Part shown: in pieces, positions 1 through 64,000 of the stretch | How positions within the stretch are numbered: position 1 is the stretch's first letter | Layout of the letters: each line of letters starts with the position of its first letter | DNA from: Escherichia phage FP43 | Strand: one strand, 5' to 3' | DNA length: 64,000 bases | Sequence record: MN648445 | Notes under the pieces: model-generated | What the model was told of the DNA's origin: nothing | The model's input: only the letters and a program-made list of their open reading frames with translations | The model's database searches: none | Position numbers and translations under genes: made by a program

Positions 1-834
1 TGGGTTTGCGATAATTGATATCTGTCTAAAACCCTTGTTACCAGGCAAAGCTGCCTCAGGGAAATAAACAGAATCAAAATATGCTTTAAACCGCATCGTA
101 TTGGCTTTAACACGGTAAATCAAACCGTAGTCATCTTGTTGCCAAGTTAAGTTATTTTCATATCCCCAACGGGTGGGGTCTTCTTTAATTTCTTCCGGCC
201 ATGGAACTACAAGATATTCATTAGTGCAACGGTTAATTGACACATCGGCAGGAATCTCATAAAGATATTCCCAAATGTATCCATCACCGGTTTCGATAAC
301 CCCATTAGCATCGCCTCTACCTTCAGGAGGAGACATAGAACGAACAGACGGGGTCCATTTACCACCCAATTTAAGACATTCATCTTTATTATCTAAAGAT
401 TCTATTGAACAGAGCCCTACGTCAGGGACATCTAAACAACGGTAAATTAACCAACCGGCTCCAACTTCTGTCGCGTTGTACGGAGCAGTATTACATGCGA
501 CTATATCGTTAATTCTAAACGTGTAAGGGTCTGGATATCGCACATCTCCCCAATCACGTCTAGGAATAACAGAATCTAACATTGAAGGTAAAACTTTAAC
601 GGTACCCATCATATGGGTCCACATATCAGTAACACCAAGAACAGAATCTGTAGGATAAGGTGGGGCGAAGCCCACCTCATTTTCATTTGACGCCCAAGGC
701 TCTGAACGTCCAAACGTAATATAAATGGAGTTCTTATCATCTCCATCCCCAACTGAATTATAAAAATTCAGCATTTTCTCTGTTCTAAATTTTGATGTAA
801 CTATTGCACGATAGATAACACTTGAATCATTCAT
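1..834 (-). CDS. 8: Baseplate wedge protein gp8, N-terminal part (3' end lies beyond window start)
   Basis: Minus-strand ATG at 834 overlapping gp7 stop; N-terminus reads MNDSS...; immediately downstream of gp7 as in T4; no stop before window edge. Confidence 0.75.
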   Translation of the reverse strand, partial: MNDSSVIYRAIVTSKFRTEKMLNFYNSVGDGDDKNSIYITFGRSEPWASNENEVGFAPPYPTDSVLGVTDMWTHMMGTVKVLPSMLDSVIPRRDWGDVRYPDPYTFRINDIVACNTAPYNATEVGAGWLIYRCLDVPDVGLCSIESLDNKDECLKLGGKWTPSVRSMSPPEGRGDANGVIETGDGYIWEYLYEIPADVSINRCTNEYLVVPWPEEIKEDPTRWGYENNLTWQQDDYGLIYRVKANTMRFKAYFDSVYFPEAALPGNKGFRQISIIANP

Positions 835-3800
835 CTAATTTAACCTGTGGTGGATTCACGGGGTCTCTTGGATTTCCTACATTATCGATTAACCGTTGTT
901 CAACCAAATCTCTAAATCTAGAGAATGTTGTTCCGGACGCATCAAATAATGGGCTCATCAGTTTACGTCGTTCCGATGGAAGTTGACCTTGAAATATGGA
1001 GTTATTGTTTTCAGCGTTATAATCTTCAGGCAATGGATAATCTTGTCCAGCCATAGGGCCTATTTCATATATCGCTTTACCTGTAATAGGGTCAAACTCA
1101 ACATTTCCTTGTGGGTCTAATTTAGCCACTCGGTCTGCATATTTAGTCGGTAATCCAGAATCCCACTTATAGTTTTTGTATTTATTAATAATGGTTTCAA
1201 CATGTTTAAGTGTTAATCCGGTGTTAATAAACATTGTGAGAAGGGTAATTGCGATAAATCCAAATCCAACCGGATGAACAAAACGTAATACGTCTGATTT
1301 CCAACGAGATGATGGAAGTTTAGATTTAATCTTCATTACGTAGTATGCTCTACCACGATTTATGTAATCGATGTTGTTCTGAGAAAGCTCTTTACCTTTA
1401 ATACCACGAACAATTTCACCTTCAAAACCCGGGAGTCTTTCAGCTTTAACTTCCTGTCCTTGGATTAAACGACCTAAGAGGTTGTGAATTGTTACAGTCC
1501 ATTGTAATTTACCTTTAGAGTAACTTCTCTCGATATACGTCACATTACAACGTCCTGTAGCGGTGTATATGGTTTGTCCGACCAAATCTTCTGTCAACGA
1601 ATCAGATTCAATGATGATATCATATTCGGTCCCGGAACTAGATTCAATTTCAATTTCAACATCTTCGTTATAAAGCACTTTAAACAAGAATTTATATGAC
1701 GCTTCAGTTCCTTTAGTTGAATAGAAGTCATAACTTCTTGATTCAAAGAAACGAGACACTAAATCGCGTTTTTCGGCGTTTAAGTAAATGTTTCGTTTAT
1801 AAATCTCAGACCATAAATATTCCCACGCATGTTCTTCTCGCGGATATTGATTTTTAATAAGATTCAAAAGGTTGTTATAATGGGTCCCATAACCGTCAGA
1901 AAGATACTGAATATAAGCCTCGCAGAATGCTTCGAAGTTTGTATTATCTAAAAGATAAGACTCCGGCATCATTGTAGTGAGCAATGGTCGTAAATCTGGG
2001 TCCGCAATGCCGTTCTCTTCTACAGGAGCCCATGTGGTATCTTTTTCTTGGTTTTGTAACGATGCCGTTAAGAATATATTAGTAGGCTTCCAAATTATAG
2101 AAACATTATCTCTAACACGATAACTAAAATCATAATAAGAAATAATCTCACCTGATGATTTATAGAAAATCATGCCGGATGCATATTTTTTAAATCCGGT
2201 GAAATCCACGTTAGGCATCACTATTGTACAGTCACCGTCCTTCCAATATTCATGAACTTCACGGTCTGAAGAACTAAGTGGATGATTCTCAATAACCTTA
2301 GTGTAAAGTAAATCAGAATAAATTACAACGGCCTTGTCTGAGTTATTAATCCAACAACGAGTACCAGACTTTCTAGAATAACTAAAGAATGGCTCAGCAT
2401 AGTATTCCATCGGTTGAGGAGTGAACGATTCCCATTGAGAGTCTTCAGTTGAAATAAATGCCATCATATGATAATGTTTATCAGCCAACCATTCGCGAGG
2501 ATACTCATATTTAACAGCACCGATTAAACCGTACTTGATTTGTGTTTTTGGGTCATCAACAATATCCGATTCTAGAAATTTAAAATTACTAGATGAAATA
2601 GATAACTCAACACCATCAGTAGACATACTGGTGTACCCAGGTTCAATACGACGGCGTTCTTCTTCAGTATTACCAAACACACGTTTAAATGTGCCAGCAT
2701 CATGGTCTAGAACGTAAACGCCCTTATCAGCAGAATCAACAATAGGAGTGGTCCTCGGGTCGTCATTAAGATTAACAACTTCGCCGATAATCAGTGCAAA
2801 TATTTTACCGCCAACAGAATCCATTTTATAGCAAACTGCCTTAGGGTTACCTGTGATGTTAAATGTTTCTTGTTCAAACAAACGTTCGGAATATGTCGGA
2901 GATAACGGGTCTGAATCAATAGGGGCATTACTAGTTTTAATAAAACGAACTTTATCTCGAGCAGCAACGTATACATAATCGTCGTTGCAAACGATAGCTT
3001 CTGCAATACGTGATACGTTAGCAGGTAATGATGCGTAGTTACCAAATATTTCTACATCAAATCCTAAATTTAACTGGTCACCAATTTTAGCAAATGTTAT
3101 ATCTTGAGAACTAAATCTCACATCATCAGCAGACCAACGAACGTCAGTTGATTTACGGCCGTAAAATAATTTATCATACCCAAGAACATACGTGGTATAA
3201 CCTGTCTGGTAATACACTGTTCTTGATACAGGGTACCCTACACGGTCATTAAACAATTTAACCGATTTCCAGGTTTGTCCCTTATCATTAGAGACTTTAA
3301 CCACAGGCTGATACCGTTCAAACAAATAAAGAATTCCTTCAGATTCCATCAAATAAACACGGTTTATATCATGACACACCTGTTGAATCGAACCTTGAAT
3401 TTCATGATACTCATTTTCGCCAATAATGAAATTTTTAATAGATGAAATATCCGCATAAGCAGGGCTAAATTGGAACGATTCATTCATTAGAGCTGCCATT
3501 ATAGTGTCGTTATTAAAATCGACATAAGCCGTGTTGTTATTTGTAAATTTTTCTCTAATAAAAGTGTTAGCCAATTGCATTTCAATCATATGTTGAAATG
3601 TATACGCGTTAGTCTGAAATGATTCAAATATTTCGGTGTATACCCAATCGGATCTCTCGAAGCCTTCAGCGGCAGTTGATACACGAATAATATAAGAAGT
3701 TAATGGGTCTAAGCTACTTTCGAACCAGTTGCTATTAGGAGTATATCCTAAATTTATCCATCTGTAGCTGGCAGGAGGAATTATTTCCCCGTCTGCCGTT

Positions 3801-3925
3801 TTAGTCTCAGCGATTTCTACGAAATAGTAGAAATTAGCACCAACGTCATCCCAGCGTATTTGAACTTGGTTAGCGGACAACTTGGATATTCTGAGACTTG
3901 TGACTGCTGGCGCTTTTACTGTCAT
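827..3925 (-). CDS. 7: Baseplate wedge initiator gp7
   Basis: 1032-aa ORF, same length and map position as T4 gp7. Confidence 0.9.
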   Translation of the reverse strand: MTVKAPAVTSLRISKLSANQVQIRWDDVGANFYYFVEIAETKTADGEIIPPASYRWINLGYTPNSNWFESSLDPLTSYIIRVSTAAEGFERSDWVYTEIFESFQTNAYTFQHMIEMQLANTFIREKFTNNNTAYVDFNNDTIMAALMNESFQFSPAYADISSIKNFIIGENEYHEIQGSIQQVCHDINRVYLMESEGILYLFERYQPVVKVSNDKGQTWKSVKLFNDRVGYPVSRTVYYQTGYTTYVLGYDKLFYGRKSTDVRWSADDVRFSSQDITFAKIGDQLNLGFDVEIFGNYASLPANVSRIAEAIVCNDDYVYVAARDKVRFIKTSNAPIDSDPLSPTYSERLFEQETFNITGNPKAVCYKMDSVGGKIFALIIGEVVNLNDDPRTTPIVDSADKGVYVLDHDAGTFKRVFGNTEEERRRIEPGYTSMSTDGVELSISSSNFKFLESDIVDDPKTQIKYGLIGAVKYEYPREWLADKHYHMMAFISTEDSQWESFTPQPMEYYAEPFFSYSRKSGTRCWINNSDKAVVIYSDLLYTKVIENHPLSSSDREVHEYWKDGDCTIVMPNVDFTGFKKYASGMIFYKSSGEIISYYDFSYRVRDNVSIIWKPTNIFLTASLQNQEKDTTWAPVEENGIADPDLRPLLTTMMPESYLLDNTNFEAFCEAYIQYLSDGYGTHYNNLLNLIKNQYPREEHAWEYLWSEIYKRNIYLNAEKRDLVSRFFESRSYDFYSTKGTEASYKFLFKVLYNEDVEIEIESSSGTEYDIIIESDSLTEDLVGQTIYTATGRCNVTYIERSYSKGKLQWTVTIHNLLGRLIQGQEVKAERLPGFEGEIVRGIKGKELSQNNIDYINRGRAYYVMKIKSKLPSSRWKSDVLRFVHPVGFGFIAITLLTMFINTGLTLKHVETIINKYKNYKWDSGLPTKYADRVAKLDPQGNVEFDPITGKAIYEIGPMAGQDYPLPEDYNAENNNSIFQGQLPSERRKLMSPLFDASGTTFSRFRDLVEQRLIDNVGNPRDPVNPPQVKLDE

Positions 3926-5895
3926 TGTGAAATAGGCTCCAAATCTATAGTTAAGTACTGAGGACGTAAGTCATTTTCGAATACGATTAACGAACCATCC
4001 TTTGTAAAAATAATATCATCTGCAGGGTCGGAATAAAGTTCAATTGTTTGAACTTCAAAACGGTCTGAAGTGAGGTCAATTTTAGCAATGTTCCAATAAA
4101 TCGAATCGGCAGGATAATTCACTTCACCAATTGAATAGTATTTGTTTCGTCCGTCAGTAACAGTAAGTTTATTAAAATCATTACCTGTATAAGGTTGTAT
4201 ATTTTCGTTTTCAACAACATCACCGTCTGCAAATGGACCAATAATAACTTGACCTATGCCACGGTCATTACGGTCAGAAGATACTATGCGAACACCGTAT
4301 TTAATAGTTTCGTTTGCATTTTCTGGATTAGGTCTGTGCGAATCAAACGAGAATATATTAGATTCCATCGATCTATCTTTAATCTGATTATTGTATTTAA
4401 TACCGGCCTCAGGCGTTTTATAGAAGTTTTGTACTTCGCGAACCATTTGAATAGTAGCTGAAGAACCAATAATAGAAATATCTGCATCATCGACATAAGT
4501 TAGCATTTTAGATTTTGCAAACGATGAGTTAAAAATTTCTACATCTTCAATATAATATCGGTCAATTTTATTAATAATTTGCCCTTCAAGATATTGTTCT
4601 GATTCTTGGAGTTTATTCAACGCGTATGTAACTTTGATATTCATTTTGATAAACAAATAATCAGGCGAAATAACAACAGGTGTAATAGTCCCTAAGTTAT
4701 AATCATTTAAATAGTTTTTGATATCATCACGTTGAACAGAAGTCAAATACAATCCAGATTTAGGCTTAGCAGCAATATATGCGTACCCTGGTTTAGATGA
4801 ATCTGTGAATGTTTGAACCGCTTGAATAATAGAACCAAACCGCTCAGAAACGAATGTGTCATAGTCGGAAGCGGTTACACAACGTTGTTGAGTTTCGCGT
4901 TTAATTGTGCCTAATTCGCGGATACGTTCAATATCTTCAGGGTCACCACCGCCATCGGCCCCGACAAAGTCCGGGTTATTGCTAGGGTTCTCATTAATAC
5001 CGATTACAGTGATATTAGCTAATGTATCAGCATAAGAAAATCCTACAGCACCGTTAGCATCTGCGCCATTAGTAGAAATATACTCAATTACGATTTTAGA
5101 ACCCTGAACAGGTTTAAGACCACCAATATAGTTAGATGTTAATGCACCTTCTGATGTGTTAATAGAGATTTCGCCTTCACCAAAATAAAATTCGGTGTTC
5201 CCATCAACTGTTTCACGCATATAATAGATTGTTGACGTAGAACCAGCGTGAACCATCGACTTACGAGTCCAGTTAATCCATTCTGCTCCGTCAACATACA
5301 ACTTAACCAAATTACGGTCAATATTCTTATCACGAATAATGATAGGTTTTAATCTATCAAATGTTAATTCAGTGCGAACAATACGACCCTGAGCTAATCG
5401 AAGACGTGGGAAATATTGGTTATTTTTGTCTTTAACTACAATGACATCTTCAGTAGAAACAAAGTTATACGGGTTAACAGAAGTATCTTTAGCGTATGCT
5501 AAGAAACGAGTGCCACGTGGAATGGTGATATAGTTTCTATTTAATGCATCTGTACATGTGAGCATAATTTCTGTTTGTGCTGCTGATTTAGATGAAGGCA
5601 GATATCCGTTATCTTGAGCCGCTTGTACAACAGAACTACGCAAGTTTGCAGTACGCATAAAACTTTCATACACTGCACTATTACTGAACTGCTGGATGTA
5701 AAGAGTGTTATATGCTAAAAGGTCGCACAATACGTTTAAGCGTGAACCTTCAAAATCATAATCAAGAAATTCATTCTGTCCATTGAGCCATTCGATAATG
5801 TTTTGTTTTATTTCGGCAAATGTGCCCCCGATAAAAATCTCGGGAATAGCATTCGCTGTTCGTGTTAATTGATAATTTACAGGAGTGTTTGCCAT
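3922..5895 (-). CDS. 6: Baseplate wedge protein gp6
   Basis: ORF trimmed to internal ATG with AGGA RBS; N-terminus MANTPVNYQLTRTANAIPEIF... recognised as T4 gp6; about 658 aa. Confidence 0.88.
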   Translation of the reverse strand: MANTPVNYQLTRTANAIPEIFIGGTFAEIKQNIIEWLNGQNEFLDYDFEGSRLNVLCDLLAYNTLYIQQFSNSAVYESFMRTANLRSSVVQAAQDNGYLPSSKSAAQTEIMLTCTDALNRNYITIPRGTRFLAYAKDTSVNPYNFVSTEDVIVVKDKNNQYFPRLRLAQGRIVRTELTFDRLKPIIIRDKNIDRNLVKLYVDGAEWINWTRKSMVHAGSTSTIYYMRETVDGNTEFYFGEGEISINTSEGALTSNYIGGLKPVQGSKIVIEYISTNGADANGAVGFSYADTLANITVIGINENPSNNPDFVGADGGGDPEDIERIRELGTIKRETQQRCVTASDYDTFVSERFGSIIQAVQTFTDSSKPGYAYIAAKPKSGLYLTSVQRDDIKNYLNDYNLGTITPVVISPDYLFIKMNIKVTYALNKLQESEQYLEGQIINKIDRYYIEDVEIFNSSFAKSKMLTYVDDADISIIGSSATIQMVREVQNFYKTPEAGIKYNNQIKDRSMESNIFSFDSHRPNPENANETIKYGVRIVSSDRNDRGIGQVIIGPFADGDVVENENIQPYTGNDFNKLTVTDGRNKYYSIGEVNYPADSIYWNIAKIDLTSDRFEVQTIELYSDPADDIIFTKDGSLIVFENDLRPQYLTIDLEPISQ

Positions 5896-5903
5896 TTTAA
5901 TTC

Positions 5904-6197
5904 CTATTTTATAAAGACTTTTGACGAGGCCTGAGAAACAGTATCCCCGCATGAAATTGGGTCAGCCATTTGAACGGCCTTTTTACCGGTGACGTATACT
6001 TTAGATGTACGAGGTTCAGTAACACCTCCATGAGTCTCGTATGGTTTTTTAATTTCTGTATGAGGTGTTATTTGGTCTCCTGCCACAAGAACAGGAATAC
6101 CACCGGTGAATACTTTAGATTGAGAAGCGTTAATTACCGTAGGAGGCCATGCTTCATGACCTGTTGTAACGCACTGGTCGTAACTTAAGCCAGACAT
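5904..6197 (-). CDS. 5.4: gp5.4 PAAR-type tail-spike tip protein
   Basis: 97-aa product starting [17 protein letters not shown]...; size and position between gp5 and gp6 as in T4. Confidence 0.8.
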
Positions 6198-6199
6198 TT

Positions 6200-6715
6200 T
6201 TATGGCCTCATATAAACATAGTTTCGTAATTGTTGTGCCCATTTGCTCCAATTTCCTACTATAGTTTTTGTATAAACCTTAGTAAGAGTTTTTTGTACTG
6301 GAGCCGGTGGAGGTTCTGTACCAGAGTCACTTCCTGTGCCGCCTGATGAACTTTCTTCTTGGTAGTTATAAATCATTTCAACCGTATAACTAAACACTTT
6401 ACGAAGATTCTGAGGAGCTCTCCACAAATATAACTGTGTGGACTCATCTTTTGGTAAATCATCCCATGAAGATGCGGTTTCAAAATCATCATTTAATCGG
6501 TATTTCAATGCGTCCGAAGAAAAGCTAAACACACTTTCATATGTTCCATATAAACGATTACCATCTACCGTAATGCCTTGTGTCGGTTCATAATCTGTTA
6601 TATTTATTGACACTAAAGTTTCGGTTGTTTCTAACTGTGGAGTAAAAAGGACGTCAATAGACGCCCCTTCCATGTCTTCTCCTAAGTCGGTATTTAAAGG
6701 AAGTATTTGTGCCAT
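6200..6715 (-). CDS. 5.1: gp5.1-like conserved hypothetical protein
   Basis: 171-aa ORF between gp5 and gp5.4, syntenic with T4 5.1. Confidence 0.55.
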
Positions 6716-6718
6716 ATA

Positions 6719-8452
6719 TTACCCAATATCAATACGAGATCCGTCAACAGTGTATTGCCCTGAAGCTACTGAGCTCATTGTAGACATTGTTTCTGCCCAA
6801 TCCCCGGCAACAGTCATATCAACATTACCATTAACAGTCCATTTAACGTTTCCGTTGACGGTGTAATCATGATTCCCTTCGACCTGAGTTTTAGCATCAC
6901 CTTTAACAAGAATATCTGCATTTCCGTCAACAACTATTTTGATATTACCCTTAACGTAAAGAGTTCCATCGCCTTCAACAGTTTTAGATTGGTTACCACG
7001 AATAAAGATTGTGTCATTGCCGTCTATTTGATGGAGGCGGTCTGCCATGTTATAATATATTTCATTAGCACCAACGTTAACAAGCTTATCGCCAGAAATC
7101 AAAAAGTTCCCATCGCCATTAGTGATGTCAAAAAGGTCTTCTACAGTTTTACGAGTACGACGGCCGGATGGAGAAACTTCCTCATATGACCCTGTTGGAT
7201 GAACTAAGCGATAACGTTCATTACCTGGAGTATCGTCAAATTCTTGGATATGACCACTTTCTGTTTCCATAGCATGAACGTATGGATACTCACCACGATA
7301 ACTTGATTCCGGTTCTTTAAAAAGGATGCGTGAATCTAATGGAACAGGAGGACCAGCCGGGTCTTCTGGATCGGTATTTCTAGTAACTAAATCGGCACCA
7401 ACTCCTGGTGAAGGCGGCGTTTTAACAGGAACACCATATGATTCCATGTTACCGGTTAAAATAATTGTTGTTACACGTGAAGCGCGTCCTTTAGTCTGTT
7501 GGAACCATAATGAATCGCGTCCAGATTTGTATGCAGTTTTCCAATCGCCTGTGGCCATTGCTTTAAGCATAGTATTGAATTTTGCTACACCACCAACACC
7601 CATTTGGAAGCACATGTTTTCTAATGCCATTTGACGAGATCTGTTCATTTTAGCATAAACAGGACCTACTTTAGAATTAGAACGAATATCTTTCTGCATC
7701 TTAGCAAGGTCTTTCTCAAATAACGCTGTTGCTTCTTCTAATGTAATAGTTCCCGGATTTCCTGTTACTTCACGCCCTACTTGATCAGATAACAATTTAT
7801 TAATTCGAGACATATCTCGGGTTTTTTCCATTACGATAAGGTGTCCAATACCTACTGTAGGATACCCGAGATGGTCCCAATACACTTTATCACGAAGTCC
7901 TTCGTCACGACGTAACATTTCTGTTATTGTAAAATTAGGGTCATCATCTTCCGGAATATTTGCTAAATCTGTATCATCTGGGTTTATACCGTAATCCAAG
8001 TTGTTATCTTGAATTACGTTAGAGTTTGAATAATAACCAGCTTCACCGCCTTGGTTTAATACGTTCGTATCATTACCTAAACGCCGTGGATACTGGCCTG
8101 TCGGGTCTGAAAAACCTTCAAGTCTATTAGGCTTTTCACGTACAATCCCACCGTATGTACCAAGTACAATCCCATTTGTTTTCCATTTGTCTAAGAAATG
8201 ACCATATACTCGAGTTCCTTCAACAGGACCTGTAACAGAACCACCAATACCTGACATTGATGCAGACGTAATAGGTTGAATAACAGTCATCCATGGAAGT
8301 TTTTCTGTAGGAATACCTTGTACGTCACCTTGTGCTCTCTGTGCTGGATGAAGACCAACGACTCGAACTCGAACTCGCCCTTGTTTTAATGGGTCCATTC
8401 TGTCCTCGACAACACCCACGAACCAATTAAGGCTACTGCTAATCATTTCCAT
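6719..8452 (-). CDS. 5: Baseplate hub subunit and tail lysozyme gp5
   Basis: 577-aa ORF; internal T4-lysozyme-like segment (TVGIGHLIV..., ALENMCFQMGVGGVAKF) and C-terminal VxGxxxV beta-helix repeats. Confidence 0.9.
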   Translation of the reverse strand: MEMISSSLNWFVGVVEDRMDPLKQGRVRVRVVGLHPAQRAQGDVQGIPTEKLPWMTVIQPITSASMSGIGGSVTGPVEGTRVYGHFLDKWKTNGIVLGTYGGIVREKPNRLEGFSDPTGQYPRRLGNDTNVLNQGGEAGYYSNSNVIQDNNLDYGINPDDTDLANIPEDDDPNFTITEMLRRDEGLRDKVYWDHLGYPTVGIGHLIVMEKTRDMSRINKLLSDQVGREVTGNPGTITLEEATALFEKDLAKMQKDIRSNSKVGPVYAKMNRSRQMALENMCFQMGVGGVAKFNTMLKAMATGDWKTAYKSGRDSLWFQQTKGRASRVTTIILTGNMESYGVPVKTPPSPGVGADLVTRNTDPEDPAGPPVPLDSRILFKEPESSYRGEYPYVHAMETESGHIQEFDDTPGNERYRLVHPTGSYEEVSPSGRRTRKTVEDLFDITNGDGNFLISGDKLVNVGANEIYYNMADRLHQIDGNDTIFIRGNQSKTVEGDGTLYVKGNIKIVVDGNADILVKGDAKTQVEGNHDYTVNGNVKWTVNGNVDMTVAGDWAETMSTMSSVASGQYTVDGSRIDIG

Positions 8453-9027
8453 TATGCAATCTCCATCTCACGAATCAAATCAGTAATAAACGAGTTTATA
8501 TCTTCTTTTGCAACAATTTTTATTTTACGAAGTTTTTCATTATCTAATACTGCTGCTTCATAAGTATCTACTGCAGCTAAAGGACCTTTATATTGCGGAT
8601 ACTTACGAGCTTCATCACCTTTATCATACCACACTAAAGGCTCATCCGGATATGAAACTAAATTGTAAAATTTCTCACGGTTCTCGTTAATATGGTAAAG
8701 AATTTGGTCTCCGCCAGCATTTGCATATTTCTGAATAGAAGCTTGATACGCTGCTTCCTGAGATGTAATCCAACCATAATACGGGTCGTAGTTATCGTTG
8801 CACATCAAAAGAACCCAGTATAATTGCGGGTTGCCATAAATGATATTCGCTAGTTCTTCAGGACGCGGAGAGCCTTTAATGTAATAAGAACGTAATCTAT
8901 AATTGGCAGCAACACGCTTAAAGTACTCTTTATAGTTACGAAATATGTCTGTCATAGGAATAGTAGGTGCATTCTTATCAACTGTTTTAGCACTATATCC
9001 TATTGGGTCGAAGAATGTAAATAACAA
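8452..9027 (-). CDS. 53: Baseplate wedge protein gp53
   Basis: 191-aa ORF directly upstream of gp5 on same strand; size and synteny as T4 gp53. Confidence 0.75.
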   Translation of the reverse strand: MLFTFFDPIGYSAKTVDKNAPTIPMTDIFRNYKEYFKRVAANYRLRSYYIKGSPRPEELANIIYGNPQLYWVLLMCNDNYDPYYGWITSQEAAYQASIQKYANAGGDQILYHINENREKFYNLVSYPDEPLVWYDKGDEARKYPQYKGPLAAVDTYEAAVLDNEKLRKIKIVAKEDINSFITDLIREMEIA

Positions 9028-9054
9028 GATAGTCTCCTTCCAATATGAAATTGG

Positions 9055-9062
9055 TATAAATA
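9055..9062 (+). promoter_or_regulatory. Late promoter (TATAAATA) for gene 4
   Basis: Exact T4 late-promoter octamer 26 nt upstream of the gene 4 ATG. Confidence 0.65.
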
Positions 9063-9069
9063 ATAATAC

Positions 9070-9077
9070 TATTTATA
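9070..9077 (-). promoter_or_regulatory. Late promoter (TATAAATA) for gene 53 operon, divergent from the gene 4 promoter
   Basis: Reverse complement of TATTTATA at 9070..9077 is TATAAATA, about 43 nt upstream of the gp53 start. Confidence 0.6.
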
Positions 9078-9088
9078 AGGAGGACAAC

Positions 9089-9538
9089 ATGGCCTACTCT
9101 GGTAAATGGGTCCCAAAAAATTTAAAAAAATACCGTGGAGACCATACCAAAATAACGTATCGTTCAAACTGGGAAAAATTCTTTTTCGAATGGTTGGATA
9201 AAAATCCAGAAATTATTGCATGGGGTAGTGAAACAGCAGTAATTCCATATTTTTGTAATGCTGAAGGTAAGAAACGTCGATACTATATGGACATATGGAT
9301 GAAAGATGCATCAGGTCAAGAGTTCTTTGTAGAAATAAAACCAAAGAAAGAAACTCAGCCACCTATTAAACCGGTGAATCTTACAACTGCGGCTAAGAAA
9401 CGTTATATGAATGAAATCTACACATGGTCTGTGAACTGTGACAAATGGAAAGCTGCCTCAGCTGTTGCTGAAAAGAGAAATATAAAATTTCGAGTTCTAA
9501 CCGAAGATGGTCTTAGAAAACTCGGATACAAGGGGTAA
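9089..9538 (+). CDS. 4: Head completion protein gp4
   Basis: ATG at 9089 gives 150 aa ([15 protein letters not shown]...), the T4 gp4 size; GGAGG RBS. Confidence 0.85.
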
Positions 9539-9540
9539 TT

Positions 9541-10362
9541 ATGAGTATATTCCAAATTATATCTGAAGGCGTACAAGCCCCTAAGATTGCTCAGTCTATG
9601 AATGAAAGAAAATGGATTGAGATAGGATTAGAATACAAGAAAGCTAAAGAGAAAGGAATCACTGCAAAAGCATTTGCAGAATCAAAAGGAATAAAATACT
9701 CGTCGTTTACATCTGCAATGTCTAGATATGCATCATCTATTAAGACTGCACAGAAAATTGAAACGCTTGAATCTAAACCTAAAAATAAACTTAATAAGCA
9801 AGAACGTCAACTTCTGATGATAAACTCGTTTCGCAGTTCAATACGAGAAAAGATTAGAAATGAAGGCGCAGCAGTAAACAACAAATCATCTAAGTGGTTT
9901 GTTGAAACAATTAAGAAAAGTGTAAAAGGTCATAAAGTAGTCAAGCCTACGCCAGGCAAAATTTATACTTACGTGTATGATGCTAAACATAAAGATACTC
10001 TGCCGTATTGGGACAGATATCCTTTGATTATTTATTTAGGATTAGGTAAACATAATTTGATGTACGGGTTAAACTTGCACTATATCCCTCCTAAAGCACG
10101 TCAACAGTTTCTTGAAGAATTGCTGAAGCAATATGCTAGCACAACTACTATTACTAATAACACAAAGTTGAAGATAGACTGGAGCAAGGTGAAAGGATTT
10201 CAAGGTGCTGACAAAATGATTAAAGCATACCTACCAGGCCACATTAGAGGAACAATAACAGAAATCGCTCCTAAAGACTGGGCTAACATAATCATGTTAC
10301 CTACTCAGCAGTTTATGTCAAAAGGAAAACGTTTCTCTGCGAATACTGTTTGGAAATCTTAA
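9541..10362 (+). CDS. 2: DNA end protector protein gp2
   Basis: 273-aa ORF following gene 4; size and synteny as T4 gp2. Confidence 0.8.
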
Positions 10363-10458
10363 TTCTATTCTCTTCCGTTCTTCTGATATTCTGTTGAACC
10401 GGATTAATGGAAGAGACCTAAAACCATTATACTGCATTTTTATTAAAGCGTTTTTGAG

Positions 10459-11049
10459 GTGCTTATGACTCGTCCAGCGAGACAGATTTTTAACCAAACA
10501 AATATAACAAACTTTGTTGTGGATATCCCGGATAGTACACGAACTTCAGGTTTTGTGCTCAATGCCCAAACGGCTCCACTGCCAGGTGTGAGAATTCCTG
10601 TTGTTGAAACTGTGACAGGCACAATGGGGCTAGGTCGTGCAATGCGTGCAGGCACCACATTTGAATATGACCCTTTTATTGTACGATTTATAGTTGATGA
10701 AGACATGACGTCCTGGATGAACATGTATAAATGGATGCTCAGCACTAATAACTATATAACCGGACATAATACGGCACATGCCGATGGTCCTGAGTTTGTT
10801 ACTTTGCACATTTTAAACAACAATAAGACCGAAGTAGTTTTGACTGCGAATTTCTATAAACCATGGATTTCCGATCTGAGCGAAATTGAATTTAGTTACA
10901 CCGAAGACTCTGACCCTGCCGTTACGTGCGTAGCAACTATTCACTATGCGTATATGACGATAGAAAAGGATGGTGAAGTCATTGTATCTCAACAACCACG
11001 TCAAGCAGTCGAATCTAAATCCATTTCTAGACACCCTTCCTTGCGTTAA
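10459..11049 (+). CDS. 3: Tail completion and sheath stabiliser gp3 (start uncertain)
   Basis: 196-aa ORF in the 2-3-1 position of T4. Confidence 0.65.
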   Translation: MLMTRPARQIFNQTNITNFVVDIPDSTRTSGFVLNAQTAPLPGVRIPVVETVTGTMGLGRAMRAGTTFEYDPFIVRFIVDEDMTSWMNMYKWMLSTNNYITGHNTAHADGPEFVTLHILNNNKTEVVLTANFYKPWISDLSEIEFSYTEDSDPAVTCVATIHYAYMTIEKDGEVIVSQQPRQAVESKSISRHPSLR

Positions 11050-11102
11050 TCGCTTCTAGCTCCGTATGTTATAATCACTCATAAATTATATGAGGAAAAC
11101 CT

Positions 11103-11837
11103 ATGGAGCTAATCTTTTTAAGTGGCATCAAACGTAGTGGTAAAGACACTACTGCTGATTACATCAATTCAAACTTTAAATCCGTAAAATACCAATTAGC
11201 ATATCCAATTAAAGACGCTCTAGCAATAGCCTGGGGACGTAGGCATGCTGAAAATCCTGATGTATTCACAGAGTTGAAATACGAATACTTTGAAGGCATT
11301 GGATACGACCGTGAAACACCATTAAATCTCAATAAGTTGGATGTTATTGAATTATTGGAAGAAGCGCTAATTTATTTGCAAAGTCAATATTTACCGATTA
11401 ATAATGTTAAAGTATTATCATCGTTAGAAGGTGGATATTCATATCTAGATATTAAACCATATGAAGCCCTGCGTGAAGCTATAAATAATATCAACGACAC
11501 ATGGTCAATCCGCCGTCTTATGCAAGCCCTCGGTACGGATGTTGTCGTTAATTTATTTGACCGTATGTATTGGGTTAAGCTTTTTGCATTAAACTATATG
11601 GATTATATTGGAAGTGATTTCGATTACTATGTTGTAACAGATACACGTCAAGTCCATGAAATGGAAACCGCTAGAGCGATGGGTGCTACAGTTATTCATG
11701 TGGTTCGCTCTGGTACGGAATCCACCGATAAACATATTACAGAAGCTGGGTTGCCTATTGAAGAAGGCGATTTAGTTATTACAAACGACGGCTCTTTAGA
11801 AGAGCTTTATTCTAAAATTGAAACAATCTTAAGGTAA
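11103..11837 (+). CDS. 1: Deoxynucleoside monophosphate kinase
   Basis: 244-aa ORF with N-terminal P-loop-like GIKRSGKDT; synteny 3-1-57A. Confidence 0.85.
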   Translation: MELIFLSGIKRSGKDTTADYINSNFKSVKYQLAYPIKDALAIAWGRRHAENPDVFTELKYEYFEGIGYDRETPLNLNKLDVIELLEEALIYLQSQYLPINNVKVLSSLEGGYSYLDIKPYEALREAINNINDTWSIRRLMQALGTDVVVNLFDRMYWVKLFALNYMDYIGSDFDYYVVTDTRQVHEMETARAMGATVIHVVRSGTESTDKHITEAGLPIEEGDLVITNDGSLEELYSKIETILR

Positions 11838-11841
11838 TAAA

Positions 11842-12527
<686 letters not shown>

Positions 12528-12539
12528 TTTCACAAAACA

Positions 12540-12576
12540 GTTTACATAAGGATGATGGTGTGTTACTATCATCCTA
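12540..12576 (+). promoter_or_regulatory. Early-type promoter (GTTTAC -35, TACTAT -10) with flanking inverted repeat
   Basis: GTTTAC 12540..12545, -10 at 12564..12569, arms AGGATGAT/ATCATCCT. Confidence 0.6.
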
Positions 12577-12603
12577 TCAAATAAATGACCTCAAGGAAAT
12601 AAA

Positions 12604-12891
12604 ATGAAAACCTATAAAGAATTTATATCACCTGTTGCTAACGTTTCTACTCTGACTGAAGCAACCCTTACTTCCGAAGTTATTAAAGCAAATAAAGGAC
12701 GTGAGGGTAAACCAATGATTAGTCTGGTTGATGGTGAAGAAGTAAAAGGTACTGTTTACTTAGGGGATGGATGGTCTGCTAAGAAAGATGGCGCTACTGT
12801 TGTTATCTCTCCGGCCGAAGAGACCGCACTGTTTAAAGCTAAGCATATTTCTGTAGCTCAGCTTAAAATTATTGCAAAAACTCTTCTGTAA
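12604..12891 (+). CDS. Internal-protein-like capsid-targeted protein
   Basis: N-terminus MKTYKEFI matches the capsid-targeting leader of T4 internal proteins; ipI position after 57B. Confidence 0.6.
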   Translation: MKTYKEFISPVANVSTLTEATLTSEVIKANKGREGKPMISLVDGEEVKGTVYLGDGWSAKKDGATVVISPAEETALFKAKHISVAQLKIIAKTLL

Positions 12892-12894
12892 GTA

Positions 12895-12933
12895 GTTTAC
12901 ATGCTGATAGGACTATGTTATAGTAGTCCTATC
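12895..12933 (+). promoter_or_regulatory. Early promoter cassette with perfect 10-bp inverted repeat around -10
   Basis: GTTTAC 12895..12900; TATAGT 12919..12924; arms GATAGGACTA (12906..12915) and TAGTCCTATC (12924..12933). Confidence 0.65.
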
Positions 12934-12959
12934 AGATCAACAACCAAACGGAAAAACAA

Positions 12960-13223
12960 ATGAAAACCTATAAAGAATTTATCGCTGAATCTCAATCTTC
13001 TACTCTGTCAGAGAACTACGAATCATTCTCTTACAACAACGACCATGCAATGTTCTACGACCGAAACATCGGTACTTACGTCCATGTATGGGGTGTTAAA
13101 GATGGTAATGTAGTTGTTAAGAAAAACTCTAAAGAAGGCAACGGACGAGGCCAGGTAAAAATTACCAGCAAGAAAGCTATCCAAGCTTACGTCGATTATG
13201 TTAAACGCGAAGCTGGTATTTAA
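12960..13223 (+). CDS. Internal-protein-like capsid-targeted protein (second copy)
   Basis: N-terminus MKTYKEFIAE; tandem with 12604..12891. Confidence 0.6.
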   Translation: MKTYKEFIAESQSSTLSENYESFSYNNDHAMFYDRNIGTYVHVWGVKDGNVVVKKNSKEGNGRGQVKITSKKAIQAYVDYVKREAGI

Positions 13224-13225
13224 TA

Positions 13226-13264
13226 GTTTACATGCCGATAGGACTATGTTATAGTAGTCCTATC
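13226..13264 (+). promoter_or_regulatory. Early promoter cassette, same family as 12895
   Basis: GTTTAC 13226..13231, TATAGT 13250..13255, GATAGGACTA/TAGTCCTATC arms. Confidence 0.65.
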
Positions 13265-13293
13265 AAAACAAAATGATTAAATGGAGAAATAAA

Positions 13294-13479
13294 ATGAAAC
13301 GCGCTGAACTGATTCGTAATGTTGCTGTAGTAATTGCTTCAATGGCTTTTAGTTTTTCGATGTTTGTAGGATTCATTTGTGGACTACTGACAACAACTGA
13401 AAATTCTATCTCATTGGTAGTAGCATTTCTAATCGGTTTAATCGCTATTGTTATGGATAAAATTGCAAAAGGTGAGTAA
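13294..13479 (+). CDS. Small hydrophobic (membrane) protein
   Basis: 61-aa ORF with two hydrophobic stretches; RBS GGAG upstream. Confidence 0.4.
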   Translation: MKRAELIRNVAVVIASMAFSFSMFVGFICGLLTTTENSISLVVAFLIGLIAIVMDKIAKGE

Positions 13480-13480
13480 A

Positions 13481-13843
13481 ATGAAATATCACGTATATGC
13501 GGATTTTGAAGCAAATCCTTCTAAAGACCCGGATTGTCGTTTATTCCGTAATCCGTTTGATTCAGCAGCTCAAGCATGGGCCTGGATTAAAACTTGTACT
13601 CCTTCTTACACTTTCTTTGAAGTGGTAGATGATAACGGTGTTTTGCATCCAGAACCTACAGAAACTATTAATTTCCTTCTGTTTGCTGGTTACGACTGTT
13701 ATCCTCTTGGCGGTATTGATGATCTTGTTGCTACAGGAAAAACTGTTGAAGCTCTTCGCGAAATTTATAAAAACGCGGAAGAAAATTTTGACTGGTATCA
13801 TATTGTTGATGCTCATACCTTTGAAGTGGTGGAACATTCATGA
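13481..13843 (+). CDS. Hypothetical protein
   Basis: 120-aa ORF from ATG 13481 with RBS; no recognised motif. Confidence 0.45.
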   Translation: MKYHVYADFEANPSKDPDCRLFRNPFDSAAQAWAWIKTCTPSYTFFEVVDDNGVLHPEPTETINFLLFAGYDCYPLGGIDDLVATGKTVEALREIYKNAEENFDWYHIVDAHTFEVVEHS

Positions 13844-14130
13844 TTCTTTATGCTAAGGTAAAATCCGTTGAGAATGGATATGAAAGCGATCAACGTGCAG
13901 CTAAAGCACTAGTTGATGACTACGGTATTCTGACCCACTTTGAAGTTGAAAAGGTTTATATTGACCGTTCATCTTCACAGGTTAAATTACTCTGGGAAGA
14001 CCGTAAATTTAATAGCGTGAACTTTGATTTCTTTATTGAAACAGAAAAAGGCCCTCTTGAATATGATATTTTCAAGAATCCTTTGAAATTACGTTGCATT
14101 GAATATAATTACATTAATATGGTACGGTGA
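13840..14130 (+). CDS. Hypothetical protein
   Basis: 96-aa ORF with start overlapping upstream stop. Confidence 0.4.
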   Translation: MILYAKVKSVENGYESDQRAAKALVDDYGILTHFEVEKVYIDRSSSQVKLLWEDRKFNSVNFDFFIETEKGPLEYDIFKNPLKLRCIEYNYINMVR

Positions 14131-14134
14131 GTAA

Positions 14135-14650
14135 ATGAATATTTGTTTAGGCAGTACAATTCCTAAGGGTTACGTAATTGATGTCACTACTTGGGAAAAT
14201 GACGGCGACAACTATAAAACCAAAACATTATTTGGTGTGGAAGAGCATGAGCTCCAACAGTTTAAATATCTCTTGAAGAAATTTAAGAGTCGTCATTCCA
14301 GCACTAAAGCCGAACGTTACTGCGGTAATACGCCATTCGGTCGTTGCTCGCTTTTAATCTATGAATACTTGGTTGAAGGACTGTTCTCAGACCAACTCCA
14401 ACCGGAATTTATTAAAAAGGTCTTTGGCATCGAAGTAGACCTTGGTGATAAATCTGAAGAAGACGAAGCCCGCGTATTCGACCTGTTCTTTGTGAAAGGC
14501 GATGAGATATCTCAAGGACTTATTGATATTCTTGGCTATGCTTCTGAATACTATGATTACGATTTCTTGCGTGTAGTTGAACGTGTCGAATTTGCTTATA
14601 TTGAAGAAGAAATTGTTTTGCCAACTGTTAAAATGATTGATTTGCTTTAA
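14135..14650 (+). CDS. Hypothetical protein
   Basis: 171-aa ORF in same orientation as flanking genes. Confidence 0.45.
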   Translation: MNICLGSTIPKGYVIDVTTWENDGDNYKTKTLFGVEEHELQQFKYLLKKFKSRHSSTKAERYCGNTPFGRCSLLIYEYLVEGLFSDQLQPEFIKKVFGIEVDLGDKSEEDEARVFDLFFVKGDEISQGLIDILGYASEYYDYDFLRVVERVEFAYIEEEIVLPTVKMIDLL

Positions 14651-14729
14651 GAATTATGTGTTATTATTAATTCATACCCTCTATTACCAAAGGTGCTCTA
14701 AAGTGCCTTTCATAATAGAAAGTTATTAA

Positions 14730-14804
14730 GGCCCTGTAGCTCAATGGGAGAGCTGTCAGCTCATAACTGATAGGTAGCTGGATCGAAACCAGCCAGGGTC
14801 ACCA
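14730..14804 (+). tRNA. tRNA with CAU anticodon (elongator Met, or Ile2 if C34 is modified)
   Basis: Hand-folded cloverleaf: acceptor GGCCCTG/CAGGGTC, D-arm GCTC/GAGC, anticodon stem GTCAG/CTGAT with loop CTCATAA, T-arm GCTGG/CCAGC, encoded CCA. Confidence 0.7.
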
Positions 14805-14807
14805 ATT

Positions 14808-14884
<77 letters not shown>

Positions 14885-14902
14885 ACTTCAAGTGAGGAAA
14901 AT

Positions 14903-15247
14903 ATGAAAGGCAATGTTTATCTGGTAGTTCATGATTTAACGTTTTATTTTAACGAACGTGAAACAGTTATTTCCGATAGGTTAATTAATTCGCTGTATCA
15001 GCATGCTGATTATGTTTATTTTCAAAATGAATTCGGACATTGGAAGTTTCTTAAAAACCGTTCTGGGTTAACTAGTTTTGAATACTTTGACCGTAAAGAC
15101 CTTTTAAACGAAATTCCATTACAACATCGGTTCCAGAAACGCGAATCATTATATTATTGCCGTCATATACCAAACGCAGAATGTGCCTATGAAGCGATTA
15201 ATCTATGGCGTCGGCGTCGAGAGCAAATTGATGATATGCCAAAATAA
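14903..15247 (+). CDS. Hypothetical protein
   Basis: 114-aa ORF from ATG 14903 with GAGGAAAA RBS directly after tRNA-Arg. Confidence 0.45.
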   Translation: MKGNVYLVVHDLTFYFNERETVISDRLINSLYQHADYVYFQNEFGHWKFLKNRSGLTSFEYFDRKDLLNEIPLQHRFQKRESLYYCRHIPNAECAYEAINLWRRRREQIDDMPK

Positions 15248-15249
15248 GA

Positions 15250-15549
15250 AGCCGGGTCGCTACCGGCAAGTCGTCGGACTGATGTTCCCTGAGTAGGGAC
15301 TGGTCTTAATAAATCTTTATGATTCGTTAATATCCCCTTACATCACAGCAGAAACGGCGCACAGAATTATCGATTCGAGGAAATATCTTTGCCGTAAGCC
15401 GAGTAGCGTTTTTGACGGGACGTTCGGATATGGTAGAGATATGGCCTTTTAAAAATATTGAGTAGCGTCAACTGCTTAATAACCGGGTTCGAATCCCGGC
15501 GTTTCGTACAAACACTTACCTAGTAGGTGGAAACCCCGACAAGGTATAT
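15250..15549 (+). ncRNA. Candidate small stable RNA(s) downstream of the tRNAs
   Basis: About 300 nt without a convincing ORF; several hairpins and a T-arm-like GGGTTCGAATCCCGG; ends at a strong terminator; T4 has small RNAs C and D in its tRNA region. Confidence 0.3.
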
Positions 15550-15579
15550 AGCCCCTTCCGAAAGGTTGGGGCTTTTTTT
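15550..15579 (+). terminator. Rho-independent terminator
   Basis: AGCCCC-loop-GGGGCT stem followed by T7. Confidence 0.75.
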
Positions 15580-15580
15580 G

Positions 15581-15588
15581 TATAAATA
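15581..15588 (+). promoter_or_regulatory. Late promoter (TATAAATA)
   Basis: Exact octamer about 35 nt upstream of the 15624 ORF. Confidence 0.6.
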
Positions 15589-15623
15589 TAGTAAACAATA
15601 AACCTACTTTCTAAGGACCATCA

Positions 15624-16250
15624 ATGTATACTTTTAATGAATTTTTAGCCGAAACGGAAGTAATCACCGAAGCCGGTGTACGTATGACAAAAGAGAAATG
15701 GCAAGCTGCTTACGATGCTATTTCTGGTACAAAAACTAGTACAGAGTTTTTCAAAAACGTTCAAGCCATGTACGGTATCGACACTTCCAGCCAAAAAGAA
15801 TATTACAGAGCTTCTAAAGCATTCAAAGATATTGTTAGTGGTGGTGTTTCTGCTAAATCTGGTTCGCCTAAAGTAAAACCTGCTCCTACCACTCCTAAAC
15901 CTGCGACCCCTAAAGCAGTAGCAAAACCTGAGCCTAAGCCGGAAGTAAAAGCAACTCCTAAAGCTCCTGCTCTTAAGTTTGATACTTCTAGCCTGGAAAA
16001 AAAATATAAACAACTATCTTCGCTTGTTCGTGATATTGAATCTGATACATCTTCACTCGTTCGTGAATTCAATAGTCTTCGTAATGGCCAACATATCAAC
16101 AACCTTGATACCCCAGACCTTTATCGTCTTTATTTGACTATCGAAGGTTTGAAGTATACTCAACCACTTCATGATGAGATTAAAGAAAAACTTCGACAAG
16201 CAGGTCGTTTGGCTGCTGACGCTGCTCAGTATGCAAAAACTCGTAAGTAA
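15624..16250 (+). CDS. Internal-protein-like protein with Pro/Lys-rich linker
   Basis: N-terminus MYTFNEFLAE resembles the capsid-targeting leader; low-complexity PKVKPAPTTPKPATPKAVAKPEPKPEVKATPKAP; late promoter upstream. Confidence 0.55.
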   Translation: MYTFNEFLAETEVITEAGVRMTKEKWQAAYDAISGTKTSTEFFKNVQAMYGIDTSSQKEYYRASKAFKDIVSGGVSAKSGSPKVKPAPTTPKPATPKAVAKPEPKPEVKATPKAPALKFDTSSLEKKYKQLSSLVRDIESDTSSLVREFNSLRNGQHINNLDTPDLYRLYLTIEGLKYTQPLHDEIKEKLRQAGRLAADAAQYAKTRK

Positions 16251-16253
16251 AGA

Positions 16254-16273
16254 ATGGGGACTTCGGTCCCCAT
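16254..16273 (+). terminator. UUCG-tetraloop hairpin at gene end (terminator or stability element; no U-tract)
   Basis: ATGGGGAC-TTCG-GTCCCCAT perfect 8-bp stem. Confidence 0.4.
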
Positions 16274-16302
16274 TAGGGGGTCTATAACTTACTGAAAAAG
16301 TT

Positions 16303-16340
16303 GTTTACTTCTTCCCTAGATGTGTTACTATAGAACCTAT
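16303..16340 (+). promoter_or_regulatory. Early-type promoter
   Basis: GTTTAC 16303..16308, spacer, TACTAT. Confidence 0.5.
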
Positions 16341-16361
16341 CAACAACATGAGGAAAATGTT

Positions 16362-16865
16362 ATGAGTCTTTACACTGAACTGAATAAAAAATCTGAAGAA
16401 TCTGCTGAAACTATTTTTAAAAACGTGCAAAAGCGTATTTTAGAAAAGATGTATAACGCTGCATCTAAAGGTGAAAAATCTTGCCAGTTTCCGATGAGGT
16501 GTTCTTCTGATTTATGCGCAAATACTATTGAATGGTTGGAAAGTGAAGGTCTTACAGTAGAGAAAAACCCGGCGACTTCTATTGACAGTGAATCATATAT
16601 TAGTATTTCTTGGGATAAATCAAGGGTAGAAGAGAAAGATGGTGATTGGGTTGTAGATGTTAAAACTTCTGATGGTGGACGTTCTGTTGAAGTTTCAGCT
16701 GTAGTTAAAGGTACCCACGAACAAAGGACTTGGGGTTGGGGTGGTGAAGAAAAAGAAATTGTTCTTAGTGTGATTGCCAGGTCAACTAGTAATAAAATTG
16801 CACAAAGCATCATTGACGCTGCAATTGCTGAAGCAGAAAAAATTTGCAAAATTAAAAATAAATGA
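16362..16865 (+). CDS. Hypothetical protein
   Basis: 167-aa ORF from ATG 16362 with GAGGAAAA RBS. Confidence 0.45.
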   Translation: MSLYTELNKKSEESAETIFKNVQKRILEKMYNAASKGEKSCQFPMRCSSDLCANTIEWLESEGLTVEKNPATSIDSESYISISWDKSRVEEKDGDWVVDVKTSDGGRSVEVSAVVKGTHEQRTWGWGGEEKEIVLSVIARSTSNKIAQSIIDAAIAEAEKICKIKNK

Positions 16866-16924
16866 TGTACAAACACCAAGGACGGTGTTACTATAGACTT
16901 ATCAACTACAGAGGAGTAAACAAA

Positions 16925-17089
16925 ATGACTACTTTAATTATTTGGTTCGATGAAAATGAAGAAACATACTGTGTGAATATTGGTGAAAGTCCAATGCCTG
17001 AATTTGAATCCTCGGATAAAAACTCTGTTGTATCTTGGGCTGAAGGTTATAAAGCAGCTAAAGGTGACGTTGAAATAATTTACATCTAA
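16925..17089 (+). CDS. Small hypothetical protein
   Basis: 54-aa ORF with GAGGAG RBS. Confidence 0.35.
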   Translation: MTTLIIWFDENEETYCVNIGESPMPEFESSDKNSVVSWAEGYKAAKGDVEIIYI

Positions 17090-17135
17090 GTAAGTTTATG
17101 TTATAGTAATCACATCAAATAAAGAGGAAAACAAA

Positions 17136-17363
17136 ATGGCTAAAGTTAGTATTGATGTAGTTGATTATGAATACACCGAAGAAGTTATTCGCAACCGACA
17201 CCCTGAAGTTCGTATCGATTCAGTCCAAGATTCCAAGTTCTGGACAACTGAGCTTAATCTGAGTGGTCCTTATGAAGCTGTTAAGAAGTTCATGGTTGAA
17301 GAATACTGTGAAGGCATGCACCCCGAAGACGCAAAGTTTTATGTCAATTTGATTAAAAAATAA
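17136..17363 (+). CDS. Hypothetical protein
   Basis: 75-aa ORF with GAGGAAAA RBS. Confidence 0.4.
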   Translation: MAKVSIDVVDYEYTEEVIRNRHPEVRIDSVQDSKFWTTELNLSGPYEAVKKFMVEEYCEGMHPEDAKFYVNLIKK

Positions 17364-17399
17364 TTTACAAACTCTTGAGAGCAGAGTATAATGCTCTCG
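17363..17399 (+). promoter_or_regulatory. Early promoter cassette (TATAAT flanked by GAGAGCA/TGCTCTC); near-identical copy at 47266
   Basis: ATTTAC -35, TATAAT 17387..17392; the 45-bp cassette recurs at 47266..47312. Confidence 0.6.
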
Positions 17400-17433
17400 T
17401 TGGATAATAAACCACCAATTGAAAGGTAATAAT

Positions 17434-18027
17434 ATGAACACATTGAAGAAACTTGTTGAATTCATCCGCACTAAACTGGGTACTGCTATGGCTAAAAATC
17501 TGACTGTAGAAGAACAGTATAACGCAGCTGCAGATAAGTTGATTACCCAAATCAAAGAACTAAAAACGGCTTCTGTTAAATCTATTAACGAAGAAAAACG
17601 TATTCGCGAACTTGTTAATGAAAAGAACAAGCAAGCCGCTTCTAAGGAACGTGAAATTCGTAAGCTCCTGGCTGAAGGACAAGATGTTACCATGCATGCT
17701 AAGCTTGGACTTCTGTATCGTCGAACTGCCGAACAACTTAATACAAAAGCTGACGGGTATGCCGCTATGCGAATTGAAATTGCTCGTAAGGTGGTTGAAC
17801 TTGACGATGCTCGTCAGAACCTGGCAATCAAACTCGAATACATTCGTGAAACTCGAGCAGCCAATGCCCTTGGTATCTCTACCGCTGACGATGTAATTGA
17901 AATCGCTGCACTGACTAAGGTTGATATCGAAGACACTCTGACTCGTGTTGAAACGTTCAATGGCACTCCAGCTGGTGTCGAAACCACTTCTGCTGATGTA
18001 CAAGAATATATTAACTCTTTGAAATAA
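17434..18027 (+). CDS. Coiled-coil protein, function unknown
   Basis: 197-aa ORF, Ala/Glu/Lys-rich heptad-like sequence. Confidence 0.45.
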
Positions 18028-18036
18028 AATAATACG

Positions 18037-18059
18037 GAGGACTCCGGTCCTCCTTTTGG
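18037..18059 (+). terminator. Rho-independent terminator
   Basis: GGAGGAC-TCCG-GTCCTCC stem followed by TTTTGG. Confidence 0.7.
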
Positions 18060-18076
18060 ATAATAAAGGAGTTAAC

Positions 18077-18679
18077 ATGCGAAACCAAAATAATGATATT
18101 GACTCAATGTTCGAAGAGTTCCGAGATAAGGTAAATCCACCTACGTCTTTAGTTGATTCATTACGATATGTTGCAACCGGACGTAAATGGTACTGGTCGT
18201 CTTCTTATGAGACCACCGAGAAAACGGCTAGCCATAGCAGAAAATCTTTATTAGCCCCAGGTATTATGATTCATGATATCGGAGCTATTGCTAAACTAGT
18301 TGCAGACCATGATATTAGATTCACTGATTTCGTTGCTCCTACGTGGTCTGTTTGTTGTTTAAACACTGAATGGGAATATATCAGCGAACGCTCTGAAGAT
18401 TATTATGGTTTTAGAGATAAGCTTCTGAGGTCTAATATGTTTTATATCGATACAGAAGTTCTAGTCGATAATAAAAAATATTACTTTACGTTAATCATCG
18501 ATTCTGAAACTATGTATGAAGGCAAGCCTTTGCTTAAAAGAGTTGATGCTTTAAGTGCTATTGATGCGCTTTATGAAACTATGGTTGTTAGTCCTAATTT
18601 CACTAACAATTTAATCCTTGAGCAATTTATTATGGAATGTAGAGAATATGTCAAAGCCAACCCTATACATGCCAAGTAA
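18077..18679 (+). CDS. Hypothetical protein with EQFIMECR motif near C-terminus
   Basis: About 200 aa from ATG 18077 with AAAGGAG RBS. Confidence 0.45.
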   Translation: MRNQNNDIDSMFEEFRDKVNPPTSLVDSLRYVATGRKWYWSSSYETTEKTASHSRKSLLAPGIMIHDIGAIAKLVADHDIRFTDFVAPTWSVCCLNTEWEYISERSEDYYGFRDKLLRSNMFYIDTEVLVDNKKYYFTLIIDSETMYEGKPLLKRVDALSAIDALYETMVVSPNFTNNLILEQFIMECREYVKANPIHAK

Positions 18680-19043
18680 GCCCTGGGCGTATGAATACAA
18701 GCGTAAATTAATCCCAAATGAAGTACTATTTGGCCCTATTTTAGCTTTAGCATTTTTAATCTTTATGATTATAGGAGCTGTTTTAGATTCTAGTGAAGTT
18801 ATATCGTCTGATGCAGCATTTTCATTAATGTTCGTCGCACCACTTATTGTACCGTTTTTATTAATGCCTATTAATTGGGTGGGATATTGGCACCAAGGCC
18901 GTCATCACAGAGCCCGATTAAGAGAATGGAAAGTTCAGTGCGCAAAAGCCCAAGCTCAGTATGATGAAGCTGTTAAAAAGTATGAATATGAAGAAGCTAT
19001 GGAATTCGTTAAGGAAATAAGATGCAAAAGCCTCAACTCTTAA
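18648..19043 (+). CDS. Membrane protein (start uncertain)
   Basis: Two hydrophobic helices (ILALAFLIFMIIGAVL, LMFVAPLIVPFLLMPI). Confidence 0.4.
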   Translation: MSKPTLYMPSKPWAYEYKRKLIPNEVLFGPILALAFLIFMIIGAVLDSSEVISSDAAFSLMFVAPLIVPFLLMPINWVGYWHQGRHHRARLREWKVQCAKAQAQYDEAVKKYEYEEAMEFVKEIRCKSLNS

Positions 19044-19381
19044 CCGTATGGCCTTCTCTTGGTGAGAACATTCTAATTTTTATTATGAGTATTGGCATGG
19101 GATTTGCCTTTGGATTAGTTGGATTTCTTATTGACGGCGTTGTGTTAGGATTTATAGGGAACACTGGTGGATTCACAGACCAATGGCAGGACTTACGGTA
19201 TACCCAAGCCTTTGCATCCATCGCATCATTTTGTACTGTAGTCTATTTTTACTACGATTTTATAAACCACAACAAGAAAAATAAAAAGGTTTACGCTTCT
19301 CAAATGATTAGTTATAATGAACTCCTAGCTAGACGTGAAAATGAAACAATCGAAAACTTTATTAAGGAATGTAGAAAATGA
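19022..19381 (+). CDS. Membrane protein, C-terminal NFIKECR motif
   Basis: 119 aa, hydrophobic N-terminal half, C-terminus ...NETIENFIKECRK. Confidence 0.45.
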   Translation: MQKPQLLTVWPSLGENILIFIMSIGMGFAFGLVGFLIDGVVLGFIGNTGGFTDQWQDLRYTQAFASIASFCTVVYFYYDFINHNKKNKKVYASQMISYNELLARRENETIENFIKECRK

Positions 19382-19683
19382 GTAAGATTATTGAAATTAA
19401 AGTACCAGAGTTTAATGATGCCAAATCCGCTTCAGATGCAATTTATAAACTTCTGAATCAAGCTGAACGTATCGAAGAAGAAGCAACAAAGATCGCAGAC
19501 CAATATGCCGTATCATTTTCTGTAGGTGATTATGGTAGCGGTCGTACTTATTATCCTAAGGGTGAAATCGTATCCCAGTGGATGAAAGATGAAATTGAAA
19601 ATAATGGCGGCGATGTTAAGCGTGAAGGTAATGGATACGTTATTACTGAAGGTGCTTGGGTTTCGTCTTCTGCGTTGTGCTAA
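19378..19683 (+). CDS. Small protein, WVSSS-Cys C-terminal family, copy 1
   Basis: 101 aa ending ...GAWVSSSALC. Confidence 0.5.
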   Translation: MSKIIEIKVPEFNDAKSASDAIYKLLNQAERIEEEATKIADQYAVSFSVGDYGSGRTYYPKGEIVSQWMKDEIENNGGDVKREGNGYVITEGAWVSSSALC

Positions 19684-19692
19684 GGAATCATT

Positions 19693-19965
19693 ATGTCTAA
19701 AGAACAAACCGAACTGGCTGAAGCTGTAGCAAAAATCTATGCCGCTATTGAGGCTGCCAAAGAAATTGCTGATAAACAAAACACAACATTCAACTTGTAC
19801 CCAGCTTATGGTATGGGTGGAACCTATCATTCACCCGGACATCTTAAAGCCGATCTTGAACGTTGTACAAAAAACGGTTATGCCGAATGGGCTGACGTTT
19901 ACCAATACGACTACAACCTGAGCCTCGAAACTGGTGGTTGGGTCGCATCTTCTCACACTTGCTAA
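19693..19965 (+). CDS. Small protein, WVSSS-Cys C-terminal family, copy 2
   Basis: 90 aa ending ...GGWVASSHTC. Confidence 0.5.
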   Translation: MSKEQTELAEAVAKIYAAIEAAKEIADKQNTTFNLYPAYGMGGTYHSPGHLKADLERCTKNGYAEWADVYQYDYNLSLETGGWVASSHTC

Positions 19966-19974
19966 GGAAACAAT

Positions 19975-20172
19975 ATGTCTCGTGAATTAGATTGTGCTGT
20001 ACGTACGGCAGTAGCTGCTCTGGAAAACCTGTTCCAAATTGCAACAGAAGAACGCGAAGAAGTTACATTATGGATTGAAGATAACGCAGGTCTGAATCTC
20101 CAGGACGCGATCTCATTATCCCACAATAGTATCACTGTTCAAGGCTGGGTATCATCTAGTTATTCTTGCTAA
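19975..20172 (+). CDS. Small protein, WVSSS-Cys C-terminal family, copy 3
   Basis: 65 aa ending ...QGWVSSSYSC. Confidence 0.5.
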   Translation: MSRELDCAVRTAVAALENLFQIATEEREEVTLWIEDNAGLNLQDAISLSHNSITVQGWVSSSYSC

Positions 20173-20176
20173 AACA

Positions 20177-20214
20177 GTTTACAACAAGATAGGGCTATGT
20201 TATAGTAGTCCTAT
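20177..20214 (+). promoter_or_regulatory. Early promoter cassette (GATAGG.CTA / TAGTCCTATC family)
   Basis: GTTTAC 20177..20182, TATAGT 20201..20206. Confidence 0.6.
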
Positions 20215-20234
20215 CAAAACAAATGGAGTCCACA

Positions 20235-20474
20235 ATGATTTATTACGAAAGTATCGGAACCAAAGTGGTTGGTAAAACCATTACTCGTGAAAAGTTTGCA
20301 AAGATATTCGATATGCGTTATAAAAAATCTGAACACAAAGGCATCCGATTCGAAGATGCGCACTGTACAATTTGCCCTTATAATGAAGACATAAACGGTA
20401 CAATCGTTCCATTGGTAGAGGCTTCACATGATGACCTCTGGGATGAATATAATATCGCATGTCGTGAAATTTAA
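20235..20474 (+). CDS. Hypothetical protein
   Basis: 79-aa ORF from ATG 20235 with GGAG RBS. Confidence 0.4.
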   Translation: MIYYESIGTKVVGKTITREKFAKIFDMRYKKSEHKGIRFEDAHCTICPYNEDINGTIVPLVEASHDDLWDEYNIACREI

Positions 20475-20502
20475 GTTAATGAATTAATCCGAGGAAAATA
20501 TT

Positions 20503-21459
20503 ATGATGTTAGTTATTGGTTCTCGTGCACTTCACTATCACGGTCTTATTGATTCTAGCGCTATTAAAAATAGTGATTGGGACTTTATTGCGGACCAAGG
20601 TTCTTGGAATGCATTCAAAAATCAAATGATGGGTGTATATGTTCACCAAGATAACCCTGATGTCCAAGTTTTCAAATGCTTCCATAATGGACGCGAAACT
20701 CATTTTGAAGCATACATCGTTCCGGCTATCACTAACGTTCGCGAACTAGTCGGTGAACTCACTCCTGAAGATTTCACGTCTTCTTATGACCTTTTAAAAT
20801 ACGCCAAGAAAAATTTGACTAAAGACCGTTTGAACGGGTTTTACTGGGCAACTCCTGAGATATGTCTTGCAATTAAGATGTCTCATCGTTTCAAGAAAAA
20901 TAATCCATTCTTTTTAAAGACTATGAACCATATTCAGTATCTTCGTGGTAAAGGTGTTACACTGAACGATGAACTTACTGAAATTATGCTGAAACGCCAG
21001 AAAGAAACCTTGAATTATGCTCACCCAGTTCTTGACACTTCTAAAAGTGCGTTCTTTAAAGATGACATCTATACATATGACCATGATACTATTCATGAAG
21101 CCATTGCACTAACAGACCGTCCAGCGTATACATTTTATATGAAAGATGGTTCTGAAGTCATGACCTCACGCGAGAAGTTCGAATCATTACCAGAAATGGT
21201 CAAATTGGCCGGCGTATACGAAGAATCATGTGTACTAGCGTTAGAACGTTCTCAGATTCCTAATAACTTTGAAATCCATCCACGTGATAGTTTTATGATG
21301 GCCCTTGAAAAGGTCTGTACATCAATCACATCAGGATGGTTCCGTGAGTTCGCTTGGGAAAATTATAGCAAAGTAGTAAGTATGTACCAAAGCTTAGGAC
21401 ACGACGATTACGTCAAGCGTTTCAAACAAAACTTTCATATGGTAAAACCTTTCAAATAA
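20503..21459 (+). CDS. Hypothetical protein, possible nucleotidyltransferase fold
   Basis: 318 aa; N-terminal VIGSRALHYHGLIDSSAIKNSDWDF resembles the GS...D-x-D minimal NTase motif (weak). Confidence 0.45.
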   Translation: MMLVIGSRALHYHGLIDSSAIKNSDWDFIADQGSWNAFKNQMMGVYVHQDNPDVQVFKCFHNGRETHFEAYIVPAITNVRELVGELTPEDFTSSYDLLKYAKKNLTKDRLNGFYWATPEICLAIKMSHRFKKNNPFFLKTMNHIQYLRGKGVTLNDELTEIMLKRQKETLNYAHPVLDTSKSAFFKDDIYTYDHDTIHEAIALTDRPAYTFYMKDGSEVMTSREKFESLPEMVKLAGVYEESCVLALERSQIPNNFEIHPRDSFMMALEKVCTSITSGWFREFAWENYSKVVSMYQSLGHDDYVKRFKQNFHMVKPFK

Positions 21460-21471
21460 TTTCACAAAACA

Positions 21472-21510
21472 GTTTACAAGGTCTGTAGTTGTTGATACTA
21501 TAGACCTATC
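21472..21510 (+). promoter_or_regulatory. Early-type promoter cassette
   Basis: GTTTAC 21472..21477, TACTATAGACCTATC downstream. Confidence 0.5.
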
Positions 21511-21539
21511 AAAACAAATGAGTGAATGGAGATATAAAA

Positions 21540-21740
21540 ATGACTACTTTGAATAAACGTTTCGGTAAAGCTAAACCTGGTTGTGCAGCAGAACGTCGTT
21601 ATGTTTTCGCTCAGTTAGAAGATGTAGAGTATCAGATTAATCAAGTTCACATTACTGGTATCGAGCCTATGTGTGGCCTTGAAGCTCTTCGTGAAGTTCG
21701 TGATGGGTATCGTCGTGACATCGAAGAAATGTCAAAATAA
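21540..21740 (+). CDS. Small hypothetical protein
   Basis: 66-aa ORF. Confidence 0.35.
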   Translation: MTTLNKRFGKAKPGCAAERRYVFAQLEDVEYQINQVHITGIEPMCGLEALREVRDGYRRDIEEMSK

Positions 21741-21741
21741 G

Positions 21742-21779
21742 TGTACAAACTGATAGGACTATGTTATAGTAGTCCTATT
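21742..21779 (+). promoter_or_regulatory. Early promoter cassette (TGTACA -35 variant, GATAGGACTA/TAGTCCTAT arms)
   Basis: TGTACA 21742..21747, TATAGT 21765..21770. Confidence 0.55.
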
Positions 21780-21798
21780 AAAACATGAGGAGAATATT

Positions 21799-22104
21799 AT
21801 GAAATTAGGCGAAACCAACCGAATTGGTCTTTTAACAATATTTGTATCACTTTTTTACGCAGCTCTTTCTGTTGCAGTATTACAAAAGGCTTACAGTATG
21901 GATGGTGTTCCTGGTTTTGTATTCTTATCGCCGTTTTTGCTATTCGTTGGAGCATTGTTATTATATGCCACGACTAGTTTCGACCATAACGTCTGGGTCA
22001 ATTATAAATGTAAATTGTCTGAAGAAGAACACGCAGAAGCTCGTAAAAAAGCTATTGAATCTACCAATCTAGAAAATTTCATTAAAGAATGTCGAGGAAA
22101 ATAA
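21799..22104 (+). CDS. Membrane protein, C-terminal NFIKECR motif
   Basis: 101 aa, two hydrophobic helices, ends ...STNLENFIKECRGK. Confidence 0.5.
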   Translation: MKLGETNRIGLLTIFVSLFYAALSVAVLQKAYSMDGVPGFVFLSPFLLFVGALLLYATTSFDHNVWVNYKCKLSEEEHAEARKKAIESTNLENFIKECRGK

Positions 22105-22105
22105 T

Positions 22106-22792
22106 ATGAATAGTTCTAAAGTGTTTAATAGTCAAGCTCGTGCAGTAGGTGGTTTTGCTCATGCGATTAAAAATGACCAGATTAAAAACGAGCCTATGTT
22201 CTTTAATTGCGATTTGAATTTTGCTTTTGATAACGGCGGTCCAATTACTCGTAGCTTTATCCAAAATCTCCCTGACGATTGGAAAGACTCAGATGTAGTA
22301 TTTGATTCACGAGTCCATATGCTGATGCCTGGTTGGTACCCTGCTATCCCAGGTTATCACCATGATGATGTACCACGCCCGGATATTCCGGTTGGTCAAC
22401 ATTTTATTACTGCAGGACAACCTGACTATGACAATCCTCGCTATTTGTCTGAACATATTCTTGGTCTTGTTAACGCTGATGTGTGTCCTACTCATTTTGC
22501 AACAGGAACTGCAGAGTTCAGTCAGATTCCTGATGGCGAACTTATCTATCGCCAGTGGCACAAAGAAGTCCTCGAAAAAATTGAAAAAGGTGAACTAGAG
22601 AAATGGGAAGCTCCAGATCGTACTCTTCTTCAGTTTGATTGGCAAACATGGCACACTGGTTCTCGTGCAATTAGTAATGGATGGCGTTGGTTCGGACGTG
22701 TATCTCGTAATACAGACCGAGTTAAAAAGATTACCAATGAAATTCGTGTCAATGCTCAAGTTTATCTGGAATTCCCTATGGAAGGCTGGTAA
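22106..22792 (+). CDS. Hypothetical protein (very tentative 2OG-Fe(II)-oxygenase-like motifs)
   Basis: 228 aa; HHDD ... H ... R-x-S pattern only. Confidence 0.4.
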   Translation: MNSSKVFNSQARAVGGFAHAIKNDQIKNEPMFFNCDLNFAFDNGGPITRSFIQNLPDDWKDSDVVFDSRVHMLMPGWYPAIPGYHHDDVPRPDIPVGQHFITAGQPDYDNPRYLSEHILGLVNADVCPTHFATGTAEFSQIPDGELIYRQWHKEVLEKIEKGELEKWEAPDRTLLQFDWQTWHTGSRAISNGWRWFGRVSRNTDRVKKITNEIRVNAQVYLEFPMEGW

Positions 22793-23283
22793 TGATTAAC
22801 AAAACATATTGGTCTAATATAGACGATGGCAACGAAGGTATTTCGTACTATTCAGTGGATTGGACAGGATGTCCATCCTACTTAGTGAAACGTATTTGCC
22901 AAGAATTTAAAATCGACCAGCCAGCAGGTATTATCGTGAACAGATACATTAATGGATATCAACCTATCGATGAAGTAATACGAACAACTCAAGCTGAGCT
23001 TGAAAAGTTTTTCAATAAGTGCCAATGGATAACAGGATGGATTATATTTGTACCGTCGGTATGGTTTTTCAGTACTAAGGTGAGTTCTTTCGGTTTTGTT
23101 GATATTATTGCTATCTTATTAGCATCTAGTATCGTAAGTGTTGTTGGTGGCATCATTGGCGGCGGTACCGCCGCCATCATTATTAATCTTATTAAAAGTA
23201 GTTTACAAGAACATAAAGACAAGATAAAAGCCAAGAATAATGAAGTTGAACGTTTTATTACCGAATGCAGGAATTTGAGATGA
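22792..23283 (+). CDS. Membrane protein, C-terminal RFITECR motif
   Basis: 163 aa, Gly-rich hydrophobic segment, ends ...NNEVERFITECRNLR. Confidence 0.5.
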   Translation: MINKTYWSNIDDGNEGISYYSVDWTGCPSYLVKRICQEFKIDQPAGIIVNRYINGYQPIDEVIRTTQAELEKFFNKCQWITGWIIFVPSVWFFSTKVSSFGFVDIIAILLASSIVSVVGGIIGGGTAAIIINLIKSSLQEHKDKIKAKNNEVERFITECRNLR

Positions 23284-23516
23284 GTATAGCAATTTACATT
23301 AAATCAGAATCATGTGATAGTTATCTGTACACATATGATAAAGATGTGTCAGAAGAAAAAATCAAAGACGACCTTAATACGGACCTTGATATGTTCTGTC
23401 CTATTGCAGATTACAAACTTGCGGTCTCTAATAGTGAAAGTCCATCTAAAGAAACGCGCATTGAAGAATTTATGTCTGAATTAATGGCCAAATCATGGGA
23501 CCGAGATGATGAGTAA
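23280..23516 (+). CDS. Small acidic hypothetical protein
   Basis: 78-aa ORF with ATGA overlap to upstream stop. Confidence 0.4.
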   Translation: MSIAIYIKSESCDSYLYTYDKDVSEEKIKDDLNTDLDMFCPIADYKLAVSNSESPSKETRIEEFMSELMAKSWDRDDE

Positions 23517-23964
23517 GAAAAATAAAGTGAAAGAGCTATCAGCCGGTATTATTTTCCTTACCGAAGATAAAGAATTATTCATGGGGCGTGTAACTGGTTC
23601 TCGTCCTAAAGGTGCATTAACTCATCGGTGGGATATTCCTAAAGGCCGTGTCGAACCTGGCGAATCTCCTATTGAAGCCGCTATTCGTGAATGCGAAGAA
23701 GAAACTGGGTTTACACAATATGACCCTGCCTTCCTGAAAGACCTAGGTGAACATCATTACTCAGACAATAAGAATATTCATCTGTTCCTATATACCATCC
23801 CTGTAGAGCACGAGCAATTCAGAAACAGTGTTTGTAATTCCTATCATACATTCCAAGACGGACGACATATTCCTGAATTTGATGCATTCGCTTTAATTAA
23901 ACCTTCTCAATGGGAATATGTAATGGGCAAATCGTTATATAAGGTGCTCACTACCCTCCTATAA
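23506..23964 (+). CDS. nudE: Nudix hydrolase NudE
   Basis: 152 aa with Nudix box GRVEPGESPIEAAIRECEEETG; directly upstream of e as in T4. Confidence 0.8.
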   Translation: MMSKKNKVKELSAGIIFLTEDKELFMGRVTGSRPKGALTHRWDIPKGRVEPGESPIEAAIRECEEETGFTQYDPAFLKDLGEHHYSDNKNIHLFLYTIPVEHEQFRNSVCNSYHTFQDGRHIPEFDAFALIKPSQWEYVMGKSLYKVLTTLL

Positions 23965-23970
23965 GTAATA

Positions 23971-23998
23971 AATACCTCCTATAAACGTGGGAGGTATT
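23971..23998 (+). promoter_or_regulatory. Stem-loop sequestering the Shine-Dalgarno of gene e
   Basis: 9-bp stem AATACCTCC / GGAGGTATT with 10-nt loop TATAAACGTG; ATG at 23999 follows immediately. Confidence 0.65.
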
Positions 23999-24487
23999 AT
24001 GAATATATTTGAAATGCTTCGTAATGACGAAGGTCTTAGACTGACTTTATACAAAGACACTGAAGGCTTTTGGACGATTGGCATAGGCCATTTAGTAACA
24101 AAGAACCCGTCTTTAGCCGTAGCTAAAGCTGAACTTGACAGAATGATCGGTCGTAAATGCAACGGTACAATTACCCTTGATGAGGCTGAAAAGCTATTTA
24201 ATGAAGACGTTGATAAAGCTGTCCGCGGAATCTTGGGTAATGCTAAACTTAAACCGGTATATGATTCTTTAGATGCAGTTCGTCGGTGTGCATTGGTCAA
24301 TATGGTCTTCCAAATGGGTGTAGCAGGAGTCGCCGGTTTTACTAATTCTCTTCGTATGCTTAAACAGAAACGTTGGGATGAAGCGGCAGTAAATCTAGCT
24401 CAATCTAAATGGTATCGTCAGACACCTAATCGCGCGAAACGCGTAATCTCAACATTTAAAACAGGAACTTGGAAAGCGTATATATGA
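23999..24487 (+). CDS. e: Endolysin (T4-type lysozyme)
   Basis: [32 protein letters not shown]...; near-identical in pattern to T4 lysozyme as recalled. Confidence 0.92.
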
Positions 24488-24765
24488 AAACATATAGTGA
24501 ATTTTTATCAGAATCTATTCTTAACGAAGCTACTGACACATTTGCAACTAAGCTAGGTGCAGCTTTGGTTGAAGCTGAAAGTCTATTAGCACGTATTTCT
24601 GAACTTGCTAGTAAGATAGATACTCGCAAATTTGAACGTACCAGCGATATCGCTAAGCTTGAAGCCTTGTTGCGTATGTGCGATAAACCAGAAGAAATCG
24701 CTAAGAACGGCTCGCTGATGAAACAACGTCTTGAAAAATATATTTCAGGCGCTTCAGAAAAATAG
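24484..24765 (+). CDS. Internal-protein-like capsid-targeted protein
   Basis: N-terminus [10 protein letters not shown]; ATGA overlap with e stop; ipII/ipIII neighbourhood of T4. Confidence 0.6.
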
Positions 24766-24766
24766 T

Positions 24767-24818
24767 GTTTACTTCCTCCAAGGGTTTTGATACTATACAT
24801 TCATCAACTACTTGGAGG
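24767..24818 (+). promoter_or_regulatory. Early promoter cassette whose 3' arm contains the denV Shine-Dalgarno
   Basis: GTTTAC 24767..24772, TACTAT 24791..24796; perfect 8-bp arms CCTCCAAG (24775..24782) and CTTGGAGG (24811..24818). Confidence 0.6.
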
Positions 24819-24823
24819 AAATT

Positions 24824-25237
24824 ATGACTCGTATCAATTTAACACTTGTTTCTGAACTGTCCGACCAACATCTTATGGCTGAGTATCGTGAATTACCACG
24901 CGTATTTGGTGCAGTCCGTAAACATGTTCAAAACGGTAAACGTGTAAAGGATTTTAAAATCTCTCCAACATTTATCTTAGGCACAGGTCACGTAACATTC
25001 TTTTACGACAAACTCGAATTTTTACGTTTACGTCAAATCGAGCTAATCGTTGAATGTTTGAAACGTGGTTTCAAAATCAAGGACACGACAGTCCAGGATA
25101 TTTCCGACATCCCTGCCGAATTTCGTAATAATTATGTCCCGTCCGAAGCGTCCATTGCGATAAGTCAAGCACGCTTAGATGAAAAAATTGCTCAACGTCC
25201 GACTTGGTACAAATACTATGGTAAATCAATTTACTAA
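24824..25237 (+). CDS. denV: Endonuclease V (pyrimidine-dimer DNA glycosylase)
   Basis: [35 protein letters not shown]...; 137 aa; recognised T4 denV pattern. Confidence 0.9.
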
Positions 25238-25244
25238 GGAAAAA

Positions 25245-25574
25245 ATGAAAACATATCAAGAGTTTATCACTGAAGTTACATTATCTGCGGAACAGAAAGC
25301 TGCTATCGAAGAAAGTAAAAATCCCAAAGTAACATATAAAGTAAATAGTAAAGGCGTTTTTGATGGCTTGGTTCAAGACCCTGAATTGAAAAAAGCTCTT
25401 TCTAAAACTAATGCGTACTTTGCTCCTAAATTTAACACAGCAGGTGTACTTATTGGATTGGATGTATTCAACTCTAAAGGTGTTCTATCTAATGCCTTTG
25501 GCTATGCCGCTAACAAAATTACCAAAGCCGCATGGGAATCCAATACCAAACAAGCTCAAAAGCCTAGAGTATAA
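25245..25574 (+). CDS. Internal-protein-like capsid-targeted protein
   Basis: N-terminus MKTYQEFITE, exact match to the recalled T4 leader MKTYQEFIAE with one substitution. Confidence 0.65.
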   Translation: MKTYQEFITEVTLSAEQKAAIEESKNPKVTYKVNSKGVFDGLVQDPELKKALSKTNAYFAPKFNTAGVLIGLDVFNSKGVLSNAFGYAANKITKAAWESNTKQAQKPRV

Positions 25575-25746
25575 TTCTTGTCTAATAAAGGGAAACGCAA
25601 CCTCTCCTTATGAACGTCGAGTCCTCTGAGTGATGTACCTTTTCCAACCTGTAATAAGGTCGAGCGCAATGCGGTAATGGGTTTACATAGCGAGTCGAAG
25701 GACCTAACATGTGCCACGGAATGGCCCAAACCTTAAGAGAAATAAT

Positions 25747-26286
25747 ATGAGAACATTTTTAACTGGACCTTATCTATCCCTGATGAATGCTTTTACACAC
25801 CATTCTGATGCTAGAGTAGAAGAAATTTGTAAGAACGGTTATATCCCACCATTTGAAGACGTACTCAAGCAGTACTGTACACTTCGTTTAGACGGCGGCA
25901 GACAATCAGGTAAATCAATTGCTGTGACTAACTTTGCTGCTAATTGGCTGTATGATGGTGGAACAGTTATTGTTCTTTCTAATACTTCAGCTTATGCTAA
26001 AATTTCTGCTGGCAACATTGAAAAAGAATTTTCTCGTTATTCTAGCGACAATATTCGATTCCGTTTATTTACTGATTCTGTCCGTAGTTTTATTGGCAAT
26101 GAAGGTTCTAAATTCCGTGGATTAACGCTTTCTCGTATTCTGTATATAATTGACGAGCCTATTAAAGCTCCTGATATGGATAAGATTTACAATGTCCATA
26201 TTAAAACAGTACAGTACTGCTGCAAAAGCAAATATTGCATCGGCGGTAATGCTCGTCCTCAATTTTTTGTGATTGGAATGCAATGA
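25747..26286 (+). CDS. Hypothetical protein
   Basis: 179-aa ORF; weak P-loop-like GGRQSGKS. Confidence 0.45.
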   Translation: MRTFLTGPYLSLMNAFTHHSDARVEEICKNGYIPPFEDVLKQYCTLRLDGGRQSGKSIAVTNFAANWLYDGGTVIVLSNTSAYAKISAGNIEKEFSRYSSDNIRFRLFTDSVRSFIGNEGSKFRGLTLSRILYIIDEPIKAPDMDKIYNVHIKTVQYCCKSKYCIGGNARPQFFVIGMQ

Positions 26287-26591
26287 TGACCACTATTGAA
26301 GTTTTTGAATATTGTTATAACAGCCCAGTATGCAATAAAAGGGCTCTTGTAGAAAATTACGAGATTTACCATTTTAAACCTAAACGATACCGTTTGACTA
26401 AAGGTCCGTTCGCAGGGCAGCAGGTTCTTTGTACTGCTCCTAATGCACGGTTGATGACTAGTATTCCGCATTTCAAAATGGAATTTATTGATGGGCCATT
26501 TAAGGGATTAATCACTCAAAGTTTAATGGCGTTTAATTCTGACCCATTTTTGATTAAAGAAAAAACTTGGATAAATTTATTTTCTAATTGA
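26283..26591 (+). CDS. Hypothetical protein
   Basis: 102-aa ORF with ATGA overlap. Confidence 0.4.
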   Translation: MMTTIEVFEYCYNSPVCNKRALVENYEIYHFKPKRYRLTKGPFAGQQVLCTAPNARLMTSIPHFKMEFIDGPFKGLITQSLMAFNSDPFLIKEKTWINLFSN

Positions 26592-26597
26592 GGTTAT

Positions 26598-26960
26598 ATG
26601 AAAGCATATCAAATTCTTGAAGGTGCACATAAAGGCACTATTTATTTTGAAGACGGTACTCAAGCCCGGATTATCGTCTCTAAGACTTTTAAAGAAGACG
26701 CTATTGTAGACCCGGAAATTTTCTACGGTTTGAATGCCCGTGAAATTGAAATTGAACATCAACCTAAAGTTAAAATTGAAGGTGGTCAACACCTGAACGT
26801 TAATGTTCTGCGTCGTGAAACTCTGGAAGATGCAGTTAAGCATCCAGAAAAATATCCGCAGTTGACCATTCGTGTATCCGGTTATGCAGTTCGCTTTAAC
26901 TCTCTGACTCCAGAACAGCAGCGCGACGTTATCGCTCGTACCTTTACTGAGAGTCTATAA
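26598..26960 (+). CDS. Autonomous glycyl-radical cofactor (GrcA/YfiD-like; T4 Y06I-like)
   Basis: 120 aa; C-terminus [28 protein letters not shown] carries the RVSGY glycyl-radical motif. Confidence 0.75.
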
Positions 26961-27184
26961 TGGCTAAATTGATTATAGAAGGGTCTAAAGATGTGCTAAA
27001 TGCTTTCGCAGAATGGTTTAGTAATTCAGGCGAGCAATCATTCACTGAAGCATTTAGAATGGGTGATATTACTGGAAAATATCCGACAACCGATATCACT
27101 GTACGTGGATATGGTATTAATGAGCCTATCCAATTGGTCGAATATGACCTTGCCACCGATGAGGAAATTCCTTATGTCGATTGA
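26960..27184 (+). CDS. Small hypothetical protein
   Basis: 74-aa ORF with ATGA overlap. Confidence 0.4.
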   Translation: MAKLIIEGSKDVLNAFAEWFSNSGEQSFTEAFRMGDITGKYPTTDITVRGYGINEPIQLVEYDLATDEEIPYVD

Positions 27185-27419
27185 AGACATCAAAGGCTAC
27201 AAGCCGCATACCGATGATAAAATCGGTAAAGTGAACGCTATTAAAGATGCAGAAGTTCGATTAGGGCTTATTTTCGATGCCTTGGCGGAAGAAGCGTTGT
27301 CTGCGAATACTCCTGAAGCTTTGACAGCTTTGTCCCAATTGAACTGTGCTAAAGAACGCCTAAAGGAAGCTAGTATGTGGGCTTGTCGTGCGGTATTTCA
27401 ACCAGAGGAAAAATACTAA
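27174..27419 (+). CDS. Small hypothetical protein
   Basis: 81-aa ORF from internal ATG 27174. Confidence 0.4.
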
Positions 27420-27718
27420 TGGCTCAAATCCTATCAGGCTTTGGAACTCATTATGAAGCATCTCGACGCATAACTGAAAACAATCCTTTTGGCCTTGTTC
27501 CGAAGCACAAGAAAATTCAAAGCCTTGATGACTTTGAGAACCGCCTATGGGCCCTCTTTAATGAGTACAAGGCATATCTGAAAGAAGACGCTGACGATTG
27601 TCTTGAAGAAGATGAGATTGCGTATTACGAACAACGCCTTGAACAGCTCAAGAACTTCCACCAGGTTCGTGACGAAGTATCTAAAGCAGTTAAAAAGTTA
27701 ATTCCTTTCAAAGAGTAG
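27419..27718 (+). CDS. Hypothetical protein
   Basis: 99-aa ORF; denV-regB interval where T4 carries the vs.x genes. Confidence 0.45.
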
Positions 27719-27766
27719 TTTACTTCTCCTCTAGTTGTGTTACTATAGACCTGTCAACTAGAGGAG
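27718..27766 (+). promoter_or_regulatory. Early promoter cassette with perfect 12-bp inverted repeat; 3' arm contains the regB Shine-Dalgarno
   Basis: GTTTAC 27718..27723, TACTAT 27741..27746, arms CTCCTCTAGTTG (27726..27737) and CAACTAGAGGAG (27755..27766). Confidence 0.65.
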
Positions 27767-27774
27767 AAATCAAA

Positions 27775-28233
27775 ATGACTATCAATTCGGAAGTTTTTAT
27801 CCGCCGTAATAAACTCCGTCGAATCTTTGAAACGGAGTTCCGCAAAATAAATGCCGGTATAAAAGATGCTGCAAAGTCTCTTGGACTACCAGGCTTTCAT
27901 ATCAAGTATTCTCAACATCTCTTAGATCGTGCCATCCAGAGAGAAATAGATGAGAATTACGTTTTTGAATTATTTCATAAAGTAAAAAATCATGTTAAAG
28001 AAGTTGCAGAATTTTTATCAATGCCGGCACGTCCAGATGTTGATGAAGATTTTGTCGAAGGTGTCGAATATCGCCCAGGCCGTTTAGAAATAACTGACGG
28101 AAATCTTTGGTTAGGACTTACAGTCTGTCGCGAAAATCCAGCATTCAAAATGAAGACTCTTCAATGCAGAATGGCTATTATTAACAGTAAACGACTACCA
28201 GGAAAAGCTTCTAAAGCAGTGATTAAAATCTAG
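27775..28233 (+). CDS. regB: Endoribonuclease RegB
   Basis: 152 aa, MTINSEVFIRRNKLRR...; recognised T4 RegB pattern. Confidence 0.85.
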   Translation: MTINSEVFIRRNKLRRIFETEFRKINAGIKDAAKSLGLPGFHIKYSQHLLDRAIQREIDENYVFELFHKVKNHVKEVAEFLSMPARPDVDEDFVEGVEYRPGRLEITDGNLWLGLTVCRENPAFKMKTLQCRMAIINSKRLPGKASKAVIKI

Positions 28234-28241
28234 AGGTAAAC

Positions 28242-28784
28242 ATGAGAAAAGCACTACTCGCTGGTCTATTTGCTCTTTCGTTATCAGCACATAGCTCCGA
28301 GCATACTTTTAGTAATGTCCAACTCGATAACTTGAATTATGCTTATCAGTTTGGGGAACAGTTTTCTAAGGACGGAAAATTTAAAACGCATGAAAATATG
28401 CATAAGAAAGGACTTGGATACATAATGGCCGCAATACTATGGCAAGAATCTTCCGCCGGTATTAATCTTAAAGATAAGAAAGGTCACCATGCGTATGGAA
28501 TGTTCCAAAACTATCTACCAACAATGAGGGCAAGAATTAACCAGCTTGGTTATAATATGACTGATGCCCAAATTAAGAAAATGCTATCTAAGCGGTCTAA
28601 TTCAGCAAGATGGGCTTATATCGAATTTTCTTATTGGTTAAATATACATAACGGGGATATAAGAAAAGCTATATCCTCATATAATGCGGGATGGAAGACA
28701 AGTGCTGGAAGTAAATATGCTTCTGAAGTCCTAGAAAAGGCTAATTACCTTAAATCAAATAAACTACTGGAAATAAAAGAATGA
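28242..28784 (+). CDS. Secreted protein (vs.1 position), possible transglycosylase-like
   Basis: 180 aa with signal peptide MRKALLAGLFALSLSAHS; weak E-S motif LWQESSAG. Confidence 0.45.
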   Translation: MRKALLAGLFALSLSAHSSEHTFSNVQLDNLNYAYQFGEQFSKDGKFKTHENMHKKGLGYIMAAILWQESSAGINLKDKKGHHAYGMFQNYLPTMRARINQLGYNMTDAQIKKMLSKRSNSARWAYIEFSYWLNIHNGDIRKAISSYNAGWKTSAGSKYASEVLEKANYLKSNKLLEIKE

Positions 28785-29128
28785 CCAAAATGTTAGCTTT
28801 AATAGTTGGCTTGGTTTCATTTAACGCTCTTGCTAATACTACATATACTGATGTAACGGAGTATACAAACAGAACGGCGTCTGATTATTGTGGTAAAAGT
28901 CAAGAGTGTAAAGTAGATTTTTCACAAAAATTGTTATATGCGTATAAAGACGGAGAAAAAGATGGGGCGTCTAGTAGGTTCAAGGCGTCTACCTTAATTA
29001 AAAGATACTATAAAAAATGGCAAATATTAGAATGCTCGGTGGCGGAACCTAAAGATAAGGCAGCATGCAATTCTATGGTGGACCGTCTAGTTGACTCTTA
29101 TACTAGAGGACTTGTAGCAAGTGATTAA
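28781..29128 (+). CDS. vs: Vs-like secreted protein
   Basis: 115 aa with signal peptide MTKMLALIVGLVSFNALA; size and position as T4 vs. Confidence 0.5.
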   Translation: MTKMLALIVGLVSFNALANTTYTDVTEYTNRTASDYCGKSQECKVDFSQKLLYAYKDGEKDGASSRFKASTLIKRYYKKWQILECSVAEPKDKAACNSMVDRLVDSYTRGLVASD

Positions 29129-29588
29129 AAACTATATCAAGGGCGATATTGTCGCCCTGTTTTCTAAAGGTAATAATATTGCTCATGGGTGCAATTGTTT
29201 TCATACAATGGGTGCCGGTGTAGCAGGTCAATTGGCAAAGGCTTATCCAAAAATTTTAGAAGCCGATAAACTTCAAACCGAATTCGGAGACGAGTCTAAA
29301 CTCGGGACTTATTCGGTTTATGAAAAATATTTTAAGACCCATAAAGCTTATTGCTTTAATCTTTATACACAGTTTGAGCCGGGACCTAATTTTGAGTACT
29401 CTGCTTTAATGAATTGTATAATAGAATTAAATGAATTCGGAAAAAATAAGATAACAAAGCCTGTAATTTATATGCCAAGAATTGGTGCAGGTATTGGTGG
29501 TGGAAACTGGGATGTCATCGAAGAGATTTTAGATACGTATTCCACTAAACTAGAAATTGTGATTGTTGATTGGGAACCATTGTTATGA
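29121..29588 (+). CDS. Hypothetical protein (weak macro-domain-like Gly motif)
   Basis: 155 aa; GCNCFHTMGAGVAGQLA and later GAGIGGGNW. Confidence 0.35.
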   Translation: MIKNYIKGDIVALFSKGNNIAHGCNCFHTMGAGVAGQLAKAYPKILEADKLQTEFGDESKLGTYSVYEKYFKTHKAYCFNLYTQFEPGPNFEYSALMNCIIELNEFGKNKITKPVIYMPRIGAGIGGGNWDVIEEILDTYSTKLEIVIVDWEPLL

Positions 29589-29797
29589 ATGTGCATTATC
29601 CTCACCCGTATGACCCAAAGAATAAAGCAGTTATTATTCGTGAATGGGAAGAAATTCGTCAGACTAAGTGTCCTATTAACACCCCTCACGATGTTGAACG
29701 TCGTTATCATGGACGCTTTATGGAATATACCTTTATTGATAAGAAAGGTCGTAAAAAGCATGTCGAAGAATATTGCATGCAGGTCAAATGGTTATGA
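29585..29797 (+). CDS. Small hypothetical protein
   Basis: 70-aa ORF from ATG 29585. Confidence 0.35.
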   Translation: MNVHYPHPYDPKNKAVIIREWEEIRQTKCPINTPHDVERRYHGRFMEYTFIDKKGRKKHVEEYCMQVKWL

Positions 29798-30000
29798 GTC
29801 AAACAAAAATTATTAAAGGCGCTAAATGCGAAAAGTGTGAATGGCCTGTAGTATTTGCTCTATGCAATGACGAAATGGCCTGTGATTTTGATTATTGGTG
29901 TTACTGTTCAAACAAAGGTTGTAGCAATCATAAAGGTGAAGGGTTTTACTCAGGATTTTACCCTTACCCAGATTTCGTTAAAGAAGGTGAACCTAAATGA
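29794..30000 (+). CDS. Small Cys-rich hypothetical protein
   Basis: 68 aa with CEKCEW...CDFDYWCYCSNKGC. Confidence 0.4.
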   Translation: MSQTKIIKGAKCEKCEWPVVFALCNDEMACDFDYWCYCSNKGCSNHKGEGFYSGFYPYPDFVKEGEPK

Positions 30001-30179
30001 AATTGACTAAAGAAGAGAAAACTAAACTGTTCGAACTTATCCATGACCTATTGGATGAGCAAGCAGCCACCAATGCGTACGATGAATATGCTCCTTTAAC
30101 AGATGAAGAATATCAAGCATTGTTGGAATCATTTGACAGGAAAGAACAAGAACTCATTGACTACGTGAATTCACTATAA
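29997..30179 (+). CDS. Small acidic hypothetical protein
   Basis: 60-aa ORF with ATGA overlap. Confidence 0.35.
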   Translation: MKLTKEEKTKLFELIHDLLDEQAATNAYDEYAPLTDEEYQALLESFDRKEQELIDYVNSL

Positions 30180-30188
30180 GGGACTCTT

Positions 30189-30770
30189 ATGGCTAGTTTA
30201 ATTTTTACCTATGCCGCTATGAACGCTGGTAAGTCTGCTTCATTACTTACTGCCGCACATAACTATAAAGAACGTGGCATGGGTGTATTAGTTCTTAAAC
30301 CGGCTATTGATACTCGTGATTCAAAAGGTGAAATAGTCTCTCGTATTGGTATTCGTCAGGATGCCAATATAATTACAAAAGACATGGATATCTTTGAATT
30401 CTATAAATGGGCTGCAGCACAAAAGGATATTCACTGCGTATTTGTTGACGAAGCTCAGTTCTTAACTACTGAAAAGGTGTATCAACTTAGTCGTATTGTT
30501 GACGTATACAATGTGCCGGTAATGGCATATGGACTACGAACAGATTTTAAAGGTAATCTATTTGAAGGTTCTCAAGCATTAATGGCTATTGCCGATAAGC
30601 TTGTTGAACTTAAAGGTGTCTGTCATTGTGGTAAAAAAGCCACGATGGTAGCTAGAGTCACGGAAGATGGACTTCCAATTACAGATGGCAGTCAAATTGA
30701 AATTGGTGATACCGATAGATATGTGTCATTATGCCGGAAGCATTGGAATGATTTGACAGGGTTGTTATAA
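30189..30770 (+). CDS. tk: Thymidine kinase
   Basis: 193 aa; P-loop AAMNAGKSASLL; C-terminal Cys cluster; T4 Tk size. Confidence 0.88.
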   Translation: MASLIFTYAAMNAGKSASLLTAAHNYKERGMGVLVLKPAIDTRDSKGEIVSRIGIRQDANIITKDMDIFEFYKWAAAQKDIHCVFVDEAQFLTTEKVYQLSRIVDVYNVPVMAYGLRTDFKGNLFEGSQALMAIADKLVELKGVCHCGKKATMVARVTEDGLPITDGSQIEIGDTDRYVSLCRKHWNDLTGLL

Positions 30771-30797
30771 ATACTAATATCTAACCAAGAGGTATAT

Positions 30798-31010
30798 ATG
30801 CAGCAATTAAACGAAAGACAACTTCGTAATCTTACTGTAACCCAATTGGATGAAATCCGAAGAGAATTAGGACATTCTATTTCTCATTTAAACGAGGATA
30901 TCCGTCAAACTGGTTCTAAAGCTGATTATACACGCAAGCGCAAGCTGGAAAAATACCTCACAGATGTTAAGGCCGTCCAAAGGCGAAAAATAAATACTGG
31001 CCAAAATTAA
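30798..31010 (+). CDS. Hypothetical protein (tk-rI interval)
   Basis: 70-aa basic ORF. Confidence 0.45.
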
Positions 31011-31022
31011 CAGGAGGCCTAT

Positions 31023-31325
31023 ATGGCCTTAAGAGCGATAGCTGTCATAGCGATGCTGGGGTTTTTTGCAGCAACAACTCCTATCGTTGGTACTGCACAT
31101 ATTGACCCATATTTTGATAACTTTATGGAATCAGGGATTAAAAACGTATATACTTTGTTTGAAATTCAAAATGTCGAGAATTCTGAAAAATTCTATAAGT
31201 ATATGGCAAAGCATTACAAAAATAGCCCCTGTGATGATGCATTTGAATGTCATGAACAAGGCATAAAAACTGCCAGACAATTTGCTGAGTTCATGAAAAT
31301 AAAATTAGAGCCTACATCTATCTAA
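31023..31325 (+). CDS. rI: Lysis-inhibition regulator RI
   Basis: 100 aa with signal-anchor MALRAIAVIAMLGFFA; pattern matches recalled T4 RI. Confidence 0.8.
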   Translation: MALRAIAVIAMLGFFAATTPIVGTAHIDPYFDNFMESGIKNVYTLFEIQNVENSEKFYKYMAKHYKNSPCDDAFECHEQGIKTARQFAEFMKIKLEPTSI

Positions 31326-31331
31326 TTTACT

Positions 31332-31360
31332 AGCCCCTTCCTTATGGTTGGGGCTTTTTG
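31332..31360 (+). terminator. Rho-independent terminator
   Basis: AGCCCC-loop-GGGGCT followed by TTTTT. Confidence 0.75.
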
Positions 31361-31370
31361 GCGTCTATCA

Positions 31371-31420
31371 GTTTACTTCTCCTCAGGTTGTGTTATAGTA
31401 GTCCTTACTTACTAGAGGAG
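31371..31420 (+). promoter_or_regulatory. Early promoter cassette; CTCCTC near -35 pairs with GAGGAG RBS downstream
   Basis: GTTTAC 31371..31376, TATAGT 31394..31399. Confidence 0.55.
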
Positions 31421-31426
31421 AACGTT

Positions 31427-31606
31427 ATGACACGTAAAGAAAAGATTTCTAAGTTGATGTTTTTGATTGAAGAGTACGCTAATGCGGTATCTGATTGGGA
31501 AAATGCTCATGGTTGCGAAGATGGAGACATCGACATTAACAGAGCTATGAAAAAGATGGCCGACGCCCACACTGAATTGCAAATGTATGTTAACGAGATT
31601 ATGTGA
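31427..31606 (+). CDS. Small hypothetical protein
   Basis: 59-aa ORF from ATG 31427. Confidence 0.4.
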   Translation: MTRKEKISKLMFLIEEYANAVSDWENAHGCEDGDIDINRAMKKMADAHTELQMYVNEIM

Positions 31607-31613
31607 GGATATT

Positions 31614-31820
31614 ATGCTTTACGATTATACTGGAAAATCTGAAGACGGTGTGCTTGAACTTTTACCTGAAAGCGCTGAAGATGATGATATGGTGGCAATG
31701 TTTTGTAAAAATGGTCCTGGGGATAAGGGATGGATTTATCTTCGCCAAGAAAATGACCTAATTGTTTTAGACCCAAAACAAGTTGAAGAACTTTATCAAC
31801 ATTTAAAACACAATCGGTAG
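31614..31820 (+). CDS. Small acidic hypothetical protein
   Basis: 68-aa ORF. Confidence 0.4.
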   Translation: MLYDYTGKSEDGVLELLPESAEDDDMVAMFCKNGPGDKGWIYLRQENDLIVLDPKQVEELYQHLKHNR

Positions 31821-31858
31821 TTTACATCTCGGTAGGATTATGTTATAGTAGTCCTACC
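31820..31858 (+). promoter_or_regulatory. Early promoter cassette (GGTAGGATTA / TAGTCCTACC arms)
   Basis: GTTTAC 31820..31825, TATAGT 31844..31849. Confidence 0.6.
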
Positions 31859-31877
31859 AAAACAAACGGAGAACAAA

Positions 31878-31988
31878 ATGAAACTTTTGCTTATCGCTTA
31901 TGTTGTAGTACAATACAATTATCCGATGTTTACTTATAACATGGTAAACGGCATAGTGAATCTTATTGAAACGAGTATGGTAAAATGA
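31878..31988 (+). CDS. Small hydrophobic peptide
   Basis: 36-aa ORF MKLLLIAYVVVQ... with GGAG RBS; below the ORF-track size cutoff. Confidence 0.3.
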   Translation: MKLLLIAYVVVQYNYPMFTYNMVNGIVNLIETSMVK

Positions 31989-32164
31989 CCCGTGAACAAG
32001 CTAATAAATTGATGGACCTTATCCGTGACTTGCGTGAAGCCGATACTGATTTAAATGATGTAGCTTATCACGCAGTAAATGATAGCGGAGACTTCTATGA
32101 AAAGCAAGTTGATGCTCGTCAGAACGATTTGGTGAATTTTGTTGAAACTTTAATTGGTGAATAA
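31985..32164 (+). CDS. Small hypothetical protein
   Basis: 59-aa ORF with ATGA overlap; below the ORF-track size cutoff. Confidence 0.35.
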   Translation: MTREQANKLMDLIRDLREADTDLNDVAYHAVNDSGDFYEKQVDARQNDLVNFVETLIGE

Positions 32165-32165
32165 T

Positions 32166-32702
32166 ATGAAAACTGTAATTGAAACAACTGAAATGTTCGG
32201 TGACTTGACTATCGAAAAACTCGGTAATACCTATCTTTTCACTCAAGAAGATGATAGTATTACTATTCTTCCTATGGAACTGGAAGAGATTTTATCTTAT
32301 GCTCCTTCAGGATTTAATAGCGTAACTAGTATTGGCAACGAGCTACAAGTTCATTTTTATCGCGGGGAACGTGGTGCTAATATCGAAACTGAAGATATGT
32401 GTCTTTCTATTGATAATTGGAAAACATTCGTTGATAAGGTTAAAGAATTCTTGAATTCTGAAACACCTGAAACACCCGAAAAGGCTAAACTTCAATGGGG
32501 TAAAGGACGTGGTGCTTTTATTATTAATCCGGTAGCTCTAAACTATACCACGACGTTGGATGTACGGAATTCTTATGAAGATGGTGATGTCGTAACTATT
32601 CGTCAAATTGATGATTTACGTTCACATATTACTACGTTTACCAAAGACGAAGCTGTTGCTCTTAAAGCTTATCTTGATTCTGTTATCCCGACTTTGAAAT
32701 AA
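32166..32702 (+). CDS. Hypothetical protein
   Basis: 178-aa ORF from ATG 32166. Confidence 0.45.
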   Translation: MKTVIETTEMFGDLTIEKLGNTYLFTQEDDSITILPMELEEILSYAPSGFNSVTSIGNELQVHFYRGERGANIETEDMCLSIDNWKTFVDKVKEFLNSETPETPEKAKLQWGKGRGAFIINPVALNYTTTLDVRNSYEDGDVVTIRQIDDLRSHITTFTKDEAVALKAYLDSVIPTLK

Positions 32703-32711
32703 GGAATTATT

Positions 32712-33185
32712 ATGATTATCAATGAAAACTCTTGGCACTTTAAAATTTATGCCGCGTTCAATAGTACATGGAATCGTCCGAAAACGTTGTGTGCTTATTT
32801 TTGGAAAACGTTAATCCCGGTATTGGCTGTTTCAATTATTGGATTTGCGATTTTAGCAGCAGTCACAATCATTGGCCAGGAAATTTTAACTAAATTCTTT
32901 GTTTTTAGCAGTCTATGGACATTAGTTCCAACCTCAATTGGTGTAGGCATTTTAATTGTAGCAGTCATGGCTTTTATTGCTACCGGGTTAGTAATTGGTC
33001 CGTCTTGGTTGTTAGACAAATATAACGACAGAAAATATTATAAAGAAATTGAGCTCATTGCGCAAAACCAAGAACGAATTAAAAATGGACTTGAGCCTAT
33101 TGAACGTAAGAAATCATTAATAGGTGAATACCTTAAAGCTCGTAAAGAAAAAGTCTGTCCTACTCTTGAATATAAGGCTAAATGA
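32712..33185 (+). CDS. Membrane protein
   Basis: 157 aa with about three hydrophobic helices. Confidence 0.5.
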   Translation: MIINENSWHFKIYAAFNSTWNRPKTLCAYFWKTLIPVLAVSIIGFAILAAVTIIGQEILTKFFVFSSLWTLVPTSIGVGILIVAVMAFIATGLVIGPSWLLDKYNDRKYYKEIELIAQNQERIKNGLEPIERKKSLIGEYLKARKEKVCPTLEYKAK

Positions 33186-34171
33186 TGAAAACAATTATGA
33201 AAGGCTACTTTGGTAGCCACCTTTATGGAACGTCTACTCCTGAATCTGACGTCGATTTTAAAGAAATTTATGTCCCTCATGCTCGTGATATCTTGACCGG
33301 TAACGTTAAAGAACACATGAGCAAGAACACGAATAACACATCTTCTAAGAACACAAAGGACGACGTGGACCATGAGTTATATAGTCTCAAATATTTCTTT
33401 AAACTAGCTGCAGATGGTGAAACCGTCGCATTAGATATGCTTCACACTCCACAAAGTCTAGTAGTTAAATCTGATTTGCCTGATGTATGGAAGTATATTC
33501 AAGATAACAGGTCTCGTTTCTATACCACTAACATGAAATCTTATTTAGGGTATGTCCGTAAGCAAGCTTCTAAATACGGTGTCAAGGGTTCTCGACTGGC
33601 TGTTCTTCGTCAAGCCCTTAAACGTTCTAATGAATGGGGACAATACTTTGATAATGGTGCAGTAATTCGTTTATCACATATGAAGAATGTTCTGCCTGTG
33701 GGTGAATTTGCTTCATGGGTTGAAACCGAAAACGAGAAAACAGGTAAGCAAACATTCTATAATCTGTTAGACCGTAAATTCCAAGATACGTTAACCAATA
33801 AAGAGTTCAATGCCATCCTGGTTAAACTGGAAGAGAACTACGGTGAACGTGCTCGTAAGGCAGAAGCCAACGAAGGTATTGACTGGAAAGCATTGAGTCA
33901 TGCATGTCGTGGTGGACTTCAATTATTGGAAATTTACAAAACCGGCGACCTGGTTTACCCACTTCAGGATGCTCCATTTATTCTCGATGTTAAGCTTGGT
34001 AAACATACGTTTAAAACTGTACAAGAATTCCTAGAAGATATTGTTGACCAAGTTGAACATGCGTCAGAACAAGCTGCCAAGAATGGTATGCAACAAAAAG
34101 TAGATATGAGTTTCTGGGATGATTTCCTTGAGCAAGTCTATCTCGAAAATCATAATTCTTACTATAAATAA
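33182..34171 (+). CDS. Putative nucleotidyltransferase-fold protein
   Basis: 329 aa; N-terminal GSHLYGTSTPESDVDF fits the GS...D-x-D minimal NTase motif. Confidence 0.5.
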   Translation: MMKTIMKGYFGSHLYGTSTPESDVDFKEIYVPHARDILTGNVKEHMSKNTNNTSSKNTKDDVDHELYSLKYFFKLAADGETVALDMLHTPQSLVVKSDLPDVWKYIQDNRSRFYTTNMKSYLGYVRKQASKYGVKGSRLAVLRQALKRSNEWGQYFDNGAVIRLSHMKNVLPVGEFASWVETENEKTGKQTFYNLLDRKFQDTLTNKEFNAILVKLEENYGERARKAEANEGIDWKALSHACRGGLQLLEIYKTGDLVYPLQDAPFILDVKLGKHTFKTVQEFLEDIVDQVEHASEQAAKNGMQQKVDMSFWDDFLEQVYLENHNSYYK

Positions 34172-34202
34172 GTAGATAAATAACCCTTAACTTGAGGTAA
34201 AT

Positions 34203-34463
34203 ATGAAAAAATTAGCAATTGGTTTATTCGCAGTAATGATGGCATTCTCTGTTGGTGCTACCACAGGAGCTGGTGGTGACCAGTCTTCTGGGCCTTCCAA
34301 TGGTTCGGTAAATGCATCACATTCTCAGGGTATTGAGAACATTAAATCAAGCTATATTAATAGCACAGCCGGACAAGCAACTGAAGCATGGTCAAAGGGT
34401 CGAGTAGTTACACGCTCCGTATTCTGTGATATGCCTAATTATGTTGCTAAGTGCGATAAGTAA
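34203..34463 (+). CDS. Small secreted protein
   Basis: 86 aa with signal peptide MKKLAIGLFAVMMAFSVGA; Gly/Ser-rich; followed by hairpin. Confidence 0.5.
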   Translation: MKKLAIGLFAVMMAFSVGATTGAGGDQSSGPSNGSVNASHSQGIENIKSSYINSTAGQATEAWSKGRVVTRSVFCDMPNYVAKCDK

Positions 34464-34467
34464 ATGT

Positions 34468-34487
34468 GGGGACCTTCGGGTCCCTTT
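34468..34487 (+). terminator. UUCG-tetraloop terminator hairpin
   Basis: GGGACC-TTCG-GGTCCC followed by TTT. Confidence 0.6.
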
Positions 34488-34515
34488 AGGGGGTCAAAAT
34501 ATTTTTAAAAAGTAG

Positions 34516-34552
34516 TGTACATGCTTTTAGGATATGTTATTATAGACCTATC
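34516..34552 (+). promoter_or_regulatory. Early-type promoter cassette
   Basis: TGTACA -35 variant, TATTAT -10, TAGACCTATC downstream. Confidence 0.5.
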
Positions 34553-34571
34553 AAAACAAGAGGAGAATAAA

Positions 34572-35552
34572 ATGTTCAACGTTCAAATCAAAAAAGGTAT
34601 CTATCGTAATAACGAAATCTCTGGTTCTTATGTTGCCACAAAGACCTGGTTCCCGGCAAAGCTTAATCCTGAATGTTCCCACTTAGGTGATGGTAAAATT
34701 TTCGTTATGATTGATGGTTCTGAACGTGGAGTATGGGTCTTCAAATCAGACATCGTAATGGAAGGAGTTGAGACATCACCAGTTGCAGTTGTTGAAAGCA
34801 CTGAAGATATGAAAACTCGTATCAACAAACGCTTTAAAGTAATGAACATGATGACGAATGGCATTATCGATGGCAAAATTCGTTCACTCATTATTTCAGG
34901 TGCAGCTGGTATTGGTAAGACGTATTCTCTGGATAAAGCACTTAATAATGCTAATGATAATGGTTTCATCAAATACAAAAGCATTAATGGTAAAATCTCT
35001 GGTATTGGCCTTTACGAACAACTTTGGCTCAACCGTGATGCAGACAGCGTTCTCTTAATCGACGACGTTGACGTATTCTCAGATATGGACATCCTGAACC
35101 TTCTTAAAGCAGCATTAGATACCGGTGATAAACGCAAAGTTTGTTGGAGCACTGCATCATCTTATCTTGATGATAAGGGTATCGATAAAGAATTTGAGTT
35201 TGAAGGTACTATCGTTTTCATTACAAACGTTGATATCGATAAAGAGTTAGAACGTGGTTCGAAACTTGCTCCTCACCTTCAAGCTTTAGTATCTCGTTCA
35301 GTATATCTCGATCTTGGAGTACACTCTAATGAAGAGATTATGGTTCGAGTTGAAGATGTAATATTATCTACTGACATGATGCAGAAACGTGGCTTGACTG
35401 ATGCTGAAACGTATAAAGCATTGTCCTGGATGAAGGCTAATGTATCTCGTCTTCGCAATGTATCATTACGTACGGCTCTTTATGTAGCAGATTTTATTTC
35501 AACCGATAAAGATGGTTGGGAGGAAATCTCCGAAGTAACTTTACTGAAATAA
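34572..35552 (+). CDS. P-loop ATPase (AAA-like), function unknown
   Basis: 326 aa; Walker A GAAGIGKTYS and Walker-B-like VLLIDDVD. Confidence 0.55.
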   Translation: MFNVQIKKGIYRNNEISGSYVATKTWFPAKLNPECSHLGDGKIFVMIDGSERGVWVFKSDIVMEGVETSPVAVVESTEDMKTRINKRFKVMNMMTNGIIDGKIRSLIISGAAGIGKTYSLDKALNNANDNGFIKYKSINGKISGIGLYEQLWLNRDADSVLLIDDVDVFSDMDILNLLKAALDTGDKRKVCWSTASSYLDDKGIDKEFEFEGTIVFITNVDIDKELERGSKLAPHLQALVSRSVYLDLGVHSNEEIMVRVEDVILSTDMMQKRGLTDAETYKALSWMKANVSRLRNVSLRTALYVADFISTDKDGWEEISEVTLLK

Positions 35553-35690
35553 GCTTATAGGAAGTCCTGAGGTAACAAAAGCCATAAAGATGAATAATCA
35601 TATGGCTTACCTCAAAGAAGGACACCAGGAACTTACTGAGGGCATAGAAATATTTAAAAATAATGATGTACAAATCAAAGAGGATATGTT

Positions 35691-35978
35691 ATGGATTTTA
35701 TGCAAAAAATTAAAGCCGCAGTCGAACTCTATGCTCATCGTATGGTTAGTTCTACAATGCAATATAGCGAGGAGGTTCGCCAGGACTCTTCCTTGAAAGG
35801 AAAAACTAAAGCCTTAATTACCTTAGATCGTTTGCAAAAGAATGCCATAGAGATGCTCCAGTACGACAAGGGTGTATATAAGAAAGAACAGGAAGAGAAA
35901 CTTAAATCTGAAAAATTACAAAAAATCCCGAAGTCTGTTTGGTTCAGTGGAAAAAATACCGAAAAAAGTTTCTTTTAG
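35691..35978 (+). CDS. Hypothetical protein
   Basis: 95-aa ORF with GAGGA RBS; overlaps a short upstream ORF. Confidence 0.4.
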   Translation: MDFMQKIKAAVELYAHRMVSSTMQYSEEVRQDSSLKGKTKALITLDRLQKNAIEMLQYDKGVYKKEQEEKLKSEKLQKIPKSVWFSGKNTEKSFF

Positions 35979-35980
35979 TT

Positions 35981-36020
35981 GTTTACAAGGTCTATGGTTG
36001 TGTTATTATAGACCTATCAA
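35981..36020 (+). promoter_or_regulatory. Early promoter cassette (AGGTCTAT / ATAGACCT arms)
   Basis: GTTTAC 35981..35986, TATTAT 36004..36009. Confidence 0.55.
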
Positions 36021-36036
36021 CTACTGGAGGTAAAAC

Positions 36037-36564
36037 ATGAACGCTAAAGATATTTTCAACCTGGTAAATTATAACGACGGTAAATTTAAATCTGAAGCAC
36101 AAAGCAAGTTCTTTAATGACGTTGCTTATGGTAATGAGATTACCGTGGACGGAGGTCAGATTTTCAAATCTCGCTGGAATTGGATTGTTATCATAGATTC
36201 AGTTGGAATTGTGGAAGTCTACAAAAACACTAACAAAAAACGTACATTATTCTGGTCTCGTGAAACTAACGAACAGTACAAAAAGGATAAAGCATCTCGT
36301 TTATCCAAAGTAACCCAGGAAGATATCGAGTTTATCAAGAAAAATATCGAGATGTACGAAAATTTAATCGCTGAAGACCAGGCAGTACTCGATAAGTTTG
36401 ATGAAATTAAAGCTTCTCGTGAAATCCCTGACTTCATGAAAGAAACAGTAAACGAACGATACGCTCTCACTTCAGAACGTATTGCAAACTATACAAAACA
36501 GAAAGCAGAACGTATTAGTACTCTTCGGAAATTTGAAGAACGTTTAAAGACGGTTCACGCATAA
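36037..36564 (+). CDS. Hypothetical protein
   Basis: 175-aa ORF with GGAGG RBS. Confidence 0.45.
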   Translation: MNAKDIFNLVNYNDGKFKSEAQSKFFNDVAYGNEITVDGGQIFKSRWNWIVIIDSVGIVEVYKNTNKKRTLFWSRETNEQYKKDKASRLSKVTQEDIEFIKKNIEMYENLIAEDQAVLDKFDEIKASREIPDFMKETVNERYALTSERIANYTKQKAERISTLRKFEERLKTVHA

Positions 36565-36566
36565 AC

Positions 36567-36591
36567 GCTTTACCCAAGGACGGGTTATAAT
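36567..36591 (+). promoter_or_regulatory. Middle-type promoter (MotA-box-like GCTTTA about 13 nt upstream of TATAAT)
   Basis: GCTTTA 36567..36572, TATAAT 36586..36591. Confidence 0.45.
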
Positions 36592-36626
36592 GGTTTTGAG
36601 TTCCAATTCAATCTGAGGAAATAGTT

Positions 36627-37622
36627 ATGAGCATTACATCTGATGCGGTAAAACATGAAATTAACGGTTTATGTGCTTCACAGATTAAAGTGTGGTTTAA
36701 AGACCATAACGATCGCAGAGCACTTAATTATGAGCAAATTGCTATCCAAGTTCATCAATTACTGACTAGTAAATTTGATTTTCATATGCCGTCTGAAATC
36801 TATACTAATCTGCCGCGAGCACTTATTAAAGCGTGTAAAGGTTATGGAAAATCAATGGCTGATGGAATCTTCAGCGCGCTGAATAAACTTAACGTTCTGT
36901 CGATGATTAACTCTAACAATATCCTGCGTAATCTAGGACGTACTGATTTGTTCGGTCGTGAACAGTGTAAAATGCCTTTGAAATGGATTGTTGCTCATCT
37001 TAACGAGAACCAAACACGTTTTATGGCCGTAACAGCACGTTTACAAATGGGCCTAGATCGTCAGATGAACTTTAAAACTCATCCACGTTATTCAGGTTCA
37101 ACAGACTTTTATAAATGTGAGCTTCAAAAGGTTGGTGGTAAAACTGTCTTAGTAGTTCGTGTAACGTTTGAAGGACGACGTCAAGGATATTTTGACATAA
37201 TCGGCTCTGGTCTTAAACATTGTGGATTTATCGACGAAGTTGATATCAAGCGAGACGGCATTGGATACCGTATTGGGTATGTTTGTACTCTTAAAGAAGA
37301 GATTTCAGGACCAGCTCCAGGTCTAAAAGACGTTAGATATAAAGACGAGCTCGTTGAAGAAATAAAAGAAGTTGAATATGATATCAACCAAGAAGATGCT
37401 CTTAAAGACCTTATTGATGAACTGAACCAAGATGTTATTCCTGTTCAGAAATTTGAATCAAAACATGCTGAGCAAATCAAATACTTTGAAGCTTTGATTA
37501 ACGAACTTAATGTAACTATTCAACAGACTGACGATGAAATCTCACGATTAGCAGGCTTAAACGGTAAAAATAAAACAGAACGAGCTAATCTTATTCAAGT
37601 AGTAAAACTTCTTAAGGAATGA
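36627..37622 (+). CDS. Hypothetical protein with C-terminal coiled coil (member 1 of three tandem genes of similar size)
   Basis: 331-aa ORF; C-terminal heptad-like helix. Confidence 0.5.
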   Translation: MSITSDAVKHEINGLCASQIKVWFKDHNDRRALNYEQIAIQVHQLLTSKFDFHMPSEIYTNLPRALIKACKGYGKSMADGIFSALNKLNVLSMINSNNILRNLGRTDLFGREQCKMPLKWIVAHLNENQTRFMAVTARLQMGLDRQMNFKTHPRYSGSTDFYKCELQKVGGKTVLVVRVTFEGRRQGYFDIIGSGLKHCGFIDEVDIKRDGIGYRIGYVCTLKEEISGPAPGLKDVRYKDELVEEIKEVEYDINQEDALKDLIDELNQDVIPVQKFESKHAEQIKYFEALINELNVTIQQTDDEISRLAGLNGKNKTERANLIQVVKLLKE

Positions 37623-37651
37623 TGTACAACCAAGGATGGTTGGAGTATAAT
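37623..37651 (+). promoter_or_regulatory. Early promoter cassette CAACCAAGGATGGTTGGAGTATAAT
   Basis: TGTACA -35, hairpin CAACCA-AGGA-TGGTTG in spacer, TATAAT 37646..37651; near-identical copy at 38643. Confidence 0.6.
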
Positions 37652-37677
37652 AAATTTTTCAACATGAGGAATATAAA

Positions 37678-38637
37678 ATGGCTTTTATTACACGTAGAGA
37701 ACTTATCAAAGAATTTACCTCGAACGCATATACTCCAGGACCTAATCCTATCCGTATGCCTGTAAAGACTCCTGAAGAGATTGAGGAAATCTGTTCATAT
37801 TATGGGATTACTTCTCGTATGTTTACCCAATTTGAATGCGTTACTAACACACCCGTTAAAGAGTTCATTAAAAATGGTGAGTTCAGCCGTTTATTGGCCA
37901 AACAGAAACTTCGTAATTTTTGTATTGGCGGTGAAGGTCAATATTTCGCTAAGCAGTTCCGGAATAACCTTAACAATCTGATGGCCATTGCTTCTCGTAT
38001 TCGTCCTCAAGCAATTAACATGAAACATTTGAAATATACTTACGATAAGTTAGAAATCATGGTTATCAGTGAGAACGAGTTCACTCTTACGTATAAACCT
38101 AAGAATGATAACGTTGCTCGTGTATTCCACCAAGCGTTGGAAGTTTTAGGTGATAATATCCACCAGATTAAAGCAATTTATTCTCGTGAGCTTAATATTA
38201 TCGACCCTATCAAGAATAAGGGCCATATCGCTATCCAGGCTCGTGTATCTATTAGTAAAAAGGTTCCTGCACCATGGTGGCACAAAGACTCTGAATATTA
38301 TCAAAATCTTAAAAAGGAAAATGCATTGTTTGAAGGCAATATTACAGCAACACCAGTCGGTAATGCAGAGGTTCTAGGCGCATATTCTCCAGCACAATCT
38401 GGTATGTTTAAAGGTTTGCCAAATGTGTGCAAACTGTCGACAGTAAAACTAAACGTTTCTAATGACCTTCTTCCTGCCGAAGACTACCATTATAATCAAA
38501 TCAAGGCCACTGTAGACCAACTATCCGTTGAACTTGATAAAGCACAAGCTAAGCTTCGTGATGCTCAACAGGTGGTGACCAATCTCCAGTTGCAGTACTC
38601 TAAACTTTTTAACGCAATGAATGCATTAAAATCATAA
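37678..38637 (+). CDS. Hypothetical protein with C-terminal coiled coil (member 2)
   Basis: 319-aa ORF. Confidence 0.5.
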   Translation: MAFITRRELIKEFTSNAYTPGPNPIRMPVKTPEEIEEICSYYGITSRMFTQFECVTNTPVKEFIKNGEFSRLLAKQKLRNFCIGGEGQYFAKQFRNNLNNLMAIASRIRPQAINMKHLKYTYDKLEIMVISENEFTLTYKPKNDNVARVFHQALEVLGDNIHQIKAIYSRELNIIDPIKNKGHIAIQARVSISKKVPAPWWHKDSEYYQNLKKENALFEGNITATPVGNAEVLGAYSPAQSGMFKGLPNVCKLSTVKLNVSNDLLPAEDYHYNQIKATVDQLSVELDKAQAKLRDAQQVVTNLQLQYSKLFNAMNALKS

Positions 38638-38642
38638 ATCAG

Positions 38643-38671
38643 TTTACAACCAAGGATGGTTGGAGTATAAT
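38643..38671 (+). promoter_or_regulatory. Early promoter cassette, duplicate of 37623
   Basis: GTTTAC 38643..38648, identical spacer hairpin, TATAAT 38666..38671. Confidence 0.6.
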
Positions 38672-38699
38672 GAACCTATCTTAACGAGAGGAAAATATT

Positions 38700-39647
38700 A
38701 TGACACGTTCACATTACATTGAATACTTTGCCGGTCTTATCGCTAACGCTCACGCTCAACGTGCTATTGGTGCTTGGACTGATGTTCCACATAAAGGTGT
38801 GGTTTATAGTATTCTTCGTGATTTTCTTACATACACAGGCCAAGAAAATCATATCTGTAAAGATACTCAGAATGCGTATTCTCATTCATTAGGGACCCTG
38901 CTTCAATGGTTCAAACGTTCTCGTTTATTATCTTCTACTGTAGCTCGTGATAACATCAAAAACTTTATGAAGCCGAGCTTTATTAAATCTGTGACATCTA
39001 AAACCGATTTGGTTGAATTCACTATTGTTAATGATGTTAAAAAGACTCATTTGGCTGATTGGTTATCTACCATTCCTGAAACTAAATTTGCTGATAAATT
39101 TGCTTATGAATTCAATAACCAAGTGAATATGCTTTTTAAACATTCTCGTAAATTATTCACGGGCGGTGATGGTCGTACAAATAAAGTTCATGTTAAAGAT
39201 TGGGTTACTGCAGTATTCAAACCAACAGGTAATGGTAACGCATCATTGTCAATTGATATCCAGGTTCCTTATTACTACTCACGTAATCTCGGTACCATGA
39301 AAGCCGAAGAAATTAATAAGCACAACAAAACTATTCGTTCGTTGTCTTATAAACTTATTACATTGTTAGAGACTATGGATGTTGTTGAAACGTTCGACGA
39401 ATCCGAAGATAACGGTTCAATGTTATACAGTTCTCGCACCCGAATTAAGCTGAAGAACCCTAACGAGTATAAACTTAAGACTATTAAAGAACCTAAAGTA
39501 GAAAAAGTTGACAACTTGAGCGAAGAACGTGAATATCTCAAATCTCGTCTGAAAGAAGTCGAAGCCCAGATTAAAGAACAGACTAAATCGTTAAAAGCTC
39601 TGAATGCGAAAGCGGACGGTTTACGAAATGCCATTGAGGTGTTATAA
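38700..39647 (+). CDS. Hypothetical protein with C-terminal coiled coil (member 3)
   Basis: 315-aa ORF. Confidence 0.5.
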   Translation: MTRSHYIEYFAGLIANAHAQRAIGAWTDVPHKGVVYSILRDFLTYTGQENHICKDTQNAYSHSLGTLLQWFKRSRLLSSTVARDNIKNFMKPSFIKSVTSKTDLVEFTIVNDVKKTHLADWLSTIPETKFADKFAYEFNNQVNMLFKHSRKLFTGGDGRTNKVHVKDWVTAVFKPTGNGNASLSIDIQVPYYYSRNLGTMKAEEINKHNKTIRSLSYKLITLLETMDVVETFDESEDNGSMLYSSRTRIKLKNPNEYKLKTIKEPKVEKVDNLSEEREYLKSRLKEVEAQIKEQTKSLKALNAKADGLRNAIEVL

Positions 39648-39952
39648 TGAACCTACGTCTTCTAGAGGATATTGATATGAGCACTAATCATGGCTTAGTT
39701 AAGTTTATTGATGATAGTTCAAAGATTGAATTTGTCCAGCGAGATAAAATTCATGGTGAAGAAGAGTTCGTTCCTCCAGCATGGAACGAAATAATGAAAA
39801 TGGTTGAACGACGTGAAAATGCTGCCAAATCGGCAGCAAAACATCCGTGTCCGGAATGTGGAACTATCCAAGTCCAACTGGTTAACTGGACCAGTGATAA
39901 CTTGAAATTGAAATGCCGTAAATGCTTCCACAAATTTGAGAGAACATTATAA
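39647..39952 (+). CDS. Small zinc-ribbon protein
   Basis: 101 aa with CPECG ... CRKC. Confidence 0.45.
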   Translation: MNLRLLEDIDMSTNHGLVKFIDDSSKIEFVQRDKIHGEEEFVPPAWNEIMKMVERRENAAKSAAKHPCPECGTIQVQLVNWTSDNLKLKCRKCFHKFERTL

Positions 39953-40365
39953 TGAGATATAGCCTTCGTTGTTTTATTGCAGCTTTAGTTTTTGCCATTA
40001 TTCCATTCATTTGGAACAGCCAGAATACTTACATGGAAACTAAAGTAATTCCTGTGGAGGTAGTGGAATTAATCTCAGGCCAATCTACAGGAAAATATTC
40101 TAAATTAGAATTTATTGCAGTCTATAAAGACGAGCAAGGACGAGTTTTTGACAGACGTGTATCACCGTCGTTTTATACGCTTCTGAATAAAGGTGATACG
40201 ATAGCTATAGAAATTCGTGAGATGGATATCAAACAAACTACTAAAGATAACTTGATTTGGTTCTTTGGTACAGTGTTGTTGGTTTCTATCTGTATCACAG
40301 GTTTTATTACATGTATTGTATTTGGCATTGCATATTTAATCGATGAAAGGAAAAATAATGTTTAA
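39952..40365 (+). CDS. Membrane protein
   Basis: 137 aa with N- and C-terminal hydrophobic helices. Confidence 0.45.
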   Translation: MRYSLRCFIAALVFAIIPFIWNSQNTYMETKVIPVEVVELISGQSTGKYSKLEFIAVYKDEQGRVFDRRVSPSFYTLLNKGDTIAIEIREMDIKQTTKDNLIWFFGTVLLVSICITGFITCIVFGIAYLIDERKNNV

Positions 40366-40621
40366 AGTGTACGGGTATGACTCTACTATTCATAAATGCA
40401 TTTATTGTGATAATGCGAAACGATTGCTGACTGTTAAGAAACAGCCGTTCGAATTCATTAATGTTATGCCAGAAAAAGGTGTTTTTGATGATGAGAAAAT
40501 TGCTGAGCTTCTGGTTAAGCTTGGACGTGAATCACAAGTTGGATTGACTATGCCTCAAGTATTTGCTCCTGATGGAAGTCACATTGGTGGATTTGACCAA
40601 CTGCGAGAATATTTTAAATGA
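40358..40621 (+). CDS. nrdC: Glutaredoxin/thioredoxin NrdC
   Basis: 87 aa MFKVYGYDSTIHKCIYCDNAKRLL...; CxxC active site; recognised T4 NrdC pattern. Confidence 0.85.
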   Translation: MFKVYGYDSTIHKCIYCDNAKRLLTVKKQPFEFINVMPEKGVFDDEKIAELLVKLGRESQVGLTMPQVFAPDGSHIGGFDQLREYFK

Positions 40622-40914
40622 GTATTGATTTAACTTTCCCTGGCCCTTATGACCAGGGTGAATTAGAAGCTTTATTATATCAAGAAATGTGCTCTCGTGC
40701 CAAGAACGATATTCAGTATGCTATCGATAATCCATGGGGCGAATTTCGAGTAATGATGGGTAATCGAATCATCGGTGTCCAATGGCGATTCGTTGGCCTT
40801 GAGCCTGAGGACTATGAAGAAAACGAGCACGGTGACTGGATTCCTGTTGGTGAATATCACTGGGAATACGGTGGTCCTGATTTTGAAGTCTCTTGTTCAT
40901 GGGTAGAACAATAA
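40618..40914 (+). CDS. Hypothetical protein
   Basis: 98-aa ORF. Confidence 0.4.
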   Translation: MSIDLTFPGPYDQGELEALLYQEMCSRAKNDIQYAIDNPWGEFRVMMGNRIIGVQWRFVGLEPEDYEENEHGDWIPVGEYHWEYGGPDFEVSCSWVEQ

Positions 40915-40932
40915 CCTGCGAGAAAATTTTAA

Positions 40933-41289
40933 ATGACATATTCATTAAATCTTAAAGATTTCCAGGATGTATACGAAGTTTGTGCCAATGAACTTGGTCC
41001 TGATGCTCCAACTATTATTGAAGTTTTAAATGTGCTCCCTTCATCATTAGCTTACGAAGCCAAATCATGGGGTTGGAACGACACTGTAGTTCGTGATGAC
41101 CTTTACGTCCTGATGAACGATATGATGGTTAAAAAGGCAGAACCGGTTGCACCAATGGTTACCATTACCGTTGAAGAATATAATCGCCTGCAAGCCATTG
41201 AAGAGCTTCTGTGGAACATTGAATGTGACCTGCCGTCAGGGCTAGAATCCTGGATTGATTATGAAGAGCTCAATAAACTCCGGGGTTAA
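40933..41289 (+). CDS. Hypothetical protein
   Basis: 118-aa ORF. Confidence 0.4.
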   Translation: MTYSLNLKDFQDVYEVCANELGPDAPTIIEVLNVLPSSLAYEAKSWGWNDTVVRDDLYVLMNDMMVKKAEPVAPMVTITVEEYNRLQAIEELLWNIECDLPSGLESWIDYEELNKLRG

Positions 41290-41417
41290 ACCGTGGTATT
41301 CTGCTCGATGGGAGACTGTCGAGCCAGACGTCGAAACGGTTTACAACGACGAAGAACCATGTTATGATGAACCTTCAATAAATGAATTAATTGATATGGA
41401 AATGGGAAGAGATTATT

Positions 41418-41588
41418 ATGCAAGTTAAATTATTGTACCGTTTATTAAAAAATGGCAAGCATGATTGGTATTTGCTTATTAAAACCGATCCGAATTTTTT
41501 CTCTGGACAACCGTTTACAGTTCGTCCTACTAAACGTCAGCTTCGCAAAGCTAAACGTTCTCATCGTAACTTTTATAGAGAATATTGA
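41418..41588 (+). CDS. Small basic hypothetical protein
   Basis: 56-aa ORF from ATG 41418. Confidence 0.35.
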   Translation: MQVKLLYRLLKNGKHDWYLLIKTDPNFFSGQPFTVRPTKRQLRKAKRSHRNFYREY

Positions 41589-41589
41589 T

Positions 41590-42003
41590 ATGAATATTTC
41601 TGAAACTCGCGGTAAATGGTTCAAGATTGTTAAAGAAGACGAAGAACTACAAGTCAAGTTTCCTGAATTAAAGAAAGGAACAATCATCAAGGTAATTGGT
41701 ACTACTACCGAAGATGGTTATGGCGACCATGGCATTATCGAAGTGATGTTGAACACAGGTGAGAAACTTTGCATCTATGACCGTGATACTTCTCTTTGGT
41801 GCTTCTGGGAATCCCATTCAATAGATGAACTCGAAGAAATTGACCAAGTAGTTTGTGATGGTGGACTTGGTGAATTCGAAGGTGAACGTATTTCTTATGC
41901 TTTAGCTAAATTAGCTTGTCAAGAAAATAATGACGGTTATGAAGGTAATCTGATGCAAGCCGCAGCGGAATACATTGAATATTTAGAAAGACGTTTAAGT
42001 TAA
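41590..42003 (+). CDS. Hypothetical protein (T4 pin position; not verified)
   Basis: 137-aa ORF from ATG 41590; followed by weak hairpin. Confidence 0.4.
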   Translation: MNISETRGKWFKIVKEDEELQVKFPELKKGTIIKVIGTTTEDGYGDHGIIEVMLNTGEKLCIYDRDTSLWCFWESHSIDELEEIDQVVCDGGLGEFEGERISYALAKLACQENNDGYEGNLMQAAAEYIEYLERRLS

Positions 42004-42038
42004 TAAATACCCTTATCTATTTAAGGTAAGGGTTTATT

Positions 42039-42512
42039 ATGTTATTATCTGGCAAATTATACAAAGAAGAAAAACAAAAATTTTATGATGCACAGAACGG
42101 TAAGTGTCCTATTTGCCACCGTGAATTAGACCCTGATGTTCAAGGTAACCATCTTGACCACGACCATGAATTAAACGGGCCAAAAGCTGGTAAGGTTCGT
42201 GGTTTACTATGTAACCTGTGCAATGCAGCAGAAGGTCAAATGAAGCATAAGTTCAACCGTTCTGGTCTTAAAGGTCAAAACGTTGATTACCTCGAATGGC
42301 TTGAAGCTCTTCTTGCTTATTTGAAACAAGACTATTCTGATAATAATGTCCATCCTAATTTTGTTCCAGACAAAACTAAAGAGTTCTCAAGACTAGGTAA
42401 AGAGGAAATGATGACCGAGATGCTTCAAAGAGGATTTGAATATAATGAATCTGATACTAAAACACAATTAATAGCTTCATTCAAAAAGCAGCTTAGAAAG
42501 AGTTTAAAATGA
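42039..42512 (+). CDS. 49: Endonuclease VII (Holliday-junction resolvase)
   Basis: 157 aa MLLSGKLYKEEKQKFYDAQNGKCPICHREL...HLDHDH...; recognised T4 gp49 pattern. Confidence 0.88.
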   Translation: MLLSGKLYKEEKQKFYDAQNGKCPICHRELDPDVQGNHLDHDHELNGPKAGKVRGLLCNLCNAAEGQMKHKFNRSGLKGQNVDYLEWLEALLAYLKQDYSDNNVHPNFVPDKTKEFSRLGKEEMMTEMLQRGFEYNESDTKTQLIASFKKQLRKSLK

Positions 42513-44326
42513 AAATTGAAAAAGAAATTGAAGGATTAATTTATAAAACTAATAAAGATCTTTTGAACGAGAATGCTAATAAAGATTCTCGTGTTTTTCC
42601 AACTCAACGGGACCTTATGGCTGGTATTGTGTCTAAGCACATTGCCAAAAATATGGTCCCGTCTTTTATTATGAATGCGCATGAAAGCGGAATCATTCAT
42701 ATGCATGATATTGATTATTCTCCTGCTCTTCCATTTACTAATTGTTGTTTAGTCGATTTAAAGGGGATGCTTGAGAACGGATTTAAATTAGGCAATGCTC
42801 AAATTGAAACGCCTAAATCGATTGGTGTTGCTACTGCAATTATGGCACAAATTACTGCACAGGTTGCTTCACATCAATACGGCGGAACGACTTTTGCTAA
42901 TGTAGATAAAGTACTTTCTCCTTATGTTAAACGTACATACGCTAAACATGTTGAAGATGCAGAAAAATGGCAAATCGCTGATGCGTTGAATTATGCTCAA
43001 TCTAAAACAGAAAAAGACGTATACGATGCATTCCAAGCTTATGAATATGAAGTAAATACTCTTTTTAGTTCAAACGGGCAAACGCCTTTTGTAACAATTA
43101 CATTTGGTACGGGAACCGATTGGACCGAACGAATGATTCAGAAGGCAATTCTTAAAAACCGCATTAAAGGTCTTGGTCGTGATGGAATAACTCCTATTTT
43201 TCCTAAACTTGTTATGTTTGTTGAAGAAGGTGTTAATCTTTATAAAGATGATCCAAACTATGATATTAAACAACTTGCGTTAGAATGTGCAAGCAAAAGA
43301 ATGTATCCTGACATTATTTCGGTTAAGAATAATAAAGCTATTACCGGTTCTTCAGTTCCGGTTTCTCCAATGGGTTGCCGTAGTTTCTTGAGCGTATGGA
43401 AAGATTCGACTGGTAATGAAATTCTTGATGGACGTAATAATCTTGGTGTTGTAACACTGAATCTTCCTCGCATCGCGTTAGATTCTTATATTGGAACACA
43501 GTTCAATGAACAGAAATTTGTTGAGCTATTTAATGAACGAATGGATCTGTGCTTTGAAGCCTTGATGTGCAGAATTAGTTCTTTAAAGGGCGTTAAAGCG
43601 ACTGTTGCTCCTATTCTTTACCAAGAAGGTGCATTCGGGGTTCGTCTTAAACCTGACGACGATATAATTGAGATATTTAAAAACGGTAGAAGTTCAGTGT
43701 CTTTAGGATACATTGGTATTCATGAATTGAATATTCTTGTTGGTCGTGATATTGGACAAGAAATTTTAACTAAAATGAATGCTCATCTTAAACAGTGGAC
43801 CGAAAGAACTGGATTTGCTTTTAGCTTATATTCTACTCCTGCTGAAAACCTTTGTTATCGCTTCTGTAAACTTGATACAGAAAAATATGGAAGTGTAAAA
43901 GATGTCACTGATAAAGGCTGGTACACTAACAGTTTCCATGTTTCAGTAGAAGAAAATATTACTCCGTTTGAAAAAATTTCTCGTGAAGCGCCATATCATT
44001 TCATTGCGACAGGTGGTCACATTTCTTATGTTGAACTTCCTGATATGAAAAATAACTTAAAAGGACTTGAGGCTGTCTGGGATTATGCTGCACAACATTT
44101 AGATTATTTTGGTGTTAATATGCCAGTGGATAAATGTTTTACATGCGGAAGTACTCATGAAATGACTCCTACTGAAAACGGATTTGTTTGTTCAGTTTGT
44201 GGAGAAACTGATCCTAAAAAGATGAACACCATAAGAAGAACATGCGGTTATTTGGGAAATCCGAACGAGCGCGGATTTAATCTAGGCAAAAATAAAGAAA
44301 TCATGCATAGGGTTAAACACCAATGA
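42509..44326 (+). CDS. nrdD: Anaerobic ribonucleoside-triphosphate reductase NrdD
   Basis: 605 aa, contiguous with no intron; C-terminal glycyl-radical motif RRTCGY. Confidence 0.88.
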   Translation: MKIEKEIEGLIYKTNKDLLNENANKDSRVFPTQRDLMAGIVSKHIAKNMVPSFIMNAHESGIIHMHDIDYSPALPFTNCCLVDLKGMLENGFKLGNAQIETPKSIGVATAIMAQITAQVASHQYGGTTFANVDKVLSPYVKRTYAKHVEDAEKWQIADALNYAQSKTEKDVYDAFQAYEYEVNTLFSSNGQTPFVTITFGTGTDWTERMIQKAILKNRIKGLGRDGITPIFPKLVMFVEEGVNLYKDDPNYDIKQLALECASKRMYPDIISVKNNKAITGSSVPVSPMGCRSFLSVWKDSTGNEILDGRNNLGVVTLNLPRIALDSYIGTQFNEQKFVELFNERMDLCFEALMCRISSLKGVKATVAPILYQEGAFGVRLKPDDDIIEIFKNGRSSVSLGYIGIHELNILVGRDIGQEILTKMNAHLKQWTERTGFAFSLYSTPAENLCYRFCKLDTEKYGSVKDVTDKGWYTNSFHVSVEENITPFEKISREAPYHFIATGGHISYVELPDMKNNLKGLEAVWDYAAQHLDYFGVNMPVDKCFTCGSTHEMTPTENGFVCSVCGETDPKKMNTIRRTCGYLGNPNERGFNLGKNKEIMHRVKHQ

Positions 44327-44793
44327 ATTATGATAGATTTTATCCTTGCGATTTTGTGAATGGCCCTGGTTGTAGGGTCGTTCTTTTCGTTACAGGGTGT
44401 TTGCATAAATGCGAAGGGTGTTATAATAAATCAACATGGAATGCTAGAAATGGTGTTCCATTCACTGGTGAAACACTAGAACAATTAATTGAATGTTTGA
44501 ATAATGATTATATAGAAGGATTGACTATAACTGGAGGAGACCCTCTCTATCCTGATAACCGAGATGTTATTCATTGCATTGTCCAAACAGTAAAAAATCT
44601 TTATCCCAGTAAAAGCATTTGGTTGTGGACAGGATACAAGTTTGAAGATATTAAACAACTAGAAATGCTTAAATATGTTGATGTTATTATTGATGGGAAG
44701 TATGAGAAAAATCTTCCGACCAAAAAGCTGTGGCGAGGATCAGATAATCAGCGACTTTGGTCAAATACCGATGGGGTGTGGAAACATGATTAA
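44323..44793 (+). CDS. nrdG: Anaerobic RNR activating radical-SAM protein NrdG
   Basis: 156 aa with CLHKCEGC (Cx3Cx2C) motif. Confidence 0.85.
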   Translation: MNYDRFYPCDFVNGPGCRVVLFVTGCLHKCEGCYNKSTWNARNGVPFTGETLEQLIECLNNDYIEGLTITGGDPLYPDNRDVIHCIVQTVKNLYPSKSIWLWTGYKFEDIKQLEMLKYVDVIIDGKYEKNLPTKKLWRGSDNQRLWSNTDGVWKHD

Positions 44794-44903
44794 ATTGAAT
44801 TACATTATGGATACTATAAATGATATGATTTTTCGTTTTGGTCCAGAATTTTATTCACAATATAGTTTAATGATTATCAATGCTTAGTTAATTAAGGGTA
44901 AAT

Positions 44904-45119
44904 ATGTACAAATTTCGTAAAGGTTTAGCTGATTTTCTTACAACTGTAACGTTCTTTTTGTTTATGGCAGTTGGAGCTATTTTTCTTATTCCTTTTACTG
45001 GTGTATTTTTCGTGATTAGTTTAATTTCTCCAGAAAAAGGTTTATCCTCCAGCGAATTCAATGAACGTTTGGACAAAATTACTAATAAACTGAATTCTGT
45101 TCTTGATAAAAAGGCTTAA
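44904..45119 (+). CDS. Small membrane protein
   Basis: 71 aa with two hydrophobic helices. Confidence 0.4.
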   Translation: MYKFRKGLADFLTTVTFFLFMAVGAIFLIPFTGVFFVISLISPEKGLSSSEFNERLDKITNKLNSVLDKKA

Positions 45120-45121
45120 TT

Positions 45122-45439
45122 ATGATTAGTTTTGAGCGGTATGTGGTAGAGAGTTGGAAGGGTTTTGATATGTTCGGTAATGACTATTATTTTTACGAAT
45201 GTAATCTAAATCCTAGTTTTTGGGCTGGACGTGAACGAGATCTAGAAGAAATTAATGCTCGTGCCGAATTGTTAGGTGAATTGCCTACGGTTTATTTTAC
45301 CTTTGATGCATCTGGATTTGTTATCCAGGTTTATTTTCCTGAAGAAAACTCTGGTGAGGATTCTGTTAATCCTCCTTATTGGGCTTACCAAGGAATTATT
45401 TCTCGTGGAACAAAACTCGAACTTAAAGAACAAGATTGA
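45122..45439 (+). CDS. Hypothetical protein
   Basis: 105-aa ORF. Confidence 0.45.
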   Translation: MISFERYVVESWKGFDMFGNDYYFYECNLNPSFWAGRERDLEEINARAELLGELPTVYFTFDASGFVIQVYFPEENSGEDSVNPPYWAYQGIISRGTKLELKEQD

Positions 45440-45728
45440 AATCTATGGCATCCCTGAAGAAGTAGGACGTTGTCCAGGATGTTATGCTGTTACAAAACTT
45501 TTAAAGGATCTCAATGCTCCTTATACATTTTATAAAGTCCTCACTAATAATGGTAAGATTGAATATGACCGTCCTTTAATCGTATCTCTTGCTAAACGTG
45601 CAGGATTCACTTCACTTAATATTCGTTATCCTGTCATATTTTTAAATGATAAGAAACAAAAGAATATTGCAGAGTTTAAAAAGTCCTTGATTTCATTAGG
45701 ATATGACTCTGATATCATAGAAGATTGA
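45405..45728 (+). CDS. nrdH: Glutaredoxin-like protein (nrdH-like); start codon uncertain (GTG at 45405 assumed)
   Basis: CPGC thioredoxin-fold motif in ...KIEIYGIPEEVGRCPGCYAV...; no in-frame ATG near the N-terminus. Confidence 0.55.
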   Translation: MEQNSNLKNKIEIYGIPEEVGRCPGCYAVTKLLKDLNAPYTFYKVLTNNGKIEYDRPLIVSLAKRAGFTSLNIRYPVIFLNDKKQKNIAEFKKSLISLGYDSDIIED

Positions 45729-45837
45729 CCAGGTGCCGCCTGGTCTTCTTTATCTCATTTCTAATATAATCCATTGGAATCTTCACTTCACTATCTCCTT
45801 GTGCCCCTCTCAACTCAAAAATATTTTTCATAAAACA

Positions 45838-45866
45838 GTTTACATCCTCGATAGATATGTTAAGAT
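45838..45866 (+). promoter_or_regulatory. Early-type promoter
   Basis: GTTTAC 45838..45843, TAAGAT at 17-nt spacing. Confidence 0.4.
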
Positions 45867-45894
45867 TAAACCATCTGCTATAGAGGAAAACAAA

Positions 45895-46077
45895 ATGACA
45901 ATTGAAGATAAAGAAATTAAGGTTGACCAGTACTATTCTGTCAACGGTAATGCAGTACAGATAACCAGAGTTTCAAGCCTGGATGTTTGGTACCGTTCAA
46001 TCAAATATTCGGAAATTGGTGAAATGCTTTGTGACCGTGGTATCTTCTGTTCAATTGCAAAGGAAATTAAACCATGA
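45895..46077 (+). CDS. Small hypothetical protein
   Basis: 60-aa ORF with GAGGAAAA RBS. Confidence 0.4.
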   Translation: MTIEDKEIKVDQYYSVNGNAVQITRVSSLDVWYRSIKYSEIGEMLCDRGIFCSIAKEIKP

Positions 46078-46322
46078 TTAGTTTAGACTCAAAGAAAGTT
46101 GTTCTAACCCTTAAAGTTAATGACGAGCGACTGGTATTCATTACCATTTCCGATTTGCATGTTGAAATTGCTAATGGCGTTCGTACTTATCAAACGTCTA
46201 AAACTCATTGGGACTATATCCCAATGTTGACGCTTACTCAGCGTTTAGAATCAATCGGACTTAAAGACCTTTCAGTAAGTGAAGTGAATTTTATCAAACG
46301 CATTGTATCAATCAACCTCTGA
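46074..46322 (+). CDS. Hypothetical protein
   Basis: 82-aa ORF with ATGA overlap. Confidence 0.4.
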   Translation: MISLDSKKVVLTLKVNDERLVFITISDLHVEIANGVRTYQTSKTHWDYIPMLTLTQRLESIGLKDLSVSEVNFIKRIVSINL

Positions 46323-46329
46323 GGTACTT

Positions 46330-46623
46330 ATGGGTAAAACATATCGTCGTAAAGATTTGAAAGTTCGCGATTACGACTATTTTGGTAAGCGTAAAGCTCC
46401 TGACGGTGTTAGCCACAAAGACATGGTTGAAAACATCTTCCGCTCAGATAAATGGAAACGTATGAAAGGTGTTGATTCTGAAGTCAAGAATGAAATGAAT
46501 CGACAACTCCGCAAAGAAGTTCGTAAGTTGAAAAAAGATGTTTACAGTAAAGAAGAGTATGATTATAATACTTCTCATACTGAAGCCAAACGTAAAGCTA
46601 ACGAATGTTATCGTTACAGTTGA
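46330..46623 (+). CDS. Basic hypothetical protein
   Basis: 97-aa Lys/Arg-rich ORF. Confidence 0.4.
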   Translation: MGKTYRRKDLKVRDYDYFGKRKAPDGVSHKDMVENIFRSDKWKRMKGVDSEVKNEMNRQLRKEVRKLKKDVYSKEEYDYNTSHTEAKRKANECYRYS

Positions 46624-46630
46624 GGAAATT

Positions 46631-46765
46631 ATGAATATTAAACGAATGCTTTTTAAGCAAGGATTATATACTTTAAATGTTAATCCAAAGGGTGATACAA
46701 CTAAATGGTCTGTAAATGACTGGATTAAGTTCATCGATGAAAATGGGGCGTGGAACACAAAATGA
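46631..46765 (+). CDS. Small hypothetical protein
   Basis: 44-aa ORF with GAGGAAA RBS. Confidence 0.3.
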   Translation: MNIKRMLFKQGLYTLNVNPKGDTTKWSVNDWIKFIDENGAWNTK

Positions 46766-46962
46766 ATCCTGAATCTATGTTATCGCAAAAGCTTCGTGAA
46801 GAACGTGCAGAATTCTTTGCCAATATGAAACTCAACGGCGTTGAGGATGAAGACTTCTTACGCTGGTTCTGGATTTACAAATACAAAGAATGCCAGCACG
46901 CTGTACTATTGACTTGTGCAGCTATGTACGAAGGCTGGAAAGGCGCTAAAAAGTTCGGTTAA
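46762..46962 (+). CDS. Small hypothetical protein
   Basis: 66-aa ORF with ATGA overlap. Confidence 0.35.
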   Translation: MNPESMLSQKLREERAEFFANMKLNGVEDEDFLRWFWIYKYKECQHAVLLTCAAMYEGWKGAKKFG

Positions 46963-46965
46963 TAA

Positions 46966-47003
46966 TGTACAACGATAGGAAGACATGTTATTATCTTCCT
47001 ATC
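46966..47003 (+). promoter_or_regulatory. Early promoter cassette (GATAGGAAGA / TCTTCCTATC arms)
   Basis: TGTACA 46966..46971, TATTAT 46989..46994. Confidence 0.55.
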
Positions 47004-47025
47004 GTCTTAAAATGAGGAAAATATC

Positions 47026-47265
47026 ATGGCCCAAGAATTAGATTTTATCAAATTCAAAAAACACCTCGACGTTAAAATTGGGAATTCAATTGTTAGGATT
47101 GAGTATGACATTTTAACAGATGCTATTACTGTTAGTTGTGATGGAAATAGTTTCAGCTTCGATACAACCGAAAACAAATACCCAATCTATAAAGGCATCT
47201 TTGATATGGGTGTTGATATTACTCCACGTGATACAAATTACTTACTTTTCATGCTTAAAAAATAA
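47026..47265 (+). CDS. Hypothetical protein
   Basis: 79-aa ORF with GAGGAAAA RBS. Confidence 0.4.
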   Translation: MAQELDFIKFKKHLDVKIGNSIVRIEYDILTDAITVSCDGNSFSFDTTENKYPIYKGIFDMGVDITPRDTNYLLFMLKK

Positions 47266-47301
47266 TATACAAACTCTTGAGAGATGAGTATAATTCTCTC
47301 G
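47266..47301 (+). promoter_or_regulatory. Early promoter cassette, near-identical to 17363..17399
   Basis: ACAAACTCTTGAGAG..GAGTATAAT..CTCTCGTTGGATAATAA shared with 17363 copy; TATAAT 47289..47294. Confidence 0.6.
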
Positions 47302-47331
47302 TTGGATAATAAAATAACCGAGGAAAATAAT

Positions 47332-47664
47332 ATGTCTACTAAAATCAAAAACGTAGTTAATTCTTTCGCTTTCGATAAAGTTGTTGCTCTTCTGGAATCC
47401 GGCAATATTGTTACTCCTCAAGTTCTTGACGCGTGGGAATTCCGTCTTTATGAAATCATGCAAAAACACGACCAGAAAATTGGACGTAATTCTATTCGTG
47501 AAATTCTAGTACAATATATTCTTTCTGAATTTGACGTTGCTGCATTTGGTGTTGAATCTAAAGCTTATCAGAAACATGAAATCTCTGAAAAGACTATCCG
47601 TCGTATGAAAAATCAACGTAAGAAAAAATTCGTTGACCTTAAAATTGTTAAGGCGGTAAAATGA
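47332..47664 (+). CDS. Hypothetical protein
   Basis: 110-aa ORF from ATG 47332. Confidence 0.45.
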   Translation: MSTKIKNVVNSFAFDKVVALLESGNIVTPQVLDAWEFRLYEIMQKHDQKIGRNSIREILVQYILSEFDVAAFGVESKAYQKHEISEKTIRRMKNQRKKKFVDLKIVKAVK

Positions 47665-47888
47665 GCGTATTAACAGAAACTTTGATTAATGACCTGCGTC
47701 TAGCTGGTTACGAAGTTGGTACAAATAGCCTAGGTCTTCCTCAGATTGAAGGTCCTGGATTTATTCTAGAATACGAATTCAAACAATGGTGGTTATATGC
47801 TACGGTTGACGATGCGTTGAATATTGATTTCGTTGACCAATTTGATTCGCTGGATGCTGCCTTATTTGCAGCAAAGGAACTAGAATGA
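47661..47888 (+). CDS. Hypothetical protein
   Basis: 75-aa ORF with ATGA overlap. Confidence 0.4.
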   Translation: MSVLTETLINDLRLAGYEVGTNSLGLPQIEGPGFILEYEFKQWWLYATVDDALNIDFVDQFDSLDAALFAAKELE

Positions 47889-48154
47889 AATTAACTCGAA
47901 TCAGTATAACTGAAGAAAAGCTGGGCGAATTTTACGTCGACAACTTTATGAAAGTTACGTATTTTCCATTTGTTAAAGGTGTCGGTTTTTGGGAACCTCA
48001 TGTATCTCAATTAAACGAAGGCGACTATAACGAAACACATGAGAACTTTTTAGATTTTCTTTATGGAGCTGGATTAACCGAGCTTTATATTGATATACAT
48101 GAGTTCAAACGTTTAATGGAAAAAGTATTCCAGGCGTATTGTTTGCTCCGATAG
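47885..48154 (+). CDS. Hypothetical protein
   Basis: 89-aa ORF with ATGA overlap. Confidence 0.4.
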   Translation: MKLTRISITEEKLGEFYVDNFMKVTYFPFVKGVGFWEPHVSQLNEGDYNETHENFLDFLYGAGLTELYIDIHEFKRLMEKVFQAYCLLR

Positions 48155-48161
48155 TATCTCG

Positions 48162-48206
48162 TGCTTTAAGATAGGTCTCTAAATATTATGATATAATAGA
48201 CCTATG
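48162..48206 (+). promoter_or_regulatory. Promoter region for gene 55 (MotA-box-like TGCTTTA plus TATTAT/TATAAT, with ATAGGTCT / AGACCTAT inverted repeat)
   Basis: TGCTTTA 48162..48168; A/T-rich -10 candidates 48184..48198. Confidence 0.45.
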
Positions 48207-48226
48207 AATTGAGCCAAGAGGTACTT

Positions 48227-48784
48227 ATGACTGAACAAAAACCTAAAAATAACTATGTGAATAATAAAGAGCTTCTCGCCGCTATAATCGAGTGGAAAAA
48301 GGAGCTCTTAAATAATAAAGACCCAAACAAAATTATTCGTCAGAATGATACCATCGGTTTAGCAATTATGCTTATCGCCGAAGGCCTGTCCAAACGTTTC
48401 AACTTTTCAGGATATACCCAGTCTTGGAAGCAGGAGATGATTGCAGATGGGATTGAAGCCTCTATTAAGGGACTTCATAATTTCGACGAAACTAAGTACA
48501 ATAACCCACATGCATACATAACTCGAGCTTGTTTTAATGCTTTTGTCCAACGTATCAAAAAAGAACGTAAGGAAGTTGCAAAGAAATATAGTTACTTCGT
48601 TCATAATGTCTACGACAGTCATGACGATGATATGGTAGCGTTGGTAGATGAAACGTTTATTCAAGACATCTACGATAAAATGACGCATTATGAAGAATCC
48701 GCTTATAAAGCTCCTGGGGCTGAAAAGAAGGAAGTTGTTAGCGATTCGCCTAGTTTGGATTTTTTATATGAGGATGACAATTGA
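48227..48784 (+). CDS. 55: Late-transcription sigma factor gp55
   Basis: 185 aa, [27 protein letters not shown]...; recognised T4 gp55 pattern. Confidence 0.88.
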
Positions 48785-48983
48785 CATCTCTAACTACTTA
48801 GAAGAACCTTTTGACGAAGCAATCCCTTATTTGGTAAAACTGTTGGGTCGTGAATTTAAAATTAATTTTGACATCGACCCTTTGAACCCACATGACGTGT
48901 CATTTTCGATAAATGGGACTCCAGTTGAGTACGAGTTCTGTATTGAAGAGGATGGACGTTTTTATTTTAATTTAATGAGATAA
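48768..48983 (+). CDS. Small hypothetical protein
   Basis: 71-aa ORF overlapping the end of gene 55. Confidence 0.35.
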
Positions 48984-48984
48984 T

Positions 48985-49308
48985 ATGACTACCGAGATTA
49001 TTGAAAATAAAGAAGCAGAAGATGCAGTAGCTAAAATGCTACAAGAAATCCAAAAGAAAAATGAAGCTGAAGCACGTAAAAAATCCGAAAAGATTCTTAA
49101 AAAGAATCGTTTTGAACTAAACCGTCTTTATGCACATGCTCAAGAAGCAGCAATTCAAAACAACTTCGAAGCTTACGAATATGCTATTAAGAAATCTCGG
49201 GATATTCTACGACAACCATATAATGACAAGTTAATTAAAATCCAGTGGATTACTACTCGTCAGGCTATTGAGGACATCATTAATGGCGCTAGTTCAAACA
49301 AAGTTTAA
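48985..49308 (+). CDS. Hypothetical protein
   Basis: 107-aa Lys/Glu-rich ORF. Confidence 0.4.
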   Translation: MTTEIIENKEAEDAVAKMLQEIQKKNEAEARKKSEKILKKNRFELNRLYAHAQEAAIQNNFEAYEYAIKKSRDILRQPYNDKLIKIQWITTRQAIEDIINGASSNKV

Positions 49309-49489
49309 ACGTCTGAAGCTGAACGCAGGGTTCTCCCTTAAATTGGGAGGTCCTCTTTGTGTTAAAATTTCTGAAAAGGAATATCACGACGGTTCTATTA
49401 CAGAAATTTGTCCGCCTATTGTAAAGGCAGACCCAAAACAACTCGTGTGGGTCGATTCATTTCAAGTTAAGAAATGGTGGAAACGATGA
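49283..49489 (+). CDS. Small hypothetical protein
   Basis: 68-aa ORF from ATG 49283. Confidence 0.35.
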   Translation: MALVQTKFKRLKLNAGFSLKLGGPLCVKISEKEYHDGSITEICPPIVKADPKQLVWVDSFQVKKWWKR

Positions 49490-49528
49490 GAGAAATTGAT
49501 TTAGGCATTTTCTGAGAGGTGCTTATGC

Positions 49529-49702
49529 ATGACGAACATCCCGACTTCTGAAAATTTCGATAAAATCCGTAAAGGCAAAGCAGAAAGAATGAGACGTTTT
49601 AAAGAGTCTTATGATAAAGCTAAAGCCGAAGGAACTATTACATACAAGCCCATTCGATTTAAAAGTTCAAATGAGCCTCTGTACGGTGTACTATGTGGAT
49701 AG
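49529..49702 (+). CDS. Small basic hypothetical protein
   Basis: 57-aa ORF (MTNIPTSENFDKIRKGK...) with GAGAGG RBS, ending at a strong terminator; below the ORF-track cutoff. Confidence 0.4.
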   Translation: MTNIPTSENFDKIRKGKAERMRRFKESYDKAKAEGTITYKPIRFKSSNEPLYGVLCG

Positions 49703-49727
49703 GAACTCTTCGGAGTTCCTTTTTTTG
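49702..49727 (+). terminator. Rho-independent terminator
   Basis: GGAACTC-TTCG-GAGTTCC followed by T7. Confidence 0.8.
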
Positions 49728-49772
49728 CTTTATAAACGGATGATAAAATGAATTAACTAATGAGGAAATAAT

Positions 49773-50792
49773 ATGAAAATTTTGCACTTAGGCGACTTCC
49801 ATATCGGAGTCAAACAAGACGACCCATGGGTTCAAGATATTCAACGTGATGGTATTCGACAAGCAATTGAATACTCTAAGAAACACGGGATTAAAACTTG
49901 GATTCAGTACGGTGATTGGTTTGACGTCCGTAAAGCAATAACACATCGTACAATGGAATTCAATCGTGAAATCGTTGATATGATTTCTAAAGCAGGCATT
50001 CACGTTCATGTCACGATAGGAAACCATGACATGGCGTTTAAGAATACAATAACACCTAACACTGTTTCTGAATTGTTAACTCAATTTGAAAACTTTACTA
50101 TTTACGAGCATCCAACTACTGTAGATTTTGACGGATGTCTGATTGATATCGTTCCATGGATGTGTGAAGAAAATACAGGTGAAATCTTAGAGCACATCAA
50201 GACTTCTTCTGCTGCGTATTGTGTTGGTCACTGGGAACTGAACGGTTTTTATTTCTATAAAGGAATGAAGTCCCATGGGCTTGAACCTGATTTCTTAAAG
50301 ACCTATAAACAAGTCTGGTCCGGCCACTTCCACACAATCTCTGAAGCTGCTAACGTCAAATATATTGGGACACCATGGACCCTTACTGCAGGTGACGAGA
50401 ACGACCCACGTGGATTCTGGGTATTCGACACTGATGTTGAACGTATGGAATTTATTCCTAATGAAACAACATGGCATCGACGAATCACTTATCCGTTTAA
50501 AGGCAAAATCAATTATTCTGATTATACTAATCTAGCCGTACGTGTTATAGTATCAGAAATTGATTCAGAGTTGACTAAATTTGAATCTGAACTTGAAAAA
50601 GTAGTTCACTCTCTTCGTATGGTTTCTAAAGTTGATAACAGTGTTGAATCTGATGACGACCAGGAAATCGAGATTAAATCACTTCAAGATATCATTAAAG
50701 AATATATTGACGCGATTCCAGATATCTCAGACGAAGACAGAGAAGCGCTGGTCAAATATTCCAACGAACTTTATATTGAGGCAACACAATGA
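49773..50792 (+). CDS. 47: Recombination endonuclease subunit gp47 (Mre11-like)
   Basis: 339 aa; phosphoesterase motifs GDFH and GNHD; T4 gp47 size. Confidence 0.88.
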   Translation: MKILHLGDFHIGVKQDDPWVQDIQRDGIRQAIEYSKKHGIKTWIQYGDWFDVRKAITHRTMEFNREIVDMISKAGIHVHVTIGNHDMAFKNTITPNTVSELLTQFENFTIYEHPTTVDFDGCLIDIVPWMCEENTGEILEHIKTSSAAYCVGHWELNGFYFYKGMKSHGLEPDFLKTYKQVWSGHFHTISEAANVKYIGTPWTLTAGDENDPRGFWVFDTDVERMEFIPNETTWHRRITYPFKGKINYSDYTNLAVRVIVSEIDSELTKFESELEKVVHSLRMVSKVDNSVESDDDQEIEIKSLQDIIKEYIDAIPDISDEDREALVKYSNELYIEATQ

Positions 50793-51046
50793 CTTTAGAT
50801 GAATTTAACAATGCTGGGCTAGGGCTTGAAGTTGAAATAGACGTTAAAGATGATGATGGATTCGAGAACACTATCAAGTATTGGATTGAGCCATTACGCG
50901 TTGAAGGCAATGAAGTTAAAGCCGTTCATGTCTGTACCGACTGGGCTATTGAATTTAGCTTTAATATAATGGACAACGATACTCCTAGCTCTATTCTTAA
51001 AATGGCTGAAGCGTGTATTGAGGATGCGTATAATGACGAAGACTGA
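50789..51046 (+). CDS. Hypothetical acidic protein
   Basis: 85-aa ORF between 47 and 46. Confidence 0.4.
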   Translation: MTLDEFNNAGLGLEVEIDVKDDDGFENTIKYWIEPLRVEGNEVKAVHVCTDWAIEFSFNIMDNDTPSSILKMAEACIEDAYNDED

Positions 51047-51272
51047 CTATGAAATCCATCGTCACGAATTTAGTATTGGCGACGGTTATATTGGTATCGT
51101 TGAATGGACTGAGAATTACGAGGAATCAACTCCTCGTTTCTTTGGAACAATGTATGTTATCTGTGAGTACGCACCAGGTGTTGTTATGTATGCAGAACTA
51201 GATGAATATTTTGCTGATAGGGATGACATGTTAAAATATGTAGAGGACTTCATTCGAAGAGAATACATATGA
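51033..51272 (+). CDS. Hypothetical protein
   Basis: 79-aa ORF from ATG 51033. Confidence 0.4.
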   Translation: MTKTDYEIHRHEFSIGDGYIGIVEWTENYEESTPRFFGTMYVICEYAPGVVMYAELDEYFADRDDMLKYVEDFIRREYI

Positions 51273-52957
51273 AATCATTTAAATTAAATCGTGTTCGTTA
51301 TCAAAACATCATGTCGGTAGGTGGGAATCCTATTGATATCCAATTAGATAAAGTCCAAAAGACATTAATCACTGGTAAAAATGGTGGTGGTAAATCTACG
51401 ATGTTAGAAGCCATTACTTTCGGACTTTTCGGTAAACCATTTCGTGATGTTAAGAAAGGACAAATCATTAATAGCACGAACAAGAAAGAGCTCTTAGTTG
51501 AGCTTTGGATGGAATTCGATGATAAAAAATACTTCATTAAACGAGGCCAAAAGCCCAATATTTTCGAAATCTCCGTTGACGGTGTTCGTCTTGATGAATC
51601 TGCCAGCAGTCGCGACTTCCAAGAAGAATTTGAACGTAGCATCGGAATGTCATACGCGTCTTTTAAACAGATCGTTGTGCTTGGGACGGCAGGGTATACC
51701 CCTTTCATGGCTCTTAGCACCCCTGCTCGTAGAAAACTTGTCGAAGACCTTTTAGAAGTAGGCACACTCGCTGAAATGGATAAAATCAATAAGTCTCAAG
51801 TTCGAGAACTTAATTCCCAGGGACAAGTTCTCGATGCTAAGAAAGATGGTGTTATCCAACAAATTAAGATTTATAACGAGAATATCGAACGTCAAAAGAA
51901 ATTATCTGGCGATAATGTAGCGCGTCTACAGAATATGTATGACGACCTGGCTAAAGAAGCTCGGTCATTAAAAGCAGAAATCGAAGAAGCTAATGAGCGA
52001 CTACTTAATATCGTTCTTGATGAAGACCCTACTGAGGCATTCAATAAGATAGGACAAGAAGCATTCTTGATTAAATCTAAAATTGACTCATATAACAAAG
52101 TTATTAAGATGTATCATGATGGCGGTACATGTCCTACTTGCGCATCACAGTTGCACCAGGGTGATCCTATTGTCTCTAAGATTACCGATAAGCTTCATGA
52201 ATGTAATCACTCATTCGAGCAACTTACCTGCCACAGAGATAATCTGAGTGTCCTAGTGGACGAATATAGAGCTAATGTTAAGACTAAGCAGGACCTTGCA
52301 TCTGATATTCGTACCAAGAAACAAGCAATGATTGCCACTATTGATAAAGCTAAGAAAGTTAAAGCTGCAATAGAGCAAGCCTCGGCAGAATTTATCGACC
52401 ATGCCGATGAGATAGCTTTGCTTCAAAAAGAACTTGATAAAATCATTAAAACAAAATCAGATATCGTTCTTGAAAAATACCATCGTGGTATTATCACAGA
52501 TATGTTAAAAGATTCTGGTATTAAAGGTGCTATCATTAAAAAATATGTGCCTCTGTTCAACAAGCAGATTAACCATTATCTTAAAATCATGGAAGCCGAT
52601 TACGTGTTTTCTATTGATGAAGAATTCAATGAATCTATAAAATCACGTGGTCGTGAAGAGTTCAGTTATGCTTCATTTAGTCAAGGTGAAAAAGCACGTA
52701 TCGATATTGCACTGTTGTTTACATGGCGAGATATTGCTGAAAAGGTCTCTGGTGTTAAAATCAACACGTTGATTCTTGATGAGGTTTTTGACGGCGCTGT
52801 AGATTCTGAAGCTGTTAAGGCTATAGATACCATTCTTGGAAGTTTACAAAATACTAACGTGTTCATTATCTCTCATCGAGACCATGACCCTCAACGTTAT
52901 GGACAACATCTTCAGATGAGTAAAGTTGGACGATTTACTGTAATGACTGTTTCATAA
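51269..52957 (+). CDS. 46: Recombination endonuclease subunit gp46 (Rad50-like ATPase)
   Basis: 562 aa; Walker A GKNGGGKST; central coiled coil; T4 gp46 size. Confidence 0.88.
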   Translation: MKSFKLNRVRYQNIMSVGGNPIDIQLDKVQKTLITGKNGGGKSTMLEAITFGLFGKPFRDVKKGQIINSTNKKELLVELWMEFDDKKYFIKRGQKPNIFEISVDGVRLDESASSRDFQEEFERSIGMSYASFKQIVVLGTAGYTPFMALSTPARRKLVEDLLEVGTLAEMDKINKSQVRELNSQGQVLDAKKDGVIQQIKIYNENIERQKKLSGDNVARLQNMYDDLAKEARSLKAEIEEANERLLNIVLDEDPTEAFNKIGQEAFLIKSKIDSYNKVIKMYHDGGTCPTCASQLHQGDPIVSKITDKLHECNHSFEQLTCHRDNLSVLVDEYRANVKTKQDLASDIRTKKQAMIATIDKAKKVKAAIEQASAEFIDHADEIALLQKELDKIIKTKSDIVLEKYHRGIITDMLKDSGIKGAIIKKYVPLFNKQINHYLKIMEADYVFSIDEEFNESIKSRGREEFSYASFSQGEKARIDIALLFTWRDIAEKVSGVKINTLILDEVFDGAVDSEAVKAIDTILGSLQNTNVFIISHRDHDPQRYGQHLQMSKVGRFTVMTVS

Positions 52958-52959
52958 AC

Positions 52960-52983
52960 GCTTTAACACGATGTGGTTATAAT
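52960..52983 (+). promoter_or_regulatory. Middle-type promoter (MotA-box-like GCTTTA, 12 nt, TATAAT) with GATGTGGT / ACCACATC repeat
   Basis: GCTTTA 52960..52965, TATAAT 52978..52983. Confidence 0.5.
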
Positions 52984-53011
52984 GACCACATCAAATTAAA
53001 TGGAGAACAAC

Positions 53012-53200
53012 ATGGAGTATTCAACCGGACAACATCTTCTTGTTGTCCCTGAAATTAAAAAATATGTTTTGACCAATACGTTTTCAGGTGAAGAACATAT
53101 TGTTACTGAACAAATGCTCAAATCTGCTTTTAAAGATGAGTATAATAAAATAATGTCTAATCGCAATTCCGCATGGACAGTTACTGACTTCTACGAATAA
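53012..53200 (+). CDS. 45.2: gp45.2-like small protein
   Basis: 62-aa ORF from second ATG, in the T4 45.2 position. Confidence 0.55.
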   Translation: MEYSTGQHLLVVPEIKKYVLTNTFSGEEHIVTEQMLKSAFKDEYNKIMSNRNSAWTVTDFYE

Positions 53201-53212
53201 GAGAGAAATAAT

Positions 53213-53629
53213 ATGTTTACTACTGCTAAAGGTTTCACTGCTGCTGATCTGAAAGTTACTTCTATCCGTACTGACGCTAACCCGCATAACCATAATCGTG
53301 TTCGTAAAGCATGGGTCCTGCATTGTGATGACGCAAGTGCTAAAAAGCTTCAATCTTTGCCACAAGAAACTCGTTTTATGATTTATGGTTTTATTGATAA
53401 CGATGTATCTGATATGTGGATTCATCTGATGCGTAAGCACTATAAAGATTCTATTGAAGCCGGTGGAAAAATCGTTCTTGATAAAGATGGTTCTGAGCGT
53501 CTGGAAGATTTCTACTGTGTTGATGCCGACGAACAATTAATTGCAGCTGGCGAAATTGTTGCTTCTAAAATTCCAGAATATATTGAATCACTGCCTGAAG
53601 CTATTAAAAAGCAGATGGTTGCTGCATAA
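53213..53629 (+). CDS. rpbA: RNA-polymerase-binding protein RpbA
   Basis: 138-aa ORF directly upstream of gene 45 as in T4. Confidence 0.6.
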   Translation: MFTTAKGFTAADLKVTSIRTDANPHNHNRVRKAWVLHCDDASAKKLQSLPQETRFMIYGFIDNDVSDMWIHLMRKHYKDSIEAGGKIVLDKDGSERLEDFYCVDADEQLIAAGEIVASKIPEYIESLPEAIKKQMVAA

Positions 53630-53671
53630 TAAATTTGTTATAAACTTTGAATTGTCTTGAAAGGAAATAAA

Positions 53672-54358
53672 ATGAAACTGTCTAAAGATACTATCGCTAT
53701 TCTGAAAAACTTTGCCTCTATTAACTCCGGTATTCTGCTGAGTCAAGGTAAATTTATTATGACCCGTGCAGTTAATGGCACCACTTATGCGGAAGCAAAT
53801 ATCTCTGATGAAATTGATTTTGACGTAGCACTTTATGATTTGAATAGCTTCTTAAGCATTTTGAGTCTAGTGTCTGACGATGCTGAAATTTCAATGCACA
53901 CTGATGGCAATATTAAAATTGCAGATACACGTTCCACAGTTTATTGGCCTGCTGCCGACAAGAGCACTATTGTTTTTCCTAATAAGCCAATTCAATTCCC
54001 GGTGGCTTCTGTGATTACTGAAATTAAAGCTGAAGACCTTCAACAATTGCTTCGAGTTTCACGTGGTCTCCAGATTGATACAATTGCTATTACAAATAAA
54101 GATGGTAAAATTGTTATCAATGGTTACAATAAAGTTGAAGATTCTGGACTAACTCGTCCTAAGTATTCTTTGACTCTTACCGATTATGACGGTTCTAACA
54201 ACTTTAACTTCGTAATCAATATGGCTAATATGAAAATCCAGCCAGGTAACTATAAAGTAATGTTGTGGGGAGCTGGTGATAAAGTTGCAGCCAAGTTTGA
54301 AAGCTCTCAAGTAAGTTATGTTATTGCGATGGAAGCCGATTCTACTCACGACTTCTAA
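53672..54358 (+). CDS. 45: Sliding clamp gp45
   Basis: 228 aa, MKLSKDTIAILKNFASINSGILLSQGKFIM...; matches RB69/T4 gp45 as recalled. Confidence 0.9.
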   Translation: MKLSKDTIAILKNFASINSGILLSQGKFIMTRAVNGTTYAEANISDEIDFDVALYDLNSFLSILSLVSDDAEISMHTDGNIKIADTRSTVYWPAADKSTIVFPNKPIQFPVASVITEIKAEDLQQLLRVSRGLQIDTIAITNKDGKIVINGYNKVEDSGLTRPKYSLTLTDYDGSNNFNFVINMANMKIQPGNYKVMLWGAGDKVAAKFESSQVSYVIAMEADSTHDF

Positions 54359-54364
54359 GTCAAA

Positions 54365-54388
54365 GCTTTACGTTTAATGTAGTACGAT
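54365..54388 (+). promoter_or_regulatory. Middle-type promoter upstream of gene 44
   Basis: GCTTTA 54365..54370, 12 nt, TACGAT. Confidence 0.45.
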
Positions 54389-54433
54389 TATGGAGGAGAA
54401 ATCCTCCAGTTTAATGATAATGAGGAAAATTAC

Positions 54434-55396
54434 ATGATTACTATCAATTCCAAAGAGCACATTCTAGAACAGAAATATCGTCCTTCTTCCATTGACGAAT
54501 GTATTCTGCCTGCGTATGACCATGAAACATTCAAGTCTTTAGTATCTAAAGGAAAACTTCCTCATATTATTTTACACTCTCCATCTCCTGGTACCGGTAA
54601 AACAACCGTGGCAAAAGCATTATGTAATGATATCAATGCCGAAATGATGTTCGTCAACGGTTCTGATTGTAAGATTGATTTTGTGCGTGGTCCGTTAACT
54701 GCATTCGCTCGTTCAGTCTCAATGGAAGGCAAGCCTAAAGTTATTGTTATTGATGAATTTGACCGTAGTGGCCTCGCCGAATCACAACGTCACCTTCGTA
54801 CATTCATGGAAGAATTCTCTAGTAACTGCTCTATTATTATCACTGCTAACAATATTGATGGAATTATTGAACCATTACGTAGCCGTTGTCGAGTTATCGA
54901 ATTCGGACGTCCGACTGAAGAAGATAAAATCTCGATGATGAAGAAAATGATTCATCGTATGGTTGAAATCTGTAAGAACGAAAATATCGAAATCGCTGAT
55001 ATGAAAGTTGTTGCAGCTCTGGTTAAAAAGAATTTCCCGGACTTTCGTCGTACAATTGGCCAATTAGACCAGTACTCGTCTAAAGGTGTTCTTGATGCAG
55101 GTATTCTGTCTATCGTAACTAATGACCGTGGCACAGTCTCTGATGTTATCGAAGCAATGAAGAACAAAGATATCAAACAACTTCGTGCATTAGCTCCAAA
55201 ATATGCTGCAGATTATTCATGGTTCATCGATAAATTAGTTTCAGAATGTTATGACCAAGTTGCACCTGGTAAAAGTATTATTTCGCTTTACGAAATTGCA
55301 GGCGAAAATAATAAGTTTCATGGACTAGCAAGTAATATTGAATTACATGTTATGTATATGCTTCTTCAACTGACCTGCGAACTGACTTGGAAATAA
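54434..55396 (+). CDS. 44: Clamp-loader ATPase subunit gp44
   Basis: 320 aa; Walker [10 protein letters not shown]; T4 gp44 size. Confidence 0.9.
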
Positions 55397-55397
55397 T

Positions 55398-55961
55398 ATG
55401 AACTTATTCGATGATGACGTCCAGCTTAACGAGCACCAAATTGCATGGAAGTCTAATGACGCTGATGCGATTCAAAAATGTGCTGATATGTTTAAAGAAA
55501 AACCTGAGAATGAATTCTTTAAAATCATTAATGCTATTAATGAAAAGAAATCTATGTCAATTGCTCAGGTCGACTACTCAAAATTTATGGTTGAGAACTC
55601 ATTATCCCAGTTCCCAGAATGTATGCCAGCCGTTTACATGATGAACTTAGTCGGTTCTGAATTAAGTGATGAAGCGCACTTCAACTATATGATGGCGGCA
55701 ATTCCGCGTGGTCGTCGATTCTCTAAATGGGCTAAACTAGTCGAAGACACTTCAGAGTTACTAGTTATCAAACTGTTGATGAAACATTACACAATCAACA
55801 TGAATGATGCTACCGAGTATAAGCGGCTCCTTGAAAAAAATAACAAGTTGCCAATAGTCCTTAAAGAACTGAAGGCCATGGTCACTGATGAATTTCTCAA
55901 AGAAGTTACTAAAAACGTAAAAGAACAAAAACAATTTAAAAAATTAGCATTGGAATGGTAA
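55398..55961 (+). CDS. 62: Clamp-loader subunit gp62
   Basis: 187 aa; size and position as T4 gp62. Confidence 0.85.
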
Positions 55962-55963
55962 AA

Positions 55964-56332
55964 ATGATTGAAATTAAATTGAAGAACCCTGAAGATTTTC
56001 TGAAAGTCAAAGAGACTTTGACCCGTATGGGCATCGCTAATAACAAGGATAAAGTCCTTTACCAGTCTTGTCATATCCTCCAAAAGCAAGGTAAATATTA
56101 CATCGTCCACTTTAAAGAAATGCTGCGTATGGACGGACGTCAGGTTGATATTGATGGTGAAGACTATCAGCGACGTGATTCGATTGCTCAGTTGCTTGAA
56201 GACTGGGGATTAATTGTTATTGAAGACTCTGCTCGTGAAGATCTGTTTGGCCTGACTAATAACTTCCGTGTTATCTCTTTTAAACAGAAAGATGACTGGA
56301 CTTTGAAAGCAAAATATACAATTGGTAATTAA
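55964..56332 (+). CDS. regA: Translational repressor RegA
   Basis: 122 aa from ATG 55964, MIEIKLKNPEDFLKVKETLTRMGIANNKD... Confidence 0.85.
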   Translation: MIEIKLKNPEDFLKVKETLTRMGIANNKDKVLYQSCHILQKQGKYYIVHFKEMLRMDGRQVDIDGEDYQRRDSIAQLLEDWGLIVIEDSAREDLFGLTNNFRVISFKQKDDWTLKAKYTIGN

Positions 56333-56335
56333 AGC

Positions 56336-56355
56336 AATGGGACTTCGGTCCCATT
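56336..56355 (+). promoter_or_regulatory. UUCG-tetraloop hairpin between regA and gene 43
   Basis: AATGGGAC-TTCG-GTCCCATT 8-bp stem, followed by TATAAT at 56361..56366. Confidence 0.5.
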
Positions 56356-56413
56356 TGGAGTATAATAAGTTCATCAACAAACAAAAGACAATAACTCGTC
56401 TAAAGGAAATTAA

Positions 56414-59125
56414 ATGAAAGAATTTTACTTAACGGTTGAACAGATTGGTGATTCAATTTTTGAACGTTACATCGATTCTAATGGCCGTGAACGTACTCGT
56501 GAAGTAGAGTATAAGCCATCGTTGTTTGCACATTGTCCTGAAAGTCAGGCTACGAAATATTACGATATCTATGGTAAACCTTGTACTCGTAAATTATTCG
56601 CTAACATGCGTGATGCCTCCCAATGGATTAAACGCATGGAAGATATCGGACTTGAAGCACTTGGCATGGACGATTTCAAATTGGCGTATTTGTCTGACAC
56701 TTATAACTATGAAATCAAATACGACCATACAAAAATTCGTGTGGCTAACTTCGACATCGAAGTAACATCTCCGGACGGGTTCCCTGAGCCGTCACAAGCA
56801 AAACATCCGATTGATGCTATCACCCATTATGACTCAATTGATGACAGGTTTTATGTATTTGACCTTTTGAATTCTCCATACGGTAATGTAGAAGAATGGT
56901 CTATCGAAATTGCGGCTAAGCTTCAAGAACAAGGTGGTGATGAAGTTCCATCCGAAATTATCGATAAAATCATTTATATGCCGTTCGATAACGAAAAAGA
57001 ATTGTTAATGGAATATCTCAACTTCTGGCAACAGAAAACTCCTGTCATTTTGACTGGATGGAACGTTGAGTCATTTGATATTCCATATGTGTATAACAGA
57101 ATCAAGAATATTTTTGGTGAATCTACTGCGAAACGTTTATCACCACATCGTAAAACTCGTGTTAAAGTTATCGAAAACATGTATGGTTCTCGTGAAATCA
57201 TTACATTGTTCGGTATCTCTGTTCTTGATTACATTGACCTTTACAAAAAATTCTCTTTTACCAATCAACCGTCGTATTCTCTGGATTACATTTCAGAATT
57301 TGAATTGAACGTTGGTAAACTGAAATATGACGGCCCTATTTCTAAGCTTCGTGAAAGCAATCACCAACGATATATTTCTTATAACATCATCGACGTGTAT
57401 CGTGTATTGCAAATTGATGCTAAGCGCCAGTTCATCAACTTGAGTTTGGACATGGGTTATTATGCTAAGATACAGATTCAATCTGTGTTCAGCCCAATTA
57501 AAACATGGGATGCTATTATTTTTAATAGCCTTAAAGAGCAGAACAAGGTGATTCCACAAGGTCGTTCTCACCCGGTTCAACCTTATCCCGGTGCTTTTGT
57601 TAAGGAACCTATTCCAAATCGATACAAATATGTAATGAGTTTCGACCTTACATCTCTGTATCCAAGTATTATTCGCCAAGTGAATATTAGCCCAGAAACA
57701 ATAGCAGGAACGTTTAAAGTAGCTCCACTGCATGATTATATTAACGCAATCGCTGAACGTCCTTCAGATGTGTACAGTTGTTCTCCTAACGGCATGATGT
57801 ATTATAAAGACCGTGATGGTGTAGTTCCAACTGAAATCACTAAGGTCTTTAATCAACGTAAAGAACATAAAGGTTACATGCTTGCGGCTCAACGTAATGG
57901 TGAAATAATTAAAGAGGCGTTGCATAATCCTAATCTTTCTGTTGACGAACCATTAGATGTTGATTATCGTTTCGACTTCAGCGATGAGATTAAAGAAAAG
58001 ATTAAAAAGTTGTCTGCTAAATCTCTTAATGAAATGTTGTTTAGAGCTCAACGTACTGAAGTTGCAGGTATGACTGCACAAATTAACCGTAAATTGCTCA
58101 TCAACTCGCTTTATGGTGCACTTGGAAACGTTTGGTTCCGTTATTACGATTTGCGTAATGCTACTGCAATCACAACATTTGGTCAAATGGCTTTACAGTG
58201 GATTGAACGTAAAGTTAATGAATACCTGAATGAAGTTTGTGGTACAGAAGGCGAAGCTTTCGTTCTTTATGGTGATACAGACTCTATTTACGTATCTGCT
58301 GATAAAATTATCGATAAGGTTGGTGAATCTAAATTCCGTGATACCAACCATTGGGTAGACTTCTTAGATAAGTTTGCTCGTGAACGTATGGAACCGGCTA
58401 TTGATAGAGGTTTCCGTGAAATGTGTGAATACATGAATAATAAGCAACATTTGATGTTCATGGACCGAGAAGCTATTGCTGGTCCTCCGCTCGGTTCTAA
58501 AGGTATTGGTGGATTCTGGACTGGTAAGAAACGTTATGCATTAAACGTGTGGGATATGGAAGGAACTAGATACGCTGAGCCTAAACTCAAAATCATGGGT
58601 CTAGAGACTCAGAAATCTTCGACCCCTAAAGCAGTACAGAAAGCTCTTAAAGAATGTATTCGTCGTATGCTTCAAGAAGGTGAAGAATCATTACAAGAAT
58701 ATTTTAAAGAGTTTGAAAAAGAATTCCGTCAATTGAATTATATTAGCATCGCGTCAGTATCTTCTGCGAATAACATTGCTAAATACGACGTTGGTGGATT
58801 CCCTGGTCCTAAATGCCCGTTCCATATTCGTGGAATTCTGACATATAACAGAGCTATCAAAGGTAATATTGATGCTCCACAAGTTGTAGAAGGCGAAAAG
58901 GTATACGTTCTGCCTTTACGTGATGGAAACCCGTTCGGTGATAAATGTATCGCATGGCCTTCTGGTACTGAAATCACAGATTTAATTAAAGACGACGTAC
59001 TTCATTGGATGGACTACACTGTTCTCCTTGAGAAGACATTTATTAAACCACTTGAAGGATTCACATCAGCAGCGAAACTCGATTACGAGAAGAAAGCATC
59101 TCTGTTCGATATGTTCGATTTTTGA
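56414..59125 (+). CDS. 43: DNA polymerase gp43 (family B)
   Basis: 903 aa; exo motif FDIEV, polymerase motif YGDTDS; N-terminus MKEFYLTVEQIGDSIFERYIDSNGRERT... matches RB69 gp43 as recalled. Confidence 0.93.
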   Translation: MKEFYLTVEQIGDSIFERYIDSNGRERTREVEYKPSLFAHCPESQATKYYDIYGKPCTRKLFANMRDASQWIKRMEDIGLEALGMDDFKLAYLSDTYNYEIKYDHTKIRVANFDIEVTSPDGFPEPSQAKHPIDAITHYDSIDDRFYVFDLLNSPYGNVEEWSIEIAAKLQEQGGDEVPSEIIDKIIYMPFDNEKELLMEYLNFWQQKTPVILTGWNVESFDIPYVYNRIKNIFGESTAKRLSPHRKTRVKVIENMYGSREIITLFGISVLDYIDLYKKFSFTNQPSYSLDYISEFELNVGKLKYDGPISKLRESNHQRYISYNIIDVYRVLQIDAKRQFINLSLDMGYYAKIQIQSVFSPIKTWDAIIFNSLKEQNKVIPQGRSHPVQPYPGAFVKEPIPNRYKYVMSFDLTSLYPSIIRQVNISPETIAGTFKVAPLHDYINAIAERPSDVYSCSPNGMMYYKDRDGVVPTEITKVFNQRKEHKGYMLAAQRNGEIIKEALHNPNLSVDEPLDVDYRFDFSDEIKEKIKKLSAKSLNEMLFRAQRTEVAGMTAQINRKLLINSLYGALGNVWFRYYDLRNATAITTFGQMALQWIERKVNEYLNEVCGTEGEAFVLYGDTDSIYVSADKIIDKVGESKFRDTNHWVDFLDKFARERMEPAIDRGFREMCEYMNNKQHLMFMDREAIAGPPLGSKGIGGFWTGKKRYALNVWDMEGTRYAEPKLKIMGLETQKSSTPKAVQKALKECIRRMLQEGEESLQEYFKEFEKEFRQLNYISIASVSSANNIAKYDVGGFPGPKCPFHIRGILTYNRAIKGNIDAPQVVEGEKVYVLPLRDGNPFGDKCIAWPSGTEITDLIKDDVLHWMDYTVLLEKTFIKPLEGFTSAAKLDYEKKASLFDMFDF

Positions 59126-59165
59126 TATAATGCCATGGACGGTAAACTAATTAAATGAGAGAAAT

Positions 59166-59801
59166 ATGAAAACTACACCAATCACTATCGCTATTGACGC
59201 AATCGTAAAACAAGCTTCATCTCTTGCCACTATGGCTAAAGTAATTAGTCAAAACTCTGCCCGATATAATGCTATTCTTGAAACTCTTCGTCGCCCTGGA
59301 CTGAGTAATTATGAAAGCCGAGTAATTATTACAGGTGTTGGTAAGAACGCTAATATCGCAACTAAAGCTTCCGAGACTTTTGCTTCACTAGGTATTCCTA
59401 GCATGTATTTGAACACCGGGCATTATTCTCATGGCGACGCAGGATTTATTGCACCTAATGATGTATTAGTTCACATCAGTCGTTCTGGTAAGACTGAAGA
59501 AATGATAGGTGTTGCTAAACATCTTCGTATGATTCGTCCTCAGGTTAAACAGATTCTGTTACATTGTAACCCTGACATTCCGCAAGAATACGAAGCTCTT
59601 TTTGATTATACGTTCTGTACAGGCATCGCGGTAGAGGTTGATGAGAATTCTCTGGCTCCGACCATGTCCACTACATTGTTGTTAGCGCTTATCGATACGT
59701 TTGCTATCAACCTTTCGTCTGAACGTGGATTTACCTCTAATGACTTCCTTAAGTTCCACCCTGGTGGTGCACTAGGTGCCATGTTACGAGGCGAACAATG
59801 A
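59166..59801 (+). CDS. SIS-domain sugar-phosphate isomerase (GmhA/KdsD-like)
   Basis: 211 aa; GVGKNANIATKASETF and C-terminal HPGGALG typical of SIS isomerases. Confidence 0.65.
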   Translation: MKTTPITIAIDAIVKQASSLATMAKVISQNSARYNAILETLRRPGLSNYESRVIITGVGKNANIATKASETFASLGIPSMYLNTGHYSHGDAGFIAPNDVLVHISRSGKTEEMIGVAKHLRMIRPQVKQILLHCNPDIPQEYEALFDYTFCTGIAVEVDENSLAPTMSTTLLLALIDTFAINLSSERGFTSNDFLKFHPGGALGAMLRGEQ

Positions 59802-59941
59802 AAGCAATAACAATAGGACTTTTACTATTGATGCTTGTCATGACTATCTACTGGAGCTTAACGGCTCCAGTAATGATTCCGACTCTTATAATCGGATGGA
59901 TTATGATTGGACTACAAGCAAAGTATGAATGCTTTAACTAG
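59798..59941 (+). CDS. 47-aa two-helix membrane peptide
   Basis: MKAITIGLLLLMLVMTIYWSLTAPVMIPTLIIGWIMIGL...; ATGA overlap with isomerase stop; below ORF-track cutoff. Confidence 0.35.
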   Translation: MKAITIGLLLLMLVMTIYWSLTAPVMIPTLIIGWIMIGLQAKYECFN

Positions 59942-59982
59942 AATAGTGTACGATACACCTACTTACCAATGAGGACCACAAC

Positions 59983-61668
59983 ATGAAAAAAGCTGTTATT
60001 CTTGGTGCTGGACTGGCAACTCGTTTGTATCCAATAACGCACCATATTCCTAAGGTGCTTGTTAACTATAAACAAGACACTATTCTGAGCAATTTGTATA
60101 CAATTTATTCTGACCTTGGCGCAGATGAAATTATTGTAGTAGTTCATTCAAAATTTGCTGAAACTGTTCGAGCTTATTGCGAGCAAGAAGGGTTCAATGT
60201 GACTATTCGTACAGTTGATGAAGCGTATGGTTCTGCTTATGCTCTTGCTAAATTATACAAAGATTTAGATGGCCATAACGTAATTGTTAACTGGTGTGAT
60301 ATTATTCCTGACTTTGGTTCATGGTCTTGGAATGTTAACGCAATCTATGTTAAGGGTGATGAATGTCGATATAATTTCGATGGTGAAAATATCACTAACG
60401 TAGGTTCAACAGGTGGTAATGTTGTAGGAATTTATCAGTTCAAAGACTGGGAATTCTACATGGGTTCTACTGATGAGGAAATTCACGAATACTGCAAAGG
60501 TCGTGATTTCGTAGAATTCCTTTACGGCAGTGCATTCAATAAATCAGAGCTTATGAATCTAATTGATTTAGGTGATATGCCTAAACTTGAAAAGGCTCAT
60601 GAAGTTCGTGAACTGAATCGTAGTTTTAATGCAGTTGAAATTGGCGAAGAAACTGTAACTAAATTCGCGTTAACCGAACAAGGTCGAGCTCTTCAAAAAG
60701 ATGAGATTTCATGGTATTTGAAAGTGAAATCAGATTCAGTTCCTCAGTTAGTTTCGGTAAATGAAAATAATTTTGAAATGGAACGTATTAAAGGTAAGCC
60801 GGCATTTGAATATATTAAATCCAAATCAAGTCTTGCTCGTCCACAAATTGTTGATGCAATTTTAGATGCACTGAAATTCAGCACGGACACTTATTTTGTA
60901 AGTCCTGAAACTGTTCGCCGTGATTTCACTAAAGAGTTCTATACGAAAGTTATTGATCGTTGTGAAAGCATTCAGCCATTGATTGATTCATTTGGTAAAA
61001 TCACACATGTGAACTACACTAAGATTGGACGTCTGAAGCCAATGTTGAAACAAGCTTTAGAACATCTTATTCGTTATCATAACCGTTCTCAGGGACAGTA
61101 CTCTGTTATTCATGGTGACCCGAACTTCAGTAATACTATGATTACCGATAACGGCGAAGTCAAGTTTATCGACCCTCGTGGATATTTTGGTGAAACCAAG
61201 ATTTACGGGCCAAAATTGTATGATGAAGCTAAAGTGCTTTATGCTGTTTCAGGTTATGATGAATTCAATGCTAATCCGACCTGGGGTCAGTTTACTATTG
61301 ATGAAACAACTTGTAATGTGACTATTAACATCAATCCATTAGTTTACAAATATGGAAAGATGAGTTCGTTTAACGAGTATCATCATTTGGCAGTAGCAAT
61401 TATCTGGATTGCATTAGGTGGTTATTTCAAGAATAATCCACTTAAAGCGGTTGCCGCATATTATAAAGGTATGGAACTTCTGACTAAGCAATTACGTAAC
61501 ATGGGCCGTGTACTTCAAGACGGCTCTATTAGTTATGACGTAGCAGAACCTGTAACGGCTACTCTGATTACAAAAAATCCTGGTAAATGGGTACTAACTG
61601 ATAAAGAAACTGGTGTTTCCTATCGTCCAATCGGCGGCGATATCACTCATCAATGGGAACGAATCTAA
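59983..61668 (+). CDS. Bifunctional sugar-1-phosphate nucleotidyltransferase / sugar kinase
   Basis: 561 aa; N-terminal MKKAVILGAGLATRLYP (RmlA/GlmU-like); C-terminal HGDPNFSN ... IDPRG (APH/choline-kinase-like). Confidence 0.65.
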   Translation: MKKAVILGAGLATRLYPITHHIPKVLVNYKQDTILSNLYTIYSDLGADEIIVVVHSKFAETVRAYCEQEGFNVTIRTVDEAYGSAYALAKLYKDLDGHNVIVNWCDIIPDFGSWSWNVNAIYVKGDECRYNFDGENITNVGSTGGNVVGIYQFKDWEFYMGSTDEEIHEYCKGRDFVEFLYGSAFNKSELMNLIDLGDMPKLEKAHEVRELNRSFNAVEIGEETVTKFALTEQGRALQKDEISWYLKVKSDSVPQLVSVNENNFEMERIKGKPAFEYIKSKSSLARPQIVDAILDALKFSTDTYFVSPETVRRDFTKEFYTKVIDRCESIQPLIDSFGKITHVNYTKIGRLKPMLKQALEHLIRYHNRSQGQYSVIHGDPNFSNTMITDNGEVKFIDPRGYFGETKIYGPKLYDEAKVLYAVSGYDEFNANPTWGQFTIDETTCNVTININPLVYKYGKMSSFNEYHHLAVAIIWIALGGYFKNNPLKAVAAYYKGMELLTKQLRNMGRVLQDGSISYDVAEPVTATLITKNPGKWVLTDKETGVSYRPIGGDITHQWERI

Positions 61669-62054
61669 TGCACCGTGTAGAAAACATGCTTAATCTTTGT
61701 TTTGATGTCGATGATTGTATAACAGAGTGGAATAACAATCGTGATTACGTGAACTTCAAACCAGACGTCGAAATGGTGTCTGCCATTAATGCCCTGTATG
61801 ATGCAGGGCATACCATAACGCTTTACACTGCCCGTGGTATGAAGTCGGTAGGTCCTGGTCGTATAGCAATTGACATTCTCCCAAGTCTGATTCAGAACTT
61901 GGAAAACATTGGTTTGAAGTACCATAATTTGCTAACACATAAACCAGTATATGATTGGATTATCGACGACAAAGCTATGCGTCCTGACGAATTCAAAGCT
62001 CTTATGAATAAAGGCGAATTCGAAACATTTAAATCATATAAACCAAATCTATAA
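61668..62054 (+). CDS. HAD-superfamily phosphatase (small, KdsC/GmhB-like)
   Basis: 128 aa; motif I FDVDDCIT, motif II ITLYTAR, Lys in HKP, motif IV IIDD. Confidence 0.6.
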   Translation: MHRVENMLNLCFDVDDCITEWNNNRDYVNFKPDVEMVSAINALYDAGHTITLYTARGMKSVGPGRIAIDILPSLIQNLENIGLKYHNLLTHKPVYDWIIDDKAMRPDEFKALMNKGEFETFKSYKPNL

Positions 62055-62100
62055 TAATTTAAGTAAGACCTGCAAAAACCATCGCATCAATTAACGCGAG

Positions 62101-63273
62101 ATGCAAAAAAAAATGAATACTTTTAAAATCGGAACGAATTTTGATTTAGCTCTTCTTGATAAAATCGTAGAGCTCAATAAAACCTATCCTAATAGCTTGA
62201 TAAACGAAGTATATGGCTCTACAAGAGAAATGGCTTTTGTAGCAGCCAGACCTGATTTTAGGCTTCCTGACGTTGACAAAAAGATGTTAGAAGATTACGT
62301 TAAACGTTGTAACGAATTAGGTATTTGCTTTAACTATACACTCAACACGATAAATCCTGGTTCAAAAAGAGAACTAGTTGAGTGGAAGAAGAAAGCTATT
62401 CAGGATTATGTTCAGTATCTTTGGTCAATAGGCGTATGGCGTATTACTATCGCTAACCCTGTTGTTATGGAAATTGTTCGTGAAGTCAATAAAGATATTG
62501 AGATTGAAGTTTCAACAATTCTACATGTTGATGCTGTAACTCAAATCAAATACTTGCATGACCAATATAACATCAAAAAGGTCTGTTGCGGAATTCATAA
62601 GAACCGTTCAGTTTCTTTCCTGAAGCGTGCAGCAGAGTTTTGCAATAAGAACAATATAATATTTGAAGTTCTTGTAAATGAGTTCTGTTCTAATGCTGGT
62701 AAAGGGTATACAACACATTGTAGCTATCGTGACTCTTGCTATATTTTCCATAGTACTGATGTTACCGCTGATGATGCTAAATCCTTAAATGGATATCCTA
62801 TGCAGCACTGTATTAAAGCTCGTGATACAGACCCATTTAACTGGTTGAGAACTCGTTTTGTTCGTCCTCAAGATTTGAAACTTTATAATGATATTGGTAT
62901 CACTCAATTTAAAGTTTCAGGACGTACAGGTAGCACAGACTACATTTTGAAAGTTCTTGAAGCATACGCTTCTGAAAAGTTTGAAGGTAATTTGTTAGAA
63001 CTGTGGAAGCCTTTAGAGACTATTTTCACTCTTGAAAATGAGACTGAGTTTTCACATACAGTAAATATTGAAACCTCTTTGTTAGATGGCTTTTTAGAAA
63101 AAAGGTGGTTCAGACATCCAGATTTTGATTGTGCTAATGAAATCTGTGGGTCAACGTGTACATATTGTGAAAGGTATTATAAACGTCAATTATCTAAAAA
63201 CGGGTTAGCAGAAAACTCCATATCTATTATTGATATAACTAACTCTGATGACGCTTTGAGGTACCCGGAATGA
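62101..63273 (+). CDS. U32-family protein (peptidase U32 / prephenate-dependent hydroxylase fold)
   Basis: 390 aa; blocks align by eye to U32 proteins: IANPVVMEIVRE, IIFEVLVNEFC, KVSGRTGSTDY (cf. KIEGRTKSFYY), plus C-terminal Cys cluster. Confidence 0.6.
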   Translation: MQKKMNTFKIGTNFDLALLDKIVELNKTYPNSLINEVYGSTREMAFVAARPDFRLPDVDKKMLEDYVKRCNELGICFNYTLNTINPGSKRELVEWKKKAIQDYVQYLWSIGVWRITIANPVVMEIVREVNKDIEIEVSTILHVDAVTQIKYLHDQYNIKKVCCGIHKNRSVSFLKRAAEFCNKNNIIFEVLVNEFCSNAGKGYTTHCSYRDSCYIFHSTDVTADDAKSLNGYPMQHCIKARDTDPFNWLRTRFVRPQDLKLYNDIGITQFKVSGRTGSTDYILKVLEAYASEKFEGNLLELWKPLETIFTLENETEFSHTVNIETSLLDGFLEKRWFRHPDFDCANEICGSTCTYCERYYKRQLSKNGLAENSISIIDITNSDDALRYPE

Positions 63274-63509
63274 TTTCTAGAAAAAGTTTTAATTATAAAC
63301 TTAACGAAGAGATTTTGACTATGAAACTGAACACTAACGAACAAATTCTTAAAAAGGCCCTTATGGGCCTGTTTGAAACCAAAGCGGCTAAAGTGATTAA
63401 AGAACCTGTTCAATTGGAATACTACACTGATGCATTCCTTCATAGTGTTCTTGGAAGTATAGATTCTGAAGCTTTACGTTATATCAACATTGTCAAGAAA
63501 TTCAAATAA
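63270..63509 (+). CDS. Hypothetical protein
   Basis: 79-aa ORF with ATGA overlap. Confidence 0.4.
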   Translation: MISRKSFNYKLNEEILTMKLNTNEQILKKALMGLFETKAAKVIKEPVQLEYYTDAFLHSVLGSIDSEALRYINIVKKFK

Positions 63510-63532
63510 GCTTTACGAATTGAGTATATAAT
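63510..63532 (+). promoter_or_regulatory. Middle-type promoter upstream of the TS-family gene
   Basis: GCTTTA 63510..63515, 11 nt, TATAAT 63527..63532. Confidence 0.45.
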
Positions 63533-63568
63533 AAATTGTATTGAGGTAAACATGGAAAATATAACACA

Positions 63569-64000
63569 ATGAAATATATCAAAGCCGCAGATTTTCAAGC
63601 CGCATTTAAAGCAGTCAATCGTGAAATTTTAGAAAACCCCGAATTCGTAACTGATTCTCGTATTGGACGTTGTAATGAAATCGGGTCCATGACAGTAGTT
63701 GTTGACAATCCATCATCATTCAAAATGACCGACCCACGTATTAACCGCATCTCTTATGAATATGCCGAAGACTTCTGGAAGTTTATGATTTCTGGTGGTA
63801 CTGATGCAGAAGAAGCGTTTAAGGCATATCCTAATGTCGCTAAATTCATTTCTAAACCAAAATCAGATGCTTTGCCTGCGAACTTCAACACTTTCTACGG
63901 TCCTCGCATTGTGGCCCAATTACCAGCTCTTCTAAAAGAACTTAAAGAGAAACCTAACTCTCGAAGAGTTGTGTTCCAAATTCTAGAAAGTTCTGATCAG
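63569..64000 (+). CDS. 42: Thymidylate-synthase-family pyrimidine hydroxymethylase (gene 42 position), N-terminal part; 3' end beyond window
   Basis: TS-like blocks AEDFWKFMISGG and KPNSRRVV (cf. PDSRR); position next to gene 43 as for T4 gene 42; N-terminus diverges from T4 gp42 as recalled. Confidence 0.55.
   Translation, partial: MKYIKAADFQAAFKAVNREILENPEFVTDSRIGRCNEIGSMTVVVDNPSSFKMTDPRINRISYEYAEDFWKFMISGGTDAEEAFKAYPNVAKFISKPKSDALPANFNTFYGPRIVAQLPALLKELKEKPNSRRVVFQILESSDQ

Follow-up and report, generated by a model that had tools for sequence, protein, structure and literature searches.

A divergent U32-family protein of T4-like phages as a candidate oxygen-independent hydroxylase of DNA precursors

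The functionally characterised proteins of the U32 family, namely UbiU and UbiV, TrhP and RlhA, are O2-independent and require prephenate (PMC10990095, PMC6599085); such enzymes regain their function when given the chorismate mutase domain of PheA (PMC10990095, PMC6599085), and for UbiU-UbiV, in which prephenate is the established oxygen donor, a chorismate mutase domain is enough to restore activity (PMC10990095). The [4Fe-4S] cysteines of UbiU are C169, C176, C193 and C232, with C176 being a proven cluster ligand (PMC10990095), and the motif of TrhP and RlhA reads CX6CX15CX3-4C. The prephenate-dependent TrhP makes the same ho5U34 of tRNA as the O2-dependent TrhO, and the two enzymes co-occur in organisms whose life includes both oxic and anoxic conditions (PMC6599085). 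RlhA (YdcP), the synthase of 5-hydroxycytidine at C2501 of E. coli 23S rRNA, hydroxylates the C5 of cytosine in a prephenate- and iron-dependent reaction (PMC5727448; PMC10990095). UbiU-UbiV serves as an O2-independent backup of the flavin mono-oxygenases UbiI, UbiH and UbiF, a logic parallel to that which we propose below for a phage gene.

The base 5-hydroxycytosine has reportedly been recognised in 2025-2026 as the anchor of arabinosylated or otherwise glycosylated phage DNA, and the sole enzyme known to us that makes it for this purpose needs molecular oxygen. The enzyme is gp48 of phage RB69, which Lee et al. 2026 have shown experimentally to be an O2- and flavin-dependent dCMP 5-hydroxylase, with a thymidylate synthase (TS) fold binding FMN and an oxygen that derives from O2 according to 18O2 labelling (PMC13326640). 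The base in the phage DNA is arabosylated 5-hydroxycytosine, in which 5-hydroxylation precedes arabinosylation; gp48 and a dNMP kinase are enough for producing 5hodC in E. coli in air, while RB69 and the U32-less phage DLP3 have the same arabinosyl-5hoC chemistry aerobically (PMC13326640). The same study lists the U32 protein, putatively, as a "sugar or heterocycle reductase" (PMC13326640). Starting from Ara5P, the pathway to UDP-arabinose has reportedly been rebuilt with AfhE and AfhF of HY126 and no U32 protein (He et al.), and the authors of the Thanatos paper state that they have 'no valid hypothesis' as to where the hydroxyl comes from. Within the literature other than He et al. 2026 and Mahler et al. 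2025, full-text searches combining U32 or chorismate mutase with these phages returned nothing relevant, and the texts found do not address DNA modification without O2 in such phages.

The locus under study lies in a window of 64,000 nt, the whole stretch of DNA that was analysed, from Escherichia phage FP43 (MN648445), an RB69-like coliphage of the genus Mosigvirus. Its relevant features are the following.

59166..59801, + strand: SIS-domain arabinose-5-phosphate isomerase, RB69 gp55 homologue (Pfam SIS; p000v annotation; PMC13326640)
59983..61668, + strand: bifunctional nucleotidyltransferase/kinase, RB69 gp52:53 / AfhE analogue (Pfam NTP_transferase, weak kinase-domain matches; PMC13326640)
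61653..62054, + strand: HAD-type phosphatase of the UDP-arabinose pathway, RB69 gp51 / AfhF analogue (PHROG 1238; PMC13326640)
62028..62055, + strand: sigma-70-like promoter match TTTAAA-16-TATAAT upstream of the U32 gene (consensus scan, 10/12)
62101..63273, + strand: U32-family gene, RB69 ORF050 homologue (longest ORF, 390 aa)
63270..63509, + strand: 79-aa ORF, its ATG overlapping the U32 stop codon (ATGA; PHROG 8601)
63552..64000, cut by the window end, + strand: 5' part of a TS-family gene, RB69 gp48 homologue (p000v annotation)

The promoter match is a weak indication, sigma-70-like matches being fewer in the region than in shuffled sequence. The same 64-kb window encodes the anaerobic ribonucleotide reductase NrdD/NrdG, and the phage has a tRNA; a chorismate mutase is absent from this Mosigvirus itself. 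The 390-aa frame reported by the initial annotation at 62101-63273 on the + strand is indeed present, and the gene is under purifying selection, but either of two in-frame ATGs (62101 and 62113), between which lies a run of A9, could be the start codon. Since phage p000v has a 1-nt indel at this run and the second ATG annotated as start, while the homologues begin with MNTFK, translation probably starts at 62113, giving a product of 386 aa.

The initial annotation had also described the gene as adjacent to that of a TS-family hydroxymethylase, and on both counts it needs to be amended: the 79-aa ORF (63270-63509) intervenes, and RB69 gp48 is experimentally an O2/flavin-dependent dCMP C5-hydroxylase (PMC13326640). 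The full-length homologue of the TS-family neighbour carries L143E, C146, D169N and N177D, and judged by its sequence the neighbour is of the O2/flavin-dependent 5-hydroxy-dCMP synthase type. This changes the question: instead of asking which extra chemistry the U32 protein contributes, one has to ask why the phage possesses two candidate C5-hydroxylases. Because gp48 and dNMP kinase suffice for 5hodC aerobically, the U32 protein is, on this reasoning, dispensable in air; and because the U32-less DLP3 shares its arabinosyl-5hoC chemistry with RB69, no additional DNA modification calls for it.

The U32 protein matches Pfam PF01136 (Peptidase_U32) over residues 98-290, with E=7.4e-11 and a score of 42.2 bits, the gathering cut-off being 22.4; among the matches listed, 117 of 120 homologues likewise have PF01136. 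Its assignment to the family, originally made by eye, is thereby sustained, albeit for a divergent member. Of the sequence blocks on which that assignment relied, IANPVVMEIVRE aligns with the U32 helix following beta-4 and KVSGRTGSTDY with the 'K-I-E-G-R' motif of the family, while EVLVNEFC is located before the cysteine region. A profile of 93 homologues aligns with E. coli UbiU, UbiV, TrhP and RlhA at an hhalign probability of 97% (E=1e-10), RlhA being the best single-sequence hhalign match of the phage protein (E 1e-5), and the protein conforms to the U32-type TIM-barrel fold. Single-sequence and profile searches of the PDB with the U32 protein retrieved no U32 entry, fold comparison alone leading to Mk0906 of Methanopyrus kandleri (PDB 5d88; 14% identical, 247 aa, barrel only). 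The protein reaches only 18.4 bits with the NCBIfam UbiU equivalog, for which the cut-off is 440, and its homologues about 12 bits with that of TrhP, for which it is 534; by sequence comparison, phage U32 proteins are a separate subfamily, apart from both equivalogs. The TS-fold signature of the neighbouring gene product (Cys146, D169N / N177D) is absent from the U32 protein, which has an unrelated TIM-barrel fold, and any function common to the two would be analogous and not homologous.

Nine cysteines are invariant in the 93 homologues (C162, C196, C207, C213, C237, C344, C349, C353 and C356), most of them in two segments that flank the subfamily version of the U32 motif.

62686..62811, + strand: candidate [4Fe-4S]-binding segment C196-x10-C207-x5-C213-x23-C237 (cysteines invariant, 93 homologues)
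62920..62931, + strand: G-R-T-G, residues 274-277, within FKVSGRTGS (subfamily version of 'K-I-E-G-R')
63130..63168, + strand: invariant C344-x4-C349-x3-C353-x2-C356 (candidate second metal or Fe-S site)

In the first segment, C207 and C213 (CX5C) align with C169 and C176 of UbiU and their equivalents in RlhA, ligands 1 and 2, RlhA sharing also the CYI-H context, and C237 (GYPMQHC) aligns with UbiU C232 (GYPTLC); three phage cysteines thus match ligands of UbiU. The canonical third U32 cysteine has no aligned partner in the phage protein, C196 being a candidate, and the spacing CX6CX15CX3-4C is not preserved, the alignment being clean for the first two ligands only. The cysteine conservation noted in the initial annotation is confirmed, with four invariant cysteines in the cluster region. 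In the motif aligned with KIEGR of UbiU, TrhP and RlhA, G274, R275 and T276 are invariant. The C-terminal cysteines have no counterpart in the canonical 331-aa UbiU and possibly form a second metal or Fe-S site; the phage protein as a whole is predicted to bind Fe-S.

A separate line of evidence comes from chorismate mutase, the product of which is prephenate. Directly downstream of the U32 gene, 12 of 17 T4-like loci encode a protein of 78-132 aa with a score above the Pfam cut-off for CM_2 (E values 1e-10 to 8e-19), and Serratia phage LC53 has U32, chorismate mutase and TS in succession, with overlapping stop and start codons. By tblastn, a mini chorismate mutase is present in 54 phage records, where, among the matches listed, it lies by the TS-like gene and usually beside a U32 'peptidase'. 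One might suppose that this chorismate mutase serves the TS-like enzyme, an idea that we rejected on finding that chorismate mutase or its fusion with DAHP synthase (DAHPS::CM) accompanies U32 in loci with no TS gene nearby. Indeed, unrelated metagenomic phages without a nearby TS gene have either the fusion or a lone chorismate mutase within three genes of U32; altogether, chorismate mutase, DAHPS or the fusion lies near U32 in 8 distant loci, with a chorismate mutase domain in 6 of these. The linkage, which is new here, is therefore with U32 and not with the TS gene, and it suggests that phage U32 proteins may use prephenate. Among representatives of the recurrent neighbour clusters, Pfam flagged no CmoA-type methyltransferase that would convert prephenate to carboxy-SAM in the style of carboxymethylcytosine phages. 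As to the 79-aa ORF of the window, it is present in 7 T4-like loci in the slot that other genera fill with the mini chorismate mutase and has no Pfam match; that it could be a degenerate chorismate mutase was discarded, given an hhalign probability of 0.3% and three loci that have both genes.

The distribution of the two candidate hydroxylases is uneven. The U32 gene was found in 221 phage records, all at least 80% identical, and among the matches listed every organism genus named is either Shewanella or a member of the Enterobacterales, all of them facultatively anaerobic. The TS-like family extends to 377 records; 57 of these are Acinetobacter and 22 are Rhizobium phages, the hosts of which are strict aerobes. 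Phages of these two groups are not among the listed U32 matches, and the one locus directly checked, that of Maestro, reads SIS-AfhE-HAD-TS-GT, with neither U32 nor chorismate mutase; U32 hence appears to be missing from these 57 and 22 records. The correlation with the host is one-sided, because some E. coli phages have no U32 despite a facultatively anaerobic host: the TS-like gene occurs without it in about 40 records of Escherichia phages, one of them the Dhakavirus that we examined. A strict rule that would tie U32 to facultatively anaerobic hosts in both directions is broken by the E. coli Dhakavirus. The contrast between phages of aerobes and anaerobes, it may be added, reflects a few phage clades and not many independent events.

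Beyond T4-like phages, 46 U32 loci of phages or metagenome-assembled genomes (MAGs) represent about 30 lineages. In some 20-27 of the non-T4 cases the U32 gene lies beside GT1-like, AfhE-like, SIS, HAD, dNMP-kinase-like or MazG genes, the remainder having other contexts, and in many unrelated phage lineages it is also near genes for dCMP deaminase and DNA polymerase. In the 10 kb to the left and right of U32, all 46 loci are free of hydroxylase-type TS genes, the single TS found being a canonical ThyA; such TS-less U32 phages include IMGVR_UViG_3300035520_000516 and contigs of 190-294 kb. In a phage contig of about 49 kb, which has U32 without sugar-nucleotide genes, the 80% that was covered, including all replication and nucleotide genes, encodes neither a TS homologue nor anything else that can be recognised as a base-modifying enzyme. 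U32 occurs also on MAG contigs labelled as obligate anaerobes, although the hosts of metagenomic phages are loosely inferred, and the metagenomic DAHPS::CM is of the type of Bacteroidota, a group that includes aerobes. Both the host pattern and the TS-less U32 loci are new here, and from the genomes compared the distribution of U32 and TS-like genes looks like non-orthologous displacement.

How, then, would such a phage obtain its modified base when oxygen is lacking? We lean, if only slightly, towards the explanation that the U32 protein hydroxylates pyrimidines at C5 with prephenate and without O2, as a backup of the O2-dependent enzyme or in its place. It would be a TIM-barrel Fe-S enzyme of the DNA-hypermodification pathway, its likeliest reaction being that from dCMP to 5-hydroxy-dCMP. 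In the proposed scheme, the phage has its dCTP destroyed and all C is to be replaced by 5-hydroxy-C, later arabinosylated on DNA; the gp48-type enzyme yields the same product with O2 and reduced flavin. Because dCTP is destroyed and the gp48 type requires O2, no cytosine precursor would be left without oxygen, and in the anoxic gut the U32 protein would supply the 5-hydroxy precursor. The hydroxyl oxygen would come from the conversion of prephenate to phenylpyruvate, and electrons might exit through the Cys-bound cluster or clusters. In Mosigvirus the prephenate would be provided by PheA and TyrA of the host, while other genera would contribute their own chorismate mutase. Independence of O2 and dCMP as substrate are both what we infer for this protein; the U32 substrates known to us comprise RNA polymers and a lipid but no mononucleotide. 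The suggestion of the initial annotation that the protein generates a modified base is in this respect favoured, by family, linkages and distributions.

A wider formulation, at which we stop a little short of even confidence, is that the phage subfamily constitutes the first O2-independent hydroxylase of DNA precursors, acting on dCMP or, in some lineages, dUMP with prephenate as donor. In gut and other phages, the TS-like/flavin/O2 and the U32/Fe-S/prephenate routes to 5-hydroxycytosine DNA would be interchangeable; where the host is an anaerobe, the phage would depend on U32 only, and in some phages chorismate mutase or DAHPS::CM would be an auxiliary metabolic gene that feeds the oxygen donor.

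Other readings have to be weighed against the prephenate-dependent hydroxylase. The U32 protein could work elsewhere in the hypermodification pathway, as a redox enzyme for the sugar or the modified base or by hydroxylating cytosine on DNA after replication. This would suit a gene always found within a sugar-nucleotide/glycosyltransferase cluster, were it not for U32 phages devoid of sugar-nucleotide genes such as that of about 49 kb, and it would agree with Lee et al. listing U32 as a putative reductase, a role that leaves the chorismate mutase linkage unexplained. Action on DNA is conceivable in that known U32 enzymes work on polymers (RNA), and the second invariant cysteine cluster suggests electron transfer; yet dNMP-kinase and MazG neighbours point to nucleotide-level chemistry, DLP3 makes arabinosyl-5hoC without U32, and the reconstituted route from Ara5P to UDP-arabinose reportedly dispenses with it as well (He et al.). 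We deem such a role unlikely, if deserving of attention. Quite improbable, to our judgement, is that the protein hydroxylates tRNA or rRNA of host or phage as TrhP and RlhA do, its position in a DNA cluster being coincidental. Its closest characterised relatives act on RNA, with RlhA the best single match, the phage has a tRNA and the chorismate mutase link suits any prephenate-dependent U32 enzyme. However, the host already possesses TrhP and RlhA, the extra C-terminal domains of these proteins (453 and 653 aa, respectively) are missing from the 390-aa protein, and the scores fall far under the NCBIfam cut-offs. Moreover, glycosyltransferase, dNMP-kinase, MazG, dCMP-deaminase and DNA-polymerase genes are its neighbours in many unrelated phage lineages; action on tRNA, which the initial annotation had entertained, is accordingly not what one expects of a gene that travels with genes of DNA glycosylation and dNMP metabolism and not with RNA genes.

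Proximity to the flavin-dependent TS homologue, one or two genes away in T4-like phages, and the two candidate Fe-S sites could also be read as signs of a redox partner that delivers reduced flavin or electrons to the TS-like flavoenzyme without being a hydroxylase. This we consider very improbable: gp48 works in E. coli without U32, TS-carrying phages of aerobes appear to do the same, no hydroxylase-type TS gene lies close to U32 in any of the 46 distant loci, and the association with chorismate mutase would go unexplained. Finally, GenBank entries speak of a 'peptidase' or a 'putative protease of the collagenase family', in line with the historical name of the family. That name is inherited from PrtC, whereas the members with characterised functions are hydroxylase components (PMC10990095, PMC6599085). 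Proteolysis would account neither for the invariant cysteine clusters nor for the setting among genes of nucleotide metabolism nor for the link with chorismate mutase. We know of no defined catalytic peptidase residues in the U32 family, and a protease is hardly credible here.

With the hydroxylase reading retained as the preferred one, RlhA is comparable in Pfam family, TIM-barrel core and chemistry, the latter being that proposed for the phage protein. It differs in its large C-terminal extension (653 aa, against 386-390 aa) and rRNA substrate, whereas phage U32 has its own C-terminal CX4CX3CX2C, has not the canonical spacing of the third and fourth cysteines and is set in deoxynucleotide/DNA-glycosylation gene clusters. 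gp48 and U32 would be a pair analogous to TrhO and TrhP, with a DNA precursor instead of tRNA as proposed substrate and a TS-fold flavoenzyme in place of the rhodanese TrhO. UbiU-UbiV, of the same U32 family, is a heterodimer that acts on a lipid with the accessory UbiT, while the phage has only one U32 gene, the product of which may hold a second cluster site in its own chain. RB69 gp48, DLP3 gp80 and the HY126 enzyme, encoded one or two genes away from U32 where both are present, would share its proposed product and pathway, but their fold and cofactor are unrelated.

Many 5-hydroxycytosine phages infect gut Enterobacterales and carry an anaerobic ribonucleotide reductase. If our proposal is true, a U32 hydroxylase would close the O2-free gap in the published pathway, prephenate-as-oxygen-donor chemistry would reach DNA precursors beyond RNA and quinones, and phage genes for chorismate mutase and DAHP synthase would have a reason. 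To our knowledge, direct hydroxylase activity in vitro has yet to be shown for any U32 enzyme, and the phage protein would lend itself to such an assay, as a small and soluble enzyme of one subunit that acts on a mononucleotide. The combination of U32, glycosyltransferase and dNMP kinase would become a marker by which uncultured phages that infect anaerobes and have hypermodified DNA could be recognised. Predictions for phage therapy or restriction evasion that are drawn from aerobic cultures may fail in the gut, where U32-less phages such as Dhakavirus may be at a disadvantage.

No single argument for the phage U32 protein working like its cellular relatives is stronger than the linkage of its gene with chorismate mutase (CM), an enzyme whose product is prephenate. 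All characterised U32 hydroxylases need prephenate, which is the oxygen donor for UbiU/V, and the chorismate mutase domain of PheA by itself restores activity (PMC10990095, PMC6599085). In 12 of 17 T4-like loci, the protein encoded directly downstream of U32 (78-132 aa) passes the Pfam cut-off for CM_2, chorismate mutase type II; Serratia phage LC53 has the three genes in the order U32-CM-TS, and their stop and start codons overlap. Searching with this mini-CM by tblastn yields 54 phage records and, among the matches listed, the gene lies beside a TS-like gene and usually adjoins a U32 'peptidase'. FP43, a Mosigvirus, has no chorismate mutase of its own. In unrelated phages, DAHP-synthase::CM fusions accompany U32 (loci L043-L045, L047 and L056), as does a stand-alone CM in locus L005 and a DAHP-synthase-like gene in loci L013 and L031; a TS gene is absent from all these loci. 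The fusions, of 320-372 aa on IMG/VR contigs L043-L047 and L056, share 43-49% identity with the bifunctional Bacteroidota enzyme and seem to serve as auxiliary metabolic genes in the shikimate pathway and prephenate branch.

The 64-kb window comes from a T4-like Mosigvirus; over positions 59000-64000 its identity is 99.3% with Escherichia phage p000v and about 97-98% with many RB69-like phages. The features considered here are:

42509-44326 (+), NrdD, anaerobic ribonucleotide reductase
44323-44793 (+), NrdG, radical-SAM activase of NrdD
56414-59125, DNA polymerase gp43
59166-59801, SIS arabinose-5-phosphate isomerase
59983-61668 (+), nucleotidyltransferase/kinase, a single intact 561-aa ORF in the FP43 window
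61653-62054, HAD phosphatase
62101-63273 (+), U32 gene, ORF in the window
63270-63509 (+), 79-aa ORF (PHROG 8601), its ATG overlapping the U32 stop codon (ATGA)
from 63552, TS-family gene, its 3' part beyond the window end

The RB69 reference divides the nucleotidyltransferase/kinase into ORF052 and ORF053, a sequencing error according to Lee et al. (PMC13326640). The true start of U32 is probably the second ATG, 62113, since the two in-frame ATGs (62101-62115) lie on either side of an A9 run in which p000v shows a one-base difference, and the homologues start with MNTFK; slippage in this run would alter the first four codons only, because the second ATG is 3' of it. The 79-aa ORF, whose product may be a U32 accessory protein, has no Pfam match and no relation to chorismate mutase by hhalign; it is found in seven T4-like loci, three of which also have the mini-CM.

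The initial annotation proposed that the ORF at 62101-63273 encodes a U32-family protein, and the HMM search it suggested bears this out: the score with Pfam Peptidase_U32 is 42.2 bits, the cut-off being 22.4, and a profile of 93 homologues aligns with E. coli UbiU, UbiV, TrhP and RlhA at an hhalign probability of 97%. Sequence-only searches of the PDB gave no match and the NCBIfam scores lie far under the UbiU and TrhP equivalog cut-offs, so that, judged from its sequence, the protein is a separate subfamily within the U32 family. Purifying selection on the gene is strong, with pN <=0.001 and pS 0.025-0.067 within Mosigvirus, and pN 0.09-0.13 between genera, where synonymous sites are saturated. 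Nine cysteines are invariant across the 93 homologues; C207 and C213 align with U32 cluster ligands 1 and 2, and C237 (GYPMQHC) with C232 of UbiU (GYPTLC), whose other ligands are C169, C176 and C193, but the canonical third cysteine has no aligned partner, the invariant C196 being a candidate. The pattern in E. coli TrhP and RlhA is CX6CX15CX3C, and the phage protein has an additional invariant CX4CX3CX2C motif at its C-terminus. This alignment, with the third ligand unpartnered, makes Fe-S binding a plausible prediction.

The neighbouring TS-family gene had been taken for a hydroxymethylase, an assignment that has to be revised. The TS homologue of RB69, gp48, is a flavin-binding enzyme producing 5-hydroxy-dCMP with oxygen derived from 18O2, and the arabinosylated base in RB69 DNA, present in mono- and di-arabinosyl forms, is 5-hydroxycytosine rather than hmC (Lee et al., NAR 2026, PMC13326640). 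The signature of the gp48 class (L143E, C146, D169N, N177D) is present in the TS-like gene of p000v and of 15 other T4-like loci adjoining U32. As recounted by Lee et al., the conversion of Ara5P to UDP-arabinose was reconstituted by He et al. with AfhE and AfhF of phage HY126; the homologous RB69 enzymes, SIS isomerase included, are assigned computationally (PMC13326640). RB69p050, the U32 protein, figures there in Table 1 only, as a 'sugar or heterocycle reductase' and without experiment, and the terms U32, RlhA, TrhP and prephenate are absent from the text (PMC13326640). A literature search, with He et al. 2026 and Mahler et al. 2025 outside its range, found no other paper in which these phages are tied to U32 or to chorismate mutase; as to where the hydroxyl comes from, the Thanatos paper states that it has no hypothesis.

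What, then, does U32 do? Beyond family membership, all readings derive from gene linkage and distribution. The most economical one, towards which we lean, is a prephenate-dependent, O2-independent pyrimidine-C5 hydroxylase of the DNA-hypermodification pathway; its likeliest reaction would be dCMP to 5-hydroxy-dCMP, and alongside the O2-dependent gp48-type enzyme it would play a complementary part. The presence of NrdD and NrdG indicates that the phage is otherwise equipped for O2-free replication, and a GrcA-like glycyl-radical protein, by p000v annotation, lies about 15 kb upstream. A different function within this pathway, for instance on DNA or in keeping with the 'reductase' label, is conceivable though doubtful; RNA hydroxylation is unlikely, a role as redox partner of gp48 quite improbable, and a protease hardly credible.

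At 80% identity the 46 loci outside the T4-like group fall into about 30 lineages. In some 20-27 of the loci U32 lies beside modification or nucleotide genes, the remaining loci having other contexts. Such neighbours are homologues of the RB69 arabinosyltransferase, AfhE, SIS, a HAD phosphatase, TAGT or UDP-galactopyranose mutase, dCMP deaminase, MazG or dUTPase-like enzymes, or dNMP kinases of thymidylate-kinase-like type. When six-frame translations reaching 10 kb to either side were searched with a TS-family HMM, a single locus of the 46 yielded a TS gene, and this one has the canonical ThyA signature, not that of the hydroxylase. One phage of about 49 kb, assembled over 80% of its contig with all replication and nucleotide genes covered, encodes MazG-like, dNMP-kinase-like and GT1-like proteins, U32, Pol III alpha and dCMP deaminase, and this assembled part holds no TS homologue or other recognisable base-modifying enzyme. 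In the distant T4-like contig L051 the order is pol...HAD-GT-GT-SIS-AfhE-U32...UvsX-gp41, with no TS gene in the syntenic slot. Within the stretches covered, the pattern in distant phages looks like a displacement of the TS-type hydroxylase by U32. Between T4-like and unrelated phages U32 is 44-56% identical, as against 24-37% for other module proteins (GT 24-26%, AfhE 25-30%, SIS 28-37%). Either the U32 gene is under exceptionally tight constraint or it has spread horizontally at a later date.

Several of these loci have features of their own. Six MAG or metagenome contigs (L003, L004, L006, L009-L011) share a module of a GP88-like protein, a guanylate-kinase-like::SAM-methyltransferase fusion and a 265-aa protein, then U32, which may constitute a hydroxylate-then-methylate (5-methoxy) nucleotide pathway; in L003 there follow NT5C deoxynucleotidase, a PnuC-like transporter, deoxynucleoside kinase, a radical-SAM/SPASM protein, another, distant U32-like gene and a nucleoside deoxyribosyltransferase. 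In the megaphage-like L002 (a 466-kb JGI contig), L014 and L015, dCMP deaminase and Pol III alpha immediately precede U32, with a UDG-fold gene, thymidylate kinase, a MazG-like and a radical-SAM/SPASM gene in the vicinity; here the modified base could derive from uracil instead of cytosine. Loci L016 and L039, with a TAGT-family DNA glycosyltransferase, a dUTPase/DCD-like gene and UDP-galactopyranose mutase flanking U32 and no TS-like hydroxylase nearby, suggest galactofuranosylated 5-hydroxypyrimidine DNA, as reportedly present in Rhizobium phage RL38J1.

Protein searches retrieved 337 U32 homologues, 76-88% identical among T4-like phages of Enterobacterales and Shewanella and 45-58% in a large group from metagenomes, whose proteins have about 360 aa; 63 loci were gathered for neighbourhood analysis and their ORFs clustered. 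The subfamily is essentially viral: the gene occurs in 8 of about 100,000 species genomes, all eight being anaerobic-lineage MAGs or phage-looking contigs. U32 is present in 221 phage records, and among the organism names listed for them, seven fewer than the total, every genus belongs to Enterobacterales or Shewanella. Of the 377 records with the TS-like family, 57 are Acinetobacter and 22 Rhizobium phages, and the locus of Acinetobacter phage Maestro (SIS-AfhE-HAD-TS-GT-kinase-GT-GT) has neither U32 nor CM. From these genera and the Maestro locus, U32 appears to be missing from phages of strict aerobes, a contrast with anaerobes resting on few clades. The rule of host lifestyle is one-sided, as E. 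coli Dhakavirus has the TS-like gene without U32. Its representative vB_EcoM_005 (L065), with a 5hoC-type cluster AfhE-HAD-kinase-TS-GT lacking U32, chorismate mutase and SIS isomerase, is a natural U32-less comparator in the same host species. In phages of facultative anaerobes, U32 behaves as a cassette that is optional and may or may not include CM, inserted beside the O2-dependent hydroxylase.

Follow-up and report, generated by a model that had tools for sequence, protein, structure and literature searches.

A probable Mosigvirus 5-hydroxy-dCMP synthase gene with a frameshifted start in the sequence of Escherichia phage FP43

In the DNA of phage RB69 and of Acinetobacter phage DLP3, an ether oxygen joins arabinose directly to C5 of cytosine (Lee et al., NAR 2026, PMC13326640). 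The same authors reported that RB69 gp48, a homologue of thymidylate synthase (TS), converts dCMP to 5-hydroxy-dCMP in vivo, that the hydroxyl oxygen is derived from 18O2 and that the purified protein carries an FMN-like flavin. Flavin- and O2-dependent hydroxylation of dCMP has been assayed for RB69 gp48, DLP3 gp80 and the HY126 enzyme (PMC13326640), and for the HY126 homologue a structure with flavin was solved and the reaction reconstituted (He et al., Nat Chem Biol 2026, as related in PMC13326640). An asparagine at the position of Asp169 of Escherichia coli ThyA has been proposed as diagnostic of the 5hodCMP synthases, which have in addition an Asp at the N177 position, linked to cytosine specificity, and a Glu at the L143 position (PMC13326640). 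The same enzyme has been described for Mosigvirus, in the DNA of which arabinose is also ether-linked at C5 (PMC13390438). In the published scheme, given here at second hand as Lee et al. (PMC13326640) relate it, the catalytic cysteine would activate C5 of dCMP, to which loosely bound FMN and O2 would add the hydroxyl. The 5-hydroxy-dCMP would then be phosphorylated, built into DNA in place of dC and arabinosylated on the DNA, with UDP-arabinose supplied by genes immediately upstream of the TS homologue.

The counterpart in phage T4 is gp42. It shares with the enzyme the thymidylate synthase fold, the slot between gene 43 and uvsX and the substrate dCMP, as well as the family's cysteine nucleophile, an acidic residue at the L143 position and an Asp at the N177 position. 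However, T4 gp42 keeps an Asp at the E. coli D169 position, where the relatives of the enzyme have Asn; moreover it is folate-dependent and makes 5hm-dCMP, whereas 5-hydroxy-dCMP synthase uses flavin and O2 and makes 5ho-dCMP.

The stretch of DNA analysed here (the window) comprises 64,000 nucleotides of Escherichia phage FP43 (record MN648445). Over its last 4.1 kb it shares 99.2% identity with Escherichia phage p000v and 96-99% with about 150 other Mosigvirus genomes (RB69 group), and on this sequence similarity the window is DNA of a Mosigvirus, that is of an RB69-like phage. The gene order in T4 is 43-imm.1-imm-42-bgt (beta-gt)-segA-uvsX-40-41. In p000v gene 43 is followed by genes for an arabinose-5-P isomerase, a 47-aa ORF, an NTP-transferase/kinase fusion, a HAD-like phosphatase, a peptidase-U32-family protein and a 79-aa ORF, and then by the TS homologue, a 299-aa glycosyltransferase, a 182-aa kinase, uvsX, 40 and 41. 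Compared with T4, six genes are inserted between 43 and the TS homologue, which nevertheless lies between 43 and uvsX; therefore the reading frame that enters the end of the window sits in the gene-42 slot, as an earlier reading made from the sequence alone (the sequence-only reading) had proposed.

The neighbourhood is that of an arabinosylation pathway. Directly upstream in the window lie genes for a SIS-domain isomerase, an NTP-transferase/kinase, a HAD-like protein and a U32-family protein (Table 1), and directly 3' of the TS homologue in p000v lie the glycosyltransferase and the kinase, so that genes for UDP-arabinose supply and for DNA arabinosylation are both nearby and the arrangement corresponds to that of the RB69 gp45-gp55 cluster. 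The functions of the homologues in RB69, gp55-gp49, are assigned in Table 1 of PMC13326640. The names under which the TS homologue has been deposited are inconsistent: in about 150 Mosigvirus records in GenBank it is called 'deoxycytidylate 5-hydroxymethyltransferase', 'dCMP hydroxymethylase', 'thymidylate synthase', 'thyA' or 'hypothetical protein', and among the approximately 150 such records matching window positions 59900-64000 none was labelled with the published 5-hydroxy-dCMP synthase activity. In the records that match these positions the HAD-like phosphatase is, for its part, widely labelled 'phosphoheptose isomerase'.

Table 1. Positions of the features discussed, in the numbering of the 64,000-nucleotide window.
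Feature	Position	Strand	Basis or remark
Arabinose-activation gene cluster, between gene 43 and the TS homologue	59166-63509	+	ORFs, Pfam, p000v annotation
SIS-domain arabinose-5-P isomerase	59166-59801	+	ORF, Pfam, p000v annotation
47-aa ORF	59798-59941	+	ORF call
NTP-transferase/kinase fusion	59983-61668	+	ORF, Pfam, p000v annotation
HAD-like phosphatase	about 61668-62054	+	ORF, Pfam, p000v annotation
Peptidase-U32-family protein	62113-63273	+	ORF, Pfam PF01136
79-aa ORF	63270-63509	+	ORF call
T4-type middle-promoter-like site: GCTT 63510-63513, 13-nt spacer, TATAAT 63527-63532	63510-63532	+	Sequence; putative function
Shine-Dalgarno GAGG	63543-63546	+	5 nt before ATG 63552, 22 nt before ATG 63569
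Six-codon mini-ORF MENITQ*, frameshifted remnant of MGKHNT	63552-63572	+	Sequence and alignment
Two private changes: GGG to GG (one base deleted, 63554/63555) and C to T at 63560	63554-63560	+	Alignment
Probable 5-hydroxy-dCMP synthase gene, first 144 codons (RB69 gp48 orthologue; from Met7 of the ancestral protein)	63569-64000	+	About 96.5% identity to PDB 9IQU/9IQC

The main reading frame is open from ATG 63569 to base 64000, where it runs off the window with about 88 codons missing. In a phmmer search its 144 residues were found to be approximately 96.5% identical (139/144, counted from the alignment; E = 3e-90) to PDB chains 9IQU and 9IQC/9IR2, which means that close identity to an experimentally characterised 5-hydroxy-dCMP synthase extends over all 144 aa. 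RB69 itself carries the same TS-homologue locus. The assignment to the TS family, which had first been made on the block KPNSRRVV, was confirmed: the block is present, with its PNSRR motif, and the fragment matches PHROG 160 'thymidylate synthase' with E = 2.8e-11. A Pfam search of the 144-residue fragment alone gave no match, and for this reason the full-length orthologue of p000v was used (232 aa from the equivalent Met, 238 aa as annotated from the upstream ATG). It matched the thymidylate synthase superfamily profile PF00303 over its C-terminal half with 57.2 bits, against a cut-off of 24.3. The NCBIfam equivalog models for thymidylate synthase were all far below their cut-offs for this enzyme, the best with 68.7 bits against 174.55.

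The diagnostic residues were compared in an alignment of p000v, 17 IMG/VR homologues from several genera and T4 gp42. The p000v protein and all 17 homologues carry the signature motifs EYPC, MRSQN and QLD, which correspond to the catalytic Cys146 with L143E (E. coli numbering), to D169N and to N177D, respectively; at the same places T4 gp42 has DFMC, MRSND and RND. The window's own copies of these motifs would lie, judging from the relatives, 15-60 codons beyond base 64000. The gene is therefore placed in the family by its neighbours and by the near-identity of the 144 residues. The RB69 gp48/HY126 enzyme (9IQC, 9IQU, 9IR2) and the gene in the window agree in neighbours, gene order, promoter-like site, Shine-Dalgarno sequence and first ATG; they differ in that the window has a one-base deletion after the start codon, which leaves Met7 as the only possible start (232 versus 238 aa). 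The reading frame is thus very probably the 5' 60% of the Mosigvirus 5-hydroxy-dCMP synthase gene, and the mini-ORF in front of it the normal start of that gene, frameshifted by a private deletion.

The enzyme has been described before and differs from an ordinary gp42. That its N-terminal part does not resemble T4 gp42 had been noticed from the sequence alone, and this stood: BLASTP of the fragment against T4 gp42 gave 25% identity over 123 aa with E = 0.001 in a single comparison, and the T4 dCMP hydroxymethylase chains were not among the matches at E <= 10 when the PDB was searched with the fragment by phmmer. Moreover, the full-length p000v orthologue is also only 25% identical to gp42 and has RSQN instead of RSND. 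The best non-self matches in the PDB were bacterial ThyA and MilA (CMP 5-hydroxymethylase), with E = 5e-13 and 2.5e-11 and mostly through the C-terminal half. The PxSRR phosphate-binding motif is common to the three proteins, while the N-terminal half of the window enzyme has no recognisable sequence similarity to either of the other two. The suggestion that the difference from gp42 would be one of substrate (dCMP versus dUMP) did not survive. The published difference is one of chemistry and cofactor, namely an FMN/O2-dependent 5-hydroxylation of dCMP instead of a folate-dependent hydroxymethylation (PMC13326640). It could still be argued that the gene encodes a fast-evolving but ordinary gp42 orthologue, a folate-dependent dCMP hydroxymethylase, as it occupies the position of gene 42, belongs to the TS superfamily with relatives that carry the cytosine-specifying Asp at the N177 position, and is called deoxycytidylate 5-hydroxymethyltransferase in many GenBank records. 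However, an identity to gp42 of 25% is not the similarity of an orthologue, and Asp169, which a gp42-type enzyme keeps within RSND, is replaced by Asn in all the relatives, which have RSQN. In addition, assays of RB69 gp48 give 5hodC and not 5hmdC, with O2-derived oxygen and flavin (PMC13326640), and the ether linkage of arabinose at C5 in Mosigvirus DNA (PMC13390438) also speaks against hydroxymethylation. This explanation can be given almost no weight.

The start of the gene is preceded by a T4-type middle-promoter-like site, the homologue of which in phage SA79RD is annotated as 'similar to phage T4 middle promoter GCTT(N13-15)TATAAT'. A generic sigma-70 scan of the start region found no promoter on the + strand, and the T4 middle-type motif is the only one to fit. 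The mini-ORF reads ATG GAA AAT ATA ACA CAA TGA, and its TGA (63570-63572) overlaps the main ATG (63569-63571) as ATGA (63569-63572); here the sequence-only reading was accurate with regard to coordinates, Shine-Dalgarno sequence and overlap. The main frame is interrupted by a TGA at 63542-63544, and a search for an alternative in-frame start (ATG, GTG or TTG) between it and 63569 found none, therefore ATG 63569 is the sole possible initiator of the long frame. No RNA structure of the T4 gene 38 kind, which would bring the distant Shine-Dalgarno sequence near ATG 63569, was found among the predicted folds of the start region, which are no better than those of shuffled sequences; the region is unstructured (dG = -3.3 kcal/mol, z = +1.3).

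Comparison with the relatives gives the mini-ORF a different meaning. The start in p000v reads ATGGGAAAACATAACACAATGAAA, with the upstream ATG in frame, and the annotated protein begins MGKHNTMKYIK; all the relatives fetched read ATGGGAAAACAT at this site. Seven closest relatives were compared for the two private changes of the window, of which the C-to-T change lies six bases after the deletion, and PhAPEC2 is the same as p000v at both sites. A 41-mer spanning the site and carrying the in-frame allele was found, 100% identical, in 150/150 matching phage records. In contrast, 40-mers of the deletion allele, in the T or the C version, had 0 matches in the phage records, and the deletion pattern had 0 matches in IMG/VR, in JGI metagenome contigs and in GTDB genomes. 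The crystallised chain 9IQC is the 238-aa form that starts MGKHNTMKYIK, at the upstream ATG, and 9IQU starts at residue 5, without the first four residues. The Shine-Dalgarno sequence precedes the first ATG of the ORF in every relative, and in related genera an in-frame upstream ATG follows it too (MSEHN[RL]MK..., for example MSEHNRMKY... and MSEHNLMKH...). The length of the N-terminus varies across genera in the family alignment: the six fetched homologues L010-L015 start at the equivalent of Met7, with a Shine-Dalgarno sequence of their own.

Since the in-frame ATG and its Shine-Dalgarno sequence are conserved in the relatives, positions 63543-63554 are the true start of the gene and the mini-ORF is a frameshift remnant. 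A single-base deletion anywhere in the six codons runs into the TGA embedded in ...CAATGAAA..., and the ATGA overlap results from this frameshift and not from design. On these alignments the Shine-Dalgarno sequence and the upstream ATG exceed chance only as the conserved true start, and the six-codon ORF is found in this genome alone. The picture of an evolved leader peptide, or of a regulatory uORF that controls expression of the enzyme, drew on the good Shine-Dalgarno sequence before the mini-ORF, on the ATGA overlap and on the lack of a Shine-Dalgarno sequence before the main ATG. However, nothing in the approximately 150 phage records conserves the small ORF as a separate frame; the same ATG is in frame in every one of them and is the start of the crystallised protein; MENITQ arises by frameshift of MGKHNT; and the region has no RNA structure able to sense the position of a ribosome. 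As an explanation of this site an evolved leader or uORF is very unlikely, and a leader peptide as a conserved device is effectively refuted. Programmed frameshifting or transcriptional slippage at GGAAAA to restore the frame was also considered and rejected, as the site lies at codon 2 and its runs are not long enough.

The deletion may belong to the phage or to its sequence record. A sequencing or assembly error, perhaps including the C-to-T change, would mean that the phage itself has ATGGGAAAACAT and a 238-aa protein and that no mini-ORF exists. The allele is unique among more than 150 genomes, being absent from the 150 phage records and from three other collections, and genomes with an identical 561-aa neighbour have the gene in frame: of the contigs with this neighbour that reach the TS locus, 6/6 among the matches listed have the 238-aa TS gene. 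The deletion lies in a G homopolymer with a second private change 6 nt away, a pattern expected of a local consensus error, although G3 is a short run. Base-calling can be disturbed by hypermodified cytosines, which counts on the same side. Moreover, the RB69 reference has two acknowledged frameshift errors in the same cluster (PMC13326640).

On the other hand, the private substitutions of the window look as if they had been filtered by selection. Against the seven nearest relatives over 8.1 kb, 10 are synonymous, 1 is non-synonymous and 2 are non-coding. When the 64 kb were aligned to p000v, nine isolated single-base indels were found in a region that is 93% coding: seven intergenic, one at a stop/start junction and one, GGG to GG, inside a CDS, although most long homopolymers lie between genes anyway, which lessens the weight of this distribution. 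In 64 kb no second isolated single-base indel falls inside a reading frame. A generally error-prone assembly was rejected in view of the synonymous bias and of the lack of other frame-disrupting indels within coding sequence. In addition, the deletion is at codon 2, in the sole stretch of the gene where a frameshift is harmless, which fits a tolerated real mutation. We lean slightly towards a real change; an error is the less probable of the two, with a sizeable share of the probability all the same. In either case the mini-ORF is a private allele or an artefact and not a regulatory device.

If the sequence is taken as given, the enzyme is most likely made from Met7 by termination and reinitiation. 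The features that mark coupling are present, in that stop and start overlap, the Shine-Dalgarno sequence stands only before the upstream frame and the downstream start has no initiation signal of its own. After transcription from the middle-type promoter, ribosomes would load at GAGG and AUG 63552, translate the six codons MENITQ, terminate at UGA 63570-63572 and start again at AUG 63569, which overlaps this stop. The leader is unstructured and rich in A/U, and some initiation on it may also be direct. Of the coupling through a leader peptide that the sequence-only reading had suggested, the coupling is still the most plausible route in view of the ATGA and of the placement of the Shine-Dalgarno sequence, but the peptide is not an evolved leader, the ATG being in frame in 150/150 records. 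Four-base overlaps of this kind are found at 11/47 gene junctions in the adjacent 26 kb of p000v. In coupled ATGA junctions of the trpB-trpA type, and in many T4-like gene pairs, stop and start overlap and the downstream cistron has no Shine-Dalgarno sequence, as here; unlike in those, the upstream 'cistron' consists here of six codons and is what happens to be left of the start of the same gene. Only a variable and dispensable N-terminal hexapeptide would be missing from the product. Other genera lack this hexapeptide or have a different one, and a crystallised construct is without part of it, so the enzyme should retain its activity.

A second polymorphism at a gene start was observed in the same cluster. 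The U32-family gene is annotated as starting at ATG 62113, and a run of A separates this codon from another ATG further upstream (62101). The run is A9 in the window, A8 in p000v and in the homologous sequence L023, A7 in PhAPEC2, L003, L025, L026 and L028, and A6 in L024. ATG 62101 is in frame with the gene when the run is A6 or A9; A8 yields MQKK* with an ATGA overlap, and A7 an out-of-frame uORF that overlaps the start of the gene. Here a homopolymer at the start of a gene is naturally polymorphic, the mirror image of the case of the TS gene.

The U32-family gene itself (RB69 gp50 homologue) lies two genes 5' of the O2/flavin-dependent dCMP 5-hydroxylase. Its product matches PF01136 with E = 7e-11 and, weakly, UbiU with E = 9e-4, and has a CX4CX3CX2C motif near the C-terminus. 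U32 proteins (UbiU/V, RlhA, TrhP) act in O2-independent hydroxylations, and in the anaerobic gut the protein might open a way to 5-hydroxycytosine that needs no oxygen. A literature search for a link between U32 proteins and hydroxycytosine found no paper, and RB69 gp50 is labelled only 'sugar or heterocycle reductase' by Lee et al. (PMC13326640). The start of the 79-aa ORF overlaps the U32 stop as ATGA. This ORF, the homologue of RB69 gp49, is conserved in Mosigviruses and matches PHROG 8601 (unknown function) with E = 2e-50; neither PMC13326640 nor PMC13390438 mentions it or gives it a role in the modification pathway.

With this enzyme a protein of the TS fold has switched from a folate to a flavin cofactor and has founded a class of phage DNA with glycosylated 5-hydroxycytosine. 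Its chemistry was established in 2025-2026 and the window adds nothing to that. An automatic annotator working on this genome would miss the start of the gene or call a shortened protein. At most, the frameshift after the start codon illustrates in a small way that ATGA overlaps can buffer phage genes against 5'-proximal frameshifts. Should the deletion be real and the phage viable, it would be a natural experiment in which the hexapeptide of the synthase proves dispensable, and a presumably essential modification enzyme would be expressed entirely by termination and reinitiation after a six-codon remnant; this combined reading, of a real deletion in a viable phage with a dispensable hexapeptide and an enzyme made wholly through reinitiation, seems to us a little better supported than its negation. 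In that case the level of the enzyme, and hence the extent of cytosine modification in the DNA of the phage, might change.
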